DNA of 64,000 nucleotides from Microcoleus sp. (GCA_042408215.1 JAYFMW010000006.1:576001-640000); one strand, 5' to 3'; positions 1-64,000 are shown, counted from the stretch's first letter. Numbers and translations are program-made. The notes: generated by a model not told the origin, from the letters alone.

Positions 1-113
1 GCAAACCCGCCATCCTCTCCACCGGAGCTCAGATCATGGTACCTCTGTTTATTTCGATCGGAGAACGGATTCGGATCGATACTCGCGAAGACAAGTACCT
101 CGGCCGAGAATAA
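1..113 (+). CDS. efp: Elongation factor P, 3' end (partial)
   Basis: Frame from nt 3 reads [36 protein letters not shown], the EF-P C-terminal motif; efp-accB synteny is typical of cyanobacteria. Confidence 0.92.
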
Positions 114-304
114 ACACTCAAAGGCAGGAGTTATGAGTTGTGAGCTATGGGTTTTGAGTTCTGAATGCACTCAAAACTCACCACTCAAAACTTAAAATTA
201 TCTGTTTCTTTGTCTCCAGTCCGGGCGTCAAGTACCCCGCCTGAAAGTCCAATTCCCAATTTTCAATTCTCAATTTTCAATTCTCAATTACCCTTGAATC
301 TGCT

Positions 305-868
305 GTGCAACTAGACTTAAACCAGCTTTGCGAACTGCTAACTGTTTTAGATAAAACCGGCATTTCGGAGCTGACGTTAAAAAGTGGAGAGCTTGAACTG
401 ACTATACGCAAAGGCATTCAAGCCAGCGAACCAGGAACCGTCGCTGTTGGCCATCCAGCAGTTACGACTCTCGCTCCAACGATCGCAGAAACTTTTGCGA
501 GCAACACTACCGCGTCACATCCTGCTCTGGGCCAAAATTCAGGCTCAAGTCTCACCGACGCTGCACCATCGCCACCTGCTGCTGTGCTTGCTGCTGTCGA
601 ACCCAAATGGGTGTCAATTATTTCGCCGATGGTAGGAACCTTTTATCGGGCTGCTGCTCCCGATGAACCGCCTTTTGTCGCAGTGGGCGATCGCATCAAG
701 GTGGGCCAGACAGTCTGCATTATTGAAGCGATGAAGCTGATGAACGAAATCGATGCCGATGAAGTATCCGGTCAAGTGATGGAAATTTTAGTTCAAAATG
801 GTGAACCTGTGGAATACGGTCAAGTGTTGATGCGAATTAATCCGGACAGCGGCTTACTAGGATTATAG
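305..868 (+). CDS. accB: Acetyl-CoA carboxylase biotin carboxyl carrier protein
   Basis: SPMVGTFY and EAMKLM biotinylation motifs, Pro/Ala linker. Confidence 0.96.
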   Translation: MQLDLNQLCELLTVLDKTGISELTLKSGELELTIRKGIQASEPGTVAVGHPAVTTLAPTIAETFASNTTASHPALGQNSGSSLTDAAPSPPAAVLAAVEPKWVSIISPMVGTFYRAAAPDEPPFVAVGDRIKVGQTVCIIEAMKLMNEIDADEVSGQVMEILVQNGEPVEYGQVLMRINPDSGLLGL

Positions 869-1367
869 AGTAACCCATAATTGGAGTGAATTGGAATAAA
901 TCACAACGCTCCAAATACAGTTCACTTTTTCGACTCCTCTGTAGTCGCTTCCTTCAGTTTATGGGACGAGCCACGGCCAAATAGAGCGTAGTGAAGTAGG
1001 AATCTTGAGGCAGTTTACCCAAGCCTCGTACAATCTTTCGTGGTAGTCGCGCTTACACCATTCTAGTTTGATAGCACACCCAAAGCATTACTGCGTCTAG
1101 CTTTTAAGATTAAGCGTAGCCTCAAAGAGGTGGCGCTTGATTGCTTTTAACGCCACATTACGAGCAGGATTCAAGCCACTACGCAGCTCTGTACCCATCA
1201 ACCGTTGCCACTAATGCAGCACCCTGATTGATAGCCATCAAATTTCAAGTAGGGTTGAGGGCAATTTGCATCCTCAGAGAGAGTCTACAGTCATCAGCCA
1301 TCAGTTATCAGTCCCTATTCCCTGCCTTTTGACCAATGACTCATGACTCATGACTCATGACTAAAAA

Positions 1368-2171
1368 TTACTTGAGCGTAAAATTTTTGTCAAAAGTTTG
1401 GCGTGTACTCGGCTGAGCCACCTCCAACCCTTCCCCGCCCAAAAGTTCTAAAGGCTTGCTTTCCACCGAAATCCAAACCTTGGTATCCGGTTTTAAACTC
1501 GTAGCCGTATAGATAACTTGGCCCAACCGACCGATCATCGAATTGCTGCCTCCCCCCGAAGTAAATTCGGCGGACAAATCGACGTAAACTCCCTGATTCT
1601 TGACACTCAAACTCCTGAGTTTTGTCCCCTTCGGAATTGCGCTAGAAACACTTGCATCCTTCGGCCCAGCCAACAAACTGTTAAAAGCAGCTTGTAGGGT
1701 GGCATCAGGCTTGTCAGCTTCTTTGAGAGCTACTTTGGTAGGAAATACCTCAATTTTGTCGCCCACATCTTTAACCCAGTAGACTTGCACTGTCTGAGCA
1801 GCCGTCGGCTGCACGGGCTTCGGCTGCACGGGCTTCGGATTCAAAGCCTGTGGCGTCTGAGATTGAGACGTTTGAGATTCAGGCGTTTGAACCAGGGGCT
1901 TCTGAACCAGGGGCGTTTGAGCCTGTGGCGTCTGAGACAGGGGCGTTTGGACAGGATTTGGAAGGGGTACGGGAATAATTACAGCAGGGGATTCCGCAGG
2001 AGTTGGGGATAGTGCCGAAGGGGTGGGAGGGGCGGAAGACTGCGTGTCTACCGGGGTTGAGGAACGGTTCGCCGTCCACAAGGCAATTCCCCCTCCCGTC
2101 ACTAAAGCCAACCCGCAAACACCGGCAATCACGGCTGTGGAGACGCGACGTACTTCTTGTCCATCTTTCAT
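1368..2171 (-). CDS. GerMN-domain protein with N-terminal anchor and Pro/Gln-rich linker
   Basis: LLAGP..SSAIPKGTKL..VDLSAEFTSGGGS..QVIYTATS is GerMN-like; start chosen at MKDGQ (ORF track extends to 2252). Confidence 0.8.
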   Translation of the reverse strand: MKDGQEVRRVSTAVIAGVCGLALVTGGGIALWTANRSSTPVDTQSSAPPTPSALSPTPAESPAVIIPVPLPNPVQTPLSQTPQAQTPLVQKPLVQTPESQTSQSQTPQALNPKPVQPKPVQPTAAQTVQVYWVKDVGDKIEVFPTKVALKEADKPDATLQAAFNSLLAGPKDASVSSAIPKGTKLRSLSVKNQGVYVDLSAEFTSGGGSNSMIGRLGQVIYTATSLKPDTKVWISVESKPLELLGGEGLEVAQPSTRQTFDKNFTLK

Positions 2172-2429
2172 AAGAACCTCACGGGAGCATGGAAACCGCG
2201 CACTTTTAGGTCGCGGAGGAAATGCGAATCGGCCAATAAATTTGCCGTCCAACCAGGAAACATGGTAATATCTGGGAGTCTAACAAGACACGGCGACCCT
2301 TGAATAATCGTGAAAAACGGCTCGCCCTGGACGTTAAGTTTAACAGCACTTTCCCCGCCAGAGAGCCAGTTAATCAATCTCAAGGTGAGTGAATCAAAAA
2401 CAACAAAAACCCAGTTAGACATAGAACCT

Positions 2430-2592
2430 TTGACACTCCCCGGCCTGAAGGCACGGGGATTCTTAAGACATTTCGGTCTTAATATCCCTATTTCTAGGGT
2501 TCCCAGGCTGACCACGTTTGCACAAAAATGTGTGTAGTCATATCTCCTCAAAAGTGTTTTGGGCGTATACTTTCCCCCTGTCCAGGGGTAGG
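2430..2592 (-). ncRNA. Putative second omegaRNA/reRNA scaffold
   Basis: 63 nt identical to 2647-2709, plus a diverged 5' part with compensatory stems. Confidence 0.55.
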
Positions 2593-2646
2593 TTTTTAAA
2601 TCTTGTCTGATGCCTTTACGTTGGCCACACACTGGTGGGTGCGTGG

Positions 2647-2810
2647 TTGACACTCCCCGGCCTGAAGGCACGGGGATTCTTAAGACATTTCGGTCTTAAT
2701 ATCCCTATTACGCTTAGTTCCCAAACTCACCACGTTTGCTCTTTGAGCGTGGTGATATCTTTTGGGCGTTTAGGTGCAATGCACCAGGTTTCGCGGAGTC
2801 CCCGCGTACA
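2647..2810 (-). ncRNA. Putative TnpB omegaRNA/reRNA scaffold 1 (overlaps tnpB 3' end)
   Basis: Several stem-loops ending at right-end TCAA; position expected for TnpB reRNA; 5' limit approximate. Confidence 0.65.
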
Positions 2811-4093
2811 TCCAAGGCTCTATCTCTAAGGGTTTTTGCAGCACCAATATCAGCGTGTTCGTGGTAGCCACATTCAACACAGATGAATTTTTCACCATCT
2901 CTGTTTGACTTGTCAATATTGCCACAATTTCTGCATTCTTGGCTGGAGTATTTGGGATTGACTTTAATTACGACTTTTCCTTGCTTCGCAGCTAGATACT
3001 CAATCTTTAAAATCAAATCACCCCAACTTGCGTCAGAGATAGAACGATTCAAACCTTTCTTTCTAGATTGTCCATTTTTCAGAAATCTCCCCGTCTTATC
3101 GTCAACCTTTACACGAGTGCGACGCATCATTCCCGAAATATTCAAATCTTCTAACGCAATCCCATCAACTTGACGAGATACAATTTTGTCAGCTGTTTTC
3201 CATTGATAGGCTTGGCGTCGATCGCTATTTTTTTGGTGTAACCTCCCTACTCTTTTCGTTACTTTCTTGCGATTGTTGCTACCTTTAGCTTTGCGACTAA
3301 TTCGTCGCTGTCTAATTTTTAGAGTGCGTTTAGCTTTTTTTGTGGTTGAGAATTTAGGGTTTTCAATCTGATATCCATCAGAAAAATGAACCAGTTTGGT
3401 TAGCCCCAAGTCACACCCAATTACTTTGACAACATCCTTAAGAGACCTCGCAAGGTAATCGGGAACAGACTGATCTTCAATGCGAATAGACACATACCAA
3501 CCATTTTGTCGCTTTCTAATCGCGCCAGCTTTGATGGTAAAGCCATCTGGGATTGGACGTGAGTTGTAGAATCGCATCCACCCTAATTTAGGTAGATAGA
3601 TTTTGTTACCTTGTATTTTTACACCCATTACAAAAGTAAAAGATGTAAAATTACTACGGTTCTTGAATTTAGGAAACCCCCTGCCCTCAAAGAAATTCTT
3701 GTAGGCAGTATCTAAGCGTTTAACATTCTGCTGTAGAACTGTTGAATCTATTGTGCCATACCAAGGTCTAGCTGTTTTTAAATCAGGCAGTGCCGTGATT
3801 TGAATATCGCCAGCACTTCGACGAGGATTTCTAACTTTACCTTCTTTGTCGAATTTAGGAGCTTTCCAGGGATTGCCAGTTGCACCATTTTTACTGACAT
3901 AGCAAGTGAGCGGAGAAGCTTCACTTTGAGTTCTAATGTCACAGTAGTCGCCTTGAATGAACTGTTGGTTATACTGGGTGATTCTATCGTTCAGACACCA
4001 ATTGTAGTGGCTTCTTAACATATCCACCCAGCTCGACATTTTTAAATCTTGCGCTTGGTTAGGACGGAGTTTGTAAACGTAGTTTATTAGCAA
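2714..4093 (-). CDS. tnpB: RNA-guided endonuclease TnpB
   Basis: RuvC motifs GCDLG, LEDLN, HADIGAA and Zn finger CRNC..CVEC; likely TTG start at 4093 after GGAGGT. Confidence 0.93.
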   Translation of the reverse strand: MLINYVYKLRPNQAQDLKMSSWVDMLRSHYNWCLNDRITQYNQQFIQGDYCDIRTQSEASPLTCYVSKNGATGNPWKAPKFDKEGKVRNPRRSAGDIQITALPDLKTARPWYGTIDSTVLQQNVKRLDTAYKNFFEGRGFPKFKNRSNFTSFTFVMGVKIQGNKIYLPKLGWMRFYNSRPIPDGFTIKAGAIRKRQNGWYVSIRIEDQSVPDYLARSLKDVVKVIGCDLGLTKLVHFSDGYQIENPKFSTTKKAKRTLKIRQRRISRKAKGSNNRKKVTKRVGRLHQKNSDRRQAYQWKTADKIVSRQVDGIALEDLNISGMMRRTRVKVDDKTGRFLKNGQSRKKGLNRSISDASWGDLILKIEYLAAKQGKVVIKVNPKYSSQECRNCGNIDKSNRDGEKFICVECGYHEHADIGAAKTLRDRALDVRGDSAKPGALHLNAQKISPRSKSKRGEFGN

Positions 4094-4231
4094 CTTTAAA
4101 TTACCTCCTAAACTGTTTCTATTTGAGAATCTATTTACTTGTTTAGTCAACTAATTGTTATATTACTTAAACTTGGAAAAGCCGTCCTACAAGGACGGGG
4201 TTTTAAACCCAAATTTTTGATAAAGCACTCT

Positions 4232-4412
4232 TTGAAATACTCACCGCCCGGTCGGTGCGGTGATTCTTGACGCTTCACCGACTGATGCTACCGGAGTAGT
4301 CTTACTCTGTCTCTGCGCCCTGAAGCGAGTCGTGGCGATTCCCCATCCCGACTTTTCTCAATTTTAGCTTAAAGTCGTCCTAGAAGGACGGGGCTTGTAT
4401 CCCAGTTTCTTG
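4232..4412 (-). mobile_element. Non-autonomous IS200/IS605 mini-element (181 bp, no ORF)
   Basis: Left-end hairpin cgtcctagaaggacg preceded by TGAC; right end GAAT-caccgc..gcggtg-TCAA. Confidence 0.75.
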
Positions 4413-4438
4413 GTCAAAAAAATCTTTTTTCCCCAAAC

Positions 4439-4470
4439 AAAAAGCGCCCCTATTTCTAGGAGCGCTTTTT
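4439..4470 (-). terminator. Rho-independent terminator after psbA (repeated at 5794-5825, 7150-7181, 8506-8537)
   Basis: aaaaagcgcccctatttctaggagcgcttttt hairpin with A/T tracts on both sides, about 20 nt after each psbA stop. Confidence 0.85.
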
Positions 4471-4489
4471 GTTAATCAAAAGCTAAAAC

Positions 4490-5572
4490 TTAGCCGTTGA
4501 TAGAAGGAGCAACCAAAGCCACAGGAGTTGTTTCACCAGCGGCCAAGTCGAGAGGGAAGTTGTGAGCATTGCGCTCGTGCATGACTTCCATACCCAAGTT
4601 AGCGCGGTTGATGACATCAGCCCAAGTGTTGATGACACGACCTTGAGAGTCGATAATCGATTGGTTGAAGTTGAAACCGTTCAAGTTGAAAGCCATTGTG
4701 GAGATACCCAGTGCTGTGAACCAGATACCGACAACTGGCCATGCACCCAAGAAGAAGTGCAAAGAACGGCTGTTGTTGAAAGAAGCGTATTGGAAAATCA
4801 AACGACCGAAGTAGCCGTGGGCTGCAACGATGTTGTAGGTTTCTTCTTCTTGACCGAATTTGTAACCGTAGTTTTGCGATTCGGTTTCGGTTGTTTCACG
4901 AACCAAGGAAGATGTTACCAAAGAACCGTGCATGGCGGAGAACAAAGAACCACCGAAGACACCAGCAACTCCCAACATATGGAAGGGGTGCATCAGGATG
5001 TTGTGCTCGGCTTGGAACACGATCATGAAGTTGAATGTACCGGAGATACCCAAAGGCATACCGTCTGAGAAGGAGCCTTGTCCGATCGGGTAGATCAAGA
5101 ATACTGCGGTAGCTGCTGCAACTGGTGCAGAGTAGGCTACGCAAATCCAAGGGCGCATTCCTAAGCGGTAGGACAGTTCCCATTCACGACCCATGTAGCA
5201 AAATACACCGATCAGGAAGTGGAAAATTACCAATTGGTAAGGGCCGCCGTTGTACAACCACTCATCGAGGGAAGCAGCTTCCCAGATTGGGTAGAAGTGA
5301 AGACCGATGGCGTTAGACGAAGGAACAACAGCACCTGTGATGATGTTGTTACCGAACATCAAGGAACCAGCCACTGGTTCGCGGATGCCGTCGATGTCTA
5401 CAGGAGGTGCACCAATGAAGGCGACGATGTAGCAGATGGTGGCGCTTAAGAGGGTAGGAATCATCAAGACGCCGAACCAACCGATATAAATCCGGTTGTC
5501 TGTGCTTGTGACCCACTCGCAGAAGCGTTCCCAGACATTGGCGCTTTCGCGTTGTTGTAAGGTTGTTGTCAT
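4490..5572 (-). CDS. psbA: Photosystem II D1 protein, copy 1
   Basis: 360 aa, [18 protein letters not shown]..; Glu130 (GREWELS). Confidence 0.99.
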
Positions 5573-5621
5573 TTGTTTATGATTGCTGTATTTGGTTGTC
5601 AATGTTCGGATGATGTCTCTA

Positions 5622-5650
5622 TTATTACGGTAATCACTCTGGTTTGTAAA
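5622..5650 (-). promoter_or_regulatory. psbA promoter TTTACA-N17-TAATAA (same sequence upstream of copies 1-3)
   Basis: Sigma70-like boxes about 50 nt upstream of ATG; TTTACA -35 is typical of psbA promoters. Confidence 0.6.
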
Positions 5651-5844
5651 GGGGTTTGGCGACAGTTAAACTGATGACGGTGATAAGTTTTGGTTATCGG
5701 ACGTTGGATTGCTTGCTGTGTCTGAAGAAACGTAGTTTAAATAAATAAGAAACTCAGCCACAAAGAACGTTAGAAAAATCTTTTTTCCCAAACAAAAAGC
5801 GCCCCTATTTCTAGGAGCGCTTTTTGTTAATCAAAAGCTAAAAC

Positions 5845-6927
5845 TTAGCCGTTGATAGAAGGAGCAACCAAAGCCACAGGAGTTGTTTCACCAGCGGCCA
5901 AGTCGAGAGGGAAGTTGTGAGCATTGCGCTCGTGCATGACTTCCATACCCAAGTTAGCGCGGTTGATGACATCAGCCCAAGTGTTGATGACACGACCTTG
6001 AGAGTCGATAATTGATTGGTTGAAGTTGAAACCGTTCAAGTTGAAAGCCATTGTGGAGATACCCAGTGCTGTGAACCAGATACCGACAACTGGCCATGCA
6101 CCCAAGAAGAAGTGCAAAGAACGGCTGTTGTTGAAAGAAGCGTATTGGAAAATCAAACGACCGAAGTAGCCGTGGGCTGCAACGATGTTGTAGGTTTCTT
6201 CTTCTTGACCGAATTTGTAACCGTAGTTTTGCGATTCGGTTTCAGTTGTTTCACGAACCAAGGAAGATGTTACCAAAGAACCGTGCATGGCGGAGAACAA
6301 GCTACCACCGAAGACACCAGCAACTCCCAACATGTGGAAGGGGTGCATCAGGATGTTGTGCTCAGCTTGGAACACGATCATGAAGTTGAATGTACCGGAG
6401 ATACCCAAAGGCATACCGTCAGAGAAGGAGCCTTGTCCGATCGGGTAGATCAAGAATACTGCGGTAGCTGCTGCAACTGGTGCAGAGTAGGCTACGCAAA
6501 TCCAAGGGCGCATTCCTAAGCGGTAGGACAGTTCCCATTCACGACCCATGTAGCAAAATACACCGATCAGGAAGTGGAAAATTACCAATTGGTAAGGGCC
6601 GCCGTTGTACAACCACTCATCGAGGGAAGCAGCTTCCCAGATTGGGTAGAAGTGAAGACCGATCGCGTTAGAAGAAGGAACAACAGCACCTGTGATGATG
6701 TTGTTACCGAACATCAAGGAACCAGCCACTGGTTCGCGGATGCCGTCGATGTCTACAGGAGGTGCACCAATGAAGGCGACGATGTAGCAGATGGTGGCGC
6801 TTAAGAGGGTAGGAATCATCAAGACGCCGAACCAACCGATATAAATCCGGTTGTCTGTGCTTGTGACCCACTCGCAGAAGCGTTCCCAGACATTGGCGCT
6901 TTCGCGTTGTTGTAAGGTTGTTGTCAT
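5845..6927 (-). CDS. psbA: Photosystem II D1 protein, copy 2
   Basis: Protein identical to copy 1. Confidence 0.99.
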
Positions 6928-7200
6928 GTTGTTTATGATTGCTGTATTTGGTTGTCAATGTTCGGATGATGTCTCTATTATTACGGTAATCACTCTGGTT
7001 TGTAAAGGGGTTTGGCGACAGTTAAACTGATGACGGTGATAAGTTTTGGTTATCGGACGTTGGATTGCTTGCTGTGTCTGAAGAAACGTAGTTTAAATAA
7101 ATAAGAAACTCAGCCACAAAGAACGTTAGAAAAATCTTTTTTCCCAAACAAAAAGCGCCCCTATTTCTAGGAGCGCTTTTTGTTAATCAAAAGCTAAAAC

Positions 7201-8283
7201 TTAGCCGTTGATAGAAGGAGCAACCAAAGCCACAGGAGTTGTTTCACCAGCGGCCAAGTCGAGAGGGAAGTTGTGAGCATTGCGCTCGTGCATGACTTCC
7301 ATACCCAAGTTAGCGCGGTTGATGACATCAGCCCAAGTGTTGATGACACGACCTTGAGAGTCGATAATTGATTGGTTGAAGTTGAAACCGTTCAAGTTGA
7401 AAGCCATTGTGGAGATACCCAGTGCTGTGAACCAGATACCGACAACTGGCCATGCACCCAAGAAGAAGTGCAAAGAACGGCTGTTGTTGAAAGAAGCGTA
7501 TTGGAAAATCAAACGACCGAAGTAGCCGTGGGCTGCAACGATGTTGTAGGTTTCTTCTTCTTGACCGAATTTGTAACCGTAGTTTTGCGATTCGGTTTCG
7601 GTTGTTTCACGAACCAAGGAAGATGTTACCAAAGAACCGTGCATGGCGGAGAACAAAGAACCACCGAAGACACCAGCAACTCCCAACATATGGAAGGGGT
7701 GCATCAGGATGTTGTGCTCGGCTTGGAACACGATCATGAAGTTGAATGTACCGGAGATACCCAAAGGCATACCGTCTGAGAATGAGCCTTGTCCGATCGG
7801 GTAGATCAAGAATACTGCGGTAGCGGCTGCAACTGGTGCAGAGTATGCTACGCAAATCCAAGGGCGCATTCCTAAGCGGTAGGACAATTCCCATTCACGA
7901 CCCATGTAGCAAAATACACCGATCAGGAAGTGGAAAATTACCAATTGGTAAGGGCCGCCGTTGTACAACCACTCATCGAGGGAAGCAGCTTCCCAGATTG
8001 GGTAGAAGTGTAAGCCGATCGCGTTAGACGAAGGAACAACAGCACCTGTGATGATGTTGTTACCGAACATCAAGGAACCAGCCACTGGTTCGCGGATGCC
8101 GTCGATGTCTACAGGAGGTGCACCAATGAAGGCGACGATGTAGCAGATGGTGGCGCTTAAGAGGGTAGGAATCATCAAGACGCCGAACCAACCGATATAA
8201 ATCCGGTTGTCTGTGCTTGTGACCCATTCACAGAAGCGTTCCCAGACATTGGCGCTTTCGCGTTGTTGTAAGGTTGTTGTCAT
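7201..8283 (-). CDS. psbA: Photosystem II D1 protein, copy 3
   Basis: Protein identical to copy 1. Confidence 0.99.
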
Positions 8284-8556
8284 TTGTTTATGATTGCTGT
8301 ATTTGGTTGTCAATGTTCGGATGATGTCTCTATTATTACGGTAATCACTCTGGTTTGTAAAGGGGTTTGGCGACAGTTAAACTGATGACGGTGATAAGTT
8401 TTGGTTATCGGACGTTGGATTGCTTGCTGTGTCTGAAGAAACGTAGTTTAAATAAATAAGAAACTCAGCCACAAAGAACGTTAGAAAAATCTTTTTTCCC
8501 CAAACAAAAAGCGCCCCTATTTCTAGGAGCGCTTTTTGTTAATCAAAAGCTAAAAC

Positions 8557-9639
8557 TTAGCCGTTGATAGAAGGAGCAACCAAAGCCACAGGAGTTGTTT
8601 CACCAGCGGCCAAGTCGAGAGGGAAGTTGTGAGCATTGCGCTCGTGCATGACTTCCATACCCAAGTTAGCGCGGTTGATGACATCAGCCCAAGTGTTGAT
8701 GACACGACCTTGAGAGTCGATAATCGATTGGTTGAAGTTGAAACCGTTCAAGTTGAAAGCCATTGTGGAGATACCCAGTGCTGTGAACCAGATACCGACA
8801 ACTGGCCATGCACCCAAGAAGAAGTGCAAAGAACGGCTGTTGTTGAAAGAAGCGTATTGGAAAATCAAACGACCGAAGTAGCCGTGGGCTGCAACGATGT
8901 TGTAGGTTTCTTCTTCTTGACCGAATTTGTAACCGTAGTTTTGCGATTCGGTTTCAGTTGTTTCACGAACCAAGGAAGATGTTACCAAAGAACCGTGCAT
9001 GGCGGAGAACAAAGAACCACCGAAGACACCAGCAACTCCCAACATGTGGAAGGGGTGCATCAGGATGTTGTGCTCAGCTTGGAACACGATCATGAAGTTG
9101 AATGTACCGGAGATACCCAAAGGCATACCGTCTGAGAAGGAGCCTTGTCCGATCGGGTAGATCAAGAATACTGCGGTAGCTGCTGCAACTGGTGCAGAGT
9201 ATGCTACGCAAATCCAAGGGCGCATTCCTAAGCGGTAGGACAGTTCCCATTCACGACCCATGTAGCAAAATACACCGATCAGGAAGTGGAAAATTACCAA
9301 TTGGTAAGGGCCGCCGTTGTACAACCACTCATCGAGGGAAGCAGCTTCCCAGATTGGGTAGAAGTGAAGACCGATCGCGTTAGAAGAAGGAACAACAGCA
9401 CCTGTGATGATGTTGTTACCGAACATCAAGGAACCAGCCACTGGTTCGCGGATGCCGTCGATGTCTACAGGAGGTGCACCAATGAAGGCGACGATGTAGC
9501 AGATGGTGGCGCTTAAGAGGGTAGGAATCATCAAGACGCCGAACCAACCGATATAAATCCGGTTGTCTGTGCTTGTGACCCACTCGCAGAAGCGTTCCCA
9601 GACATTGGCGCTTTCGCGCTGCTGTAAGGTTGTTGTCAT
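8557..9639 (-). CDS. psbA: Photosystem II D1 protein, copy 4
   Basis: Protein identical to copy 1; unique upstream region. Confidence 0.99.
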
Positions 9640-9704
9640 GTTTTTATGATTGCTTTATTTGGTTTTCAATGTTCGTGGCGGTTGTTTGTTCCGCCATGTA
9701 AATA

Positions 9705-9743
9705 AACATAAAGCATATTCTAAGGTTTGTAAAGTATTTTAAC
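9705..9743 (-). promoter_or_regulatory. psbA copy-4 promoter with HLR1-like direct repeat over the -35
   Basis: TTTACA-N17-TATGTT; GTTAAAAT-AC-TTTACAAA resembles the HLR1 (RpaB) motif. Confidence 0.5.
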
Positions 9744-9998
9744 AACAGATTAACTTATATGTGTCATAAGCAAAGCTGATTCAAGTCTGGAATGCTTACT
9801 GTATGGGGATTGTAAAAACACAATCGGAAATTTGTTAAGGATCGCCCGATCAAAGAAATCTCATAATCTAGCTGCACAAGGAGATTCGGGACTGGCGTCA
9901 GTGTTAAGATAAATGAAGGGTGGCGATCGCAATCAATAAAAGTCGCAACTATATAGATAGGTAATTTTTGCGTAAGTCCGATCGATAAGTCCCAAGGA

Positions 9999-10949
9999 AT
10001 GTCCCGCACCGTCACCTACAGCCCTGCTTATACCCTCGTTCCCACTTACGAGTGTTTTAACCGCTGCACCTATTGCAATTTTCGAGCTGAACCACTGGAA
10101 AGTCCTTGGCTGACACTACCAGAAGCCCAAAAACGGCTACTGCAACTGCAAACTCAAGGTGTGATTGAAATTCTCATCCTCAGTGGCGAGGTACATCCCC
10201 AAAGTCAACGGCGCAAAGCTTGGTTTCAGCGGATTTACGAGCTCTGTGAACTCGCACTTACTCTAGGATTTTTGCCCCATACTAATGTGGGCCCACTCAG
10301 TTTTGAGGAGATGGCCCAGTTAAAACAGGTGAATGTCTCAATGGGGCTGATGTTAGAACAGTTAACGCCGAGCTTGCTAAAAACAGTTCACCGACACGCA
10401 CCCAGTAAAGTGCCAGCCCTGCGGCTGCAACAGTTAGAATGGGCTGGGGAATTGAAAATTCCGTTTACAACTGGTTTGTTGCTGGGAATCGGGGAAAGTG
10501 AGGCAAATTGGGTGGAGACATTAGAGGCGATCGCCCGAATTCATTCCTGTTATCATCATATTCAAGAAGTTATCCTTCAGCCTCACAGTCCGGGAAATAA
10601 ACAAAGTTGGGATGGTGAAGTTTTTGATGTTACAAAAATGCCGGAATTAATTGCGATCGCCCGCAGCATTTTACCTGATGAAATCGCCATCCAAATTCCG
10701 CCCAATTTAGTTACACAGCCAGAAATATTACTTGCTTGTTTAGAAGCAGGTGCTAGAGATTTAGGAGGAATTGGGCCACTGGATGAAGTCAATCCCGATT
10801 ATCCTCACCTACAACACCAAACTTTAACAGAAATTTTAGCAGCAGCGGGATGGCAACTCGTAAAGCGTTTGCCAGTTTATCCTCAGTACGATAAATGGCT
10901 GCCCCAGACATTACAAACCGCTGTCAAACACTGGAGAGTTAATGATTAA
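9999..10949 (+). CDS. cofG: FO synthase subunit CofG (radical SAM)
   Basis: TYECFNRCTYCNF CX3CX2C motif; IPFTTGLLLGIGE; DLGGI..DEVNPDYP. Confidence 0.9.
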   Translation: MSRTVTYSPAYTLVPTYECFNRCTYCNFRAEPLESPWLTLPEAQKRLLQLQTQGVIEILILSGEVHPQSQRRKAWFQRIYELCELALTLGFLPHTNVGPLSFEEMAQLKQVNVSMGLMLEQLTPSLLKTVHRHAPSKVPALRLQQLEWAGELKIPFTTGLLLGIGESEANWVETLEAIARIHSCYHHIQEVILQPHSPGNKQSWDGEVFDVTKMPELIAIARSILPDEIAIQIPPNLVTQPEILLACLEAGARDLGGIGPLDEVNPDYPHLQHQTLTEILAAAGWQLVKRLPVYPQYDKWLPQTLQTAVKHWRVND

Positions 10950-11115
10950 TCACTCTTACTCTTATTTTTTAGTCCGCGCTTGAGTGGACTTCGTTTGACA
11001 AGAAGCGGTTTAAACCGCCAAGTGATATCAAATCCGTTGGTATCGGAATTATTCATCTCTCTTCTCTTCCTCAGCGCCCTCTGCGCCCTCTGTGGTTAAA
11101 TCATCCAGAAACATT

Positions 11116-11892
11116 TCAAATCAAAGAACCACCACCATCAATCCAGACCTCAGTACCTGTGATGAAACTGGAGGAGTCTGAGACTAAAAATAAAACTAAT
11201 TTGGCAACTTCTTCACTAGAACCTGCGGTATTATTAGTCAAAGGAATCAGATCGCGAATGAAATCCGCCACTCCTAGAATGCGATCGAGATTTCGCTTAA
11301 TAGCACTTTCCTCAATACCAGTCAGCACCCCACCCGGACAGATCACATTAACTCGGATTTTGCTAGCAGCGAGTTCTAGGGCTAACATTTTTGCAAAGGT
11401 TACTTGAGCAGCTTTAGTACAAGCGTAGGCTGTAGCACCAACTTTCCTGAAACTTCTAGTGCCATTAATCGATGATGTAATGACAATCGAACCGCCTTGT
11501 TTTTTAAGATGAGGAACAGCATACTTTACCGTCAAAAATGTTCCTCTGAGGTTAGTATTAATTGTCCGATCCCACTCATCCGGTTCGATATCTTCTATCG
11601 GCGACCATACACCATTAATCCCCGCATTTACAAACAAAATATCAATTTTTTGATACTCGTCAAAAATTGTTTTAAATGCCTGTTGCATTTGCTGAGAATC
11701 TCCCACATCTGCGACAACTGCCAGTCCACAGCCGCCTTGATTGACCAACTGGCGGACGGTTTCTTGCCCGCTATCTAGAATGCGATCGATAATAGCAACT
11801 TTTGCGCCTTCCTTGGCCATTAAAATTGCTGCTGCACGACCAATCCCCGACCCACCGCCAGTAATAACGGCAACTTTATCTAAAAGATTCAT
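11116..11892 (-). CDS. Short-chain dehydrogenase/reductase
   Basis: TGGGSGIG, NAG and YACTK motifs. Confidence 0.93.
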   Translation of the reverse strand: MNLLDKVAVITGGGSGIGRAAAILMAKEGAKVAIIDRILDSGQETVRQLVNQGGCGLAVVADVGDSQQMQQAFKTIFDEYQKIDILFVNAGINGVWSPIEDIEPDEWDRTINTNLRGTFLTVKYAVPHLKKQGGSIVITSSINGTRSFRKVGATAYACTKAAQVTFAKMLALELAASKIRVNVICPGGVLTGIEESAIKRNLDRILGVADFIRDLIPLTNNTAGSSEEVAKLVLFLVSDSSSFITGTEVWIDGGGSLI

Positions 11893-11960
11893 AAATTTTT
11901 ATCTATACAATATTTGAGGGGTTAAAAATATTCAAGTAACAAGAAATATATCTTGTTATA

Positions 11961-12083
11961 AAGCAACCGCCAAGGCGCTTAGGTCGCTGAGCCCTTCGAC
12001 TACGCGAGCGGGTAAACTCCGTCGAAGGGCGAGCGTGCGACGCTCCGTCGAAGTATCCTAACGGCCTTGGCGGTGGCTATATA
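11961..12083. repeat. MITE-like element with terminal inverted repeats and an internal palindrome
   Basis: agcaaccgccaagg ... ccttggcggtggct; internal cccttcgac...gtcgaaggg. Confidence 0.6.
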
Positions 12084-12089
12084 TATAGT

Positions 12090-12197
12090 TTCCGGTTGCA
12101 TCGGTATTGTTCAAACAGTCAACATTCAACAGTCAACATTCAACAATCAACAATCAACATTCAACAATCAACAATCATCTGACGGTGCAACCGGAAT
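12090..12197. repeat. Inverted-repeat element enclosing heptamer tandem repeats (STRR3-like CAACA(G/T/A)T)
   Basis: ttccggttgca ... tgcaaccggaa flanks about 9 heptamers; related ends at ~25469 and ~31054-31145. Confidence 0.65.
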
Positions 12198-12227
12198 TGA
12201 TATTACTTATTACTTGTTATACGGTGT

Positions 12228-13706
12228 TTAGGATTGTGGAATCCAGACAGAAACGGAACCACCATTACACCTAAAGTCTGCCCAACCTTCGTTATTAGTT
12301 GTGATAGATTCTTTGATGTTTTCGGTGATGTCAATATAGGTGCGATTCGGTTGTCCGACTTCCATAAACTTGCTGCCCTCACCCCCGTTACTCAGTACCA
12401 CAGCCATGCCACCTGGATGTTCTTCATCTCCGAGTCGCGTCCAGCCAATTGTATTAGCGTGGTCAAAGTAATCGTATTGATTGCCGTAGGAATAGCTTTG
12501 GCGGGCCAACAGGAATTTATCAATAATCCACTGATGTTTGTCTAACCAAATCTCGTATTCCTTGCCATCTTTTCCTGTATCCTTATAATGATCGCCGTAA
12601 TAATCGGGGGAAAAAATGCAGGGATATCCTTCACGCCGCAGCAGGATTAAAGCATAAGCAAGGGGTTTAAACCAAGACTCGACAACAGATTCTAGGGATT
12701 GTAAGGGTTGGGAATCATGGTTATCAACCAGGGTAACGGCGAGGGTTGGTTGCTGTTGAACAAGGGTGCCGTCAAAAATTGTTCGCAAGTCATAGTTATT
12801 GCCGGATTTGCTTGCCGCGTGGAAATTGTAGTGAAGGGGTGCGTCAAATAAGGCGACTTTACCATCGGTAACAGTAATGAAGTGGTGCAATGCTTCGACT
12901 TCATAAGACCAATATTCACCGACGGCAAATAGGTCGCGTTTGGCATAGTTGCGAACGTGTTCTAACCATTCTTGGAAAAATTCTGCTGATACGTGTTTGA
13001 CGGCATCGAAGCGAAAACCGTCAACGTTTGTTGTATCGACATACCACTCACCCCAGTATTTTAATTCCCCGGTGACTTCTGGGTTGTCCATATCTAAATC
13101 GCAACCCATGAGGTAGTCAAAATTACCTTTTTCTAAGTCTACTTCTCGATCGAATTCTTTGCCTTTGAGCAAGTAAATGGCATTTGCGCCTGTATTGTAA
13201 ACGTTGTAATCAATGGCGTCAAAATGCCACCAATGCCACTCCATGCTGGAATAGGTTTTGCCACGGCCAGGGAAGGTAAAATGCGTCCAAGCTTTAATTT
13301 TTTGATATTCGCCTACTGTGGCATTGCGGTCATCGGGATTGAAGGGTGTGGCTTCGGCTTCTTCTTCGGCATCAGCACCTAATTTGTGGTTGAAGACAAC
13401 ATCGGCATAAATCCGAATTCCTGCATCTTGTGCAGCTTTGATCGCCCGCAAATACTCATCTTTTGTCCCGTATTTCGTCCGTACCGACCCTTTTTGATCG
13501 AACTCGCCTAAATCAAATAAGTCGTAGACGCCGTAACCCACATCCATACCGCCGCCCGTTCCTTTATATGCGGGTGGCAACCAAAGGGATGTAACGCCTA
13601 TTTTGGCTAAATCTTTTGCAGATTCGGCTAGCTGATTCCAGAGGTTGCCGTCAGCGGGGGTGTACCAGTGGAAATATTGCATCATCACGCCATTGACTTC
13701 AGACAT
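12228..13706 (-). CDS. Alpha-amylase (GH13, cytoplasmic AmyA type)
   Basis: DVVFNH, GFRFDAVKH, VGEYW and VDNHD conserved regions. Confidence 0.93.
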   Translation of the reverse strand: MSEVNGVMMQYFHWYTPADGNLWNQLAESAKDLAKIGVTSLWLPPAYKGTGGGMDVGYGVYDLFDLGEFDQKGSVRTKYGTKDEYLRAIKAAQDAGIRIYADVVFNHKLGADAEEEAEATPFNPDDRNATVGEYQKIKAWTHFTFPGRGKTYSSMEWHWWHFDAIDYNVYNTGANAIYLLKGKEFDREVDLEKGNFDYLMGCDLDMDNPEVTGELKYWGEWYVDTTNVDGFRFDAVKHVSAEFFQEWLEHVRNYAKRDLFAVGEYWSYEVEALHHFITVTDGKVALFDAPLHYNFHAASKSGNNYDLRTIFDGTLVQQQPTLAVTLVDNHDSQPLQSLESVVESWFKPLAYALILLRREGYPCIFSPDYYGDHYKDTGKDGKEYEIWLDKHQWIIDKFLLARQSYSYGNQYDYFDHANTIGWTRLGDEEHPGGMAVVLSNGGEGSKFMEVGQPNRTYIDITENIKESITTNNEGWADFRCNGGSVSVWIPQS

Positions 13707-13896
13707 AATTGAGTTTCTCCTGTTTTGTCAAGCTGCGGGCGATATTTTTTGTTACTAATTAGTATAGCTATGCCTGCAATCTTTGGTCAATAGATATCAT
13801 AAAAGATGGGGTAGATCAAAACAATCTATCTGTTGATGGATTGACAAAAAACATAAATTTGATCTTAAAATCTTTCAGAACATTTAAAAACATTAA

Positions 13897-14039
13897 TACC
13901 AATTTTTTATGAGGCTGCATAGAATCTGATCCCCCCTAACCCCCCTTAATAAGGGGGGGACAAGATTCTTCTCAAAGTCCCCCTTCTTAAGGGGGATTTA
14001 GGGGGATCGAAATATATGCAACTTCACATTAAATTGGTA
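13897..14039. mobile_element. MITE family A, copy 1 (TIR taccaattt; TAA target duplication)
   Basis: TAA[tacca...tggta]TAA; near-identical ends at 25617 and 56015. Confidence 0.8.
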
Positions 14040-14866
14040 TAAGAGGTTGTTGCTTCTGTGGTAATTCGCTCAACTCTGGTGTTCCAAGTGCCATCGATCG
14101 CCAATTCGAGCAACCTAAATCCAGGCGGGATTTGGTCAACTATAATCGGATGGCTTTTTGGTAAAAGTTGGAGACAGGTACTGGGCGTGCCCAAGTAGGA
14201 AACGGGGCCCCGCTGTTGGTGGAATTCTTGGTGAATGTGGCCACAGAGGACGATTTTTATTTGAGGGTATCGATCGACAATAGCAAAAAATTCATCAGAA
14301 TTGTGCAGCATCATCTTGTCCATTATTTCACAGTCGATCGCCAATGGATGATGGTGCAAGGCGATCGTCACAAATCGATCGCCCGTTTGTTGCAATTGAG
14401 AGTCCAGCCAATCCAAGCTTTCTGGGGAAAGTTTGCCGCCATCGCATCCCGCTTCCACACTCGAAAGCAAGAGAAATTGCCAGTTTCGGAGGTTCCACGA
14501 TTTTTCTGGGGAAATAGGCGGCTTATCTAATATTTGCTGCATTACCGGCAAGTTGTCGTGATTCCCAGGTATCCAGTAAGTGGGGATGTTTAGGGGGGAA
14601 ATCAGGGAGGCCAGGATCTCGTAGGATTCGGGTGTTTCATCTTGGGATAAGTCCCCTGTCAGCAGGAGTAAGTCTGGCTGGGGCTGGATCTGTTGCAGCC
14701 GTTCGAGAACTGCTTGGAGGGTGCGGGCGGTTGAGAGGCCTTTCCAGGTGCGATCGAACTCTGCAAACAAGTGAGTATCGGTGATTTGGGCGACGAGTAG
14801 GGGAGAAGCGGGTGTCATGGCTGGTGTTGCGGGCGATCGATCTAATTCTAGAGTACCCTGTCGCAA
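14024..14866 (-). CDS. cpdA: 3',5'-cyclic-AMP phosphodiesterase (Icc/CpdA metallophosphoesterase)
   Basis: DTH, GDLS, GNHD, HH and GHIH motifs; true start may be MTPAS at ~14818. Confidence 0.85.
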   Translation of the reverse strand: MRQGTLELDRSPATPAMTPASPLLVAQITDTHLFAEFDRTWKGLSTARTLQAVLERLQQIQPQPDLLLLTGDLSQDETPESYEILASLISPLNIPTYWIPGNHDNLPVMQQILDKPPISPEKSWNLRNWQFLLLSSVEAGCDGGKLSPESLDWLDSQLQQTGDRFVTIALHHHPLAIDCEIMDKMMLHNSDEFFAIVDRYPQIKIVLCGHIHQEFHQQRGPVSYLGTPSTCLQLLPKSHPIIVDQIPPGFRLLELAIDGTWNTRVERITTEATTSYTNLM

Positions 14867-14972
14867 GGGTTTTGGGGATGTGGGAACAAAGGGCGATGGA
14901 AATTTTTGAGAAAAGTGTTGAAATAATCAAGATTTGGTGTAAGATAAAAAAGCGTCAAATTTCTGACGTGAC

Positions 14973-15043
<71 letters not shown>

Positions 15044-15192
15044 TAATTTTTAGTATTTTTAATAAGTCTTAAATGCTTGTGTGACAAGGTTTTTGGGTTT
15101 GTTATAGATTGTAAATTGTATTTAAATGTGCATAATTGATTGCGGAAAGTAATGCAAATTTAATGCAATGCAAAAAGTGCTGACCATTAAGA

Positions 15193-15506
15193 CCAGAGTG
15201 GGCAGAATAGTGGGAGCTAGCGGACATTAAGAGACCACCTGTTACGGGTGAATGCCATGCTGATCTTGGCGATCGCGTTTGTAAGTTTTTGCCTGATCGC
15301 CCTTCGACTTTTGCGCTTACGATTTGCGCCACGCTTGGGCGATTCGAGCGATTCGTTTCCGGCTAGATTCCTCGCTGGCTGCTAAACAGATGGGGCACAG
15401 CTTAGCCACGCATACGCAAACCTATCACCTGGCTCTCAATGAGCGCGAACAGCAGCGAGCTTACGATCGGATTTTGTCGCTGCACGCGCTTTCTGACTAC
15501 ACTTAG
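15193..15506 (+). pseudogene. Tyrosine recombinase (integrase) C-terminal remnant
   Basis: YDLRHAWAIR..MGHS..HTQTY catalytic motifs; upstream part has an in-frame stop and a frame change; no N-terminus. Confidence 0.8.
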
Positions 15507-15582
15507 ATTTTGGATTTTCTACCTAACACAGCATCATAGGGGCGTGGTTGTGCTTACGTGCCTCCCACTACAACAATTTCCA

Positions 15583-16506
15583 CTAACTGTCCTCAAGTAT
15601 TCTCAGATTTGGCAACTGTCTGATCGCTTGTGGGATGGAAATAATCTGATCCCCTTCGATGTCAAGGTATCTCAGGTTGAACAGTTGTCCGAGCGATTCT
15701 GGAATGGAGGTAATCGGATTACTTCCAATGCTAAGCTCTGTCAGATTCGACAGTTGCCCAAGCGCCTCTGGGATGGAGGTAATCTGATTATCAGAAAGGT
15801 AAAGCAGTTGCAGATTATACAGTTGCCCAAACGCTTCTGGTATGGAGGTGATCTGATTACCAAAAAGAATAAGGTCTGTCAAATTCGACAGTTGTCCAAG
15901 CGTCTCTGGAATGGTTCTAATTTGATTATCGTTGAGATCAAGCTTTCTCAGATTGAATAGTTGCCCAAGCGCCTCTGGTATGGAGGTGATCTGATTACTG
16001 TCGAGGTGAAGCTCTGTCAGGTTTGATAGTTGCCCGATCGTTTCAGGTATAGAGGTAATGCGATTTCCTCTGAGGTTGAGTTCTGTCAGGTTTGACAGTT
16101 GCCCGACAGCTTCAGGGATGGAGGTAATGCGATTGTAGCTGAGGTCAAGCTTAGTCAGGCTTGACAGTTGCTCTATCTCTCCAGGGATGGAGGTAATGCG
16201 ATTTGAATAGAAGTTCAGCTCTGTCAGATTTGATAGTTGCCCGATCGCTTCAGGGATGGAGGTAATGCGATTTGAACCGAGGTTAAGTATTTTTAAGTTG
16301 GTTAATTCAAGGACAGCATTAGGAAACTCAGTTAACCTATTTCCAACCTGTCTGTCTTCATCTTGGCCCAACAGCAAAGTTTCAAGTTTTATGCACTTGG
16401 CAATTTCTGGTGGCAACTTTTTCAACTTCAGCCCCGACAAATCCAGTTTTGTCGAATTCTCCTCAGATGCTTGATCGATTCTCTGCACTGCTTTCTCTCG
16501 CGTCAT
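15583..16506 (-). CDS. Leucine-rich repeat protein (about ten 23-aa LRRs)
   Basis: Repeats of LSNLTELxLxxNxITSIPEAxGQ. Confidence 0.92.
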   Translation of the reverse strand: MTREKAVQRIDQASEENSTKLDLSGLKLKKLPPEIAKCIKLETLLLGQDEDRQVGNRLTEFPNAVLELTNLKILNLGSNRITSIPEAIGQLSNLTELNFYSNRITSIPGEIEQLSSLTKLDLSYNRITSIPEAVGQLSNLTELNLRGNRITSIPETIGQLSNLTELHLDSNQITSIPEALGQLFNLRKLDLNDNQIRTIPETLGQLSNLTDLILFGNQITSIPEAFGQLYNLQLLYLSDNQITSIPEALGQLSNLTELSIGSNPITSIPESLGQLFNLRYLDIEGDQIISIPQAIRQLPNLRILEDS

Positions 16507-16600
16507 GTTCTTTGCCTCTCAGTGAAATTCATTTTAGTGTGACTATGATTTTAGTCTATCTCTCGTCTATCAAGTTCTTCTTTCCGCAGTAAAACTTAGC

Positions 16601-16743
16601 TAAAACTGTCCGAAATTTCGGACAGTTTTAGGGTAGTGGTATTTCGTAAAGGACAGAGTAAAATACTCTATTTTGGAAGTCAGACTGGGTAAGACTCCTC
16701 GAAAGGTCGATTATTCTTCATCCTTTACGAAAAGACACTACCC
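16601..16743. repeat. 30-bp perfect palindrome abutting a 113-bp element with imperfect 23-bp inverted ends
   Basis: taaaactgtccgaaatttcggacagtttta; gggtagtg..ttcgtaaagga / tcctttacgaa..cactaccc. Confidence 0.65.
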
Positions 16744-16785
16744 GTACTCCTACGCGATATTTGATTTTTTGTAGATGTCTATTGA

Positions 16786-17415
16786 CTACGATCGCAAATC
16801 CTCGATCAGTTTTTCTATAGCCATACTTTTTGTGGTTTCATCCGGAAGATAATTAAACACTTTCTGTAAAAGTTCTATACACGCATTTTTAATAAACCAA
16901 TCTTCACCCGGATTATCCCCAAGATTCAAAAAATACTTTAAACGTTCCTCTATCGCTTCCTTATCTGGTTTATCCAGTTGTCCAACTCGCTCAACCCAAT
17001 CCCCCTGCGAATCTTTAAAACAGTTAGCATCAACAGTACATATCTGATGCACTAGAGCAAAGGAATTATTAGAAAGACCATTTCTCTTGGTAGAATTAAT
17101 CGGATATACTGTTGGTAAACCTTTATAGGTTTCTTGTGAAGTCAACGGAATTAGCGTCAAAGTTTGGATGTATTTAGAGTTATATTGAAATTCGTCACCT
17201 GTCCAAATGATATAAGGATGCTCTCCCCGAAAAACCCTACTAGCATTAATTACCTGGTCGCAAGAAATTGTCTGGCACTCAATCGCCCCTGGTTCATTTA
17301 TATCATAAATATGATGATGACCGAGTTTGCAACGAAGAGATACTCTATAGGGATCGATCAAATAAATCCAACCTTGACGCGGTTTTTGTCCAGCCACTCG
17401 CTCACCCCAATTCAC
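16786..17415 (-). CDS. PemK/MazF-like toxin with Cys/His-rich insertion
   Basis: QGWIY..D, HPYII, IPLTS, NGL..S.ALVHQICTVD and VGQLD match the PemK pattern. Confidence 0.72.
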   Translation of the reverse strand: MNWGERVAGQKPRQGWIYLIDPYRVSLRCKLGHHHIYDINEPGAIECQTISCDQVINASRVFRGEHPYIIWTGDEFQYNSKYIQTLTLIPLTSQETYKGLPTVYPINSTKRNGLSNNSFALVHQICTVDANCFKDSQGDWVERVGQLDKPDKEAIEERLKYFLNLGDNPGEDWFIKNACIELLQKVFNYLPDETTKSMAIEKLIEDLRS

Positions 17416-17884
17416 TCATTAACTTTTCTCTTTCTTTGTACAGATTCAGTCTCACCTGTTCCTCTGGTTCATGGCTATATTTAACCTCAATCATGGGAGC
17501 AGTGCTATACACATATTCTAGTAACTGCTTGAGTTTATCCTCTCCTGAACCAGCCCATTCTCTCCTGATGTTGTCAAGCATGAGCTTCAGACCTAAAGGT
17601 AACTTTAAATCATCCACATTACCTGCTCCCTCACCAAGTCTGATGAATATACTTTCTCCCTGAGATTCTTGCAAAATCTCTTTGCCATTCATTTGATTTA
17701 AAGCAGCGTTAATGTCTTCGTTCCAAGGCCCATAGTAATAATAACGCCAATCTAACTCAGTAAGCTGTTTTTCTGTCCATTTGACTGCATAAAGATCGGC
17801 TAAGTACAAAAATTTGATTAACTGCGTTTTTGTAATATAGCCTTTGGTTGCGTAAACAAAATACTCGATCAGGGTTTCCAGCAT
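17402..17884 (-). CDS. Panacea-domain (DUF4065/SocA-like) antitoxin
   Basis: TQLIKFLYLAD..W..YYGPW..Y.TAPM pattern; overlaps the toxin gene by 14 nt. Confidence 0.75.
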   Translation of the reverse strand: MLETLIEYFVYATKGYITKTQLIKFLYLADLYAVKWTEKQLTELDWRYYYYGPWNEDINAALNQMNGKEILQESQGESIFIRLGEGAGNVDDLKLPLGLKLMLDNIRREWAGSGEDKLKQLLEYVYSTAPMIEVKYSHEPEEQVRLNLYKEREKLMSELG

Positions 17885-18079
17885 AGCTTTCCTTCTTTTC
17901 TCTCAAAAAAAACTGTCTCCACAATTGATCTTATTACTATTTAAATTAATTTAACTTTAGTCTATTATATCATCCGCAGGAACGTTTGGCTATTAAAGCA
18001 TATAAAAAAATATGACAATTCAATTGCTAATCGCCAATCACCCCAAGGCAATTAGCAATTAGCAATCTTACCCAAACAA

Positions 18080-18550
18080 TCACATTTTGCTGATAATTCT
18101 CTGCACGATTTCCACCCCTGTTACCGCTTGCCAGCCAAACAGCCCCAAAAGCGCAACATTCAGAAAGATGTGAGTATATCTGGCAAAATCATTGCCTTTT
18201 TGCATCAAAGGTGTCAGCGACGCAGAAATGGCAATTATTGCTGTCATTCCCAACCCTGCTAGCAAGTGGGAACCCACGAACAATTTGCCGTTATTGATAT
18301 AGGTGACGGCCATACCGCCGATCGCCCCCGTTACCATCAAGGCTAGCAGCAAAGAACCCATCTGGTGATGCTTGAGGTTGAATTTGCCCTTAATTAACTC
18401 TTTTTTGACCTCGCCTTCGGCACTTCTGGTGCGCCGGATTTGAACGCCGAGATACAAAGCATAAAATGAGATGGCCAGCAGTACCCACATTAACACTGGG
18501 TGGAAAAATTGGCTCCAAACTTTAACAGACTGCGGAATTTCGAGATTCAT
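18080..18550 (-). CDS. DUF4079-family membrane protein
   Basis: HPVLMW..HHQMG..HLLAG..H histidine/TM pattern. Confidence 0.75.
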   Translation of the reverse strand: MNLEIPQSVKVWSQFFHPVLMWVLLAISFYALYLGVQIRRTRSAEGEVKKELIKGKFNLKHHQMGSLLLALMVTGAIGGMAVTYINNGKLFVGSHLLAGLGMTAIIAISASLTPLMQKGNDFARYTHIFLNVALLGLFGWQAVTGVEIVQRIISKM

Positions 18551-18646
18551 GGTGCGATCGGGATTAGTAAAGATACTTCATAAAACTTAGCATACCAGTC
18601 ATGCCGTCTCATGTGATGGTAAAAACATACGGGATGAGAGGCTATT

Positions 18647-20128
18647 ATGACTGCCACTAAACAAGACGCTGTATTAATCCAAGCTGCCAAGACTGGCAAC
18701 ATTATTCACGTACAAGCCTTACTCGCTAAGGGTGTTAACGCTAACGCCAAAGACTCTGAGGGGACGACGGCTTTGATGTTTGCGGCCCAAAAGGGCTATG
18801 CGGAAATCCTGCGTATTTTACTAAAAAATGGCGCTAATGTCAACCAAGTCAGAAGGCGTTTTGGCCTGACGGCTTTGATGCTGGCGGCGGCTCACAAGCA
18901 GGCTGATTCTGTGCGGCTGTTGCTGGCTGGGGGTGCTGATGTTAATGCTAAAAATGATGATGGTAGTACGGCTTTGATGGCGGCTTGTTTGAAAGGTGAT
19001 ATCAATGTTGTGCGGCTGTTACTTGCTGCTAATGCTGATGTGAATGTGCGCGATCGAGATGGAGATTCTGCTCTGAAAATAGCTGCTTTATCTGGCAAGG
19101 AAATTGTAGTAAAAGCTTTGGCAGATGCGGGAGCTATTGCTGACAATTCTATGCTGTCTTTGGCAGTTAGTCAAGGTCGCGCTGAAATTGTGCGAATTTT
19201 GCTCAATTGTGGCGCGGATGCTAATGTTAAAAATCAAGTCGGCAAAACTGCTTTGATGCAGGCTGCGACGGCGGGAAATTTGGCTGTTGTTGAGGTGTTG
19301 TTGGCTGCTGGTGCTGATGTTAGCATTCGAGAGCAAGATGGCGAAACTGCTTTAACTTTGGCTGCTGATTTCGGTCATATTGATGTGGTGCAGGCTTTGC
19401 TTGATGCGGGTGCTGATGTGAATGTGAAAAATGGGGATGGGGGAACGGCTTTGATGGCGGCGGCTGCTGGGGGAAATGCGCCGATCGCTCTTATTTTACT
19501 TGATGCTGGTGCTGAGATCAATGCTAAGGATAAAGATGATGAAACTGCTTTAAATTTGGCTGTTGTCGAAGGCTATGAGGATGTTGTGGAATTGCTTTTG
19601 AACCGGGGTGCTAGTGTCGAGCATAGAAATCGGTTGGGCGATACGCCTTTGCTGGTAGCGGCTGTTCACGGTGACACTGCGATCCTATCATATTTGCTGC
19701 AAAAAGTCAATCAAAATAACGCTGATTTTCTGAATGCTAAAAACTTTGGGGAGACGGCTTTAACTTTGGCGGCTTTTCAGGGACATACTGAGACGGTAAA
19801 GGCTTTGGTTGAGGGCGGTGCGGATGTTAATCTCGCTGCGGATCGAGGGAAAACGGCTTTAATGAAAGCGTGCGATCGAGGTCATGTTGCGATCGCCCAA
19901 TTATTAGTTGACAACGGTGCTGATGTCAATGTGCGGGATGATTCCGGTGCAACTGCTTTAATGTGGGCCGCCCATCGGGGCTGTGCTGGTGCTGTCAAGA
20001 TTTTAATTGATGCGGGTGCTGAGCTAAATCATCAAAATTTGGGTAATTATACGGCTTTAATGCTGGCTGAGTTTAACGGTTATAAAGAGGTGGTGAAACT
20101 GCTGAAAAGTGCTGGATCGCGGGAATAA
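18647..20128 (+). CDS. Ankyrin repeat protein
   Basis: About 14 repeats of G.TALM.AA..G..VV..LL..GADVN. Confidence 0.95.
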   Translation: MTATKQDAVLIQAAKTGNIIHVQALLAKGVNANAKDSEGTTALMFAAQKGYAEILRILLKNGANVNQVRRRFGLTALMLAAAHKQADSVRLLLAGGADVNAKNDDGSTALMAACLKGDINVVRLLLAANADVNVRDRDGDSALKIAALSGKEIVVKALADAGAIADNSMLSLAVSQGRAEIVRILLNCGADANVKNQVGKTALMQAATAGNLAVVEVLLAAGADVSIREQDGETALTLAADFGHIDVVQALLDAGADVNVKNGDGGTALMAAAAGGNAPIALILLDAGAEINAKDKDDETALNLAVVEGYEDVVELLLNRGASVEHRNRLGDTPLLVAAVHGDTAILSYLLQKVNQNNADFLNAKNFGETALTLAAFQGHTETVKALVEGGADVNLAADRGKTALMKACDRGHVAIAQLLVDNGADVNVRDDSGATALMWAAHRGCAGAVKILIDAGAELNHQNLGNYTALMLAEFNGYKEVVKLLKSAGSRE

Positions 20129-20251
20129 TATCGGTCTTATACCAAGACTGGTTATGCAATTATCCTTAAGTTTGTAGTAAGGATTTAATTCCTTTCTTTG
20201 TCCGATCATCCATCGGGACTAAAGTCCTTACTACAAACCTCACTACAAACC

Positions 20252-21190
20252 TCAATCTGTTCGCCTTACCCAACCGTTGATAGTAAAGCGGCTGTCAGCA
20301 AAAGCTTTGGAAGGACAACTGACTGGTAAGACTTCGTGCATATAGCGGCTCAGAAAAAATACGATGCTGTTGTTGCGCGGTTCAACTGTTCTAAAAGAGT
20401 CAGCGGCTACATAGAAATTGTTCTCGATTTTACTGTCATAAATCTGCAATTCACCACCAGAAAAAGCCTTTGGTTCTCGATTGAAATAGTAAACATAAGT
20501 AAAAAATCTGGTTGCTGTATCGGGAGAGCCACTATCGTTATGAAGTTTGTAATAGTTATTGTCGTTGTGCATAGTTAGCTGAGATTCTATCTCACCAATA
20601 GAAAATGATGGAATATTTAATTTTCCCAGCACGTCGGGGAGAATTGCTTTAATGCGATTAATCATCAGTTCTGAGAATTCTGGGAACGAATGGAGTACCA
20701 TAGAACGGCGGTATTCGTCGGCATTGGTTGAGGTGCTGGTAGTCACAAATTCTGATTCTTTTGCTAAAACATATTTGATGAGTTTATTCTTTTCTGCGGC
20801 TGTGAGGAAGTTGTCAATTTGGGCGTATCGAGATATTAATTCGTCATTTACTGGCGCAGATGCGGGAATTTCTACGGGAATTTCTACGGGAATTTCTACG
20901 GGAATTTCGGGCTGCTGCGCTTGCAGTTGCTGTAAGTAAATTGGGGGTTCTGTGACTAAGCCGACTAGGTGTTCGCCTGGAAAACAAAGTGCCGATCGCC
21001 CTGAGTCTATGGGAATCTGAAATAAGGTGGAAAAACCTGGTGTTTGTTGGGTGCGATCGACTAATGTTTTAACAAGATTGTGCAATAATGGTGTGTCGGA
21101 TTTGAGCGTGATTGTGCATTGATGTCCGCCAGTAAGCAGGATTTTGACTTTGACATCTTGGGGTTGAATTTGCGGTTGAGTGTAGGTCAT
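20252..21190 (-). CDS. 2OG-Fe(II) oxygenase (prolyl-4-hydroxylase-like)
   Basis: HND..FSGGEL..HEV..R motifs; EIPV 12-bp repeat linker; start chosen at MTYTQ. Confidence 0.85.
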   Translation of the reverse strand: MTYTQPQIQPQDVKVKILLTGGHQCTITLKSDTPLLHNLVKTLVDRTQQTPGFSTLFQIPIDSGRSALCFPGEHLVGLVTEPPIYLQQLQAQQPEIPVEIPVEIPVEIPASAPVNDELISRYAQIDNFLTAAEKNKLIKYVLAKESEFVTTSTSTNADEYRRSMVLHSFPEFSELMINRIKAILPDVLGKLNIPSFSIGEIESQLTMHNDNNYYKLHNDSGSPDTATRFFTYVYYFNREPKAFSGGELQIYDSKIENNFYVAADSFRTVEPRNNSIVFFLSRYMHEVLPVSCPSKAFADSRFTINGWVRRTD

Positions 21191-21325
21191 AATTTTTTCA
21201 AGACACGATGGGAAACTCGCTAAAGATATAATTCGTAAGGGAAACAATTCGGTAGGGACACAACACTGTTCATTAGTGTCAACTTAAAACTGAAACCCCT
21301 TGATCGATCTCGTTTTTACCTGAGT

Positions 21326-21484
21326 CTAGATCCCCCTAAATCCCCCTTAAGAAGGGGGACTTAAAGAGGCTTCCTGTCCCACCCCCTACTCCCCTTAAGA
21401 AGGGGAGTAGGGGGGGACTTTGAGCCATTTCCGGTTCCCCCCTTCTTAAGGGGGAGTAGGGGGCAAGCTAAGGGGGGATCTAGA
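21326..21484. repeat. REP-like palindrome cluster (cccccttaagaagggg family)
   Basis: ctagatccccc ... gggggatctag ends with three internal hairpins; related cluster at 49575-49675. Confidence 0.7.
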
Positions 21485-21561
21485 CTGGGGTGAAAGCGAT
21501 ATTTATCATGGCTTTCAGGCTTAAGTTGTCACCAATGAACACTGTTGTGTCCCTACAATAA

Positions 21562-23106
21562 TTAATGCAAAAAGTGGCGGATGTCGGTGAAAACCATTGT
21601 GATTCCGAGTTGGTTAGCGCAGTCGATCGAATCTCGATCGCGCATACTACCTCCCGGTTGGACGATCGCACTTATTCCCGCTTCCGCCGCCGTTTTTACC
21701 GAATCATCAAAGGGGAAGAAACCATCGCTAGCTAAAATCGCTCCTTTGGCTTGATCGCCCGCTTGTTCTAATGCTAGTTTAACCGATCCGACACGATTCA
21801 TTTGTCCAGCACCGACACCGATTGTAGTGCAATTTCGCGTCACCACGATCGCATTTGATTTAACGTGTTTCGCTACTTTCCAAGCAAACAGCAATTCTGC
21901 TAACTCTGATGCTGTCGGCTGTTTCTCAGTAACTACGCGCCATTTACTGGTATCTTCTACTACATTATCTGAGTCTTGCACCAGCAAACCACCTGCGATT
22001 ATTTTAACAGTTTGCGACGGGCCTTGAGTCAAGTCTGGCAAAATTAAGACTCGCACTTTTGCCTTCTTTTTGATAATTTCTTCAGCTTCTGGTTCGCATC
22101 CAGGAGCGACAATACATTCTAAAAATGTCTTAGTTAATGCAGTTGCAGTAGCTGCATCAATCGGGCGATTTAGCGCAACAATGCCGCCAAAAGCTGATAC
22201 TGAATCCGTGTCAAATGCTTTTTGATACGCTTCGGAAATAGTTGTTCCCAAGGCGGTGCCGCAGGGATTTGTGTGTTTGAGAATAGCGGCGGCGGGACTG
22301 TCTGGAAATTCGACAATCAGCCTCCTTGCTGCTTCTAAATCTACTAGGTTATTGTAGCTTAATTCTTTGCCTTGCAGGATGGTGCTATTCGTCCAGCCTG
22401 TGGGTGTAATTCCGCTTTGATACCAGCTTGCGGCTTGGTGGGGATTTTCGCCGTAGCGCAGAGTTTGCAGCTCTTTTCCTGATAGGTTAAACTCGGTTAT
22501 TTGGGATGATTTTTGAGTGGATTGAGCGCTGAGATAAGTGGCGATCGCACTGTCGTAGTTTGCCGTGTGCTGAAAGGTTTCTAGCGCGCAATTTTGCCGA
22601 AATTCTAATGAGGATTCGCCTCCGTTTTGTCGCAGTTCTTCTAAATAAATATTGTACTGCTCTGGATTGCACAAAACTGTTAAGTGTGCATGATTTTTTG
22701 CTGATGCTCTCAGCATTGCCGGTCCGCCGATATCTATTTGCTCAATGGCGTCTGCTAGGGTTACTCCCGGTTTGGCAATTGTCTGTTCAAAGGGATACAG
22801 ATTGACAACGACTAAATCAATAGGGCGAATTTGGTTGTTTGTTAAATCTGTGATATCCTGTGGTATATCCCGACGTGCTAAAATACCGCCGTGGATGCGG
22901 GGATGCAGTGTTTTGACTCGCCCGCCCAAAATTTCGGGAGAACCAGTATAGTCTGCCACTTTGGTGACAGGGATTCCAGCTTGTTTCAGGGCCGCTGCTG
23001 TGCCGCCGCTGCTAATGATGTCAAATTCAAATTCTTCTACTAGACTCCGTGCTAAGTCAATTAGCCCGGTTTTGTTGGATACGCTCAGAAGTGCTAGACG
23101 TGCCAT
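21562..23106 (-). CDS. purH: Bifunctional AICAR transformylase/IMP cyclohydrolase
   Basis: GRVKTLHP, LRYGENPHQ and SDGFFPF motifs. Confidence 0.98.
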   Translation of the reverse strand: MARLALLSVSNKTGLIDLARSLVEEFEFDIISSGGTAAALKQAGIPVTKVADYTGSPEILGGRVKTLHPRIHGGILARRDIPQDITDLTNNQIRPIDLVVVNLYPFEQTIAKPGVTLADAIEQIDIGGPAMLRASAKNHAHLTVLCNPEQYNIYLEELRQNGGESSLEFRQNCALETFQHTANYDSAIATYLSAQSTQKSSQITEFNLSGKELQTLRYGENPHQAASWYQSGITPTGWTNSTILQGKELSYNNLVDLEAARRLIVEFPDSPAAAILKHTNPCGTALGTTISEAYQKAFDTDSVSAFGGIVALNRPIDAATATALTKTFLECIVAPGCEPEAEEIIKKKAKVRVLILPDLTQGPSQTVKIIAGGLLVQDSDNVVEDTSKWRVVTEKQPTASELAELLFAWKVAKHVKSNAIVVTRNCTTIGVGAGQMNRVGSVKLALEQAGDQAKGAILASDGFFPFDDSVKTAAEAGISAIVQPGGSMRDRDSIDCANQLGITMVFTDIRHFLH

Positions 23107-23502
23107 TGGTTTGAAGTTGCGATCGCAAAAATAGACAGGTTATATTCTAGATCAAATTTGGCGGCATCGGCATGATTTAGTAATTGCTAATTGGTGATTA
23201 TTCTTGATTCTTACATCATAAAGATGAGTTTGTTTATCTGCCAGGGCACTTATCTTTACAAAATCTTCATAAAAATATACTAATTTATGTCGATCTGTTT
23301 TTTGAAGAGTGTTGAAAATATTTGGTGATCTGTGATACATCATCAAAGGGCGATCGTGCTTTATTATTAATAATAATTTATGATTGTTGGTCGCAGTAGT
23401 GTGCTAGGATTTCTTGTAAATTGGTCTATTCCTGAATAGGCTTGAGAATTGAGCGATCGCAACAGCTTAAGTTAATTAAGATTTTTCTTGTAGGGCTTAA
23501 AT

Positions 23503-25419
23503 ATGTTTGATCAAAATACAGACCCAGAAAGTAAGATCGGTAATCTTAGCAGTTTCCCGAACAACACAGCTCAAAATAGTGGCGATCGAGCCAACTATCA
23601 ACAGTCACCAAAAAGTTTAGCACAGAATTCGGCAGACGGTCACATCTCAGAAGCTTATAGTATTAATCTGTGTGAATTGCAGCAGATGGAAATAGCAATG
23701 GAACAGCTAAAGGAGGATTTAAAAGCTAGCGAATCTCGATTTCGTAATGTAATCAGAAAAAATGCAGACGGCATCGCAATCGTCAACAAAAAAGGACTTG
23801 TTTGTTTTGTTAATCCCTCAGCAGAAGCACTGTTTAATTGCAAGGAAGAGGAACTTTTAGGTCAAGCGTTTTTTGGCAATTTAGTAGTAGAAGGTTCCGC
23901 CTGCGACATAGACATGGAAACCGATATTATTCCCCTAGTTGGAGAAACAGACGCAGCCGGAATTCGCGTCGTGCAAACAGAAGTTGAAGCTATTCGCAAG
24001 CAGAAAGAAAATGCTGTGGTAGATATGCGGGTGGTGGAAACGGAATGGGAAGGAGAAATAGCTTATCTAGCTTCGCTGCGAGACATTACCGATCGCAAAC
24101 GCACAGAAGAAATGCTGTGGCTGTACAATCGGGCTATGGCAGCTACTAGCACCGGAATTGCGATCTCCGACGCCACTAAACCCGGATATCCAATTATTTA
24201 TTGCAATCCAGGATTTGAAAGCATGACGGGCTATCAGCGGGAAGAAATTATCGGAAAAAACTGCCGTTTTTTGCAGGGGAATGATACCGATCCGGCGGCG
24301 GTAGAAACCATTCGTCAAGCCTTGCAAAACGCCAGCGAATGTCAGGTAATATTGAAGAATTATCGGCTGGATGGAACGGCTTTTTGGAATGCTTTGTCTA
24401 TATCTCCATTGCGCGATAGCAAGGGAAAATTAACTCATTTCGTCGGCGTACAAAGGGACATAACCGAAGGCAAAGAATCTGAGGAAGCGTTGCAAAAGTC
24501 CGAAGCACAAAGTAGAGAAAAAACCACTCAATTAGAAGCAGCACTTAAGGAAGTTAAAGACACTCATTCCCAATTGGTTCAAAGCGAAAAAATGTCCAGT
24601 CTGGGATTGCTAATTGCCGGAGTCGCTCACGAAATTAACAACCCCGTCAGCTTCATTTACGGTAATCTCGATCATCTCAAAAACTATACTCAAGACTTGT
24701 TGCATATGGTGGCACTTTACGAACAGCACTATCCCGATCCCGTAGCGGAAATTCAAGAGGAAAAAGAAACCATCGAACTCGATTTTATAGCTAAAGACTT
24801 ACCTCAAATACTATCTTCAATGAATGTGGGAGTTGAGCGGATTTCCCAGATTGTCAAATCCCTGCGAAACTTCTCGCGGCACGACAATTCCGAAAAGAAA
24901 CCCGTTCACCTTCACGAAGGTATTGATAGCACGCTATTAATTCTCAATCACCGCTTGAAAGGAAACGGCGAAACCCTTCCTATTCAAATTGTGAAAGACT
25001 ACGGCAATTTGCCACCTGTTGAGTGTTTTCCCGGACCGATAAATCAAGTATTTATGAATATTCTCAGCAATGCGATCGATGCTTTGAATGATTGGAATCA
25101 ACAGCGAGGGTTGCCAGAAATGCGATCCAATCCCAGCCAGATTAAGATTAGCACAAAAGTGGACGATAGCAATTTCGCAGAAATCAAAATTGCCGACAGC
25201 GGGCCCGGAATGAGTTCAGCAGTCAAGCAGCACATATTTGATCCTTTTTTTACCACCAAACCCATTGGTAAAGGCACAGGAATGGGTTTGTCAATTAGCT
25301 ATCAAATAGTTGTAGAAAAACACAAAGGCGTATTAGATTGTATTTCGGAAATCGGCCAGGGCACAGAGTTTATTATCAGAATTCCGATCGAAAGTCCAGG
25401 ACACAAGTGTCACAATTAG
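23503..25419 (+). CDS. PAS-LOV sensor histidine kinase
   Basis: LOV motif GKNCRFLQG; H-box AHEINNP; HATPase NAIDA, DSGPG, FFTTKP, GTGMGL. Confidence 0.9.
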   Translation: MFDQNTDPESKIGNLSSFPNNTAQNSGDRANYQQSPKSLAQNSADGHISEAYSINLCELQQMEIAMEQLKEDLKASESRFRNVIRKNADGIAIVNKKGLVCFVNPSAEALFNCKEEELLGQAFFGNLVVEGSACDIDMETDIIPLVGETDAAGIRVVQTEVEAIRKQKENAVVDMRVVETEWEGEIAYLASLRDITDRKRTEEMLWLYNRAMAATSTGIAISDATKPGYPIIYCNPGFESMTGYQREEIIGKNCRFLQGNDTDPAAVETIRQALQNASECQVILKNYRLDGTAFWNALSISPLRDSKGKLTHFVGVQRDITEGKESEEALQKSEAQSREKTTQLEAALKEVKDTHSQLVQSEKMSSLGLLIAGVAHEINNPVSFIYGNLDHLKNYTQDLLHMVALYEQHYPDPVAEIQEEKETIELDFIAKDLPQILSSMNVGVERISQIVKSLRNFSRHDNSEKKPVHLHEGIDSTLLILNHRLKGNGETLPIQIVKDYGNLPPVECFPGPINQVFMNILSNAIDALNDWNQQRGLPEMRSNPSQIKISTKVDDSNFAEIKIADSGPGMSSAVKQHIFDPFFTTKPIGKGTGMGLSISYQIVVEKHKGVLDCISEIGQGTEFIIRIPIESPGHKCHN

Positions 25420-25616
25420 TAAGGTGCGTCAGATATCTAAACCCTCGATAATCGCCCTATAATATTAATTCCGGTTGCATCGGAATAATATATTTGGCTC
25501 CTGTCAGTGCGAGCGGATTTGATATAACTTAGTCTGACGCACCCTACAAGTTGATGGTCATGTGCCAGTTGCATCTAGGACTATACAAACAGTAGGAATA
25601 ACAACTTTAGGACTTA

Positions 25617-25779
25617 TACCAGTTTTTTATGAGGCTGCATAGAATCTGATCCCCCCTAACCCCCCTTAATAAGGGGGGAACAAGATTCTGCTCAAAGTCA
25701 ACCCCTACTCACACCCTACTCCCTTATTAAGGGGGATTTAGGGGGATCGAGATATATGCAACGACCCATTAAATTGGTA
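25617..25779. mobile_element. MITE family A, copy 2, nested in another MITE (25608-25862)
   Basis: taggacTTA[tacca...tggta]TTAcgca ... tgcgtaagtccta. Confidence 0.8.
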
Positions 25780-25865
25780 TTACGCATTTTAATGTTTTTG
25801 CAAGGGCTTGAGATTCTTCGCTTCTCTCAGAATGACATAATTACGTTGTTGCGTAAGTCCTAAAC

Positions 25866-27342
25866 TTAAAACACCTCAGCACCCTCCAACTTCTTCACAA
25901 TTTCCACCTTAGCCCTCGCCGCTTCCCCGCAACTGCGAGGAGTGGGAAACATCTTCCCAGGATTCGCCAAACCCTTCGGATTAAACACCTCGACGGACCC
26001 ACTGCATCGTCTCCAAATCTACCTCAGAAAACATATCCGGCATAAAACACTTCTTATCAGCACCGATGCCGTGTTCTCCAGAAAGACTTCCCCCAACTTT
26101 CACGCAAAGTTTAAGAATTTCGCCGCCCAATTCCTCCACCTTTTCCAGCGCCCCTTCTACCGAATTATCGTAAAGAATTAGCGGGTGCAAATTTCCATCT
26201 CCCGCATGAAATACATTGGCAATTCGATAGCCATATTTCTCGCTCAAGCCCTCAATTTCTTTAAGAACAAATGCCATTTGTGTACGGGGAATTACACCAT
26301 CTTGTACATAATAATCTGGACTCAAATGACCAGCCGCCGCAAAAGCAGCTTTTCGCCCTTTCCAAATTTTTAGCCGCGTTTCTAAATCATGAGCCGTCGT
26401 GATATTCCGCGAGCCATTCTGCTTGCAAATTTCTGAAATTCGCTGTTTATTAGTCGCAACTTCTACCTCTAAACCGTCGATTTCTATGAGCAGTATTGCC
26501 GCTGCATCGCGGGGATAGCAGCCTGTAGCGACAACATCTTCTACAGCATTGATACTGATGTTGTCCATGATTTCCATGCCACCGGGAATAATGCCAGCAC
26601 GGATAATATCTGAAACCGCTTCGCCCGCCGCTTCAATACTGGTAAAATCAGCTAGAAGAACGCAAATAGATTCCGGCGCTTTGAGAATTCTCAAAGTAAC
26701 TTCTGTCGCTATGCCTAAAGTGCCTTCGGAACCGACAAATACACCAGTTAAATCGTAACCTGGCATTTCGGGAATTGCGCCGCCCACATCGACAATTGAA
26801 CCGTCTGGCAGTACCAATTTTAATCCTAAAACGTGATTGGTTGTTACTCCGTATTTGAGGCAATGAACCCCGCCGGAATTTTCGGCAACGTTGCCACCAA
26901 TCGAGCAAATAATTTGACTAGAAGGGTCAGGCGCATAGTAGAAACCGGCACCGCTAACTGCTTGAGTTACCCAGTTATTAATTACTCCTGGTTGCACGAC
27001 TACTTGCTGATTTTCTAAGTCTACTTTCAGGATTTTTCGCATCAGCGCCGTGACAATCAACACGCAGTTTTCGACGGGTAGCGCGCCGCCTGAAAGACCA
27101 GTACCGGCACCTCTGGCTACCCAGGGAATGCCATCGCGATCGCATATTTTGACCACTTTTGCCACTTCCTCCGTAGTTCGCGGCAATACCACCAAGGCAG
27201 GCCGCTGGCGGTAGCTGGTGAGTCCGTCGCACTCGTAGACTAGCAATTCTTCGCGGCGCTTTACGACGCCGTTTTTGCCGACTACAGCCTCAAATTCTTT
27301 AATAACGGGCTGCCAATTGCGTTCTGTTTCTATGGCTATCAT
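25866..27342 (-). CDS. glcD: Glycolate oxidase subunit GlcD (apparent +1 frameshift at ~25991)
   Basis: APDPSSQ, HAGDGNLHP and GEHGIG motifs; conserved tail FNPKGLANPGKMFP continues in another frame to 25866. Confidence 0.88.
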
Positions 27343-27503
27343 TAGTAGTGATTTTAATTAAGGAACTCTAAATAATATTGTGACAAACTTGAGGACTTTT
27401 GTGCAACTAAGTAAAAAATAATACCCAGATACCCTAATTCTTAAAGAAGTCGGGTATCTAACAGCGATCGCATTTTACGCGATCGTAAAAAATTAGACCT
27501 AGG

Positions 27504-27896
27504 CTAACTTCCTCCCGCCGCCCCGACCGCTTGACCTCTGAGCACAAAAATTACTCCCGTCATGATTAACCCCACGCCTACCAATCGCAGTGGTGGTAAA
27601 GGCTCGTTAAATACAATTTTGCCGCCCAAAACAGTAAACAGGTAACTGATTGACAATAAAGGCGAGACTATGCTAATGTTGGCGCGCGACAGAACTACTA
27701 TAAAGCCGATCGAAGAAATTGCGTACAGAGAAAGACCGGCTATGATCAAAGGCTGAGTTGCCATTGCTGTAATTTTTTCAACTAAATTAGCAGCGCCAAT
27801 CGGCCCTAAAATTTTAGCTCCAGCCTTCAGACTAAATTGACCTACTACGCCGCACAAAATAGCAGCAAGCAAAAGTAGAAAAATACCTCGACTCAT
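27504..27896 (-). CDS. EamA/SMR-like small membrane transporter (ArnE/F-like)
   Basis: Four hydrophobic helices; divergent from a GT2 gene. Confidence 0.7.
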   Translation of the reverse strand: MSRGIFLLLLAAILCGVVGQFSLKAGAKILGPIGAANLVEKITAMATQPLIIAGLSLYAISSIGFIVVLSRANISIVSPLLSISYLFTVLGGKIVFNEPLPPLRLVGVGLIMTGVIFVLRGQAVGAAGGS

Positions 27897-28053
27897 CAGT
27901 TCACCTACCTAATAATACAGCGCGAGAATTGCCGACATAAAAACTACTATTAACAGCTTTGATTAAGTCTTATTGACTTTTATTAGCCACTCAGATTTTA
28001 ATTATAGATGCTGGAAAAGCAAGTATTGTCGCGAAAAAGTGTCAAACAAAACT

Positions 28054-29232
28054 ATGGCAGAGCAGACAAACACAACCGGAGAATACACTCTCGAATTATC
28101 AATACTAATGCCATGCCTCAACGAGGCAGAAACATTAGAAGTCTGCATAGAAAAAGCACAGAAGTCACTACGCGAACTTAATATTGCCGGCGAAGTTATC
28201 ATAGCAGACAACGGCAGCACTGACGGTTCTCAAGATATCGCTACGAGAATGGGAGCCAGAGTCGTGCCGGTAGCAGCCAAAGGCTACGGTAGCGCCCTGA
28301 TGGGTGGCATCATCGCGGCGCGCGGAGTCTATATTATTATGGGCGATGCCGACGACAGCTACAACTTTTCCCACCTCGGCGCTTTTGTCGAAAAATTGCG
28401 GGGAGGCTACGATTTAGTCATGGGAAATCGCTTTCAAGGTGGCATCAAACCGGGTGCAATGCCGCCGCTGCACAAATACTTAGGAAATCCAGTGCTGACT
28501 TGGGTTGGGAGGCTATTTTTTGCAAGTCCCGCCGGCGATTTTCACTGCGGGCTGCGGGGTTTCAGAAGAGACTCAATTTTGACACTGGACTTGCAAACAA
28601 CGGGGATGGAATTTGCTAGCGAAATGGTAGTCAAAGCTTCTCTGTACAAGTTGCGAATTGCTGAAGTCCCCACCGTACTTTTTCCCGATGGCCGCAGTCG
28701 CCCGCCACACCTGCGAACTTGGCGAGATGGCTGGCGACACTTGCGATTTTTGCTGCTTTATAGTCCCCGGTGGCTGTTTTTGTATCCGGGTGCTGCGCTG
28801 ATGATTTTGGGTTTAATTGTCGTTATTTGGCTGTTGCCTAGCAGCAGAACTGTAGGAAGTATAACCTTTGATGTGCACACGCTGCTCTATGGTGCGATCG
28901 CAATTATCATCGGTTTTCAAGCAGTAACATTCGCTTTCTTCACCAAAGTTTTCGCCATCAGCGAAAAACTACTGCCCGAAGACCCCAAACTCAATAAAAT
29001 ATTTCGCTATGTCACCCTAGAGACAGGATTAATTGTCGGAGTCGCGCTCATGTTAATCGGCATAGCTGGCTCGTTCTTATCATTGACTATTTGGAGCGAA
29101 ACTGCTTTCGGTTCCCTAAACCCTTCCAAAACTCTGCGTTTAGTTATTCCCTCGCTCACTTGCCTGACTGTCGGTTTGCAGATGGTTTTATCCAGCTTTT
29201 TCTTAAGCGTACTCGCTTTGAAACGGCGGTAA
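28054..29232 (+). CDS. GT2 glycosyltransferase (DPM1-like) with C-terminal TM helices
   Basis: MPCLNE, DNGSTD and DADDSY motifs. Confidence 0.9.
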   Translation: MAEQTNTTGEYTLELSILMPCLNEAETLEVCIEKAQKSLRELNIAGEVIIADNGSTDGSQDIATRMGARVVPVAAKGYGSALMGGIIAARGVYIIMGDADDSYNFSHLGAFVEKLRGGYDLVMGNRFQGGIKPGAMPPLHKYLGNPVLTWVGRLFFASPAGDFHCGLRGFRRDSILTLDLQTTGMEFASEMVVKASLYKLRIAEVPTVLFPDGRSRPPHLRTWRDGWRHLRFLLLYSPRWLFLYPGAALMILGLIVVIWLLPSSRTVGSITFDVHTLLYGAIAIIIGFQAVTFAFFTKVFAISEKLLPEDPKLNKIFRYVTLETGLIVGVALMLIGIAGSFLSLTIWSETAFGSLNPSKTLRLVIPSLTCLTVGLQMVLSSFFLSVLALKRR

Positions 29233-29260
29233 CAAAAATCAAATCGGATCCATCGCCCTT

Positions 29261-29728
29261 TTACGGATAATTATTAGGATTATCGATCGCCAACCCGGCC
29301 GACTGAGCAATATTCAGCAGTCTGTTGTCCGCCGAAACAAAAACCAGTTGAGTATCTGGTATTAATGTTAAAAGAGATTGAACGCGCAAAGCAGACGCCA
29401 ATTGCACAGCATCATAAGCCCGCAGTGGACATTGAACAATCAGTTCACCCGCCCTTTCAATCAGTACCTCATCAACTTCAATAACTCTATACCGACTATT
29501 GAATTCAGAGCGAAACGTTTGAATAAGTGCAGCAACTTCCGCAGGAGTTATACCGCCTTCACGTTGTCTGCGTGCAAAAGCACTAAGAACTTCCACCCAG
29601 GTAATCCGCACCAGAAGCAGCGAGTTACCCGTCTGGGAATCCGTGAGCGTTTTGATCCAAGGGCTACCAATTTCAGCCACATATCTTTTGATGAGGGCGC
29701 TACTATCCAAAAAATAAATGTTTACCAC
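29261..29728 (-). CDS. vapC: VapC/PIN-domain toxin
   Basis: LDSSALIKRY..E..LRAYDAVQLASA..SAD PIN pattern. Confidence 0.88.
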   Translation of the reverse strand: MVNIYFLDSSALIKRYVAEIGSPWIKTLTDSQTGNSLLLVRITWVEVLSAFARRQREGGITPAEVAALIQTFRSEFNSRYRVIEVDEVLIERAGELIVQCPLRAYDAVQLASALRVQSLLTLIPDTQLVFVSADNRLLNIAQSAGLAIDNPNNYP

Positions 29729-30018
29729 GGGCCGCGATCCTCGATAATAATTTCTGATAAAGGCTTGCCCGGTTTTGCCCCTAACCTTTTAGCCAATTCA
29801 TACACATCTTCATCGGTGACAGCCTCGACGTTATGGGGAGCGTTAGGTAGTGGAGTCACCAATCCTCGGTCAACTAAAAACTGGATTGCCAATTCTGCTT
29901 GCTTTTTCGGAGCATCTGGCCAGAGTTGAATCTGCACAGTTTCCCCATCTTTGAAAGACACAGAGTTCAGGGGACGAAAAACCCCATTTTCGTACACAGC
30001 AGTAATAGTTTCTGGCAT
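29722..30018 (-). CDS. DUF104/AF2212-like antitoxin
   Basis: ITAVYENGVFRPL N-terminus; overlaps vapC. Confidence 0.8.
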   Translation of the reverse strand: MPETITAVYENGVFRPLNSVSFKDGETVQIQLWPDAPKKQAELAIQFLVDRGLVTPLPNAPHNVEAVTDEDVYELAKRLGAKPGKPLSEIIIEDRGPW

Positions 30019-30064
30019 AATTAGCCTCTTAATTAAATGCTTTGACTTATTGTACTTCTTTTAA

Positions 30065-30865
30065 TTACTTAGTTGCCACCACAGCCAAATTCCAAGCCAA
30101 CCGCTTCATCAAAGGCAACTGCTTCAAAAAACCATCCAACCCTTCCAAACGAGAGTATTCCGGTTCTAATCTCTCTTCTTCAAGAATAATCTTCTTCCAA
30201 TAACGCTCCTGATTCGGATGCACTTTTTCGATTAAATAAAAGCGCAAAAAAATCCAAAGCGCCGTCAGCCAAAACGTATCGTAAGCCGTTTGTGAAAACA
30301 GAGACTTGACAAATTGCACAATATTAATGTCTAAAGGAGTTTCATCCTCAGTCCGCACCTCAGTCGCCATCCGGCGATAAACATTAATTACAGGATTGTG
30401 CTTCATCGGGTCCCAAAAACAAGCTTTTCCCCCAGGCTTCAGCACGCGGTGCATTTCGCGAATAGCCTTTTCTGGTTCCGGTAAATGGTGCAGCAAATTA
30501 GAAGCATAAACAATATCAAAACTATTGTCGGGGAAATCTAGGGCCATTGCATTTACAGTGCAACCTTCGATTTTTACATTGTTTGTCTCTGCCAATTTCA
30601 GAGCAACTTCTACCATGCCAGGAGAATAGTCAGCAGCCACGCACAGCGCCCCTTTTTTAGCGAAATAAACGCTGTTTTCTCCCGCGCCGCAGCCTAAATC
30701 TAAGAGGCGTTTGCCAGTAATATCGCCCATTTGCTGGACGATAAATCTATTTTCTGGTGCTGTACAAGCTTCAAAGTAATCGTTGACTCGAATGCCGTCA
30801 ACGTCGATTGTGGATGCCCAAGCATCATGGAATTGTCGCTCTTTTTGTAAGGTTTCTTCTTGCAT
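30065..30865 (-). CDS. Class I SAM-dependent methyltransferase
   Basis: LDLGCGAG, FDIV and RVLKPGG motifs. Confidence 0.92.
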   Translation of the reverse strand: MQEETLQKERQFHDAWASTIDVDGIRVNDYFEACTAPENRFIVQQMGDITGKRLLDLGCGAGENSVYFAKKGALCVAADYSPGMVEVALKLAETNNVKIEGCTVNAMALDFPDNSFDIVYASNLLHHLPEPEKAIREMHRVLKPGGKACFWDPMKHNPVINVYRRMATEVRTEDETPLDINIVQFVKSLFSQTAYDTFWLTALWIFLRFYLIEKVHPNQERYWKKIILEEERLEPEYSRLEGLDGFLKQLPLMKRLAWNLAVVATK

Positions 30866-31258
30866 ATTATTGAATATTAATTATTTGTGTACTTCATTGA
30901 CTGGGATTAGTTGTAACTTATTCGTATCTTCTGGCGAAGTTTTCTATAATCTCTAAAGCTAAGTATAAAATTCTAACTCCAATTTTGCCAGAGGTTCTAA
31001 TTCGGCTCGCGTCCACTTTATTGTACCAGATGCTGCCAATGGATTAATATTGTTTCTGGTTGCATCGGAATGATTTAACCGCAGAGAACACAGAGGACAC
31101 AGAGGAAGAGAATAGAGAGATGAATAATTTAGATGCTACCGGATTTTATCTAACTCGCTGTAAACAACATTTTCGCTGATATTCGGGTAATTTTATAGCA
31201 GTAGGGCGAGCAATGCCCGCCCTACAAATTAACTGAAAACTGGTAAAGAATTGGCAAT

Positions 31259-32890
31259 TTAAGACTGAGCGACTGTTACAACTTTGGATGTCTTACCAGC
31301 AGTAGATTCCTGCTGCAATACTCCGTAAAGGCGATTTAAAGCGCTGATGTAAGCTTCGGCGGAGGCTACAATAATGTCAGTATTGGCTGAGTGACCGGAA
31401 AATACTTGGCCGTTGTGACGCAAGCGAATTGTCACTTCGCCGATCGCATCTATTCCCGCTGTCACCGATTGTACAGAAAACTCGATCAACTCATTTGGGA
31501 CATTGACAACTCGGTTAATTGCTCTGTAAATTGCATCTACAGGCCCGGTGCCGATCGCCGCATCAGTCAATTCTTCCCCCGCAGGATTTCGCACGGTGAC
31601 GGTGGCTGTCGGACGTGATTTGTCGCCGCAAGAAACCTGCACCAATTCTAACCGGAAAAGTGCCGGAGCTTGGTGTACTTCGTCGTTGGCGATCGCCTCC
31701 AAATCCCAATCAGTAATCTCTTTTTTCTTGTCGGCTAAATCCTTAAACTTGACAAAAGCCTTATTTAGCTCATCGTCAGCCATTTCAAAACCCAACTCTT
31801 TCAAGCGAGTGTGAAAAGCATGGCGGCCCGACAATTTGCCCAAAACAATTTGATTTTCCGTCAAGCCGATCGACTCAGCGTCCATAATCTCGTATGTCAG
31901 CTTATTTTTCAGCACCCCGTCTTGGTGAATTCCCGACTCGTGAGCAAAAGCATTTGCTCCCACAATCGCCTTATTTGGCTGCACCAACATCCCCGTCAAA
32001 GTAGAAACCAGCCGGGAAGTTTTGTAAATTTGGCGCGAGTCAATATTGGTCAGCGGTTCCTCAGAGTCCGCAGGCCGGCCCAAGAACGGGTTAAAATATT
32101 GGCGTCGCACGTACAGGGCCATCACTAACTCTTCGAGAGCCGCATTGCCCGCTCGTTCGCCAATGCCGTTAATCGTGCATTCTAACTGTCTGGCGCCATT
32201 TTTTACAGCTTCCAAAAAGTTAGCAACCGCCAGTCCTAAATCATTGTGACCGTGAACTGAAATAATTGCGCGATCGATATTCGGCACATTTTCCTTAATT
32301 CCCCGAATCAAAGCCCCAAACTCGCTCGGAGTAGTGTAGCCGACTGTATCGGGAATATTAACAGTAGTCGCCCCTGCGGCGATCGCCCGTTCCAGAACCT
32401 GATACAAAAACTCCGGCTCCGAACGACAAGCATCTTCCGGGGAAAATTCCACATCTTCGACAAAAGACTTAGCATAAGCCACCATTTCCGGCACTATTTC
32501 CAGCACCTCAGCCCTGGTCTTTTTCAGCTTATATTCCAAGTGAATATCAGATGTCGCCAGAAACGTATGAATTCGCGAATTTACGGCTGGTTTGAGAGCC
32601 TCGGCTGCTGTTTTGATATCTGGCTTTCTCGCCCTTGCTAGACCGCAAATTGTCGGCCCATCTTCCGTGCCAACAGTCCGAGCTATTTTTTGGACAGCCT
32701 CAAAATCTCCCCTGCTGGTGAAAGGGAAACCTGCTTCTATTATGTCTACACCCAATCTGGCTAACTGACGAGCGATCGTCAGTTTTTCGTCCATATTTAG
32801 AGATGCGCCCGGAGATTGTTCTCCGTCCCGCAGAGTCGTATCAAAAATCACAATCCGGTCTTGACTTGGTTGAGTTTTCATAGCGCTCAA
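31259..32890 (-). CDS. leuA: 2-isopropylmalate synthase
   Basis: [16 protein letters not shown] and HESGIHQDG motifs. Confidence 0.97.
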
Positions 32891-32965
32891 AAAGTGTTCT
32901 CCTGACTCACAGTGTTTTTCATTTTTAGGCTTCGGCTAGTACAGATCAGGGTTCATGACAAGGTA

Positions 32966-33094
32966 TATAGCCTTTCTCAGTAACATGAGGTACGCATAGG
33001 GCATAGGGCATAGGGCATAGGGCATAGGGCATAGGGCATAGGGCATAGGGCATAGGGCCGAAAAGCATACCTCACTTTCTTGAGAACCGCTATA
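32966..33094. repeat. MITE family B with internal GGGCATA heptamer run
   Basis: Imperfect TIR tatagc..ttctca..gaggta; inverted homolog at 46168-46275. Confidence 0.7.
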
Positions 33095-33104
33095 TAGAAA
33101 TTTA

Positions 33105-33151
33105 TTACCAATTACCAATTACCAATTACCAATTACCAATTACCAATTACC
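33105..33151. repeat. Heptamer tandem repeat (TACCAAT) x6
   Basis: Direct reading. Confidence 0.9.
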
Positions 33152-33158
33152 GTTGGGC

Positions 33159-33680
33159 CTAATAATCCATCTTCTCGATATGTTCCCGAATTTCATTTAA
33201 GTCTATATACCTATCGGTAGCATTTCGGAGTTCTCTCGCAATCATTCCTTCAGTTGATACCACAGTAATATGAGTATTTTTCGAGCGCAGTAGCTCTATA
33301 GCTCGCTCAAAATCCCCATCCCCGCTAAACAGCACCACCTGGTCGTACTGATCCACCGTATTAAACATATCAACCACAATCTCTATGTCTAAATTAGCCT
33401 TTTGAGAGTACCTACCCGAAGCATCGTCGTAATATTCCTTAAGAATCTTAGTGCGCACCGTGTAACCCAGACTAATCAAAGCATCCCGAAATCCCCTTTG
33501 ATCTTGCGGGTCTTTAAGACCCGTATACCAGAAAGCATTAATCAAGATGACATTCGGCTGCGAAGTTTTGAAATATTCGAGCACCCTGCGAGGATCAAAA
33601 AACCAACCATTTTTTTGTTGAGCGTAGAACATATTGTTCCCGTCCACAAAAATAGAAAGGCGGTTCATTAAGTTTGTCAT
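33159..33680 (-). CDS. labA: NYN/DUF88 protein, LabA-like circadian output regulator
   Basis: IFVDGNNMFYAQQKNGWFFDPRRVL and FSGDGDF motifs. Confidence 0.75.
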   Translation of the reverse strand: MTNLMNRLSIFVDGNNMFYAQQKNGWFFDPRRVLEYFKTSQPNVILINAFWYTGLKDPQDQRGFRDALISLGYTVRTKILKEYYDDASGRYSQKANLDIEIVVDMFNTVDQYDQVVLFSGDGDFERAIELLRSKNTHITVVSTEGMIARELRNATDRYIDLNEIREHIEKMDY

Positions 33681-34018
33681 AGAAACTTAGACCTAATATT
33701 TGTAGAAAGAATTTAATCTAAATATCACATTTTAGCAACATGGAGCTAACTGAGGCAATAGATTAAACTTCAGGAAACTCCATCTCCCCAGTATTTCATA
33801 TTTTCGGCTCTACCGCCAGAGGGTCATTGGAAAGCTGCTTTTCCTCGATCGATTCCCCTCCCCCTCTAAACCAGACCCCCAGTAACTAAGGGGGCGACTG
33901 CGGTGTCAAGGTTAATGGGGCTACCAGCGACGCTGTACCGCCCTACCGCCCAGGCGGCATACGATCGGGCATTTGCATTACCTTTTCCCTCCCTCATTTA
34001 ATAGCAGCCTTTCTGGGC

Positions 34019-34696
34019 TTAAGCTTTTTTGCTTTCCAGGGCCCAGCGGGCTAACTCTGTCCGGTTGTGCAGACCAGTCTTACCCAGCATATTGCTGACA
34101 TGACTCTCTATAGTCCGCTGGCTGACATTCATCACGTCTGCGATTTGGCGGTTGGCCAGACCCTGCGCTAGTAACTGTACCACCTTTAACTCAGTTGGAG
34201 TCAATTCGACATTACGCTTCGCCTTAATTTTGGGGCCGCTCTCAATACTGTGATTTTGGTGGCGAATCAAGCGGGATGCTGCTTTCAGAGAAGATTCTAC
34301 TTGAGCTACCAGTTCTTCGGGTTCAAAAGGCTTGACTATATAAACGTCAGCCCCCGTGCTCAAGCCTTTTACTCGGTCATGACTTTGACCTTTAGCAGAC
34401 AAGAAAAGAACCGGAATCCAGTTAGTAAGCGGGTCTTCTCTGATGTGTTTGACTAAAGTATAGCCGTCCATTTCCGGCATCATCACATCGCAGATAATCA
34501 GGTCTGGCACTTCTTCTTCTAGTTTTTCGAGAGCGTGTCTGCCGTTTTCTGCTGTGATGACGTTGTAACCCCGAAACTCTAAGTAATCCTTGACTAGCAG
34601 GATCAAGTTGGGGTCGTCGTCAACCAGCATCAGCCGTTTTTGATCTCCTGAATTATTGTCTTTTGTCATGTTTATTCCCGCTAGAGTGTCCCGCAC
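34019..34696 (-). CDS. NarL/LuxR-family response regulator (Rre1-like)
   Basis: REC domain (VDDD, DVMMP, KPF) plus LuxR HTH (LTPTELKV..SQRTIESHVSN). Confidence 0.88.
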   Translation of the reverse strand: MRDTLAGINMTKDNNSGDQKRLMLVDDDPNLILLVKDYLEFRGYNVITAENGRHALEKLEEEVPDLIICDVMMPEMDGYTLVKHIREDPLTNWIPVLFLSAKGQSHDRVKGLSTGADVYIVKPFEPEELVAQVESSLKAASRLIRHQNHSIESGPKIKAKRNVELTPTELKVVQLLAQGLANRQIADVMNVSQRTIESHVSNMLGKTGLHNRTELARWALESKKA

Positions 34697-34711
34697 GCTT
34701 CCTTGTTTTCA

Positions 34712-35986
34712 CTGCTTCGTAAAACTTACCCAAACTTAACTAAAGCCATCTTTAGCCAAAATTCAGAACTCACTTCCTGCGCTGTTGGGTGGTCGGCCAT
34801 CCCAAGATAAGCAGGCTATCCCCCAATAGCCTTGGGTTCCCAATTTAAAATATTCAAACTGGCATTTAAATCGCGGTCTATCAACACGCCGCCAGCCGGA
34901 CAATTATAAATCCTTTCGGCTAAAGGCAGATCTTTTTTATGCCCGCAATTGGCACAAATCTTAGAACTGGGAAACCATCGATCTATCAGCACTAAGCTCG
35001 CTCCATACATTTTGCACTTGTACTCTAGCTGTCGCCTGAATTCGTAAAAACCTAAGTCGGATATTGCCAGAGCTAACTTGTGATTTGCCAGCAAGCCTCT
35101 AACATTCAAGTCTTCAATCTTAATTAGCTTGAAAGTTTTAGCCAAATAAGTTGTCAACTTGTGAAGGAAGTCTTTACGAATGCAGGCTATCGTCCGCGCG
35201 AGCCTGCCGATCTTGTTGTAAGTTTTGCGCTGGTTGTTTGAGCCTTTTATTTGCCTTGACGCCTTTCCCTGCAACCGCGCAAGCTTGGTTTTCGCTTGCT
35301 TTAGGGGTTTTGGCGCATCAAATACTTGACTGTTTGATAGGGTGACAAAAGATTTAACACCTACGTCAATTCCTACAGAACCTTCAGGTTGTTGCACTGG
35401 CAAACGTTGGGCATCAACACAAAAAGAAACAAACCAGCGATTTCCTTCTTTTGAAATGGTCAAAGTTTGAGATGCAAACCCATGCGGCAGTGGCTCGTGA
35501 AGCCGAAAAGTCCCCAAAGTAGGAATCTTGATGCTGTTGCCAGATTTTAGTAGAACTTTTCCATTAGAAGAATCAACCGTGAATGATTGCCCGTCTCGGC
35601 GGCTGGCAAATTTTGGATGGGCGGCTTTTCCCAAGCGATACCGACTGAACGCTTCTTTCAAGTCAATCAAAGCGTTTTGGTAAACTCGACTGGACAACTG
35701 GTTCATCCAAGCGCATTCAGGTTGTTTCTTGACGTGATTGGTAAGAACTTTCTTGACTTCGTTGATGACCTTTGAGTCTGAAAACTCACCTGCACCGTAC
35801 ATTTGGACTCGCAAGCTCAAACCCATGTTAAATACTACACGCCGAAATCCTGCGTGTTTTGCCATCAAGGTCGCTTCCCTATTATTCAATTTGAGCGCTC
35901 GCTTGACGGCAAACATGGTTAAACCTCCTCTCGGTAATTAACTGTGGACAAGTTTAGTAAACTATTTGGCACTTAAGTCCAACTCC
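34712..35986 (-). mobile_element. tnpA-less TnpB element, probably IS607-derived
   Basis: No IS605-type hairpin ends; short-repeat-rich ends with an AG dinucleotide at both junctions; boundaries approximate. Confidence 0.55.
34816..35916 (-). CDS. tnpB: RNA-guided endonuclease TnpB
   Basis: GIDVG, IEDL and DRDLNAS RuvC motifs; Zn finger CANC..CPAG lacks the last Cys. Confidence 0.92.
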   Translation of the reverse strand: MFAVKRALKLNNREATLMAKHAGFRRVVFNMGLSLRVQMYGAGEFSDSKVINEVKKVLTNHVKKQPECAWMNQLSSRVYQNALIDLKEAFSRYRLGKAAHPKFASRRDGQSFTVDSSNGKVLLKSGNSIKIPTLGTFRLHEPLPHGFASQTLTISKEGNRWFVSFCVDAQRLPVQQPEGSVGIDVGVKSFVTLSNSQVFDAPKPLKQAKTKLARLQGKASRQIKGSNNQRKTYNKIGRLARTIACIRKDFLHKLTTYLAKTFKLIKIEDLNVRGLLANHKLALAISDLGFYEFRRQLEYKCKMYGASLVLIDRWFPSSKICANCGHKKDLPLAERIYNCPAGGVLIDRDLNASLNILNWEPKAIGG

Positions 35987-36280
35987 CTGGTAGAGCCAAA
36001 GTTATATTTAATCTCGATCGGTGTAATTACAGCCCCGGTTTTCAATGCTACTTCTGAATATAGAGAGATTTAAGCAGACTCCATACTTACGTGTTTAACT
36101 TTTTCTAGTGTAGTTTAGCAAACTGCCTAGTGGCTACCACTGAGAAACTTTTTCGGCAAATGTCACGCTCCTTTGAGCTGTAACAGGTGCGATCGACCCG
36201 ATACTGAAAGGTCTCACCTTCTCACCCTTAAATTTAACACTTTACTTTTAACGCTGTACCGATCGCAGCCAGCGCTACAG

Positions 36281-36715
36281 TTAAATGTTTGACTCAGCCA
36301 GAGGTGGCTGTGGCAAAGGATGAGTCAAGAAAGCATATTCTTCAACTACCTTTGAGTTTAAGAGATGTTCCTGAATAATTCTCTCGATGACGGCGGGCGT
36401 AACGTCGCGGTACCAAACTCCGTCTGGATAGACTACCATAATCGGGCCTTGAGTACAAACTCGCAGGCAATTGGCTTTGGTGCGAAAGACGCAGCTTGGC
36501 CGATCGACACTCGGCTTGTCCAACCCCAATTCTTGCAAGCGTTTTTTTAAGTAGTTCCATGCTTCCAGACTGGCTGCTCGATCGCAGCACTTGGGCAGGG
36601 TTTGGTCAGCACAGATAAAAATATGCCGCTCGATTTGAGCTAGTCCCAGGCTGTCAACGCACACCCTCAAGCCTTGAGAGCAAGATTCATCCTGATTTTC
36701 TGACATCTGATTCAT
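36281..36715 (-). CDS. Thioredoxin-like [2Fe-2S] ferredoxin
   Basis: [25 protein letters not shown]; start uncertain. Confidence 0.85.
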
Positions 36716-36797
36716 TGGTCGCACGTAATTATTTGGCAAATAAAAATTTATCACCACTCTCCCGCTTTCCCACTGGGCTGCTTACTATCCGTGAACT

Positions 36798-36813
36798 GTT
36801 CGGGAACCCGTAC
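36798..36813 (+). promoter_or_regulatory. K-box upstream of groES
   Basis: GTTCGG-GAAC-CCGTAC matches the cyanobacterial K-box GTTCGG-NNAN-CCNNAC. Confidence 0.75.
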
Positions 36814-36851
36814 AGACACGCAAGTTGCGATCGCCCCTGACTAAAGCTAAA

Positions 36852-36878
36852 TTAGCACTCAGGAGTCGAGAGTGCTAA
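36852..36878 (+). promoter_or_regulatory. CIRCE element (HrcA operator)
   Basis: Perfect TTAGCACTC-N9-GAGTGCTAA. Confidence 0.96.
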
Positions 36879-36963
36879 TATGTCAGTGTAAGTATTCAGT
36901 CGTTGCTTTCATAGCGACCTCTGACCACTGAATGACGACAATCTGTAATTTGGAGATTTATTT

Positions 36964-37275
36964 ATGGCAGCAGTATCACTGAGTGTTTCTACCGTTAAAC
37001 CGTTAGGCGAGCGCGTGTTCGTGAAAGTAAGCGCTAGCGAAGAAAAAACCGCCGGCGGCATCCTTCTGCCTGACACAGCCAAAGAAAAGCCCCAAGTAGG
37101 GGAAGTCGCGGCAGTAGGCCCCGGCAAACGCAATGACGACGGTCAGCGCGTGGAAATGGAAGTCAAAGTCGGCGACAAAGTTCTCTACTCGAAGTATGCC
37201 GGCACCGACATCAAACTCGGCACCGACGAATACGTCTTGCTAGCCGAAAAAGACATTCTGGCGATCGTTAACTAA
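36964..37275 (+). CDS. groES: Co-chaperonin GroES
   Basis: [25 protein letters not shown]. Confidence 0.99.
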
Positions 37276-37346
37276 TTAATCCTTAGTCATTAGTCATTAG
37301 TCATCAGTCATTAGTTCGATCGCGAACAACGCAAAAAAACTAATGA

Positions 37347-39047
<1,701 letters not shown>

Positions 39048-39257
39048 TCGATAGTCGATCGTTTGATGGGGCGGGCTTTAGGGCCTGCCCTGTTAAATTG
39101 ATAACGGTTTTTAGCATAGGCATAACTTTAACTCTGAAGCGAAATTAACTAAACGCACAATCCATAAGGGCCCCGTGCCTCTGTAATCAAAACGCGAGCG
39201 AGGTTATATACCCAAAAGCCTAACCCTGCGTGACCGTTGCTAAACAGAGGAGTTAAA

Positions 39258-39704
39258 ATGCCCCAAAAAACCGTTTCCCTATCTAAAAAATGTATTCTGG
39301 ATACCGATCACGTTTCACTCATTCTCCAGAATAGTCCTCAAGTTATCACCAACGCAGCAAAACATGAGATTTCCGTCACTATTGTCACGGTTCAAGAACT
39401 CTTCAATGGCTGGGTTGGCAGGATTAACCATCCGTCCCAGGTGGATAACTTACCTGGACTCTATTATAAACTTTGGACAACTGTAAAATTTCTCCAAACT
39501 ATTGAGGTACTGAACTTTACACCGGAAGCTGATACTTGTCTCAAGAAACTGTTAAAGGATCACCCGCCCCTGCGGAAAAAGCCCCTGCAAAAAGATATGC
39601 GGATTGCAGCCATTGCCTTATCCGTCGGTGCTACGGTGATCACTGGCAACAAACGAGACTTTGGGCAAGTTCCCGGACTCTCGATCGAAGATTGGACGCT
39701 GTAG
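39258..39704 (+). CDS. vapC: VapC/PIN-domain toxin
   Basis: ILDTDHVS..E..DMRIAAIAL..T.NKRDF. Confidence 0.85.
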   Translation: MPQKTVSLSKKCILDTDHVSLILQNSPQVITNAAKHEISVTIVTVQELFNGWVGRINHPSQVDNLPGLYYKLWTTVKFLQTIEVLNFTPEADTCLKKLLKDHPPLRKKPLQKDMRIAAIALSVGATVITGNKRDFGQVPGLSIEDWTL

Positions 39705-39891
39705 TGCGTTGGGGAACCCCGCCGAAGGCATTGCTGCTTTTCCGTATGGTGCGTTGGGGGATAAAACCCAACATTCATCCATCGGGATTTAGTGTGACTT
39801 TGGGTTCATAGCGATCGCCCCTTGCCTGAAATGGTGAGGGATTTTTTTCTGCGATACAATCAAGACAGCACTTAAAAAGCGTGATTTAAAC

Positions 39892-40251
39892 ATGGTAACA
39901 AGCTTAAATGTATTGCAATCCCAACCATCTAGCCAATGGAAAGTGACACTCCTGTTAGAAACTCTCTCATCAGGACAGGTTTCTGCTTCTGTTTTCGAGT
40001 TTCCGCACTGTCGAGTTGAAGCAGCAACTCGGGAAGAAGCCATTACCCAACTTCAAACCACATTGCTAGAAAGACTTAAGCATATTGAAGCTATTTCCTG
40101 GGAAGTACCGATTCAGGCTTCAGAACCCACCTGGATGCAATTTGCGGGTGTGTTTAAAGACGATCCAGATTTTCAGGAAATTATGGACGAGATTCGTGCA
40201 GAACGTACCTCTGACGATGACTCTGAAATCGATCCCTCATACTACCTGTAG
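39892..40251 (+). CDS. HicB-like antitoxin-family protein
   Basis: Partial RNase-H-like fold (ASVFEFP..VEAATREEAI) and acidic tail WMQFAGVFKDDPDF. Confidence 0.6.
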   Translation: MVTSLNVLQSQPSSQWKVTLLLETLSSGQVSASVFEFPHCRVEAATREEAITQLQTTLLERLKHIEAISWEVPIQASEPTWMQFAGVFKDDPDFQEIMDEIRAERTSDDDSEIDPSYYL

Positions 40252-40278
40252 AGGTGATTTATAGGATAGTAAGCTAGC

Positions 40279-40653
40279 ATGAATCTATCATTTAAAGATT
40301 TCAGGTTTATTATAGAAGCCATTGAAAATCAAATCAATGCTTATCAAGAACGTTTGCAAGTAATTGAAGATATAGATGAGGATGAGGCTGCCGATCTAGG
40401 GAACGATATTAAATTTTTAGAGCTTCTACTCGCAGACATGAAGAAAAGTTTAGAGCATAATACTTCAGTCAAGCCTTTAAGTTCTGATGATGTTTTTTCG
40501 CCCGCTCGAAATGATAATTCTTCCGAATATGCAAAAGAATTATCATTTCAAGAATTAATGAAATTAACGCTTAATTTGTCACTTAGCGAGCGATTATTTT
40601 TAGTAGAGTCGATTACCTCATCTGTGCGCCACGAAGTCACTATTAGCCAATAA
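40279..40653 (+). CDS. Hypothetical protein
   Basis: 124-aa ORF with plausible composition, co-oriented with neighbours. Confidence 0.6.
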   Translation: MNLSFKDFRFIIEAIENQINAYQERLQVIEDIDEDEAADLGNDIKFLELLLADMKKSLEHNTSVKPLSSDDVFSPARNDNSSEYAKELSFQELMKLTLNLSLSERLFLVESITSSVRHEVTISQ

Positions 40654-40739
40654 TCAGCCAATTACAGGAGCTTCAGAAATTTGTGGTGATGATATACTGA
40701 GAATGATTGATTAATCCTAAGTGAGCAGAGGTCAGGCCA

Positions 40740-40961
40740 ATGTCAGCCACCATCACAATTAGCCCCAGCGAAATTCGGCAGATATTTCAGCCGCGCACAT
40801 CCAGCGCTTCAAGGTTTTGGGAACTGGCTCAAAAAGCAAACAATTTAGCTGTAATAATTGAAGCTCGTTGGGAGCAGATTCCCCCTGAGACTAGAGAATT
40901 ACTCAAAATTTTTGCCTATGCCTTAGAGGTAGAAACCGGGTTTCTGCGTGAATGTGGGTGA
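40740..40961 (+). CDS. Hypothetical protein, 3' end runs into an agaaaccgggtttct palindrome (possibly truncated)
   Basis: SD-like gagg upstream; terminal ETGFLRECG is encoded by the repeat. Confidence 0.4.
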   Translation: MSATITISPSEIRQIFQPRTSSASRFWELAQKANNLAVIIEARWEQIPPETRELLKIFAYALEVETGFLRECG

Positions 40962-41122
40962 TGATACATAAATTATCGCAGAAACCCGGTTTCTGAGATT
41001 GATTTTACTTTGATTATTTGCTCGTTATGTCCCGACAACCCCGTCGGAAACATAGACAGGGCATGGCTTCGTGGTTTTGGGCTTTGTTATAAATCTTTAT
41101 GAAATCCTGAAACGCTTAGATG

Positions 41123-42616
41123 TTACGCTTTACAAGTTTCGACGCGAGAGAAGAGAATACCCACTCTTTTTAAGGTATCAGCATCATTCCCTACCTTTCG
41201 TTGTAAAAACTCTCCTCCATTAAATTTTATATACCAACCCCATTGTGCCCACAAAACCAAAGCAGGGAGGTGAGCTTCTGGTACTTTCTCTGAAAAAGTG
41301 AGGTTGTTGTAGTACAGCCATTCGTTATTTTTTCTCCAGCCTACCCGATCGCAAAAATTTTTCCATATTTCCTCATCATAGCTACTGGTTCCCCCCAAAC
41401 TTTGATAGATGCGCTTCTGCACGCTAAAGCCGAAGCGCCCATTGCTGTATTTTACCCAAAGTTGGTCTATGGTTCGTAAGTCCTCGCAGGGAAATTTTTC
41501 AATATGTTCTAGATTCAGCCATTCTTTTTTCTCCATACCCGCCACCTTACACATCACTCTCGTCGTTTCCTGATCCGCTTCTTGCCATTTTTTAGCAGCC
41601 AATAAATTCCGCAAGTTTATATAATCCATCCCCACGGCTGAAACCACCCGCGTAGTCTCAGGATGTGTTGGTTTCGGCTTAGGTATTGGTGCGGATATTG
41701 ATGCTAGCAATTGATCGATTCGATCGAGATCGGGATCGGGGATTTCCCTTCGACTTCGCTCAGGGGACGGCGTTGGTTTCGGCTCAGGGGGTGCTAATGC
41801 TGTCAATACTTGTTCTGCTGTCCACCTTTGTGATCGCTTTTTCTGCAAGCATCTCCTGACTATTTCTGTGAAGGGTTCTGGTATTTTTGACCAGTCTATT
41901 TCTGGCTCTTCTTCCATAATCTTTTTCATTAACTGCGCTTCTGTATCTGCGGTAAATGGCGCGGTTCCTGTCAGGATTTCTGCTGTCATAATTCCCAAAG
42001 ACCATATATCCCAACCTGTTGCGACTACTCCGTCGTAGGCTTCCGGGGGAACGTATAAGGTTGTACCTCTTCTATCGCTGGTTCTACCTGAGTTTTTGAC
42101 GCTGATTTCTCTGAGCAATCCGAAGTCTGATACTTTCCATGTATTGACTACATATAGCAAGTTTGCTGGTTTGATGTCTCGGTGTACTTTTCGGGGATTT
42201 GATTGATGTAGGTAGTTTAATGCTGCTGCTGTTGATTTGACTATTTCTATCGCTTCGGCTGGGGAGATTTTCCCGGTTTTTCGTTGTTTTTCTAAGTTGG
42301 TTGTCGCGATTTCCATGACGATGAATAAATACTCGTCTTCTTTGACTTCGCCGAAGCCTGATGTGTAGCTACGGATGATGTTTTCGTGGTGAATATTTAC
42401 TGCTGCTGTTAGTTCTGTTAGTTGTTTTTCGGCTTTGGTTTCATCTTCTTCTGGGGCGATTAGTTTGATTGCTACTTCCCTGATGAATTTGTTTTTGATT
42501 ACTTCATCTGCTTTGTATACGGCTCCGTATCCTCCACATCCTAGGTATTCTTGGAGGTAGTATTGATTGTTGATTGTTTCGCCTTGTAGTTTTCTCCAAT
42601 GTCTTTCTGGGTACAT
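41123..42616 (-). CDS. Ser/Thr protein kinase with C-terminal GUN4-like domain
   Basis: GCGGYG, HRDIKPAN and DFG motifs; GUN4 motif DLRTIDQLWVKYSNGRFGFSVQK. Confidence 0.92.
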   Translation of the reverse strand: MYPERHWRKLQGETINNQYYLQEYLGCGGYGAVYKADEVIKNKFIREVAIKLIAPEEDETKAEKQLTELTAAVNIHHENIIRSYTSGFGEVKEDEYLFIVMEIATTNLEKQRKTGKISPAEAIEIVKSTAAALNYLHQSNPRKVHRDIKPANLLYVVNTWKVSDFGLLREISVKNSGRTSDRRGTTLYVPPEAYDGVVATGWDIWSLGIMTAEILTGTAPFTADTEAQLMKKIMEEEPEIDWSKIPEPFTEIVRRCLQKKRSQRWTAEQVLTALAPPEPKPTPSPERSRREIPDPDLDRIDQLLASISAPIPKPKPTHPETTRVVSAVGMDYINLRNLLAAKKWQEADQETTRVMCKVAGMEKKEWLNLEHIEKFPCEDLRTIDQLWVKYSNGRFGFSVQKRIYQSLGGTSSYDEEIWKNFCDRVGWRKNNEWLYYNNLTFSEKVPEAHLPALVLWAQWGWYIKFNGGEFLQRKVGNDADTLKRVGILFSRVETCKA

Positions 42617-42620
42617 GATT

Positions 42621-42806
42621 TTACAAATTACAATAATTAGGCTTATTTTCAATTATTATACAATCAATCTCTGGTTGCTTCCCAGTTTCTTTGTCTTCTT
42701 TGGGATTTTGGGCGCGGTAGGTGACTCCGAATCCGCCGCCACCGAGGATGGCTTCGATGATGTATTTGTTGTTGTGGAGTTGTTGTCCGGGGGGCCAGTG
42801 TCTCAT
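42621..42806 (-). pseudogene. N-terminal fragment of a second Ser/Thr kinase
   Basis: MRHWPPGQQLHNNKYIIEAILGGGGFGVTYRA then loses similarity. Confidence 0.65.
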
Positions 42807-42887
42807 GGCGGGTATGTGGGGATGGAGAGGATGGTTTTGATTATAGCTGAGATGGGGGAATTTTGGTTGAGGCTTTGGGTGAAGCTG

Positions 42888-43208
42888 AGAAACCGGGTTT
42901 TTTCGGAGTTTTTGGGTGGTGATTGGGTATTGTCGCAAAAACCCGGTTTCTGGAGTCTTTGGGTGAGGCTGAGAAACCGGGTTTTTTCGGGGTTTTTGGG
43001 TTGTAGTTAGGTATTGTCGCAAAAACCCGGTTTCTTGAGGCCTTTGGGTGAGGTTGAGAAACCGGGTTTTTTCGGAGTTTTTGGGTTGTAGTTAGGTATT
43101 GTCGCAAAAACCCGGTTTCTGGAGTCTTTGCGTGGGTTCAGAAACCGGGTTTTTTCGGAGTTTTTGGGTGGTGATTGGGTATTGTCGCAAAAACCCGGTT
43201 TCTGGAGG
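42888..43208. repeat. Four tandem ~84-bp units, each a palindromic agaaaccgggttt...aaacccggtttct pair
   Basis: Units start near 42888, 42971, 43056 and 43139. Confidence 0.88.
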
Positions 43209-43344
43209 CCTTTAGCAGTGCTATGTCCGTACAAAGCCCGATCGCCCCCTGTGCGTGTAAAATTGACTAAAGTCTAAATATTTTCAGCAGCCCGATCGCA
43301 AATCAATCCTTAACACATCACTCTCAACAACCACCACAATCATC

Positions 43345-44005
43345 ATGAAACTTTACCATACTCCGATTTCCTTCAACTCCCGCCGCGTGTGGATCGCCCT
43401 CATCGAAAAAAACCTCGACTTTGAATTAGTAGAAATTCACTTGGACGGCGATCACTTAGAGCCTGAATTTGTCGCAATGAATCCTTTTCATCGTATCCCT
43501 GTTTTGGTCGATGATGACTTCACCGTCGTCGAGTCTCTGGCAATTCTTGACTATCTAGAAGCCAAGTATCCCGAACCGGCAATGCTCCCGAAAGATGCGA
43601 AAGATTTGGCAGTTGTGAAAATGGTAGAATTGGTGACTGTTAACGAACTTGCGCCGACACTTTACCCCCTCATCAGTGAAGTAATGGGTTGGGGAATTCC
43701 TGAACCTCAAGCAATCGCAAAGGCTAAGGAAAAAGTCGATACTGTGCTGGCATTCTTTGAAGGTTTGTTGGACGATCGCCCTTTTTTCGCTAGTAACACT
43801 TTGACATTGGCCGACTGCGTTGCTGGAACTGTTGTACCCTTGCTGTCCTGGGTTGGTGTTCCCTTAGATCCGCTATCCTAAAATTCAAGCTTGGTGCGAT
43901 CGCCTAATATCGCGTCCCTCATTCCAGCAAACCCAATTCACCGAGGCAGACTTGGCGGCTTTCGCATCAAGGAGACAAACATTTCTGGCACAATCTCAAG
44001 CCTGA
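43345..44005 (+). CDS. Glutathione S-transferase family protein (apparent +1 frameshift at ~43870)
   Basis: NPFHRIPVL..ESLAILDYL; tail RYPKIQAWCDRLISRPSF is in another frame. Confidence 0.85.
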
Positions 44006-44019
44006 TTAGCTCTGATGAC

Positions 44020-44448
44020 ATGAACAAATCAATTGTCAAGCGATCGCTCTTTTTCCTAGCTGTTTTAACCTGCATCCAAATTCCTATTGTAGCACTTTCG
44101 CAGCCTGCAACTCGCTCTGGCTATGAAACAATTAACCCTAAACAGTTCGTTGCCGATCGCAAAATTACAGTCTCCAACCCCAAAGATATCGCATCCAAAC
44201 TCTTTAGCAGCGACCGAGAATCTGAAGGCAGAAAAAGCGATGGAATTTCGGTTGAATATCCAACGCGAGAAACAGCAGTAATTGTGCAGACTATCATCGG
44301 TTTAGCTGACGATTCTGTTGCTGGAATGCGACACCGGATTGAGCTTGTATTCAGGCAAAATAAGTGGGAAATTGTCTGGATAGGCCGACAATCCCGATGT
44401 CAACCAGGCCGCGGACATCAAAATTGGGCAAGCGGGCGCTGTCAGTAG
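44020..44448 (+). CDS. Hypothetical secreted protein
   Basis: Signal-peptide-like MNKSIVKRSLFFLAV..; DDSV..R..CQPGRGHQNW..C tail. Confidence 0.7.
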   Translation: MNKSIVKRSLFFLAVLTCIQIPIVALSQPATRSGYETINPKQFVADRKITVSNPKDIASKLFSSDRESEGRKSDGISVEYPTRETAVIVQTIIGLADDSVAGMRHRIELVFRQNKWEIVWIGRQSRCQPGRGHQNWASGRCQ

Positions 44449-44513
44449 CAAAGTCATATCGTGTTTTGTAGGGGCGGGTTTCACCAGCAAACTTTGAAAC
44501 AAAAGCGTTGTAG

Positions 44514-46103
44514 TGACATACTCCCACATCAAATCTGAGTACAGATTATGATGTGGGCTTCTTAACAGCCCGATGAAGGGTATGTAAGATTTCCTTGATG
44601 GTACTGTTATCCATAGTTCCTACTATAGAAAGATTCCCACTAGGGCGTTTTATACTGGGGAAAATGTCCAACCCCAGTCTTTTTAGGTTAATCGCAGCAT
44701 TAAGATCGCGATCTACCATCAAAGAATTTTGCTCGTCCCAATACTCTCGAATATTGCAGTCGGTGAAAACCATTTCATTCCGATAACACAGAAGCATTGA
44801 GGTGTAAGCAGGTTTTTGTGAAACGACGACTGCCCCAGTTTTTTCTACTATGTAGCTCAGCGTCGTAAAAAATTGCCCAAAAGCTGCATCCAGCCAGGAT
44901 TTATTCAATCCAGATTTAGCGGATTGCCCATTGGGTAAATATTTCCCATCCTCATCTTGTTTAACCTTGTTTCTTTTAGTTAAACCTTTGAGGTTTAAGT
45001 CTTCATGGAAGAAGAACTTAGCTCCCGTTCTGACTAATTTGTGAGCTGTTTTATAATGAAAGTCTTGGCGACAACGCGCAATCTTTTGATGCTGTCTCGC
45101 CTCTTTTTTTGCCAACTTTCGTCGGGCTTTAGACCTTCTTTTTCGTTGATTCCGCTTCAGGGAAATGCGGTCTAATTTAGCTTGATTCTTTCGGAGTGGC
45201 TTGAGGGAAGGTAATTTCTCACCCTCAGATGTCGCTAGATAAACATTTTCGTGTAACACTGCATCTAAACCGATTGAATTCTCCCAAGTGGGAGCAATTT
45301 TATCCGGTGTCAATTCAGGCACAGAAGTGTCTTCAAGTATTAATTGGAGGAACCAACCGTCGGCTTTCCTAGTGACACTCACTTGTTTAATGTTTAAACC
45401 ATCGGGGATGGCACGGTGCATCCGCACCTGGATAAACCCTAGTTTTGGCAATCGAATGTAAATCCAATTCTTGCGAATTAATTTAATCCAATCGTCCCTA
45501 GCCGTTGCCAAAGTCATTGTTCGGTAGTCGGCTTCAGTTTTGAATCGGGGTCTACCCGATCGCGCACCTTTGCTGTCACCGACAATAAACCTCTCAAAAG
45601 CTCGATCGACTCGTTTGGAAACGTCTTGCATAATCGTTGAATCGACTTGCTTAAAGTCTAATAACTCACCACTATGAAAGACTTTAACCAAATCTTTTTT
45701 TAGAATGGGTAACTGTTGTTTTTGGCAGTAGTAGTTAGGCTTTTCTCTGGGAGCCGCAATACTGGTTTTCAAGGGACAAGCATTGATAGCAGTACGGTTC
45801 ATTTCCCACCAATCAAAACGATCTCCCAATTGGCGATTGTACCAATAACGGCAAATTCTGAGCCATTGGTTGAGAGCTAGCTTTTGATTAGTGTCGGGAT
45901 AGAACTTGTACTGATATGTCGCCTTCATTGAATTGCCGTTTTTTGTTAGTATTATTTTACCAGGATTTGTTGGTCTCGTCATCCATCCGCCCACTCCTCA
46001 AAGCTATGCTTTGAGATTGTGAACAGATGGAATCCTCACCTCACACGCCTTTCATCCCACACTAACCGAGGCGGTATAGTGTGGGGATTCCCGTCTGTCT
46101 AGC
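44514..46103 (-). mobile_element. IS200/IS605-family tnpA-less element
   Basis: Right end GAAG-cccacatc..gatgtggg-TCAC; left-end hairpin cccacacta..tagtgtggg at 46058-46087; left boundary approximate. Confidence 0.7.
44546..45928 (-). CDS. tnpB: RNA-guided endonuclease TnpB (Zn-finger-less variant)
   Basis: MKATYQYKFYP start; IGLD, HEDL and DRDLNAA motifs; no CxxC pairs. Confidence 0.9.
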   Translation of the reverse strand: MKATYQYKFYPDTNQKLALNQWLRICRYWYNRQLGDRFDWWEMNRTAINACPLKTSIAAPREKPNYYCQKQQLPILKKDLVKVFHSGELLDFKQVDSTIMQDVSKRVDRAFERFIVGDSKGARSGRPRFKTEADYRTMTLATARDDWIKLIRKNWIYIRLPKLGFIQVRMHRAIPDGLNIKQVSVTRKADGWFLQLILEDTSVPELTPDKIAPTWENSIGLDAVLHENVYLATSEGEKLPSLKPLRKNQAKLDRISLKRNQRKRRSKARRKLAKKEARQHQKIARCRQDFHYKTAHKLVRTGAKFFFHEDLNLKGLTKRNKVKQDEDGKYLPNGQSAKSGLNKSWLDAAFGQFFTTLSYIVEKTGAVVVSQKPAYTSMLLCYRNEMVFTDCNIREYWDEQNSLMVDRDLNAAINLKRLGLDIFPSIKRPSGNLSIVGTMDNSTIKEILHTLHRAVKKPTS

Positions 46104-46167
46104 TAAAACAATAGAATAGCTATATCCCCGACTTCTATGTTATATCCGCTAAGTCGGGGATATAACA

Positions 46168-46275
46168 TATAGCGGTTCTCAAAAAAGTGAGGTATGCCCA
46201 CGGAACCCTATGCCCTATGCCCCATGCCCCATGCCCTATGCCCAGTCGTACCTCATCTTTCTGAGAAAGGCTATA
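46168..46275. repeat. MITE family B, second copy (inverted)
   Basis: Same TIRs as 32966-33094 with internal tgccc(t/c)a heptamers. Confidence 0.7.
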
Positions 46276-46286
46276 GAACTCCTATC

Positions 46287-47177
46287 TTATTTGCACATAA
46301 TCAAATTCCCAGCAGATATAAACCCCGGTACTGGTTCTGAAATCTCAACCCAATTGCGGGCTTCTCCATTCTTATCTTTCACTAACTGGAAATTTGGCAC
46401 AAGCGTTACTTTACCGTTAGCTGGTACGCCGCCTTTAACCGCAGCAGTCTTTGAAGGCTCCGCGCGGATAGCTAGACCCTTGGGCGCCACGCGAGGTTCT
46501 ACTTGGCGGCACAGGCTTACAGGGCCTGGTGCGGGTGCGGGTGCGGGTGCGGGTGCGGGTGCGGGTGCGGGTGCGGGTGCGGGTGCGGGTGCGGGCGCTG
46601 GTGCGGGTGCGGGTGTTGGTGCGGGTGCGGGTGCGGGTGTTGGTGCGGGTGCGGGTGCGGGTGCGGGACTCGGTGCAGGAGTTGGTGCGGGTGCGGGTGC
46701 GGGTGTTGGTGCGGGTGCGGGTGCGGGTGCGGGACTCGGTGCAGGAGTTGGACTTGTGCTTGCTGTGGTGCACGAACCTAAATTAGTCTCGCTGTTGGGA
46801 TATCCGCTAGCCACATATCCTTTGACGGGAGTGGCGATTTGAATCCAGAGACGGCCGTCGGGGCCCTTGACGGAAGTGGCACCTTGAGATAGCGTGACTT
46901 GACTCTTAGACAGGACACCGCCAACACGAGGGGATTTGGGATCTGGGCTCTGGCGGACTGTCAAACCCTCCTTGGGAGTGACTTGGCGGCAAAGGTTGTC
47001 GGCTTGGGCTATTTGAAAGGTGGCGCTATCTCCCAATGAAATTTTTTCAGCATCCTGATTGAGATTGGATGTGGATTCGGCGGTAACAGCAATTGCATTA
47101 GTCTGCAAACTCCCGGCTACGATCGCGATCGCGCCCAGTAAAGCAGCGGGTTTGTTCCAGCAATTCAAGTTTTTCAT
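46287..47177 (-). CDS. Secreted protein with two SH3b-like domains and a Pro-Ala linker
   Basis: Signal peptide; two LCRQV..GL.[VI]R..W.[QE]I..PV.G[YF][VI] domains; (PA)n encoded by a GGTGCG microsatellite. Confidence 0.75.
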   Translation of the reverse strand: MKNLNCWNKPAALLGAIAIVAGSLQTNAIAVTAESTSNLNQDAEKISLGDSATFQIAQADNLCRQVTPKEGLTVRQSPDPKSPRVGGVLSKSQVTLSQGATSVKGPDGRLWIQIATPVKGYVASGYPNSETNLGSCTTASTSPTPAPSPAPAPAPAPTPAPAPAPTPAPSPAPAPAPAPTPAPAPAPTPAPAPAPAPAPAPAPAPAPAPAPAPAPAPGPVSLCRQVEPRVAPKGLAIRAEPSKTAAVKGGVPANGKVTLVPNFQLVKDKNGEARNWVEISEPVPGFISAGNLIMCK

Positions 47178-47475
47178 ACGTTCACTCCTCATGTAACCAA
47201 AACAATTATCTTAATTGCAGGTCAATATAGCAAAAAAATTGATTGGTCTTCCAGAATCATCCTGCGATCGGGCGATTTTAGATTTGAGATTTGAGATTTT
47301 AGATGATGGAATTGCTCCCAGGTATGAATCTGGGGGCTTTGTACCTTGGATGCTTGCGGTCAAGATTTAAAGCCGCCCCAGCCATACCCTCCGGGCCCAA
47401 GGAGGAGCAACGGCCTTAGATCCCCGACTTCTTCAAGAAGTCGGGGATCTGAGAGTTCTGTTTTTTCACGCCGCT

Positions 47476-48480
47476 TTAAAATTGCCGCAAAAAGCGCAAA
47501 TCGCTAGCATAAACCCGACGAATATCATCAATTTCATGTAGTACCATTGCGAAGCGCTCAACCCCAAAACCCGCCGCAAAACCAGTATATTTTTCGGGGT
47601 CTAAACCAACTCCTTTCAGAACGTTAGGATCGACCGTACCGCATCCCAAAACTTCTAGCCATTTACCATTCCACTGCAAATCAACTTCCGCAGAAGGTTC
47701 TGTAAACGGAAAGTAACTCGTGCGAAAACGAATCGGCAAATCTTGCCCGAACATTTGCCGCAAAAACTCTTTAATTGTGCCTTTCAAGTCAGTAAAAGTC
47801 AGCCCTTCATCTATGGCCAAAAGTTCAATTTGGTGGAAGACTGCGGCGTGGGTAGCATCGACGGTATCGCGGCGGTAAACGCGGCCGGGAGAGACAATCC
47901 GAATCGGCGGTTTGTGCTGTTCCATGTAGCGAATTTGCACTGAGGATGTTTGAGTTCGCAGCAGGTTTCCGCCTGGGAGGTAAAAGGTATCTTGCATATC
48001 CCGCGCTGGGTGGTCTGGCGGGGTGTTCAATGCCTCAAAATTGTAATAGTCTGTTTCCATTTCCGGGCCGTTGGCGACGGTGTAGCCGAGGCCGACAAAG
48101 ATATCCAAAGCGCGGTCTATGACGCTGTTTAAGGGGTGTATGCGGCCTTGGGGGCGAAAAATGCCCGGCATGGTGACATCGAGGGTTTCTGAGGCTAATT
48201 TGGCTTGGATTTGGGCGGTTTGGAGGGCGGTACGTTTGTCTTCTAAGTCGGTTTGTAGGGCTTCTTTGACGGTGTTGGCGATCGCACCTAGTTTCGGCCG
48301 CTGATCTGGCGGCAGTTTGCCCATCATGCCTAAAATTTGAGATAGTTGACCTTTTTTGCCGAGGTAATTGACGCGCAACTGTTCGAGTTGTTCGAGGGTA
48401 TTGGTGGTGGCGATCGCACTTTTGGCTTCTTGGCCCAGGGTTTCTAGTTGGGTTTCAATGTCGCTTAGCTGGACAGTCAT
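47476..48480 (-). CDS. pheS: Phenylalanine-tRNA ligase alpha subunit
   Basis: [17 protein letters not shown] and [10 protein letters not shown] motifs. Confidence 0.98.
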
Positions 48481-48704
48481 TTTGATTTTAGATTTTAGAT
48501 TTTAGATTTTAGATTGATGGCTGTTTGAGCCAAGCTGAGTTTAGCGCAATTTGGGAGCGATCGGCTTGTTGATTTGAGATTTGAGATTTGAGATTTGAGA
48601 TTGAAGGCTGTGTAATAGGTAATTCGTAATAGGTAATTGGAGGTGAGAGCGATCGCCAGACTTGAATTTAGTTTACTATTGCGATCAGGCCTACAAAACT
48701 TTTC

Positions 48705-49511
48705 ATGAAACTTCTAATTAGCAACGACGACGGCATCTTTGCACAAGGCATCCGCAGCCTCGCCAACGCTCTCGCCGCCGCCGGCCACGAAGTGAGCGTA
48801 GTTTGTCCCGACAGAGAACGCTCGGCCACGGGCCACGGGCTGACACTCCACCAACCCATCCGCGCCGAAATTGTCGAATCTATTTTTGACCCAGCAGTCA
48901 CAGCTTGGGCTTGTTCCGGTACTCCCGCTGACTGCGTGAAACTAGCTCTGTGGGCTTTACTTGACAAACCGCCAGATTTTGTGCTTTCTGGCATTAATCA
49001 CGGCCCCAATTTAGGAACGGATATCCTCTGTTCAGGGACTGTTTCGGCGGCAATGGAAGGTATGATGGAAGGCATTCCCAGCATTGCTTTCAGCCTTGCG
49101 AGCTATACTTCGCAGGAATTTGGGCCGGCGGTGGATTTCGCTGTCTCTTTGCTCTCACAGTTGGAAAAAGTGCCAATGGCAAAACCGATGCTGTTGAATG
49201 TGAATATACCGGCGGTTAAACAAGCAGAAATTACCGGAGTGGCGATCGCCCGTCAAGGTATTCGCCGCTATTTCGATATATTTCAAAAGCGCACCGATCC
49301 GCGCGGCAAAACTTATTATTGGCTGGCTGGGGAATTGTTAGAAGATGTGGAAGAAACCCCAGAGCCCGCCGTACCCCATGATCTTCCTACGGACGTACAA
49401 GCTATTCGCGACAACAGGATTACCGTTACTCCTCTTCAATACAATCTCACCTGTGGTGCCGACTTGCACCGCTTACAGGATTGGCAATTTAAAGGTTTTG
49501 CAATGGATTAA
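48705..49511 (+). CDS. surE: 5'/3'-nucleotidase SurE
   Basis: SNDDG, GTPADCV and SGINHGPN motifs. Confidence 0.96.
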
Positions 49512-49765
49512 TATCCGATCCGGCGGATCAGAGGAGTAAAATAGGAATTAAGGCAATGTGCCGCTCAATCGGATATCCCCCCCTAGCCCCCCTTAGTAAG
49601 GGGAGTAGGGGAGTAGGGGGTGTGGGACAAGAGCATCCTTTCGTCCCCCGACTATCAGGGGGATTTGGGGGTATCGGAATCTGAGAAAGAAAGTTTCAAA
49701 ACACGCTCTAGGCGTTAGCGCAGGCTCTCAATTGGTTGTTGGTTTTTTACCCAAGAAAAACAGTT

Positions 49766-50164
49766 ATGAACGCTCCCACCTATCACACTCATTCTGTCAC
49801 TTGCCCGATTTGCCACCGTTCCAGCATCGTCGGCCCAGTGGGGATGGTTAGCGGACTATTCACTTGTCCCCACTGTCATTCCCATATGGTAATTAGCTGG
49901 AGTGGCCATTTTGTGCGCGATCCTTTTACTCTAAAACAATTAACGGTGGGGAAGATGCTCAGGCGCGAGAGCAGGCCTCTAGCTCGCATTCAGCGCGACT
50001 TGGGGATTGGGAAGCATTTCCCGTTGGTGGCTCTTTTGGGGAGTGCTGTATTTTTGGGATTTGCGATCGTCGCGACAGAGCAATCGTTACCGCGACAGCA
50101 GTCGTTTCAAGGATTTTTAGAATGGGTGAGTGGGAGTGGGAATTCTCAGGATGTCTCTCGTTAA
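49766..50164 (+). CDS. Hypothetical Zn-ribbon membrane protein
   Basis: CPIC..CPHC plus C-terminal TM segment. Confidence 0.7.
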   Translation: MNAPTYHTHSVTCPICHRSSIVGPVGMVSGLFTCPHCHSHMVISWSGHFVRDPFTLKQLTVGKMLRRESRPLARIQRDLGIGKHFPLVALLGSAVFLGFAIVATEQSLPRQQSFQGFLEWVSGSGNSQDVSR

Positions 50165-50293
50165 CATTTCGCTACATTAATTTTGACACTGACTGGGTTT
50201 AAATTTCTCTTCCTTTAGGTATAGTTGACAATTTTGGATTTGGGATTTTAAGCTTTTTAGGGCGGGCTTTCCGGCCAACCCCACAAGAAACTT

Positions 50294-50457
50294 AATGTAT
50301 TGTGGAACAGGCCGGAAAGCCTGTTGCCGAGATGGTCCCAATTAAAAGTATCAGACTGAATGTATTGTGGAACTGGCCGGAAAGCCTGTTGCCAAGATTG
50401 TCCCCATTAAAAGTATCAGACTGAATGTATTGTGGAACAGGCCGGAAAGCCCGTTGC
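50294..50457. repeat. 65-bp tandem repeat x2.5 containing an aacaggccggaaagcctgtt hairpin
   Basis: Units start at 50294, 50359 and 50424. Confidence 0.85.
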
Positions 50458-50487
50458 TAACAGTGGTGCAAGATATTTTGATCTTAA

Positions 50488-51711
50488 TTACTTCTGAAAA
50501 TCACCAATTCTTCTAACAGCTTCTGCCAAAATTTCCGGCGATTCAACTAAGGCAAATCGAACATAGCCTTCTCCTGATTTCCCGAAGCCGGCACCGGGGG
50601 AAGCTGCAACTCCTGTACTTTCTACTAACTGAGTGCAAAATTTCACAGAATCTAAAGCCCAAGGTTCCGGGAGTTTCGCCCAAACGTACATTGTAGCGGG
50701 GGGGATTGGCACTTCCCAGCCAATGTTTTGCAGGGCATGGACGAAGGTATCTCGCCGTTTTCGGAAGGTTTCTACACTGGTTTTAACGGTGTCTTGAGGG
50801 CCTGTTAAAGCTGCGATCGCTCCCTTCAAAATACCAAGGTATTGGTTGAAATCCACGGCGGCTTTTACTTGTCGCAGTGCTTCAATGATTTCGGAATTGC
50901 CGATCGCATATCCGACTCGAAAACCTCCCATATTGTACGATTTGGAGAGTGTAAAAAACTCGATCGACAGGCTTTTCTCGCGATCGGCCTGAAAAATTGA
51001 CGGCGCCATCAATTTTCGATATTCCTCCTCGTTCCCGGAGGGCGGGCCTGGGGGCACCGCCCCTAGGTCATCGTCAAACACCAAATCCACGTAAGGGAAA
51101 TCGTGCACTAAAACCAGCCCATGTTCCCGACAAAAGGCCACGGCTTTCTCAAAAAAAGCCACAGGTGCGATCGCAGTTGTTGGATTATGAGGATAGCTCA
51201 AAACCATCATCTTCGCATGAGCCAAAACAGGTTTCGGAATATCATCAAATACTGGTAAAAACTGATTTTCTGCTAACAGCGGCATCGGATAAATTTGCCC
51301 CCCAGCCAAATAAACACCGCCCGCGTGGGAAGGATAACCCGGATCGAGCAATAAAGCAAAATCTCCGGGGTTGAGTACAGCTAAAGGCAAATGCGCCGTG
51401 CCTTCTTGGGAACCAATTAAAGGCAGCACTTCTGTTTCTGGATTGACTGAAATACCAAATTTTTGTTCGTACCAAATAGCTGCTGCTTCCCGAAAAGATT
51501 TTGTCCCGTTAAACAGCAAATAGCCGTGAGTTTTGGAGTCGGACAAAGAATTCGCGATCGCATCTGTAATATGAGCCGCCGCCGGCAAATCTGAAGAACC
51601 CAGAGACAAGTCAATGACGTTTTTTCCGGCTGCTTTAGCTAGAGTTTTAGCCCGATCCATATCGGCAAATACATTGAATTCCAGGGGTTTTAATCGTTTG
51701 GCAAATTGCAT
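50488..51711 (-). CDS. PLP-dependent class I/II aminotransferase (LL-diaminopimelate aminotransferase-like)
   Basis: YPHNPT and SKSYNMGGFRVG motifs. Confidence 0.85.
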   Translation of the reverse strand: MQFAKRLKPLEFNVFADMDRAKTLAKAAGKNVIDLSLGSSDLPAAAHITDAIANSLSDSKTHGYLLFNGTKSFREAAAIWYEQKFGISVNPETEVLPLIGSQEGTAHLPLAVLNPGDFALLLDPGYPSHAGGVYLAGGQIYPMPLLAENQFLPVFDDIPKPVLAHAKMMVLSYPHNPTTAIAPVAFFEKAVAFCREHGLVLVHDFPYVDLVFDDDLGAVPPGPPSGNEEEYRKLMAPSIFQADREKSLSIEFFTLSKSYNMGGFRVGYAIGNSEIIEALRQVKAAVDFNQYLGILKGAIAALTGPQDTVKTSVETFRKRRDTFVHALQNIGWEVPIPPATMYVWAKLPEPWALDSVKFCTQLVESTGVAASPGAGFGKSGEGYVRFALVESPEILAEAVRRIGDFQK

Positions 51712-51929
51712 ATTTTTTGTAAGTTTTTGGGAGTGTTAATCTTTTTTTGGGAGGCTTGACTGAGGATTGTTTATTTTTGGGATTTTTGAAAGATTTTTTA
51801 ACCACAGAGGGCGCAGAGGGCGCAGAGAAAGAGAGGAATATTGAGGAGAGAATAGAGATGTTTAAAGAATATTTGCGATTGCTATAGTTGTGATTTGGGA
51901 GTTGGAAACTCCCGAATCATTTCAAAATT

Positions 51930-52253
51930 TTATAAGTGAGCGTCTAACAAACCGATCAAGGTTTGTTTGGTAATTGCTCCCTCGTGGGAAAGCACTACTT
52001 CGGCATTTTTAAACAGTCTAAGAGCTGGCACTCCTTCTACTTTATACTGTTTGACAGTAGTGGGATTGGGGTCAATTTCCATTTTAACTACTTTGAGGCC
52101 ACTATAGTTGGCCGCTACCCAGTCTACTGAAGGTGCGATCAGCTTACAAGGCCCGCACCAACCAGCCCAAAAATAAGCCAGCACTGGTTGCTCTGCTTTC
52201 AAGACTTCTGTTTCAAATTTTTCGTCGTTAATGACAATTACACTGTTGCTCAT
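51930..52253 (-). CDS. Thioredoxin (x-type-like)
   Basis: WCGPC active site; VEGVPALRLFK. Confidence 0.92.
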   Translation of the reverse strand: MSNSVIVINDEKFETEVLKAEQPVLAYFWAGWCGPCKLIAPSVDWVAANYSGLKVVKMEIDPNPTTVKQYKVEGVPALRLFKNAEVVLSHEGAITKQTLIGLLDAHL

Positions 52254-52396
52254 GGTTTGAGAATTATTTTTCCTATTTATTTTTACAGCAGCCGCTCTGT
52301 AAAATTTACACGAACTTACAAGACGGATTCAGAAGACTGTTATTAATTCTAAAACATTCTGTCAACTATTGAGTGCAAACTGAGGAATAAAGACTG

Positions 52397-53162
52397 ATGG
52401 CTAATTCTGTTTGGCGTGTAATTCCACTGCTGTCAGCGTCTGGGGCGGTGCAGATGGCGATCGACCAATGGCTGCTGGAACAGCATCTGGCTGGCCAAAT
52501 TCCGCCAACTCTGCGATTTTATACTTGGGCACCGGCGGCGATTTCTTTGGGCTATCACCAGCGCAGATACCCGGATTTTTGGCAGCATCTCTCTTTTGGG
52601 GGAATTCCTGTGGAGTTGGTGCGGCGTCCCAGCGGCGGGCGCGCGGTGCTCCACCAGGGGGATTTAACTTATGCGGTGGTGGTGTCGGGATTTGCGGGGA
52701 GTCGTCTCAAAGCTTATCAGAATATCTGCGAGTTTTTGATTGAGGGTTGGCGGGAAATGGGTTTGGATTTGCACTACGGGGATGCGGGAAGGGGTTATAT
52801 TCACAATCCGAATTGTTTTGGTACGGCGACGGGTGCAGATTTAGTTACACTTGATGGCTGTAAGTTCATTGGGAGCGCGCAATTACGCAGGGGTGATGCT
52901 ATTTTGCAGCACGGTTCTATGCGTTTACAGCCTGATTTTGATTTGTTTTCTCAAGTTTTTGGTGAGCAGTTAATTCCTGTGAGTTTACCTCTATCTGAAG
53001 GGGGAAATGATTTGATTGAAACTGTAATTGATGTTTTGAGTGGCGGCGGCTTGTCGCTGTTTTGAAATTGATTTGAAAGTGCAGCCGCTGTCGGAAGAGG
53101 AATGGCTGGAAATTCTGGAATTAACCAGTAATCCGACAGGGGTTTCAACTCCTGTCTCATAG
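52397..53162 (+). CDS. Lipoate-protein ligase A family (apparent +1 frameshift at ~53042)
   Basis: RRPSGGRAVLH, KFIGSAQ and LQHGS motifs; tail AAACRCFEIDLKVQPLSEEEW is in another frame. Confidence 0.85.
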
Positions 53163-53470
53163 CTAAATTCCTCTTAAGAGGACTAAAGATTTTACCGCTT
53201 AAAAGTTATACAACCAGGACTCAGAAAAAAAAATAATTGCTGCTATTGGTAGGGCGATCATGGCGCACCCTACCAATAGAGTTTATGCGTAAGTCCCTGA
53301 CAACATTAGTCAAGTTATAGCAATCCTTGCAGGAGTCGTAAAGTTTTTTACCCCACCCCAACCCTCCCCTTATTAAGGGGAGGGAGTAAGAAATTCACAA
53401 ATGATTTAGGATTGCTATAGTATTTGAGTCGTCTTACCCATTACCCATTACCCATTACCCATGCCCAATT

Positions 53471-54664
53471 CTAATCTTGTGCGGTTTTGGCGATCGCACT
53501 TAATTGCAATCCCTGGGGATAGCTGTTTTCTTCTTTGCTGCGCTTGATGTCGGCTTCGGAAATTGTGGGTTTGAGGTGTTTTGCCAAAACTTTAACCACG
53601 TCGCCCCGATCGATCGTACCCACTACTGAACCTATGGGCGAGAGGACGATTATTCTGGGCAATTGACCCGATTCCATAGTGTTGATTACTTCAGCCAGGG
53701 ATGCTTTTTCTGAGACTGTGCTGGTTTTTTCCAGCGGTTTCACAATGTTTTGCAGAGTCTGAATTTGCCACTGACTGCGTTCTGTGAAGCGGATATCGTC
53801 GATCGACACTAAGCCCAAATCTCGCCCGTTGGCCGCGGCCACGTAAAATGGAAAGGGATTGACTTCTAACAAATATCGATCGGCAAATTCTCGCAAGGTA
53901 GAATCTGCATTTACCACTCGAAATTCGCGGCTCATGGCATCAGACGCTGTGGTTTTGAGCAAGGCTTCTTGTAGGGAAGTCAATCGACTATAAGCAGTGG
54001 CATTGCGAATGGCAAACCAGCCGATTAGTGCAATCCACAAACCGCCGTACTCGCCCGCCAATAAGCATAAAGCTAATCCAAAAGCAATGGCTAACCAACC
54101 TAAAACTTGTCCGGTTTTTGCCGCCCAGCGAACACCGGCAAATCGAGATCCAGTTATTTTCCAAATAGCTGCTTTTAAAACCTGTCCTCCGTCCAAAGGT
54201 AGACCGGGAATTAAGTTAAATAATCCCAAAACTAGATTGATTTCTGCTACCCTTTCTGCTACAATTCCTAGCAAATTGGTCCGAGGCAGAACTTGAGAGC
54301 CTAAACCGAGGATTAAAAATATCCCGAAGCTGACGAGAGGGCCGGCGATGGCTACTTGAAAAGCTTGACCGGGAGTTTTTGATTCCGATTCGATCGATGC
54401 AACTCCACCAAATAAGAATAGGGTAATAGAATTGACTTTAATGCCTTGCGACATTGCCACTAAGCTGTGTCCCAATTCGTGCAGCAGTACGGAACCAAAC
54501 AGCAGCAAAGCTATTGCCAATCCCGCACTCCACGAGAGCGCAGGCCCCCACTCGCCGTAACTGCTAGCATATGCGCGGGTTGCTAGGGCTAAAATTACAA
54601 ACCACGAGTAATCTATCAGTAGTGGGATGCCAAATAAAGAGCCGATTCGCCAACCTGTCTGCAT
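53471..54664 (-). CDS. Site-2 protease (M50) with CBS domains
   Basis: HELGH and NLIPGLPLDGG motifs. Confidence 0.93.
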   Translation of the reverse strand: MQTGWRIGSLFGIPLLIDYSWFVILALATRAYASSYGEWGPALSWSAGLAIALLLFGSVLLHELGHSLVAMSQGIKVNSITLFLFGGVASIESESKTPGQAFQVAIAGPLVSFGIFLILGLGSQVLPRTNLLGIVAERVAEINLVLGLFNLIPGLPLDGGQVLKAAIWKITGSRFAGVRWAAKTGQVLGWLAIAFGLALCLLAGEYGGLWIALIGWFAIRNATAYSRLTSLQEALLKTTASDAMSREFRVVNADSTLREFADRYLLEVNPFPFYVAAANGRDLGLVSIDDIRFTERSQWQIQTLQNIVKPLEKTSTVSEKASLAEVINTMESGQLPRIIVLSPIGSVVGTIDRGDVVKVLAKHLKPTISEADIKRSKEENSYPQGLQLSAIAKTAQD

Positions 54665-54745
54665 GAAGTTTTCCTGGAAAAGGAGAATAAGGAAGAGTTT
54701 CTATTATATCTTCCCTTCCCCTTCTCCTTCCGCTTCTCCTTATTT

Positions 54746-55030
54746 TTACAGAACTCCGGCGTTTCCTAAGCCTAAGATTACTCCAGCCCCCAGCAAGTGA
54801 CCGAGGCTGGTTGTTGCCAGCAATTCCGGTATGCCGAAGCCTTTGAACATTCCAGGCATTACAAGGGGTAAAGCTGGGCCTTTGCCTCGGTTTTGCTTGG
54901 AGATGCCGTAGTAGCCGATCGCGATCGCCAGTAAGTTGCACAAAATCATTGTTAGTGCTACCATAGGTGACCACTCTGGCGTTGAGGGAGTGGTTGATTG
55001 TACTGCTAATAGTAATGAAGAGTAAATCAC
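54746..55030 (-). CDS. psaK: Photosystem I subunit PsaK
   Basis: WSP..MILCN..ELLATTSLGHLLGAGVILGL. Confidence 0.93.
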   Translation of the reverse strand: MIYSSLLLAVQSTTPSTPEWSPMVALTMILCNLLAIAIGYYGISKQNRGKGPALPLVMPGMFKGFGIPELLATTSLGHLLGAGVILGLGNAGVL

Positions 55031-55164
55031 GTTGTTATTCTCCTGTTTTGACAGATCAATTGAGTTTCAAAATTATAAGAAGCATTTCGCCTTAAACTAC
55101 AATTTGTTTTAATAGTTAACAATTCATTTATATTTTGACACAAAGTGGGAACGGAGGAGTCGGA

Positions 55165-55812
55165 GTGCGGGTGAAAATTTGTGGCATCACTAAAGTAGAG
55201 CAAGGAATTGCGATCGCCCGTTTGGGAGCCCAGAGTTTGGGGTTTATTTGCGTGCCGGCTTCGCCCCGCTATGTCAGCCCAGAAACGATTCGGCTAATTG
55301 TTGAGCAGTTGCCCGAAAATGTCGATCGCATTGGTGTTTTTGCTAATAGCACAATCGAAAATATCTGTCAAGTAGTGGCAGAGTCAAATTTAACAGGCGT
55401 GCAGTTGCACGGAGATGAAACAGCGGAATATTGCGATCGACTGCGGGAGTTTTTGCCGAAAATTGAAACGATCAAAGCCCTGAGAGTCAAGACTTCTGAA
55501 ACTTTAGACACTGCGGCTGTTTACGCTACTCATGTCGATACTTTACTGCTGGATGCTTATCATCCCGAACAACTCGGCGGTACTGGCAAAACCCTCGATT
55601 GGCAGATGTTAGCAGAGTTTCGACCAAGCTGTCCTTGGTTGCTGGCTGGCGGTTTGAGACCTGATAATGTGTTAAGTGCGATCGCCAGTTTGTCAGACAA
55701 TAATTTTAGCGGTGTTGACCTTTCTAGCGGTGTAGAAATAGCCCCCGGAGATAAAGATTTAACAAAGGTTGCGAAGTTGTTTGAGCAACTAAAAACATCC
55801 AATAAAGGATGA
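55165..55812 (+). CDS. trpF: Phosphoribosylanthranilate isomerase
   Basis: VKICGI, QLHGDE, GGTG, LAGGL and DLSSGVE motifs. Confidence 0.96.
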
Positions 55813-56014
55813 CAAAAAACGCCCAACAACAAATAACAAATAACTAATGACTAATTACTTAGCCAGGAATTGTATGTGTCATTCTGATGACACATACAGC
55901 AGATTGCAGGTTTATGAAGTACACCCGCCTATCGATCAATCCCCCTAGGGACAAGGTATTGCCTTGTCCCTACTGCACTTAATAAACCTGGGATACGCTG
56001 TAGGCTTTGTGTAA

Positions 56015-56556
56015 TACCAGTTTTTTATGAGGCTGCATAGAATCTGATCCCCCCTAACCCCCCTTAATAAGGGGAGTAGGGGAGTAGGGGGTGTGGAACA
56101 AGATTCTGATCCCCCCTAACCCCCCTTAATAAGGGGGGAACAAGATTCTGATCCCCCCTAACCCCCCTTAATAAGGGGGGAACAAGATTCTGATCCCCCC
56201 TAACCCCCCTTAATAAGGGGGGAACAAGATTCTGATCCCCCCTAACCCCCCTTAATAAGGGGGGAACAAGATTCTGATCCCCCCTAACCCCCCTTAATAA
56301 GGGGGGAATAAGATTCTGATCCCCCCTAACCCCCCTTAATAAGGGGGGAACAAGATTCTGATCCCCCCTAACCCCCCTTAATAAGGGGGGAATAAGATTC
56401 TGATCCCCCCTAACCCCCCTTAATAAGGGGGGAACAAGATTCTGATCCCCCCTAACCCCCCTTAATAAGGGGGGAATAAGATTCTGATCAAAGTCACCCT
56501 TATTAAGGGGGATGCGAGGGGGATCGAGATATATGCAACGACCCATTAAATTGCTA
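56015..56556. mobile_element. MITE family A, copy 3, with internal 42-bp hairpin unit expanded about 10-fold
   Basis: TAA duplication; unit agattctgatcccccctaaccccccttaataaggggggaa(c/t)a. Confidence 0.85.
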
Positions 56557-56615
56557 TAAGTCCTAAATAACAAATAACTAATAACTCATAACTCATAACT
56601 CATAACTAATCACAA

Positions 56616-57152
56616 ATGACTAATTACTTAGCATTACTTACAAGGCGAGTCAGTATCGCTTTTTCAACTATTCCCGATTTCACTGATTGGCTGGTTGCAG
56701 CTATGCTGGTGGTGGTTTACACTGCGATCGCACTGACCGTTGGTTTTTGGTCGGGATTTCTGAAAATAGACGTGCAAACCTCTTGGCGTACAATTGTTGG
56801 CGTGCTAATTGGTTGTTTGTTAACTCCCGGCATTACCGAGGAAATCTGTTTCCGCGTTTTAATGCTACCGCACAAGGAGGAAAATGCTTCCGGGTTAATG
56901 CTGTGGTTTTGCGGAGGCGCGAGTTTGGCGCTGTTTATAGTTTATCACCCGCTGAACGGGCTGACTTTCTATCCCGTTGGTCGATCGACCTTTCTGAATC
57001 CAGTGTTTTTGCTACTGGCGGCGGTTTTGGGGGCTGCGTGTAGCATTGCATACCTGGAAAGCGGTTCGATGTGGCCCGCTGTGGCGATTCACTGGCTGGC
57101 TGTGACAGTCTGGCTGCTGCTATTGGGCGGTTATCGGAGGCTTTATGGTTAA
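56616..57152 (+). CDS. CPBP (CAAX/Abi) intramembrane protease
   Basis: EEICFR, FIVYH and H motifs in TM helices. Confidence 0.85.
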   Translation: MTNYLALLTRRVSIAFSTIPDFTDWLVAAMLVVVYTAIALTVGFWSGFLKIDVQTSWRTIVGVLIGCLLTPGITEEICFRVLMLPHKEENASGLMLWFCGGASLALFIVYHPLNGLTFYPVGRSTFLNPVFLLLAAVLGAACSIAYLESGSMWPAVAIHWLAVTVWLLLLGGYRRLYG

Positions 57153-57176
57153 ATGTAAAAGTCAAGTATAACTATT

Positions 57177-58484
57177 TTGTCGCGAGGGATATCAGTTGTG
57201 GCTATCATAGGAGCGATCGTAGGTTTTTTAGCAGGTATAGCAGTTGCTTACTGGTTGGTGGAAAAGCGGCTAAATCAGCAAAAGCAACAGCAGTTAGAAC
57301 AAAGTCGCAAAATGGCTGAGCAAATAGAAATGGCTCACCTGTCTCGGATGCAAGAAACTGTCGAATCTTTGCAAGGAGAACGGGAAAAACAGCTCAGAAA
57401 AGTTACGGCCGAACACGAAAAATCACTCAGGCAAGTTACTGCCGAACATGAACAACTTCTCAGACAAGTTGCAGCCGAACATGAACAACTTCTCAGACAA
57501 GTTGCAGCCGAACGTGACAACAACCTCAGACAAGTTAATTCTGAATTAGCTGAATTAGAGCAAAATCAGAATTCTCAGTTGCAGGAAACTCTGCAATCCT
57601 TACAACAAGAACACGAAGATCATTTACTCAGACTTGCTGACGAATTGCATCAGAATTATCAAGCTCAGATGGAGCAAAATATGCAAGCTTTGCAAGATCA
57701 ACACGAAATTCGTTTGCGGCAAACCGCTGAGGAATATGAGAACCGCGAGATAGAGATGCAGTTAACTGTGGAGTCTTTGCAAGACGAATACGAAAGTCAG
57801 TTGAGAGCAGCTCATGAGCAGTTACAAGCTCACCAAGCTCAAATGCAAGCCACCATCGAGTCTTTGCAAGAGCAATACGAAATCAAGTTAAAAGAAAAAG
57901 AAATTTCGCAGCCACAGTCAAGTCAGCTAACAAATCAGCTAAATCCAACAGAATTTGGAGAACCGTTTAATGAAACTGAATTTCTGCCAACACAGTCAAT
58001 TCAACTAAATCAAACAGAATTTGAAGAACAGTTTAATGAAACTGAATTTCTGCCAACACAGTCAATTCAACTAAATCAAACAGAAGTTGGAGAACAGCAT
58101 CAAATAGCACGACAAGCACCAAGCTATTCGGTGGCGCAGTTGATGGGATGCGTTCAAAGTCGGGATCATGAAGTCCGCAAGTCAGCAGCGTTTGCTTTGG
58201 GTAGAATGGCGGCGGCTAATGCTCTCAGATCCGACAGTCAGCGAGTAGTAGAAACCTTGGGAAAATTAGCTCAAGATTACGCTCCTGAAGTTCGTCAGAC
58301 TGCTGTGGAAGCGCTAGGAATGATTAAGTCGGAAAAAGTAATTCCACTGTTGCAAAAAGCTTTGCGAGATACAGACGGTGCTGTGGCTAAATCTGCCAGT
58401 TCGGCTCTGAATAAGTTTAAATTTTATCCGCGCACTCCGGCGGCCAAACCGAAAAATGTTGATGTGAAAAAACCAAAGCGTTAA
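57177..58484 (+). CDS. Membrane-anchored coiled-coil protein with C-terminal HEAT repeats
   Basis: N-terminal TM, Q/E-rich coiled coil with 11-aa and 21-aa internal repeats, VRKSAAFALG/VRQTAVEALG. Confidence 0.8.
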   Translation: MSRGISVVAIIGAIVGFLAGIAVAYWLVEKRLNQQKQQQLEQSRKMAEQIEMAHLSRMQETVESLQGEREKQLRKVTAEHEKSLRQVTAEHEQLLRQVAAEHEQLLRQVAAERDNNLRQVNSELAELEQNQNSQLQETLQSLQQEHEDHLLRLADELHQNYQAQMEQNMQALQDQHEIRLRQTAEEYENREIEMQLTVESLQDEYESQLRAAHEQLQAHQAQMQATIESLQEQYEIKLKEKEISQPQSSQLTNQLNPTEFGEPFNETEFLPTQSIQLNQTEFEEQFNETEFLPTQSIQLNQTEVGEQHQIARQAPSYSVAQLMGCVQSRDHEVRKSAAFALGRMAAANALRSDSQRVVETLGKLAQDYAPEVRQTAVEALGMIKSEKVIPLLQKALRDTDGAVAKSASSALNKFKFYPRTPAAKPKNVDVKKPKR

Positions 58485-58564
58485 GCCGTTAAGTAGGTCA
58501 GATTAAGCTCTCGGTTCCCAGGCTCTACCTGGGAACCAGTTAATGACTAATCACCAAGACTAAT

Positions 58565-60217
58565 TCAAAATCGCTGTTTTGTGCCGAGTACAAATTTGAT
58601 GTCGCCGCCATCGCTAACACCCATATCTAAGCGAATTAATCCAAAACGCGATCGCACGCGCACACCCACACCCGCAGCAGCCCCAGTTCCAGGCTTGTCT
58701 CTCACCGAAGCCGGTTTTCCTAACACGCTGTCTCCCGTTCCCAAATCCGACGCAAAATCGACAAATATTACCCCGCCCACATCTCTACCGACAGGAAACC
58801 GATACTCGCCGGAAGCTAGGAAATAACTCCGGCCGCTGCCAATGTCGCCACTGTCGTAACCCCGCACGGAATTGCGCCCACCGAGGCGAAAAGCTTCTGT
58901 TGGTGGCAAATCCCCAATTACCGTCCCTGCTTGCAAGTTAAAAGCCAACATTTCTGGCAAGGTTTCAGAATCACCACCGCCGAGCAAATTGATTGGTATA
59001 TATTGTATATAATTTCCTAAAAGTTTGTTACTCACAATGTTACCCCGTCCCAGAGGTATTGATTGTTCGGTGCTGAGGCTGAAAATCGATCCTCTGACAG
59101 GGTTGAAGGGATTGTCTCGCCGATCGAGCGTTGCACCAAAAGAAACAGTGTATAACTCATCAACGCCAGAACCGCTGAATGTGAGAGGATTTCCCAGTTC
59201 GTCTCGGCGGGCGATCTTCAAATTGCGATCGCGCGTGCTGATATTTGTATAATTTATTCCCAAAGTCCCTCGCCAATCGCCCAAAGGCCTCGTAAATGCG
59301 AGATTTCCCCCCATCCGAATTTCCCGAACTCGATCGCCGTTGGGCAAATTGAGATCTTTGTTGAAAATGTCGGAAGTTGTGCGATCGCGAAAAGCTCTCA
59401 CACTGTATCCCAAACCATCGGTGGCGGCAACGTAAGGGCTGACAAACTGGACATTGTACTCGAAACCTCGGAGGCTGGGCACAAGTTCCACCGACACCCG
59501 CTGGGGGTCCGTGCCCAAAGTTCGATCGGTATAAGACAGAGGAATCGCAACGCCAACGTCATCACTCAGGCTCACACTCACGCCAAAAGATCGAGCCGAT
59601 TGCTCTTGGATGTTGTATATAACATTAATATCCGTGCCAACTTCTTCAGTAGAAACCGTCACTTTCTCAAACAATCCCAATTGCTGCAACTGCTGCAAAT
59701 CCGATCGCACTACATCCTGACTATAATTATCCCCCGCCTTGAGTTTCAGCTCACCACGGATAAAATCTTCCGAAATTCTGCCCTCAATTGGATTCCCTTT
59801 TTTGTCAACAGCTTCGCCTCTTCCGCTGACAAACCGAATTTTTACATCTGCAACATAAACACCGCCTGCATCTCTAGCTTGAGAAACTTGTGCAGTACCC
59901 TCTAGCTGTCGGGCGTTGCGGTTGACTGATTCCGGGGTTTCGCCCACAGCAATTGAGTCTTCGGGAGTTTTTAACAGAAAGGCAAAATCTTTATTTTGGC
60001 TGGACTTAACTTTCACAGAGGGCGATCGAACTTCCACAGAAACAGGATTTTCCTCAGATGTCGGCAAATCAAGAGCAGTTTCTCTTAAATTGACCACTTT
60101 CGGTGCATCTCCCTCTCCCAACTCCACCTCAGTTGCAGCCCTTGCCGCTAATTCGCCCCCAGCCCATGTCGCCAGAGTCAAAATTGCAATAGTAGAAATA
60201 TTTTTGACAATACGCAT
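58565..60217 (-). CDS. Omp85/BamA-TamA family outer membrane protein
   Basis: Signal peptide, POTRA-like region, SVRGY motif, C-terminal Phe. Confidence 0.9.
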   Translation of the reverse strand: MRIVKNISTIAILTLATWAGGELAARAATEVELGEGDAPKVVNLRETALDLPTSEENPVSVEVRSPSVKVKSSQNKDFAFLLKTPEDSIAVGETPESVNRNARQLEGTAQVSQARDAGGVYVADVKIRFVSGRGEAVDKKGNPIEGRISEDFIRGELKLKAGDNYSQDVVRSDLQQLQQLGLFEKVTVSTEEVGTDINVIYNIQEQSARSFGVSVSLSDDVGVAIPLSYTDRTLGTDPQRVSVELVPSLRGFEYNVQFVSPYVAATDGLGYSVRAFRDRTTSDIFNKDLNLPNGDRVREIRMGGNLAFTRPLGDWRGTLGINYTNISTRDRNLKIARRDELGNPLTFSGSGVDELYTVSFGATLDRRDNPFNPVRGSIFSLSTEQSIPLGRGNIVSNKLLGNYIQYIPINLLGGGDSETLPEMLAFNLQAGTVIGDLPPTEAFRLGGRNSVRGYDSGDIGSGRSYFLASGEYRFPVGRDVGGVIFVDFASDLGTGDSVLGKPASVRDKPGTGAAAGVGVRVRSRFGLIRLDMGVSDGGDIKFVLGTKQRF

Positions 60218-60254
60218 AAAAATCTATTTTTAACAGGACTTACCTGGCTATTGT

Positions 60255-60759
60255 CTGTCATGAGTCAAGCATAACGAAGCATCTCTGTCATGAGTCAAGC
60301 ATAACGAAGCATCTCTGTCATGAGTCAAGCATAACGAAACATCTCTGTCATGAGTCAAGCATTCTGTCATGAGTCAAGCGTAACGAAGCCTCTCTGTCAT
60401 GAGTCAAGCATTCTGTCATGAGTCAAGCGTAACGAAGCCTCTCTGTCATGAGTCAAGCATTCTGTCATGAGTCAAGCGTAACGAAGCCTCTCTGTCATGA
60501 GTCAAGCATTCTGTCATGAGTCAAGCGTAACGAAGCATCTCTGTCATGAGTCAAGCGTAATGAAGCATCTCTGTCATGAGTCAAGCATAATGAAGCATCT
60601 CTGTCATGAGTCAAGCATTCTGTCATGAGTCAAGCGTAACGAAGCATCTCTGTGCATCTCTGTCATGAGTCAAGCGTAATGAAGCATCTCTGTGCATCTC
60701 TGTCATGAGTCAAGCGTAATGAAGCATCTCTGTCATGAGTCAAGCGTAACGAAGCATCT
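60255..60759. repeat. Complex tandem array: about 18 copies of core CTGTCATGAGTCAAGC in 30- and 19-bp units
   Basis: Direct reading; no unique spacers. Confidence 0.92.
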
Positions 60760-60851
60760 GTTAGCGGTTAACATACTTACCGAAAACCGACCACCAAGCC
60801 TATTCCTGAAAAGAAACCCGGTATTTTTGGGAAGACCGGGTTTCTGCAATT

Positions 60852-61256
60852 TTGACACTCTCCGGGCTCAAGCCACGGAGATTCTTAAGACTTGAGTCTT
60901 AAAGGCGCTGTCAAATCACCTCTACACGCTCAAAACAACTACTGGTACGAGAAGTATTGCAATTGCGCTTACTTTTGTTTTTAGATTGCTTTCTGAGTCC
61001 ACCAATAATCCAGTTAGGTACGATCAACAATTCACTATTACGTGTTTGGACAGGCTCGGCATTGCCGAGTAGCGATCCAACCCAGGAGTCTCACCTTATG
61101 AAATCGTTTCAACACGTAGATGGTTGTTCTTACTTGCCTTGTTAAATTCTCAGCTATTTAGCACAAGATATTTGATATTGCAACAAAGTTTTACAATTAA
61201 AGCCGTCCTATAAGGACGGGGCTTCAACCCTGCGCTTCGCTCCGCCCATTTTTGGG
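60852..61256 (-). mobile_element. Non-autonomous IS200/IS605 mini-element (405 bp, no tnpA/tnpB)
   Basis: Left-end hairpin ccgtcctataaggacgg preceded by TCAC; right end GAAT-ctccg..cggag-TCAA with a ttaagac..gtcttaa stem like the 2430/2647 ends. Confidence 0.8.
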
Positions 61257-61302
61257 GTGAAATTGGGGAAAATTCGATCGCTGCGGGCGATCGTCAATTT
61301 AA

Positions 61303-61503
61303 TTAAAGAGCTTGTCGAGATACCCGTTTCTCAAAATGAGCCTGCGTCTGCTGCAACAGTTGTTCGCGACTATCCTTAGCCTGCGTAATCGTAGGGAGCA
61401 AGTTGCGAGCCTGTAAAGTCATGTGAAGCTGTAGGTGAGCTACATACTCACTGACATCTTCACGCAGTGAACAAGCCGGGTATCGTTTTAAGTTGGAGTT
61501 CAA
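61303..61503 (-). CDS. Small hypothetical protein
   Basis: 66-aa ORF with AGGAG SD and TTG start. Confidence 0.6.
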   Translation of the reverse strand: MNSNLKRYPACSLREDVSEYVAHLQLHMTLQARNLLPTITQAKDSREQLLQQTQAHFEKRVSRQAL

Positions 61504-61655
61504 ACTGTTCTCCTGATTTGAGTGTGCAGTATTTTAAATAATTATAGACAGTATCACGCTACCTTTCAAATTCTGAACTCCGTAATGAAGTTTAACCTTT
61601 GGACGGCAACACTGTAACAATTGTTTATAAAAATTCATCCAGGAGGCGATCGCCA

Positions 61656-62489
61656 ATGCAGTCTAGAGCAATTATGCACAAGCACACATTAAGTACATTT
61701 GTCAACAGCAGCAGCCAAAAAGCCACTTACCTCGACATCGGGAGCGGGCAACCCTTATTAATGCTGCACGGTTTCTTCGGAGAAAAGACTTGCTGGCTCC
61801 CATTAATTGAGTTATTGCAATCTCAGTTTCGCTGCATCAGTTTAGATATGTTGGGTTTTGGAGAATCTAGCAAACCAGAAATATGCTACGATGTGGCCTT
61901 AGAAGTTGCCTTTGTGCGACAAGTTGTAGAACAACTCAATATCGATCCCTGCTGCATGATCGGACATTCTTTTGGCGGTTGGGTAGCTTCTGCCTATGCC
62001 CTCAAATACACAAATTCCGTCAGCAGTTTAGTATTAGCAGCACCTGCGGGAATTCGAGACGACAGTTTTTGCGGTCAATACGATGCTTTGCGGCCACTGC
62101 TGTGGAAAACGTCGATCGTTGATTTGGCATTGCAATTAGCAAAACCCTTTGCTAATTTAGCCGGAAAAAGTAACGAATTGCAGCAGATTTCCGGTTGGCG
62201 GCGAGAATTAATGTCTCAACCAGTCGCCCGGTCATTTTTAATGAGTCGGATGCGCCCGGAAGACGCCATTGATACCGTTGAAAAAGACCTTCACAAATTG
62301 CAAATTCCCACATTAGTAATCACAGGAGATAGCGACGAAACAATTCCTCTCTGGCACTGTCAAACCTATGCCAATCAAATACCAAAAGCACAGTTAGCAA
62401 TTATTCCAAATGCGACTCACGGATTGCCCCAAACTCAAGCTGAAATGATGGCAAATCTGATTTGCCAATTTTTGGGGCAATTCACCTAG
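61656..62489 (+). CDS. Alpha/beta hydrolase
   Basis: HGF, GHSFGG nucleophile elbow, catalytic D and H; start uncertain. Confidence 0.92.
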   Translation: MQSRAIMHKHTLSTFVNSSSQKATYLDIGSGQPLLMLHGFFGEKTCWLPLIELLQSQFRCISLDMLGFGESSKPEICYDVALEVAFVRQVVEQLNIDPCCMIGHSFGGWVASAYALKYTNSVSSLVLAAPAGIRDDSFCGQYDALRPLLWKTSIVDLALQLAKPFANLAGKSNELQQISGWRRELMSQPVARSFLMSRMRPEDAIDTVEKDLHKLQIPTLVITGDSDETIPLWHCQTYANQIPKAQLAIIPNATHGLPQTQAEMMANLICQFLGQFT

Positions 62490-62599
62490 ACTTCCTCTAA
62501 CCATAGATTGTAATACTGACTCAAAAAATGTTACAAATTATACTACTTAATCGCTGCATAGCGACTATAATTTTGACAGTATAGTGAACAACATTTTTG

Positions 62600-64000
62600 A
62601 TGATGACAATATCTTCTGCGAGCAGGAGTTACAGACATTCAGTTGAGTCGGAGGTATTACCTATAGTGGCATTCAAAAACTACTTCAATCTTGAAGAAAT
62701 TATGACAGCTCGAAAAATTAGCGCGGCTCTAATTAACGTCAGTGGCCGACAGCGAATGCTTTCCCAAAAAACCGCATTTTTTTGCTTGAGGTTAGTTGGC
62801 TCAAGACAAGGGGCAGAAAGAGAACAACTGCGGGCAGATTTGAGGTCGGCGATCGCTCTTATGGAAAAATCCCACAGCGCCTTAATCAATACTGACAGCA
62901 GCATCAACTTATTAACTCCCCCTTCAGCGACTGTCAAAGCAATGTATTTTGAAGCGCCGCTTTATTTAGACAAACAAGTGCGGGAATATATCGATCGCAT
63001 TAAAGCCTTAGTGCAAGTTCCAGATGCCGAACTCAGAGCAGACAATCCCCACCTGCTGTATATTATAGAGGCGGCTGACGGCGACTTGCTAAAAGCTTTC
63101 GATGCCGTGGTTAGTCAATATCAACAGGAGAGCGAAACTGAACAATTTGAAGTGAATCTCAGACAAGTTGAACTTTATCAAGAAAGTTGCACTGCTACGG
63201 CTGCATCCATAGCTAAAGCATCTGAACTCGATCGCACACTTGGCGAACTAAAAGAAACTCAAGCTCAACTCCTCCACAGCGAAAAAATGTCTTCTCTGGG
63301 AGAACTAATGGCTAGTATCGTCCACGAAATCAATAACCCAGTCAGTTTTATTTACGGCAACTTGAGCCATGTCGAAGTTTATACTCAAGATTTGCTGCAC
63401 CTGCTGCGTCTCTATCAAGAAAAATATCCCAATCCCTGTCGCGAAATTAAAGATCAGATCGAAGAAATGGAGCTTGATTTTTTAGTTGAAGACTTGCCGA
63501 AAGTGATGTCTTCCATGCAAATGGGTTCCGATCGAATTCGCGAAATTGTCAAATCAATGCAAAATTTTTCGCGAACAGATAACAGTAACATGACGCTGTG
63601 CGATTTGCATGATAGCATTGACAGCACGGTGTTAATTTTGCGAAACCGTCTCAATGCTCAAAAAACTCGCCGTGATATTCAAGTAGTTAAAGATTACGGA
63701 AACTTGCCTACTGTAGAGTGTTATGCCGGACAACTAAATCAAGTATTCATGAATCTGATTAGCAACGCGATCGATGCTTTAGAAGAAGCAGCAGAAAATC
63801 AGCCCGATGCTTCGCTGAAGATTTCGATCCGCACTGAGGTAGCTGAGTTCGATCGAGTGAGAGTGCGGATTGCTGACACTGGATCGGGAATCAACGCACA
63901 GGTAAAAGAACGAATGTTCGAGCAGTTTTTCACAACCAAGAAAATCGGTAAAGGTACCGGTTTAGGATTGTCTATTGTCTACAAAATTTTAGTAGAAAAC
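62600..64000 (+). CDS. Sensor histidine kinase with NarX/PilJ-like N-terminal domain (partial, runs off window)
   Basis: INVSGRQRMLSQK; HEINNP; NAIDA; DTGSG; FFTTK..GKGTGLGL; start at 62600 or 62702. Confidence 0.88.
   Translation, partial: MMTISSASRSYRHSVESEVLPIVAFKNYFNLEEIMTARKISAALINVSGRQRMLSQKTAFFCLRLVGSRQGAEREQLRADLRSAIALMEKSHSALINTDSSINLLTPPSATVKAMYFEAPLYLDKQVREYIDRIKALVQVPDAELRADNPHLLYIIEAADGDLLKAFDAVVSQYQQESETEQFEVNLRQVELYQESCTATAASIAKASELDRTLGELKETQAQLLHSEKMSSLGELMASIVHEINNPVSFIYGNLSHVEVYTQDLLHLLRLYQEKYPNPCREIKDQIEEMELDFLVEDLPKVMSSMQMGSDRIREIVKSMQNFSRTDNSNMTLCDLHDSIDSTVLILRNRLNAQKTRRDIQVVKDYGNLPTVECYAGQLNQVFMNLISNAIDALEEAAENQPDASLKISIRTEVAEFDRVRVRIADTGSGINAQVKERMFEQFFTTKKIGKGTGLGLSIVYKILVEN

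Follow-up and report, generated by a model that had tools for sequence, protein, structure and literature searches.

Element B and its neighbourhood

The window, a 64,000-nucleotide stretch of a Microcoleus sp. genome (GCA_042408215.1, JAYFMW010000006.1:576001-640000; contig C6 of genome G000), carries a Germane-domain (GerMN) gene (1368-2252, minus strand) and three tandem minus-strand ORFs of 360-370 aa (4490-8313), which have an 83-nt identical downstream stretch in common and which we take to be psbA copies. The psbA-to-GerMN-gene synteny was kept in genus loci carrying both flanks, with approximately 368 nt between the two genes there versus 2243 nt here. Within this region, the sequence together with an aligned paralogue and orthologues delimited a complete, TnpA-less tnpB element of the IS200/IS605 family (element B; 2647..4219, minus strand, 1573 nt). 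The left end of B began with CAAAAATTTGGG immediately 3' of TTAT (at 4219, GCTTTAT followed by CAAAAATTTGGGTTTAAAACCCCGTCCTTGTAGGACGGC) and carried a subterminal hairpin (CCCCGTCCTTGTAGGACGG; left end at 4178..4219, minus strand) that belongs to a repeat family, its architecture being that seen in mini-elements and orthologues. The right end was TCAA. Alignments with the paralogue (C5:672616-674068) and with orthologues in other genomes stopped at the right-end base of B, and the right ends of B-type loci all terminated in GTGTCAA.

Upstream of B, in tandem and 12 bases away, lay a tnpB-less mini-element (mini-element A; 4232..4412, minus strand), recognized from repeats, blastn and sequence; it carries left-end hairpin 2 and a right end of its own, ATTTCAA, which stops at 4232. 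The last four bases of the intervening spacer (AGAGTGCTTTAT; 4220..4231, minus strand) are the TTAT motif used by B. Mini-element A sits just behind the psbA terminator hairpin (4436-4473). Since A adds to B and to the copy of a further mini-element family, M, that follows B, three mobile units stand in a row in one intergenic region. Beyond them, the 256 nt that separate the Germane-domain gene from the outer right end (2174-2429) had no other genomic copy and gave no alignment to any genus relative, even one 97% identical in the coding part. Similarity to relatives resumed at ...TTATGAAAGATGG, and the upstream region of the Germane-domain gene has been replaced.

The tnpB coding sequence (2714..4096, minus strand; 460 aa), identified from Pfam, structure matches, and orthologues, has a TTG start behind AGGAGG. 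Domains HTH_OrfB_IS605 (PF12323), OrfB_IS605 (PF01385), and Cas12f1-like_TNB (PF07282) were all found above curated cut-offs, the protein matched ISDra2-type TnpB structures (E 7.6e-29), and orthologues with 75-87% identity aligned from residue 1-2. Its GCDLG, ALEDLN, and HADIGAA motifs, presumably holding the RuvC D-E-D catalytic residues, aligned with GVDLG, AVEDLN, and RDENAA of the best solved relative, in agreement with the original prediction of an apparently intact catalytic triad. Left ends were located by regular expression in 10 of the 30 loci examined, and the TAM count rests on those 10: TTAT preceded nine and TTGT one. Because TTAT precedes nine of the 10 located left ends, the family TAM is TTAT, and the earlier guess of a TTAT-like TAM was borne out.

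ISDra2-type tnpB elements, reportedly described by Karvelis in 2021, have a right-end-encoded omegaRNA (reRNA). The ISDra2 TAM is TTGAT and, in this respect, B with its TTAT is different. B resembles the tnpB-only IS200/IS605 elements covered in part of Meers 2023 (PMC10055086) in its TnpB domains and D-E-D motifs, in its two asymmetric ends, which carry subterminal hairpins, in its insertion 3' of a short motif (TTAT), in a TCAA right end with the guide position outside, and in a TnpA supplied in trans. Unlike usual tnpB elements, its right flank is another mobile element rather than host DNA. Across the genome, the Y1 transposase profile (PF01797) gave 20 matches, 19 of them over cut-off and none inside element B, and TnpB tblastn pieces numbered well over 100. 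A right-end profile located 110 genomic sites, of which 20 stood behind a tnpB and 90 were unlinked, linkage being judged with one TnpB query. Elsewhere in the window, two distant TnpB-like tblastn matches (26-29% identity, minus strand) were recorded at 34939-35709 and 44798-45916.

Two right-end units with a common fold

A repeat search of the window confirmed the identical 63-nt stretch that had been reported at 2430-2492 and 2647-2709 (direct repeat, 100% identity, spacing 217), each copy having its TCAA end on the minus strand. The minus-strand terminus of both copies was ...GAATCCCCGTGCCTTCAGGCCGGGGAGTGTCAA, also given as ...GGGGAGTGTCAA, and the sequence 3' of it was CCACGCACCCACCAGTGTG for one copy and AGGTTCTATGTCTAACTGG for the other (also written CCACGCACCC... 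and AGGTTCTATG...). An exact search for the 63-mer, and even for its last 20 nt, found no third site in the 7.36-Mb genome. The inner copy (2647..2709, minus strand) spans the right-end terminal hairpins to TCAA and belongs to a right-end module of approximately 183 nt (2647..2829, minus strand) that overlaps the 3' end of tnpB and, based on fold and covariation, is the putative omegaRNA scaffold of B; its extent was set by the module retained across all mini-element subfamilies. The outer copy (2430..2492, minus strand), delimited by exact repeat and consensus comparison and probably converted to the sequence of the inner element, terminates a 217-nt outer unit (2430..2646, minus strand) containing a complete scaffold-like module and right end.

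Folding predictions gave the same hairpin series for both 150-nt scaffolds (-50.2 kcal/mol with z -3.76 and -51.1 kcal/mol with z -3.87), so that the proposal of a like layout with compensatory stems was right, and the possibility raised with it, that the outer unit would not fold like the inner, was not what we found. Both units likewise contained the common motifs ACGCCCAAAA and TGGGAAC, as well as the stems listed in the original prediction. Across 28 related scaffolds of this genome and its relatives, which included both tnpB-linked and orphan ones, 32 hand-set pairs in five helices were 91.3% paired compared with 37-49% for slid partners, a structure derived from the inner unit and therefore biased in its favour. 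Seventeen pairs changed on both sides, and the observed values were reached by 0 of 500 shuffles, a test inflated by the relatedness of the sequences. Two of the hairpins may be retained for TnpA at the DNA level. An Rfam scan of 2200-4500 (E<=1) returned no scaffold match and only two weak chance matches at the psbA terminator, both to an Enterococcus sRNA.

Given that assemblers can create or collapse exact repeats, we considered whether assembly could have produced the duplication. Run X17, which comes from another study, has a unitig made up of the 63 nt at a depth of 30.2 against 13.7 and 19.1 in the neighbours, and the junction of the right end with CCACGC occurred in contigs of X17 (2593-2676) and of RNA library X1 (2585-2676), which enter the repeat by 30 letters only, one below the bridging rule. 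Moreover, the 154 nt between the repeats are specific to family M and are not a copy of the inner unit. The single-copy form was present in the assemblies of two RNA libraries, X3 and X8, from two studies, each of which has a contig that runs from 2429 straight into 2647, with 63 letters that match either side; this join may represent either loss of a unit by recombination between the repeats or k-mer collapse across the repeat. Taken with the depth and junction contigs, an artefact is extremely improbable, and the tandem is treated below as real. In library X1 the stretch was completely covered and depth was flat, a pattern that DNA in the library could also produce, and X3 and X8 had zero cover of the M-specific positions 2526-2594. 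In X8, a size-fractionated RNA library, the bin 2664-2732 over the 3' half of the inner scaffold had a depth sum of 310 compared with 4-28 nearby, and this depth may stem from related elements. All four sequencing runs are contigs and were counted neither for nor against a two-guide transcript.

A truncated member of mini-element family M

Using blastn with 2300-4500, all 217 nt between the two TCAA ends (2646 to 2430) were found to recur in full at six other genomic places with 91-94% identity (C6:75752, C5:534263, C11:62641, C28:327427, C17:757118, and C8:86323). Five of these six copies extend upstream into a common 93-nt left end that starts after TTTAT (four copies) or CGAT (one copy) and reads CAGAAAATTGGGTTGAAAACCCCGTCCTTATAGGACGGC ... 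GGGTAGACATAT, then CCACGCACCC...; the C11 copy ends at a different point, having been cut 14 nt further upstream. Because five copies continue into this common left end, the 217 nt are the 3' part of a 310-nt tnpB-less family, M. In the window the left end is absent, and the first base of the M copy directly follows the inner TCAA. The break falls after the M-internal ...GGGTAGACATAT (...ACATAT), one base off TTAT. Every one of the five genomic occurrences of the 93-nt left end has the 217 nt directly 3'. Family M has no ORF and comprises seven copies of the 217-nt module with differing flanks, plus related subfamilies (C20 twice, C14, C30, and the more distant C6:849312 and C17:201352) that have only the last ~183 nt in common with it, a part that is a scaffold-sized module. 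In relatives, M-type scaffolds were without a linked tnpB in 11 of 11 loci.

On this comparison of sequences, the outer unit is a truncated copy of a tnpB-less mini-element descended from a related tnpB element. The original prediction had alternatively envisaged the relic of an older tnpB element with its 3' part homogenised, and the homogenised 3' part was supported but a decayed resident tnpB was not. The outer scaffold shares homology with tnpB 3' ends, as would be expected if a full-length tnpB element had decayed in place and B had landed beside it later. Yet the 217 nt, with the same 93-nt left end and the same internal deletion point, occur at five other loci with different flanks, and a full tnpB in place of the 217 nt was not found in any genus locus examined. 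Because five other loci carry the same deletion point, the tnpB deletion predates arrival at the window locus, and decay in situ is very unlikely. Most likely, judging from these copies, the outer unit arrived tnpB-less as an ordinary by-product of elements inserting into one another.

Homogenisation was visible when the outer unit was compared with the consensus of the six other M copies. Nine differences occurred in the first 154 positions, four of which are a polymorphism common to two other M copies. In the last 63 positions there were seven differences, and all seven are the bases of B; the other M copies showed 0-1 differences from the consensus in this part, and the C28 copy five. Since the exact 63-mer is confined to two sites and all seven terminal differences are B's bases, we infer that local gene conversion erased the differences between the two adjoining right ends over their last 63 nt.

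The mini-elements resemble a described class: PATE-like elements "often encode omegaRNAs" that are used in trans (Meers 2023, PMC10055086, in part), and parts of Altae-Tran 2023 (PMC10691335) present standalone omegaRNAs as functional in trans. Like these, M is without an ORF, has tnpB-like left and right ends and a scaffold-sized 3' module, and exists in several copies with differing flanks. Unlike them, the window copy lacks one of its two ends, the 93-nt left end of its five siblings, and adjoins the right end of another element flush. Because the left end is lost, the window copy cannot move on its own.

With M defined, the positions taken by the two predicted guides could be placed. The guide position of the inner unit (2627..2646, minus strand) coincides with the 20 nt that open the truncated M copy, as their recurrence in other M copies indicates, and that of the outer unit (2410..2429, minus strand) is unique flanking DNA according to a genome-wide mismatch search. 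The first 16 nt 3' of the inner end were found in the six other M copies, exactly in two, with one mismatch in two, and with two mismatches in two. All six recurrences follow GACATAT, that is, ATAT rather than TTAT. For the 16 nt 3' of the outer end, one other genomic site with two mismatches was found and nothing closer. In the search for guide matches beside a TTAT-like TAM that the original prediction had suggested, the inner guide thus had six matches in M copies, each flanked by ATAT, and the outer guide had its single two-mismatch site. Under the homing model, the inner predicted guide would match the joint left when B alone excises (TTAT+CCACGC...), and the outer predicted guide would match the joint left when B and the 217 nt excise together (TTAT+AGGTTC...). 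Each right end would then be a potential omegaRNA gene, with ordinary homing logic applied twice rather than a spacer-acquiring array. The six ATAT-flanked genomic matches of the inner guide constitute a natural test of TAM stringency.

A second junction of this kind was found in the genome. Among 108 right-end matches that reach the terminus, same-strand pairs within 1 kb numbered only two, the window pair and C28:257876/257658, with a spacing of 218. The order at C28 (257650-259530) is a tnpB element, a 17-nt spacer ending in TTAT, a 386-nt tnpB-less mini-element, and the 3' 218 nt of another family, N. The 386-nt element ends ...GAGTGTCAA, and the 218 nt of N start at once (junction 257876/257875). 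Family N has 14 other full copies (93-97% identity), in which the 218 nt are preceded by the N left end, ending ...CCCTCTTTAT with a perfect TAM (TTTAT). A paralogue of the C28 locus with the same outer flanks, C23 (21400-21930), keeps the N left end and has an element related to mini-element A nested exactly at the internal TAM site of N, where ...CTCTAGAT adjoins CAAGAAAATGGG on one side of the guest and GTATGTCAA adjoins GCAAGACAC... on the other. Because C23 holds this A-type element inside N, nested insertion at an internal TAM is directly observed. At the sister locus C28, N has lost its left end. For the C28 tnpB element, the C23 locus also provides an empty site (target ending ...GAGTCAT).

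Origin and possible use of the tandem

We consider it probable that B is a complete element lying flush against a left-end-less M copy and that this arrangement arose by nesting and the use of non-cognate ends, followed by terminal gene conversion. A flush junction between TCAA and flanking DNA is the product of IS200/IS605 insertion 3' of the target motif. The TAM/TEM terms for insertion in this family are those described in part of Meers 2023 (PMC10055086). In the proposed sequence of events, an element would first have inserted into an M copy at the internal ACATAT, a candidate site resembling TTAT. TnpA, supplied in trans, would then have paired non-cognate ends by one of two routes: either the M left end and the right end of the guest were excised together, leaving TTAT followed by the 217 nt, where B inserted later, or the B left end and the M right end moved as one composite to the present TTAT. 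Lastly, gene conversion would have homogenised the last 63 nt of the adjoining right ends, and the present repeats would permit loss of the outer unit by recombination. We found no M copy in the genome that still has a guest at ACATAT, all five left ends being directly joined to the 217 nt. A search of the genus loci for an empty site found no pre-insertion sequence, 2429-2174 aligning to none of them.

The original prediction had read the locus as a scaffold-guide-scaffold-guide array, and this was not supported. What was called guide 1 is M-internal DNA, because the window copy starts at the base after the inner TCAA, and together with the outer scaffold it forms a contiguous piece of a mobile element found in six other places; in all seven copies this inter-unit sequence is continuous M DNA rather than independently acquired spacers between repeats. 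Nor was the arrangement kept in related genomes, since the junction had no spanning match in any of 60 other genomes. Some match was present in 47 of the 61 genomes (G000 included), consisting of the inner unit up to TCAA or of a mini-element part, never both, and 28 of the 29 orthologue loci from other genomes had a single right end. The exception, L074 (G005:C247, 2100-2275), has a right end, 107 nt, and a second right end, and its tnpB belongs to a 53%-identical family; its second unit starts GCAAG, as does family N. Another locus, L012 (G011:C228, 1500-2101), has right ends from two mini-element subfamilies at a distance of 420 nt on the same strand, probably belonging to two complete elements in tandem. 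Searching 79 genus genomes for two right ends separated by 195-225 nt gave G000 twice and three other genomes, compared with three matches for a reversed control; the 80 nt viewed in each of the three non-G000 matches were unlike the 3' parts of M or N. Exact matches to a junction 23-mer and to a 25-mer spanning the outer end and its flank numbered zero in the metagenome_contigs and genome_contigs collections.

Tandem omegaRNA arrangements have precedents: standalone omegaRNAs and omegaRNA-like arrays are already known in print, and in the portions of Altae-Tran 2023 (PMC10691335) bearing on them, irregular omegaRNA-like arrays are said to occur occasionally and arrays are proposed to arise through serial duplication of omegaRNA segments. 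Like these arrays, the window has, downstream of a nuclease gene, a pair of long direct repeats that resemble scaffolds, are sharply bounded on the 3' side and are followed by different sequences. Unlike them, it has only two units, brought together from juxtaposed elements rather than by duplication, and its "spacer" is element-internal and without conservation in relatives. In searches of the literature on tandem or array omegaRNA, cyanobacterial IS605 mini-elements, and TnpB/Cas12 evolution, no paper on the locus was found.

How the tandem arose and how it is used are separate matters, and use as a two-guide array, in which one transcript would run from tnpB to the outer scaffold and TnpB would cut 5' of the second scaffold to give two omegaRNAs, is compatible with an origin by element nesting. 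The outer unit retains the whole scaffold-sized module and the common fold, the minus strand between the units is without a terminator-like site, and TnpB appears catalytically intact from its motifs; in addition, parts of Nety 2023 (PMC10278001) report that TnpB trims the 5' end of the omegaRNA from a longer RNA, and the trans activity of standalone omegaRNAs (Altae-Tran 2023, PMC10691335, in part) points the same way. Against such use stand the lack of conservation in the other genomes searched, the fixed M-internal DNA that would serve as first spacer, and the ATAT rather than TTAT preceding its genomic matches. The RNA-library contigs, which carry neither RNA ends nor strand, do not show transcription of the outer scaffold. 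Overall, we regard a two-guide role as unlikely.

There is a rather slim chance that nesting at TAM-like sites in standalone-omegaRNA mini-elements, combined with the use of non-cognate ends, is a natural route to scaffold-spacer-scaffold-guide loci, here yielding two guides. If so, TnpB would cut a read-through transcript 5' of the second scaffold to give two working guides with a 34-nt spacer-like stretch between, and the locus would be an extant case of the first step in going from an omegaRNA to a CRISPR-type array. Whether TnpA pairs non-cognate ends could be assayed on natural substrates, namely the second junction and the nested intermediate in the same genome. With element nesting and mixed ends as its probable history, the locus illustrates how two guide-RNA scaffolds would come to stand head to tail behind tnpB without duplication or spacer capture, and a comparison with the mini-element families of the whole genome is advisable before tandem right ends are named proto-arrays.
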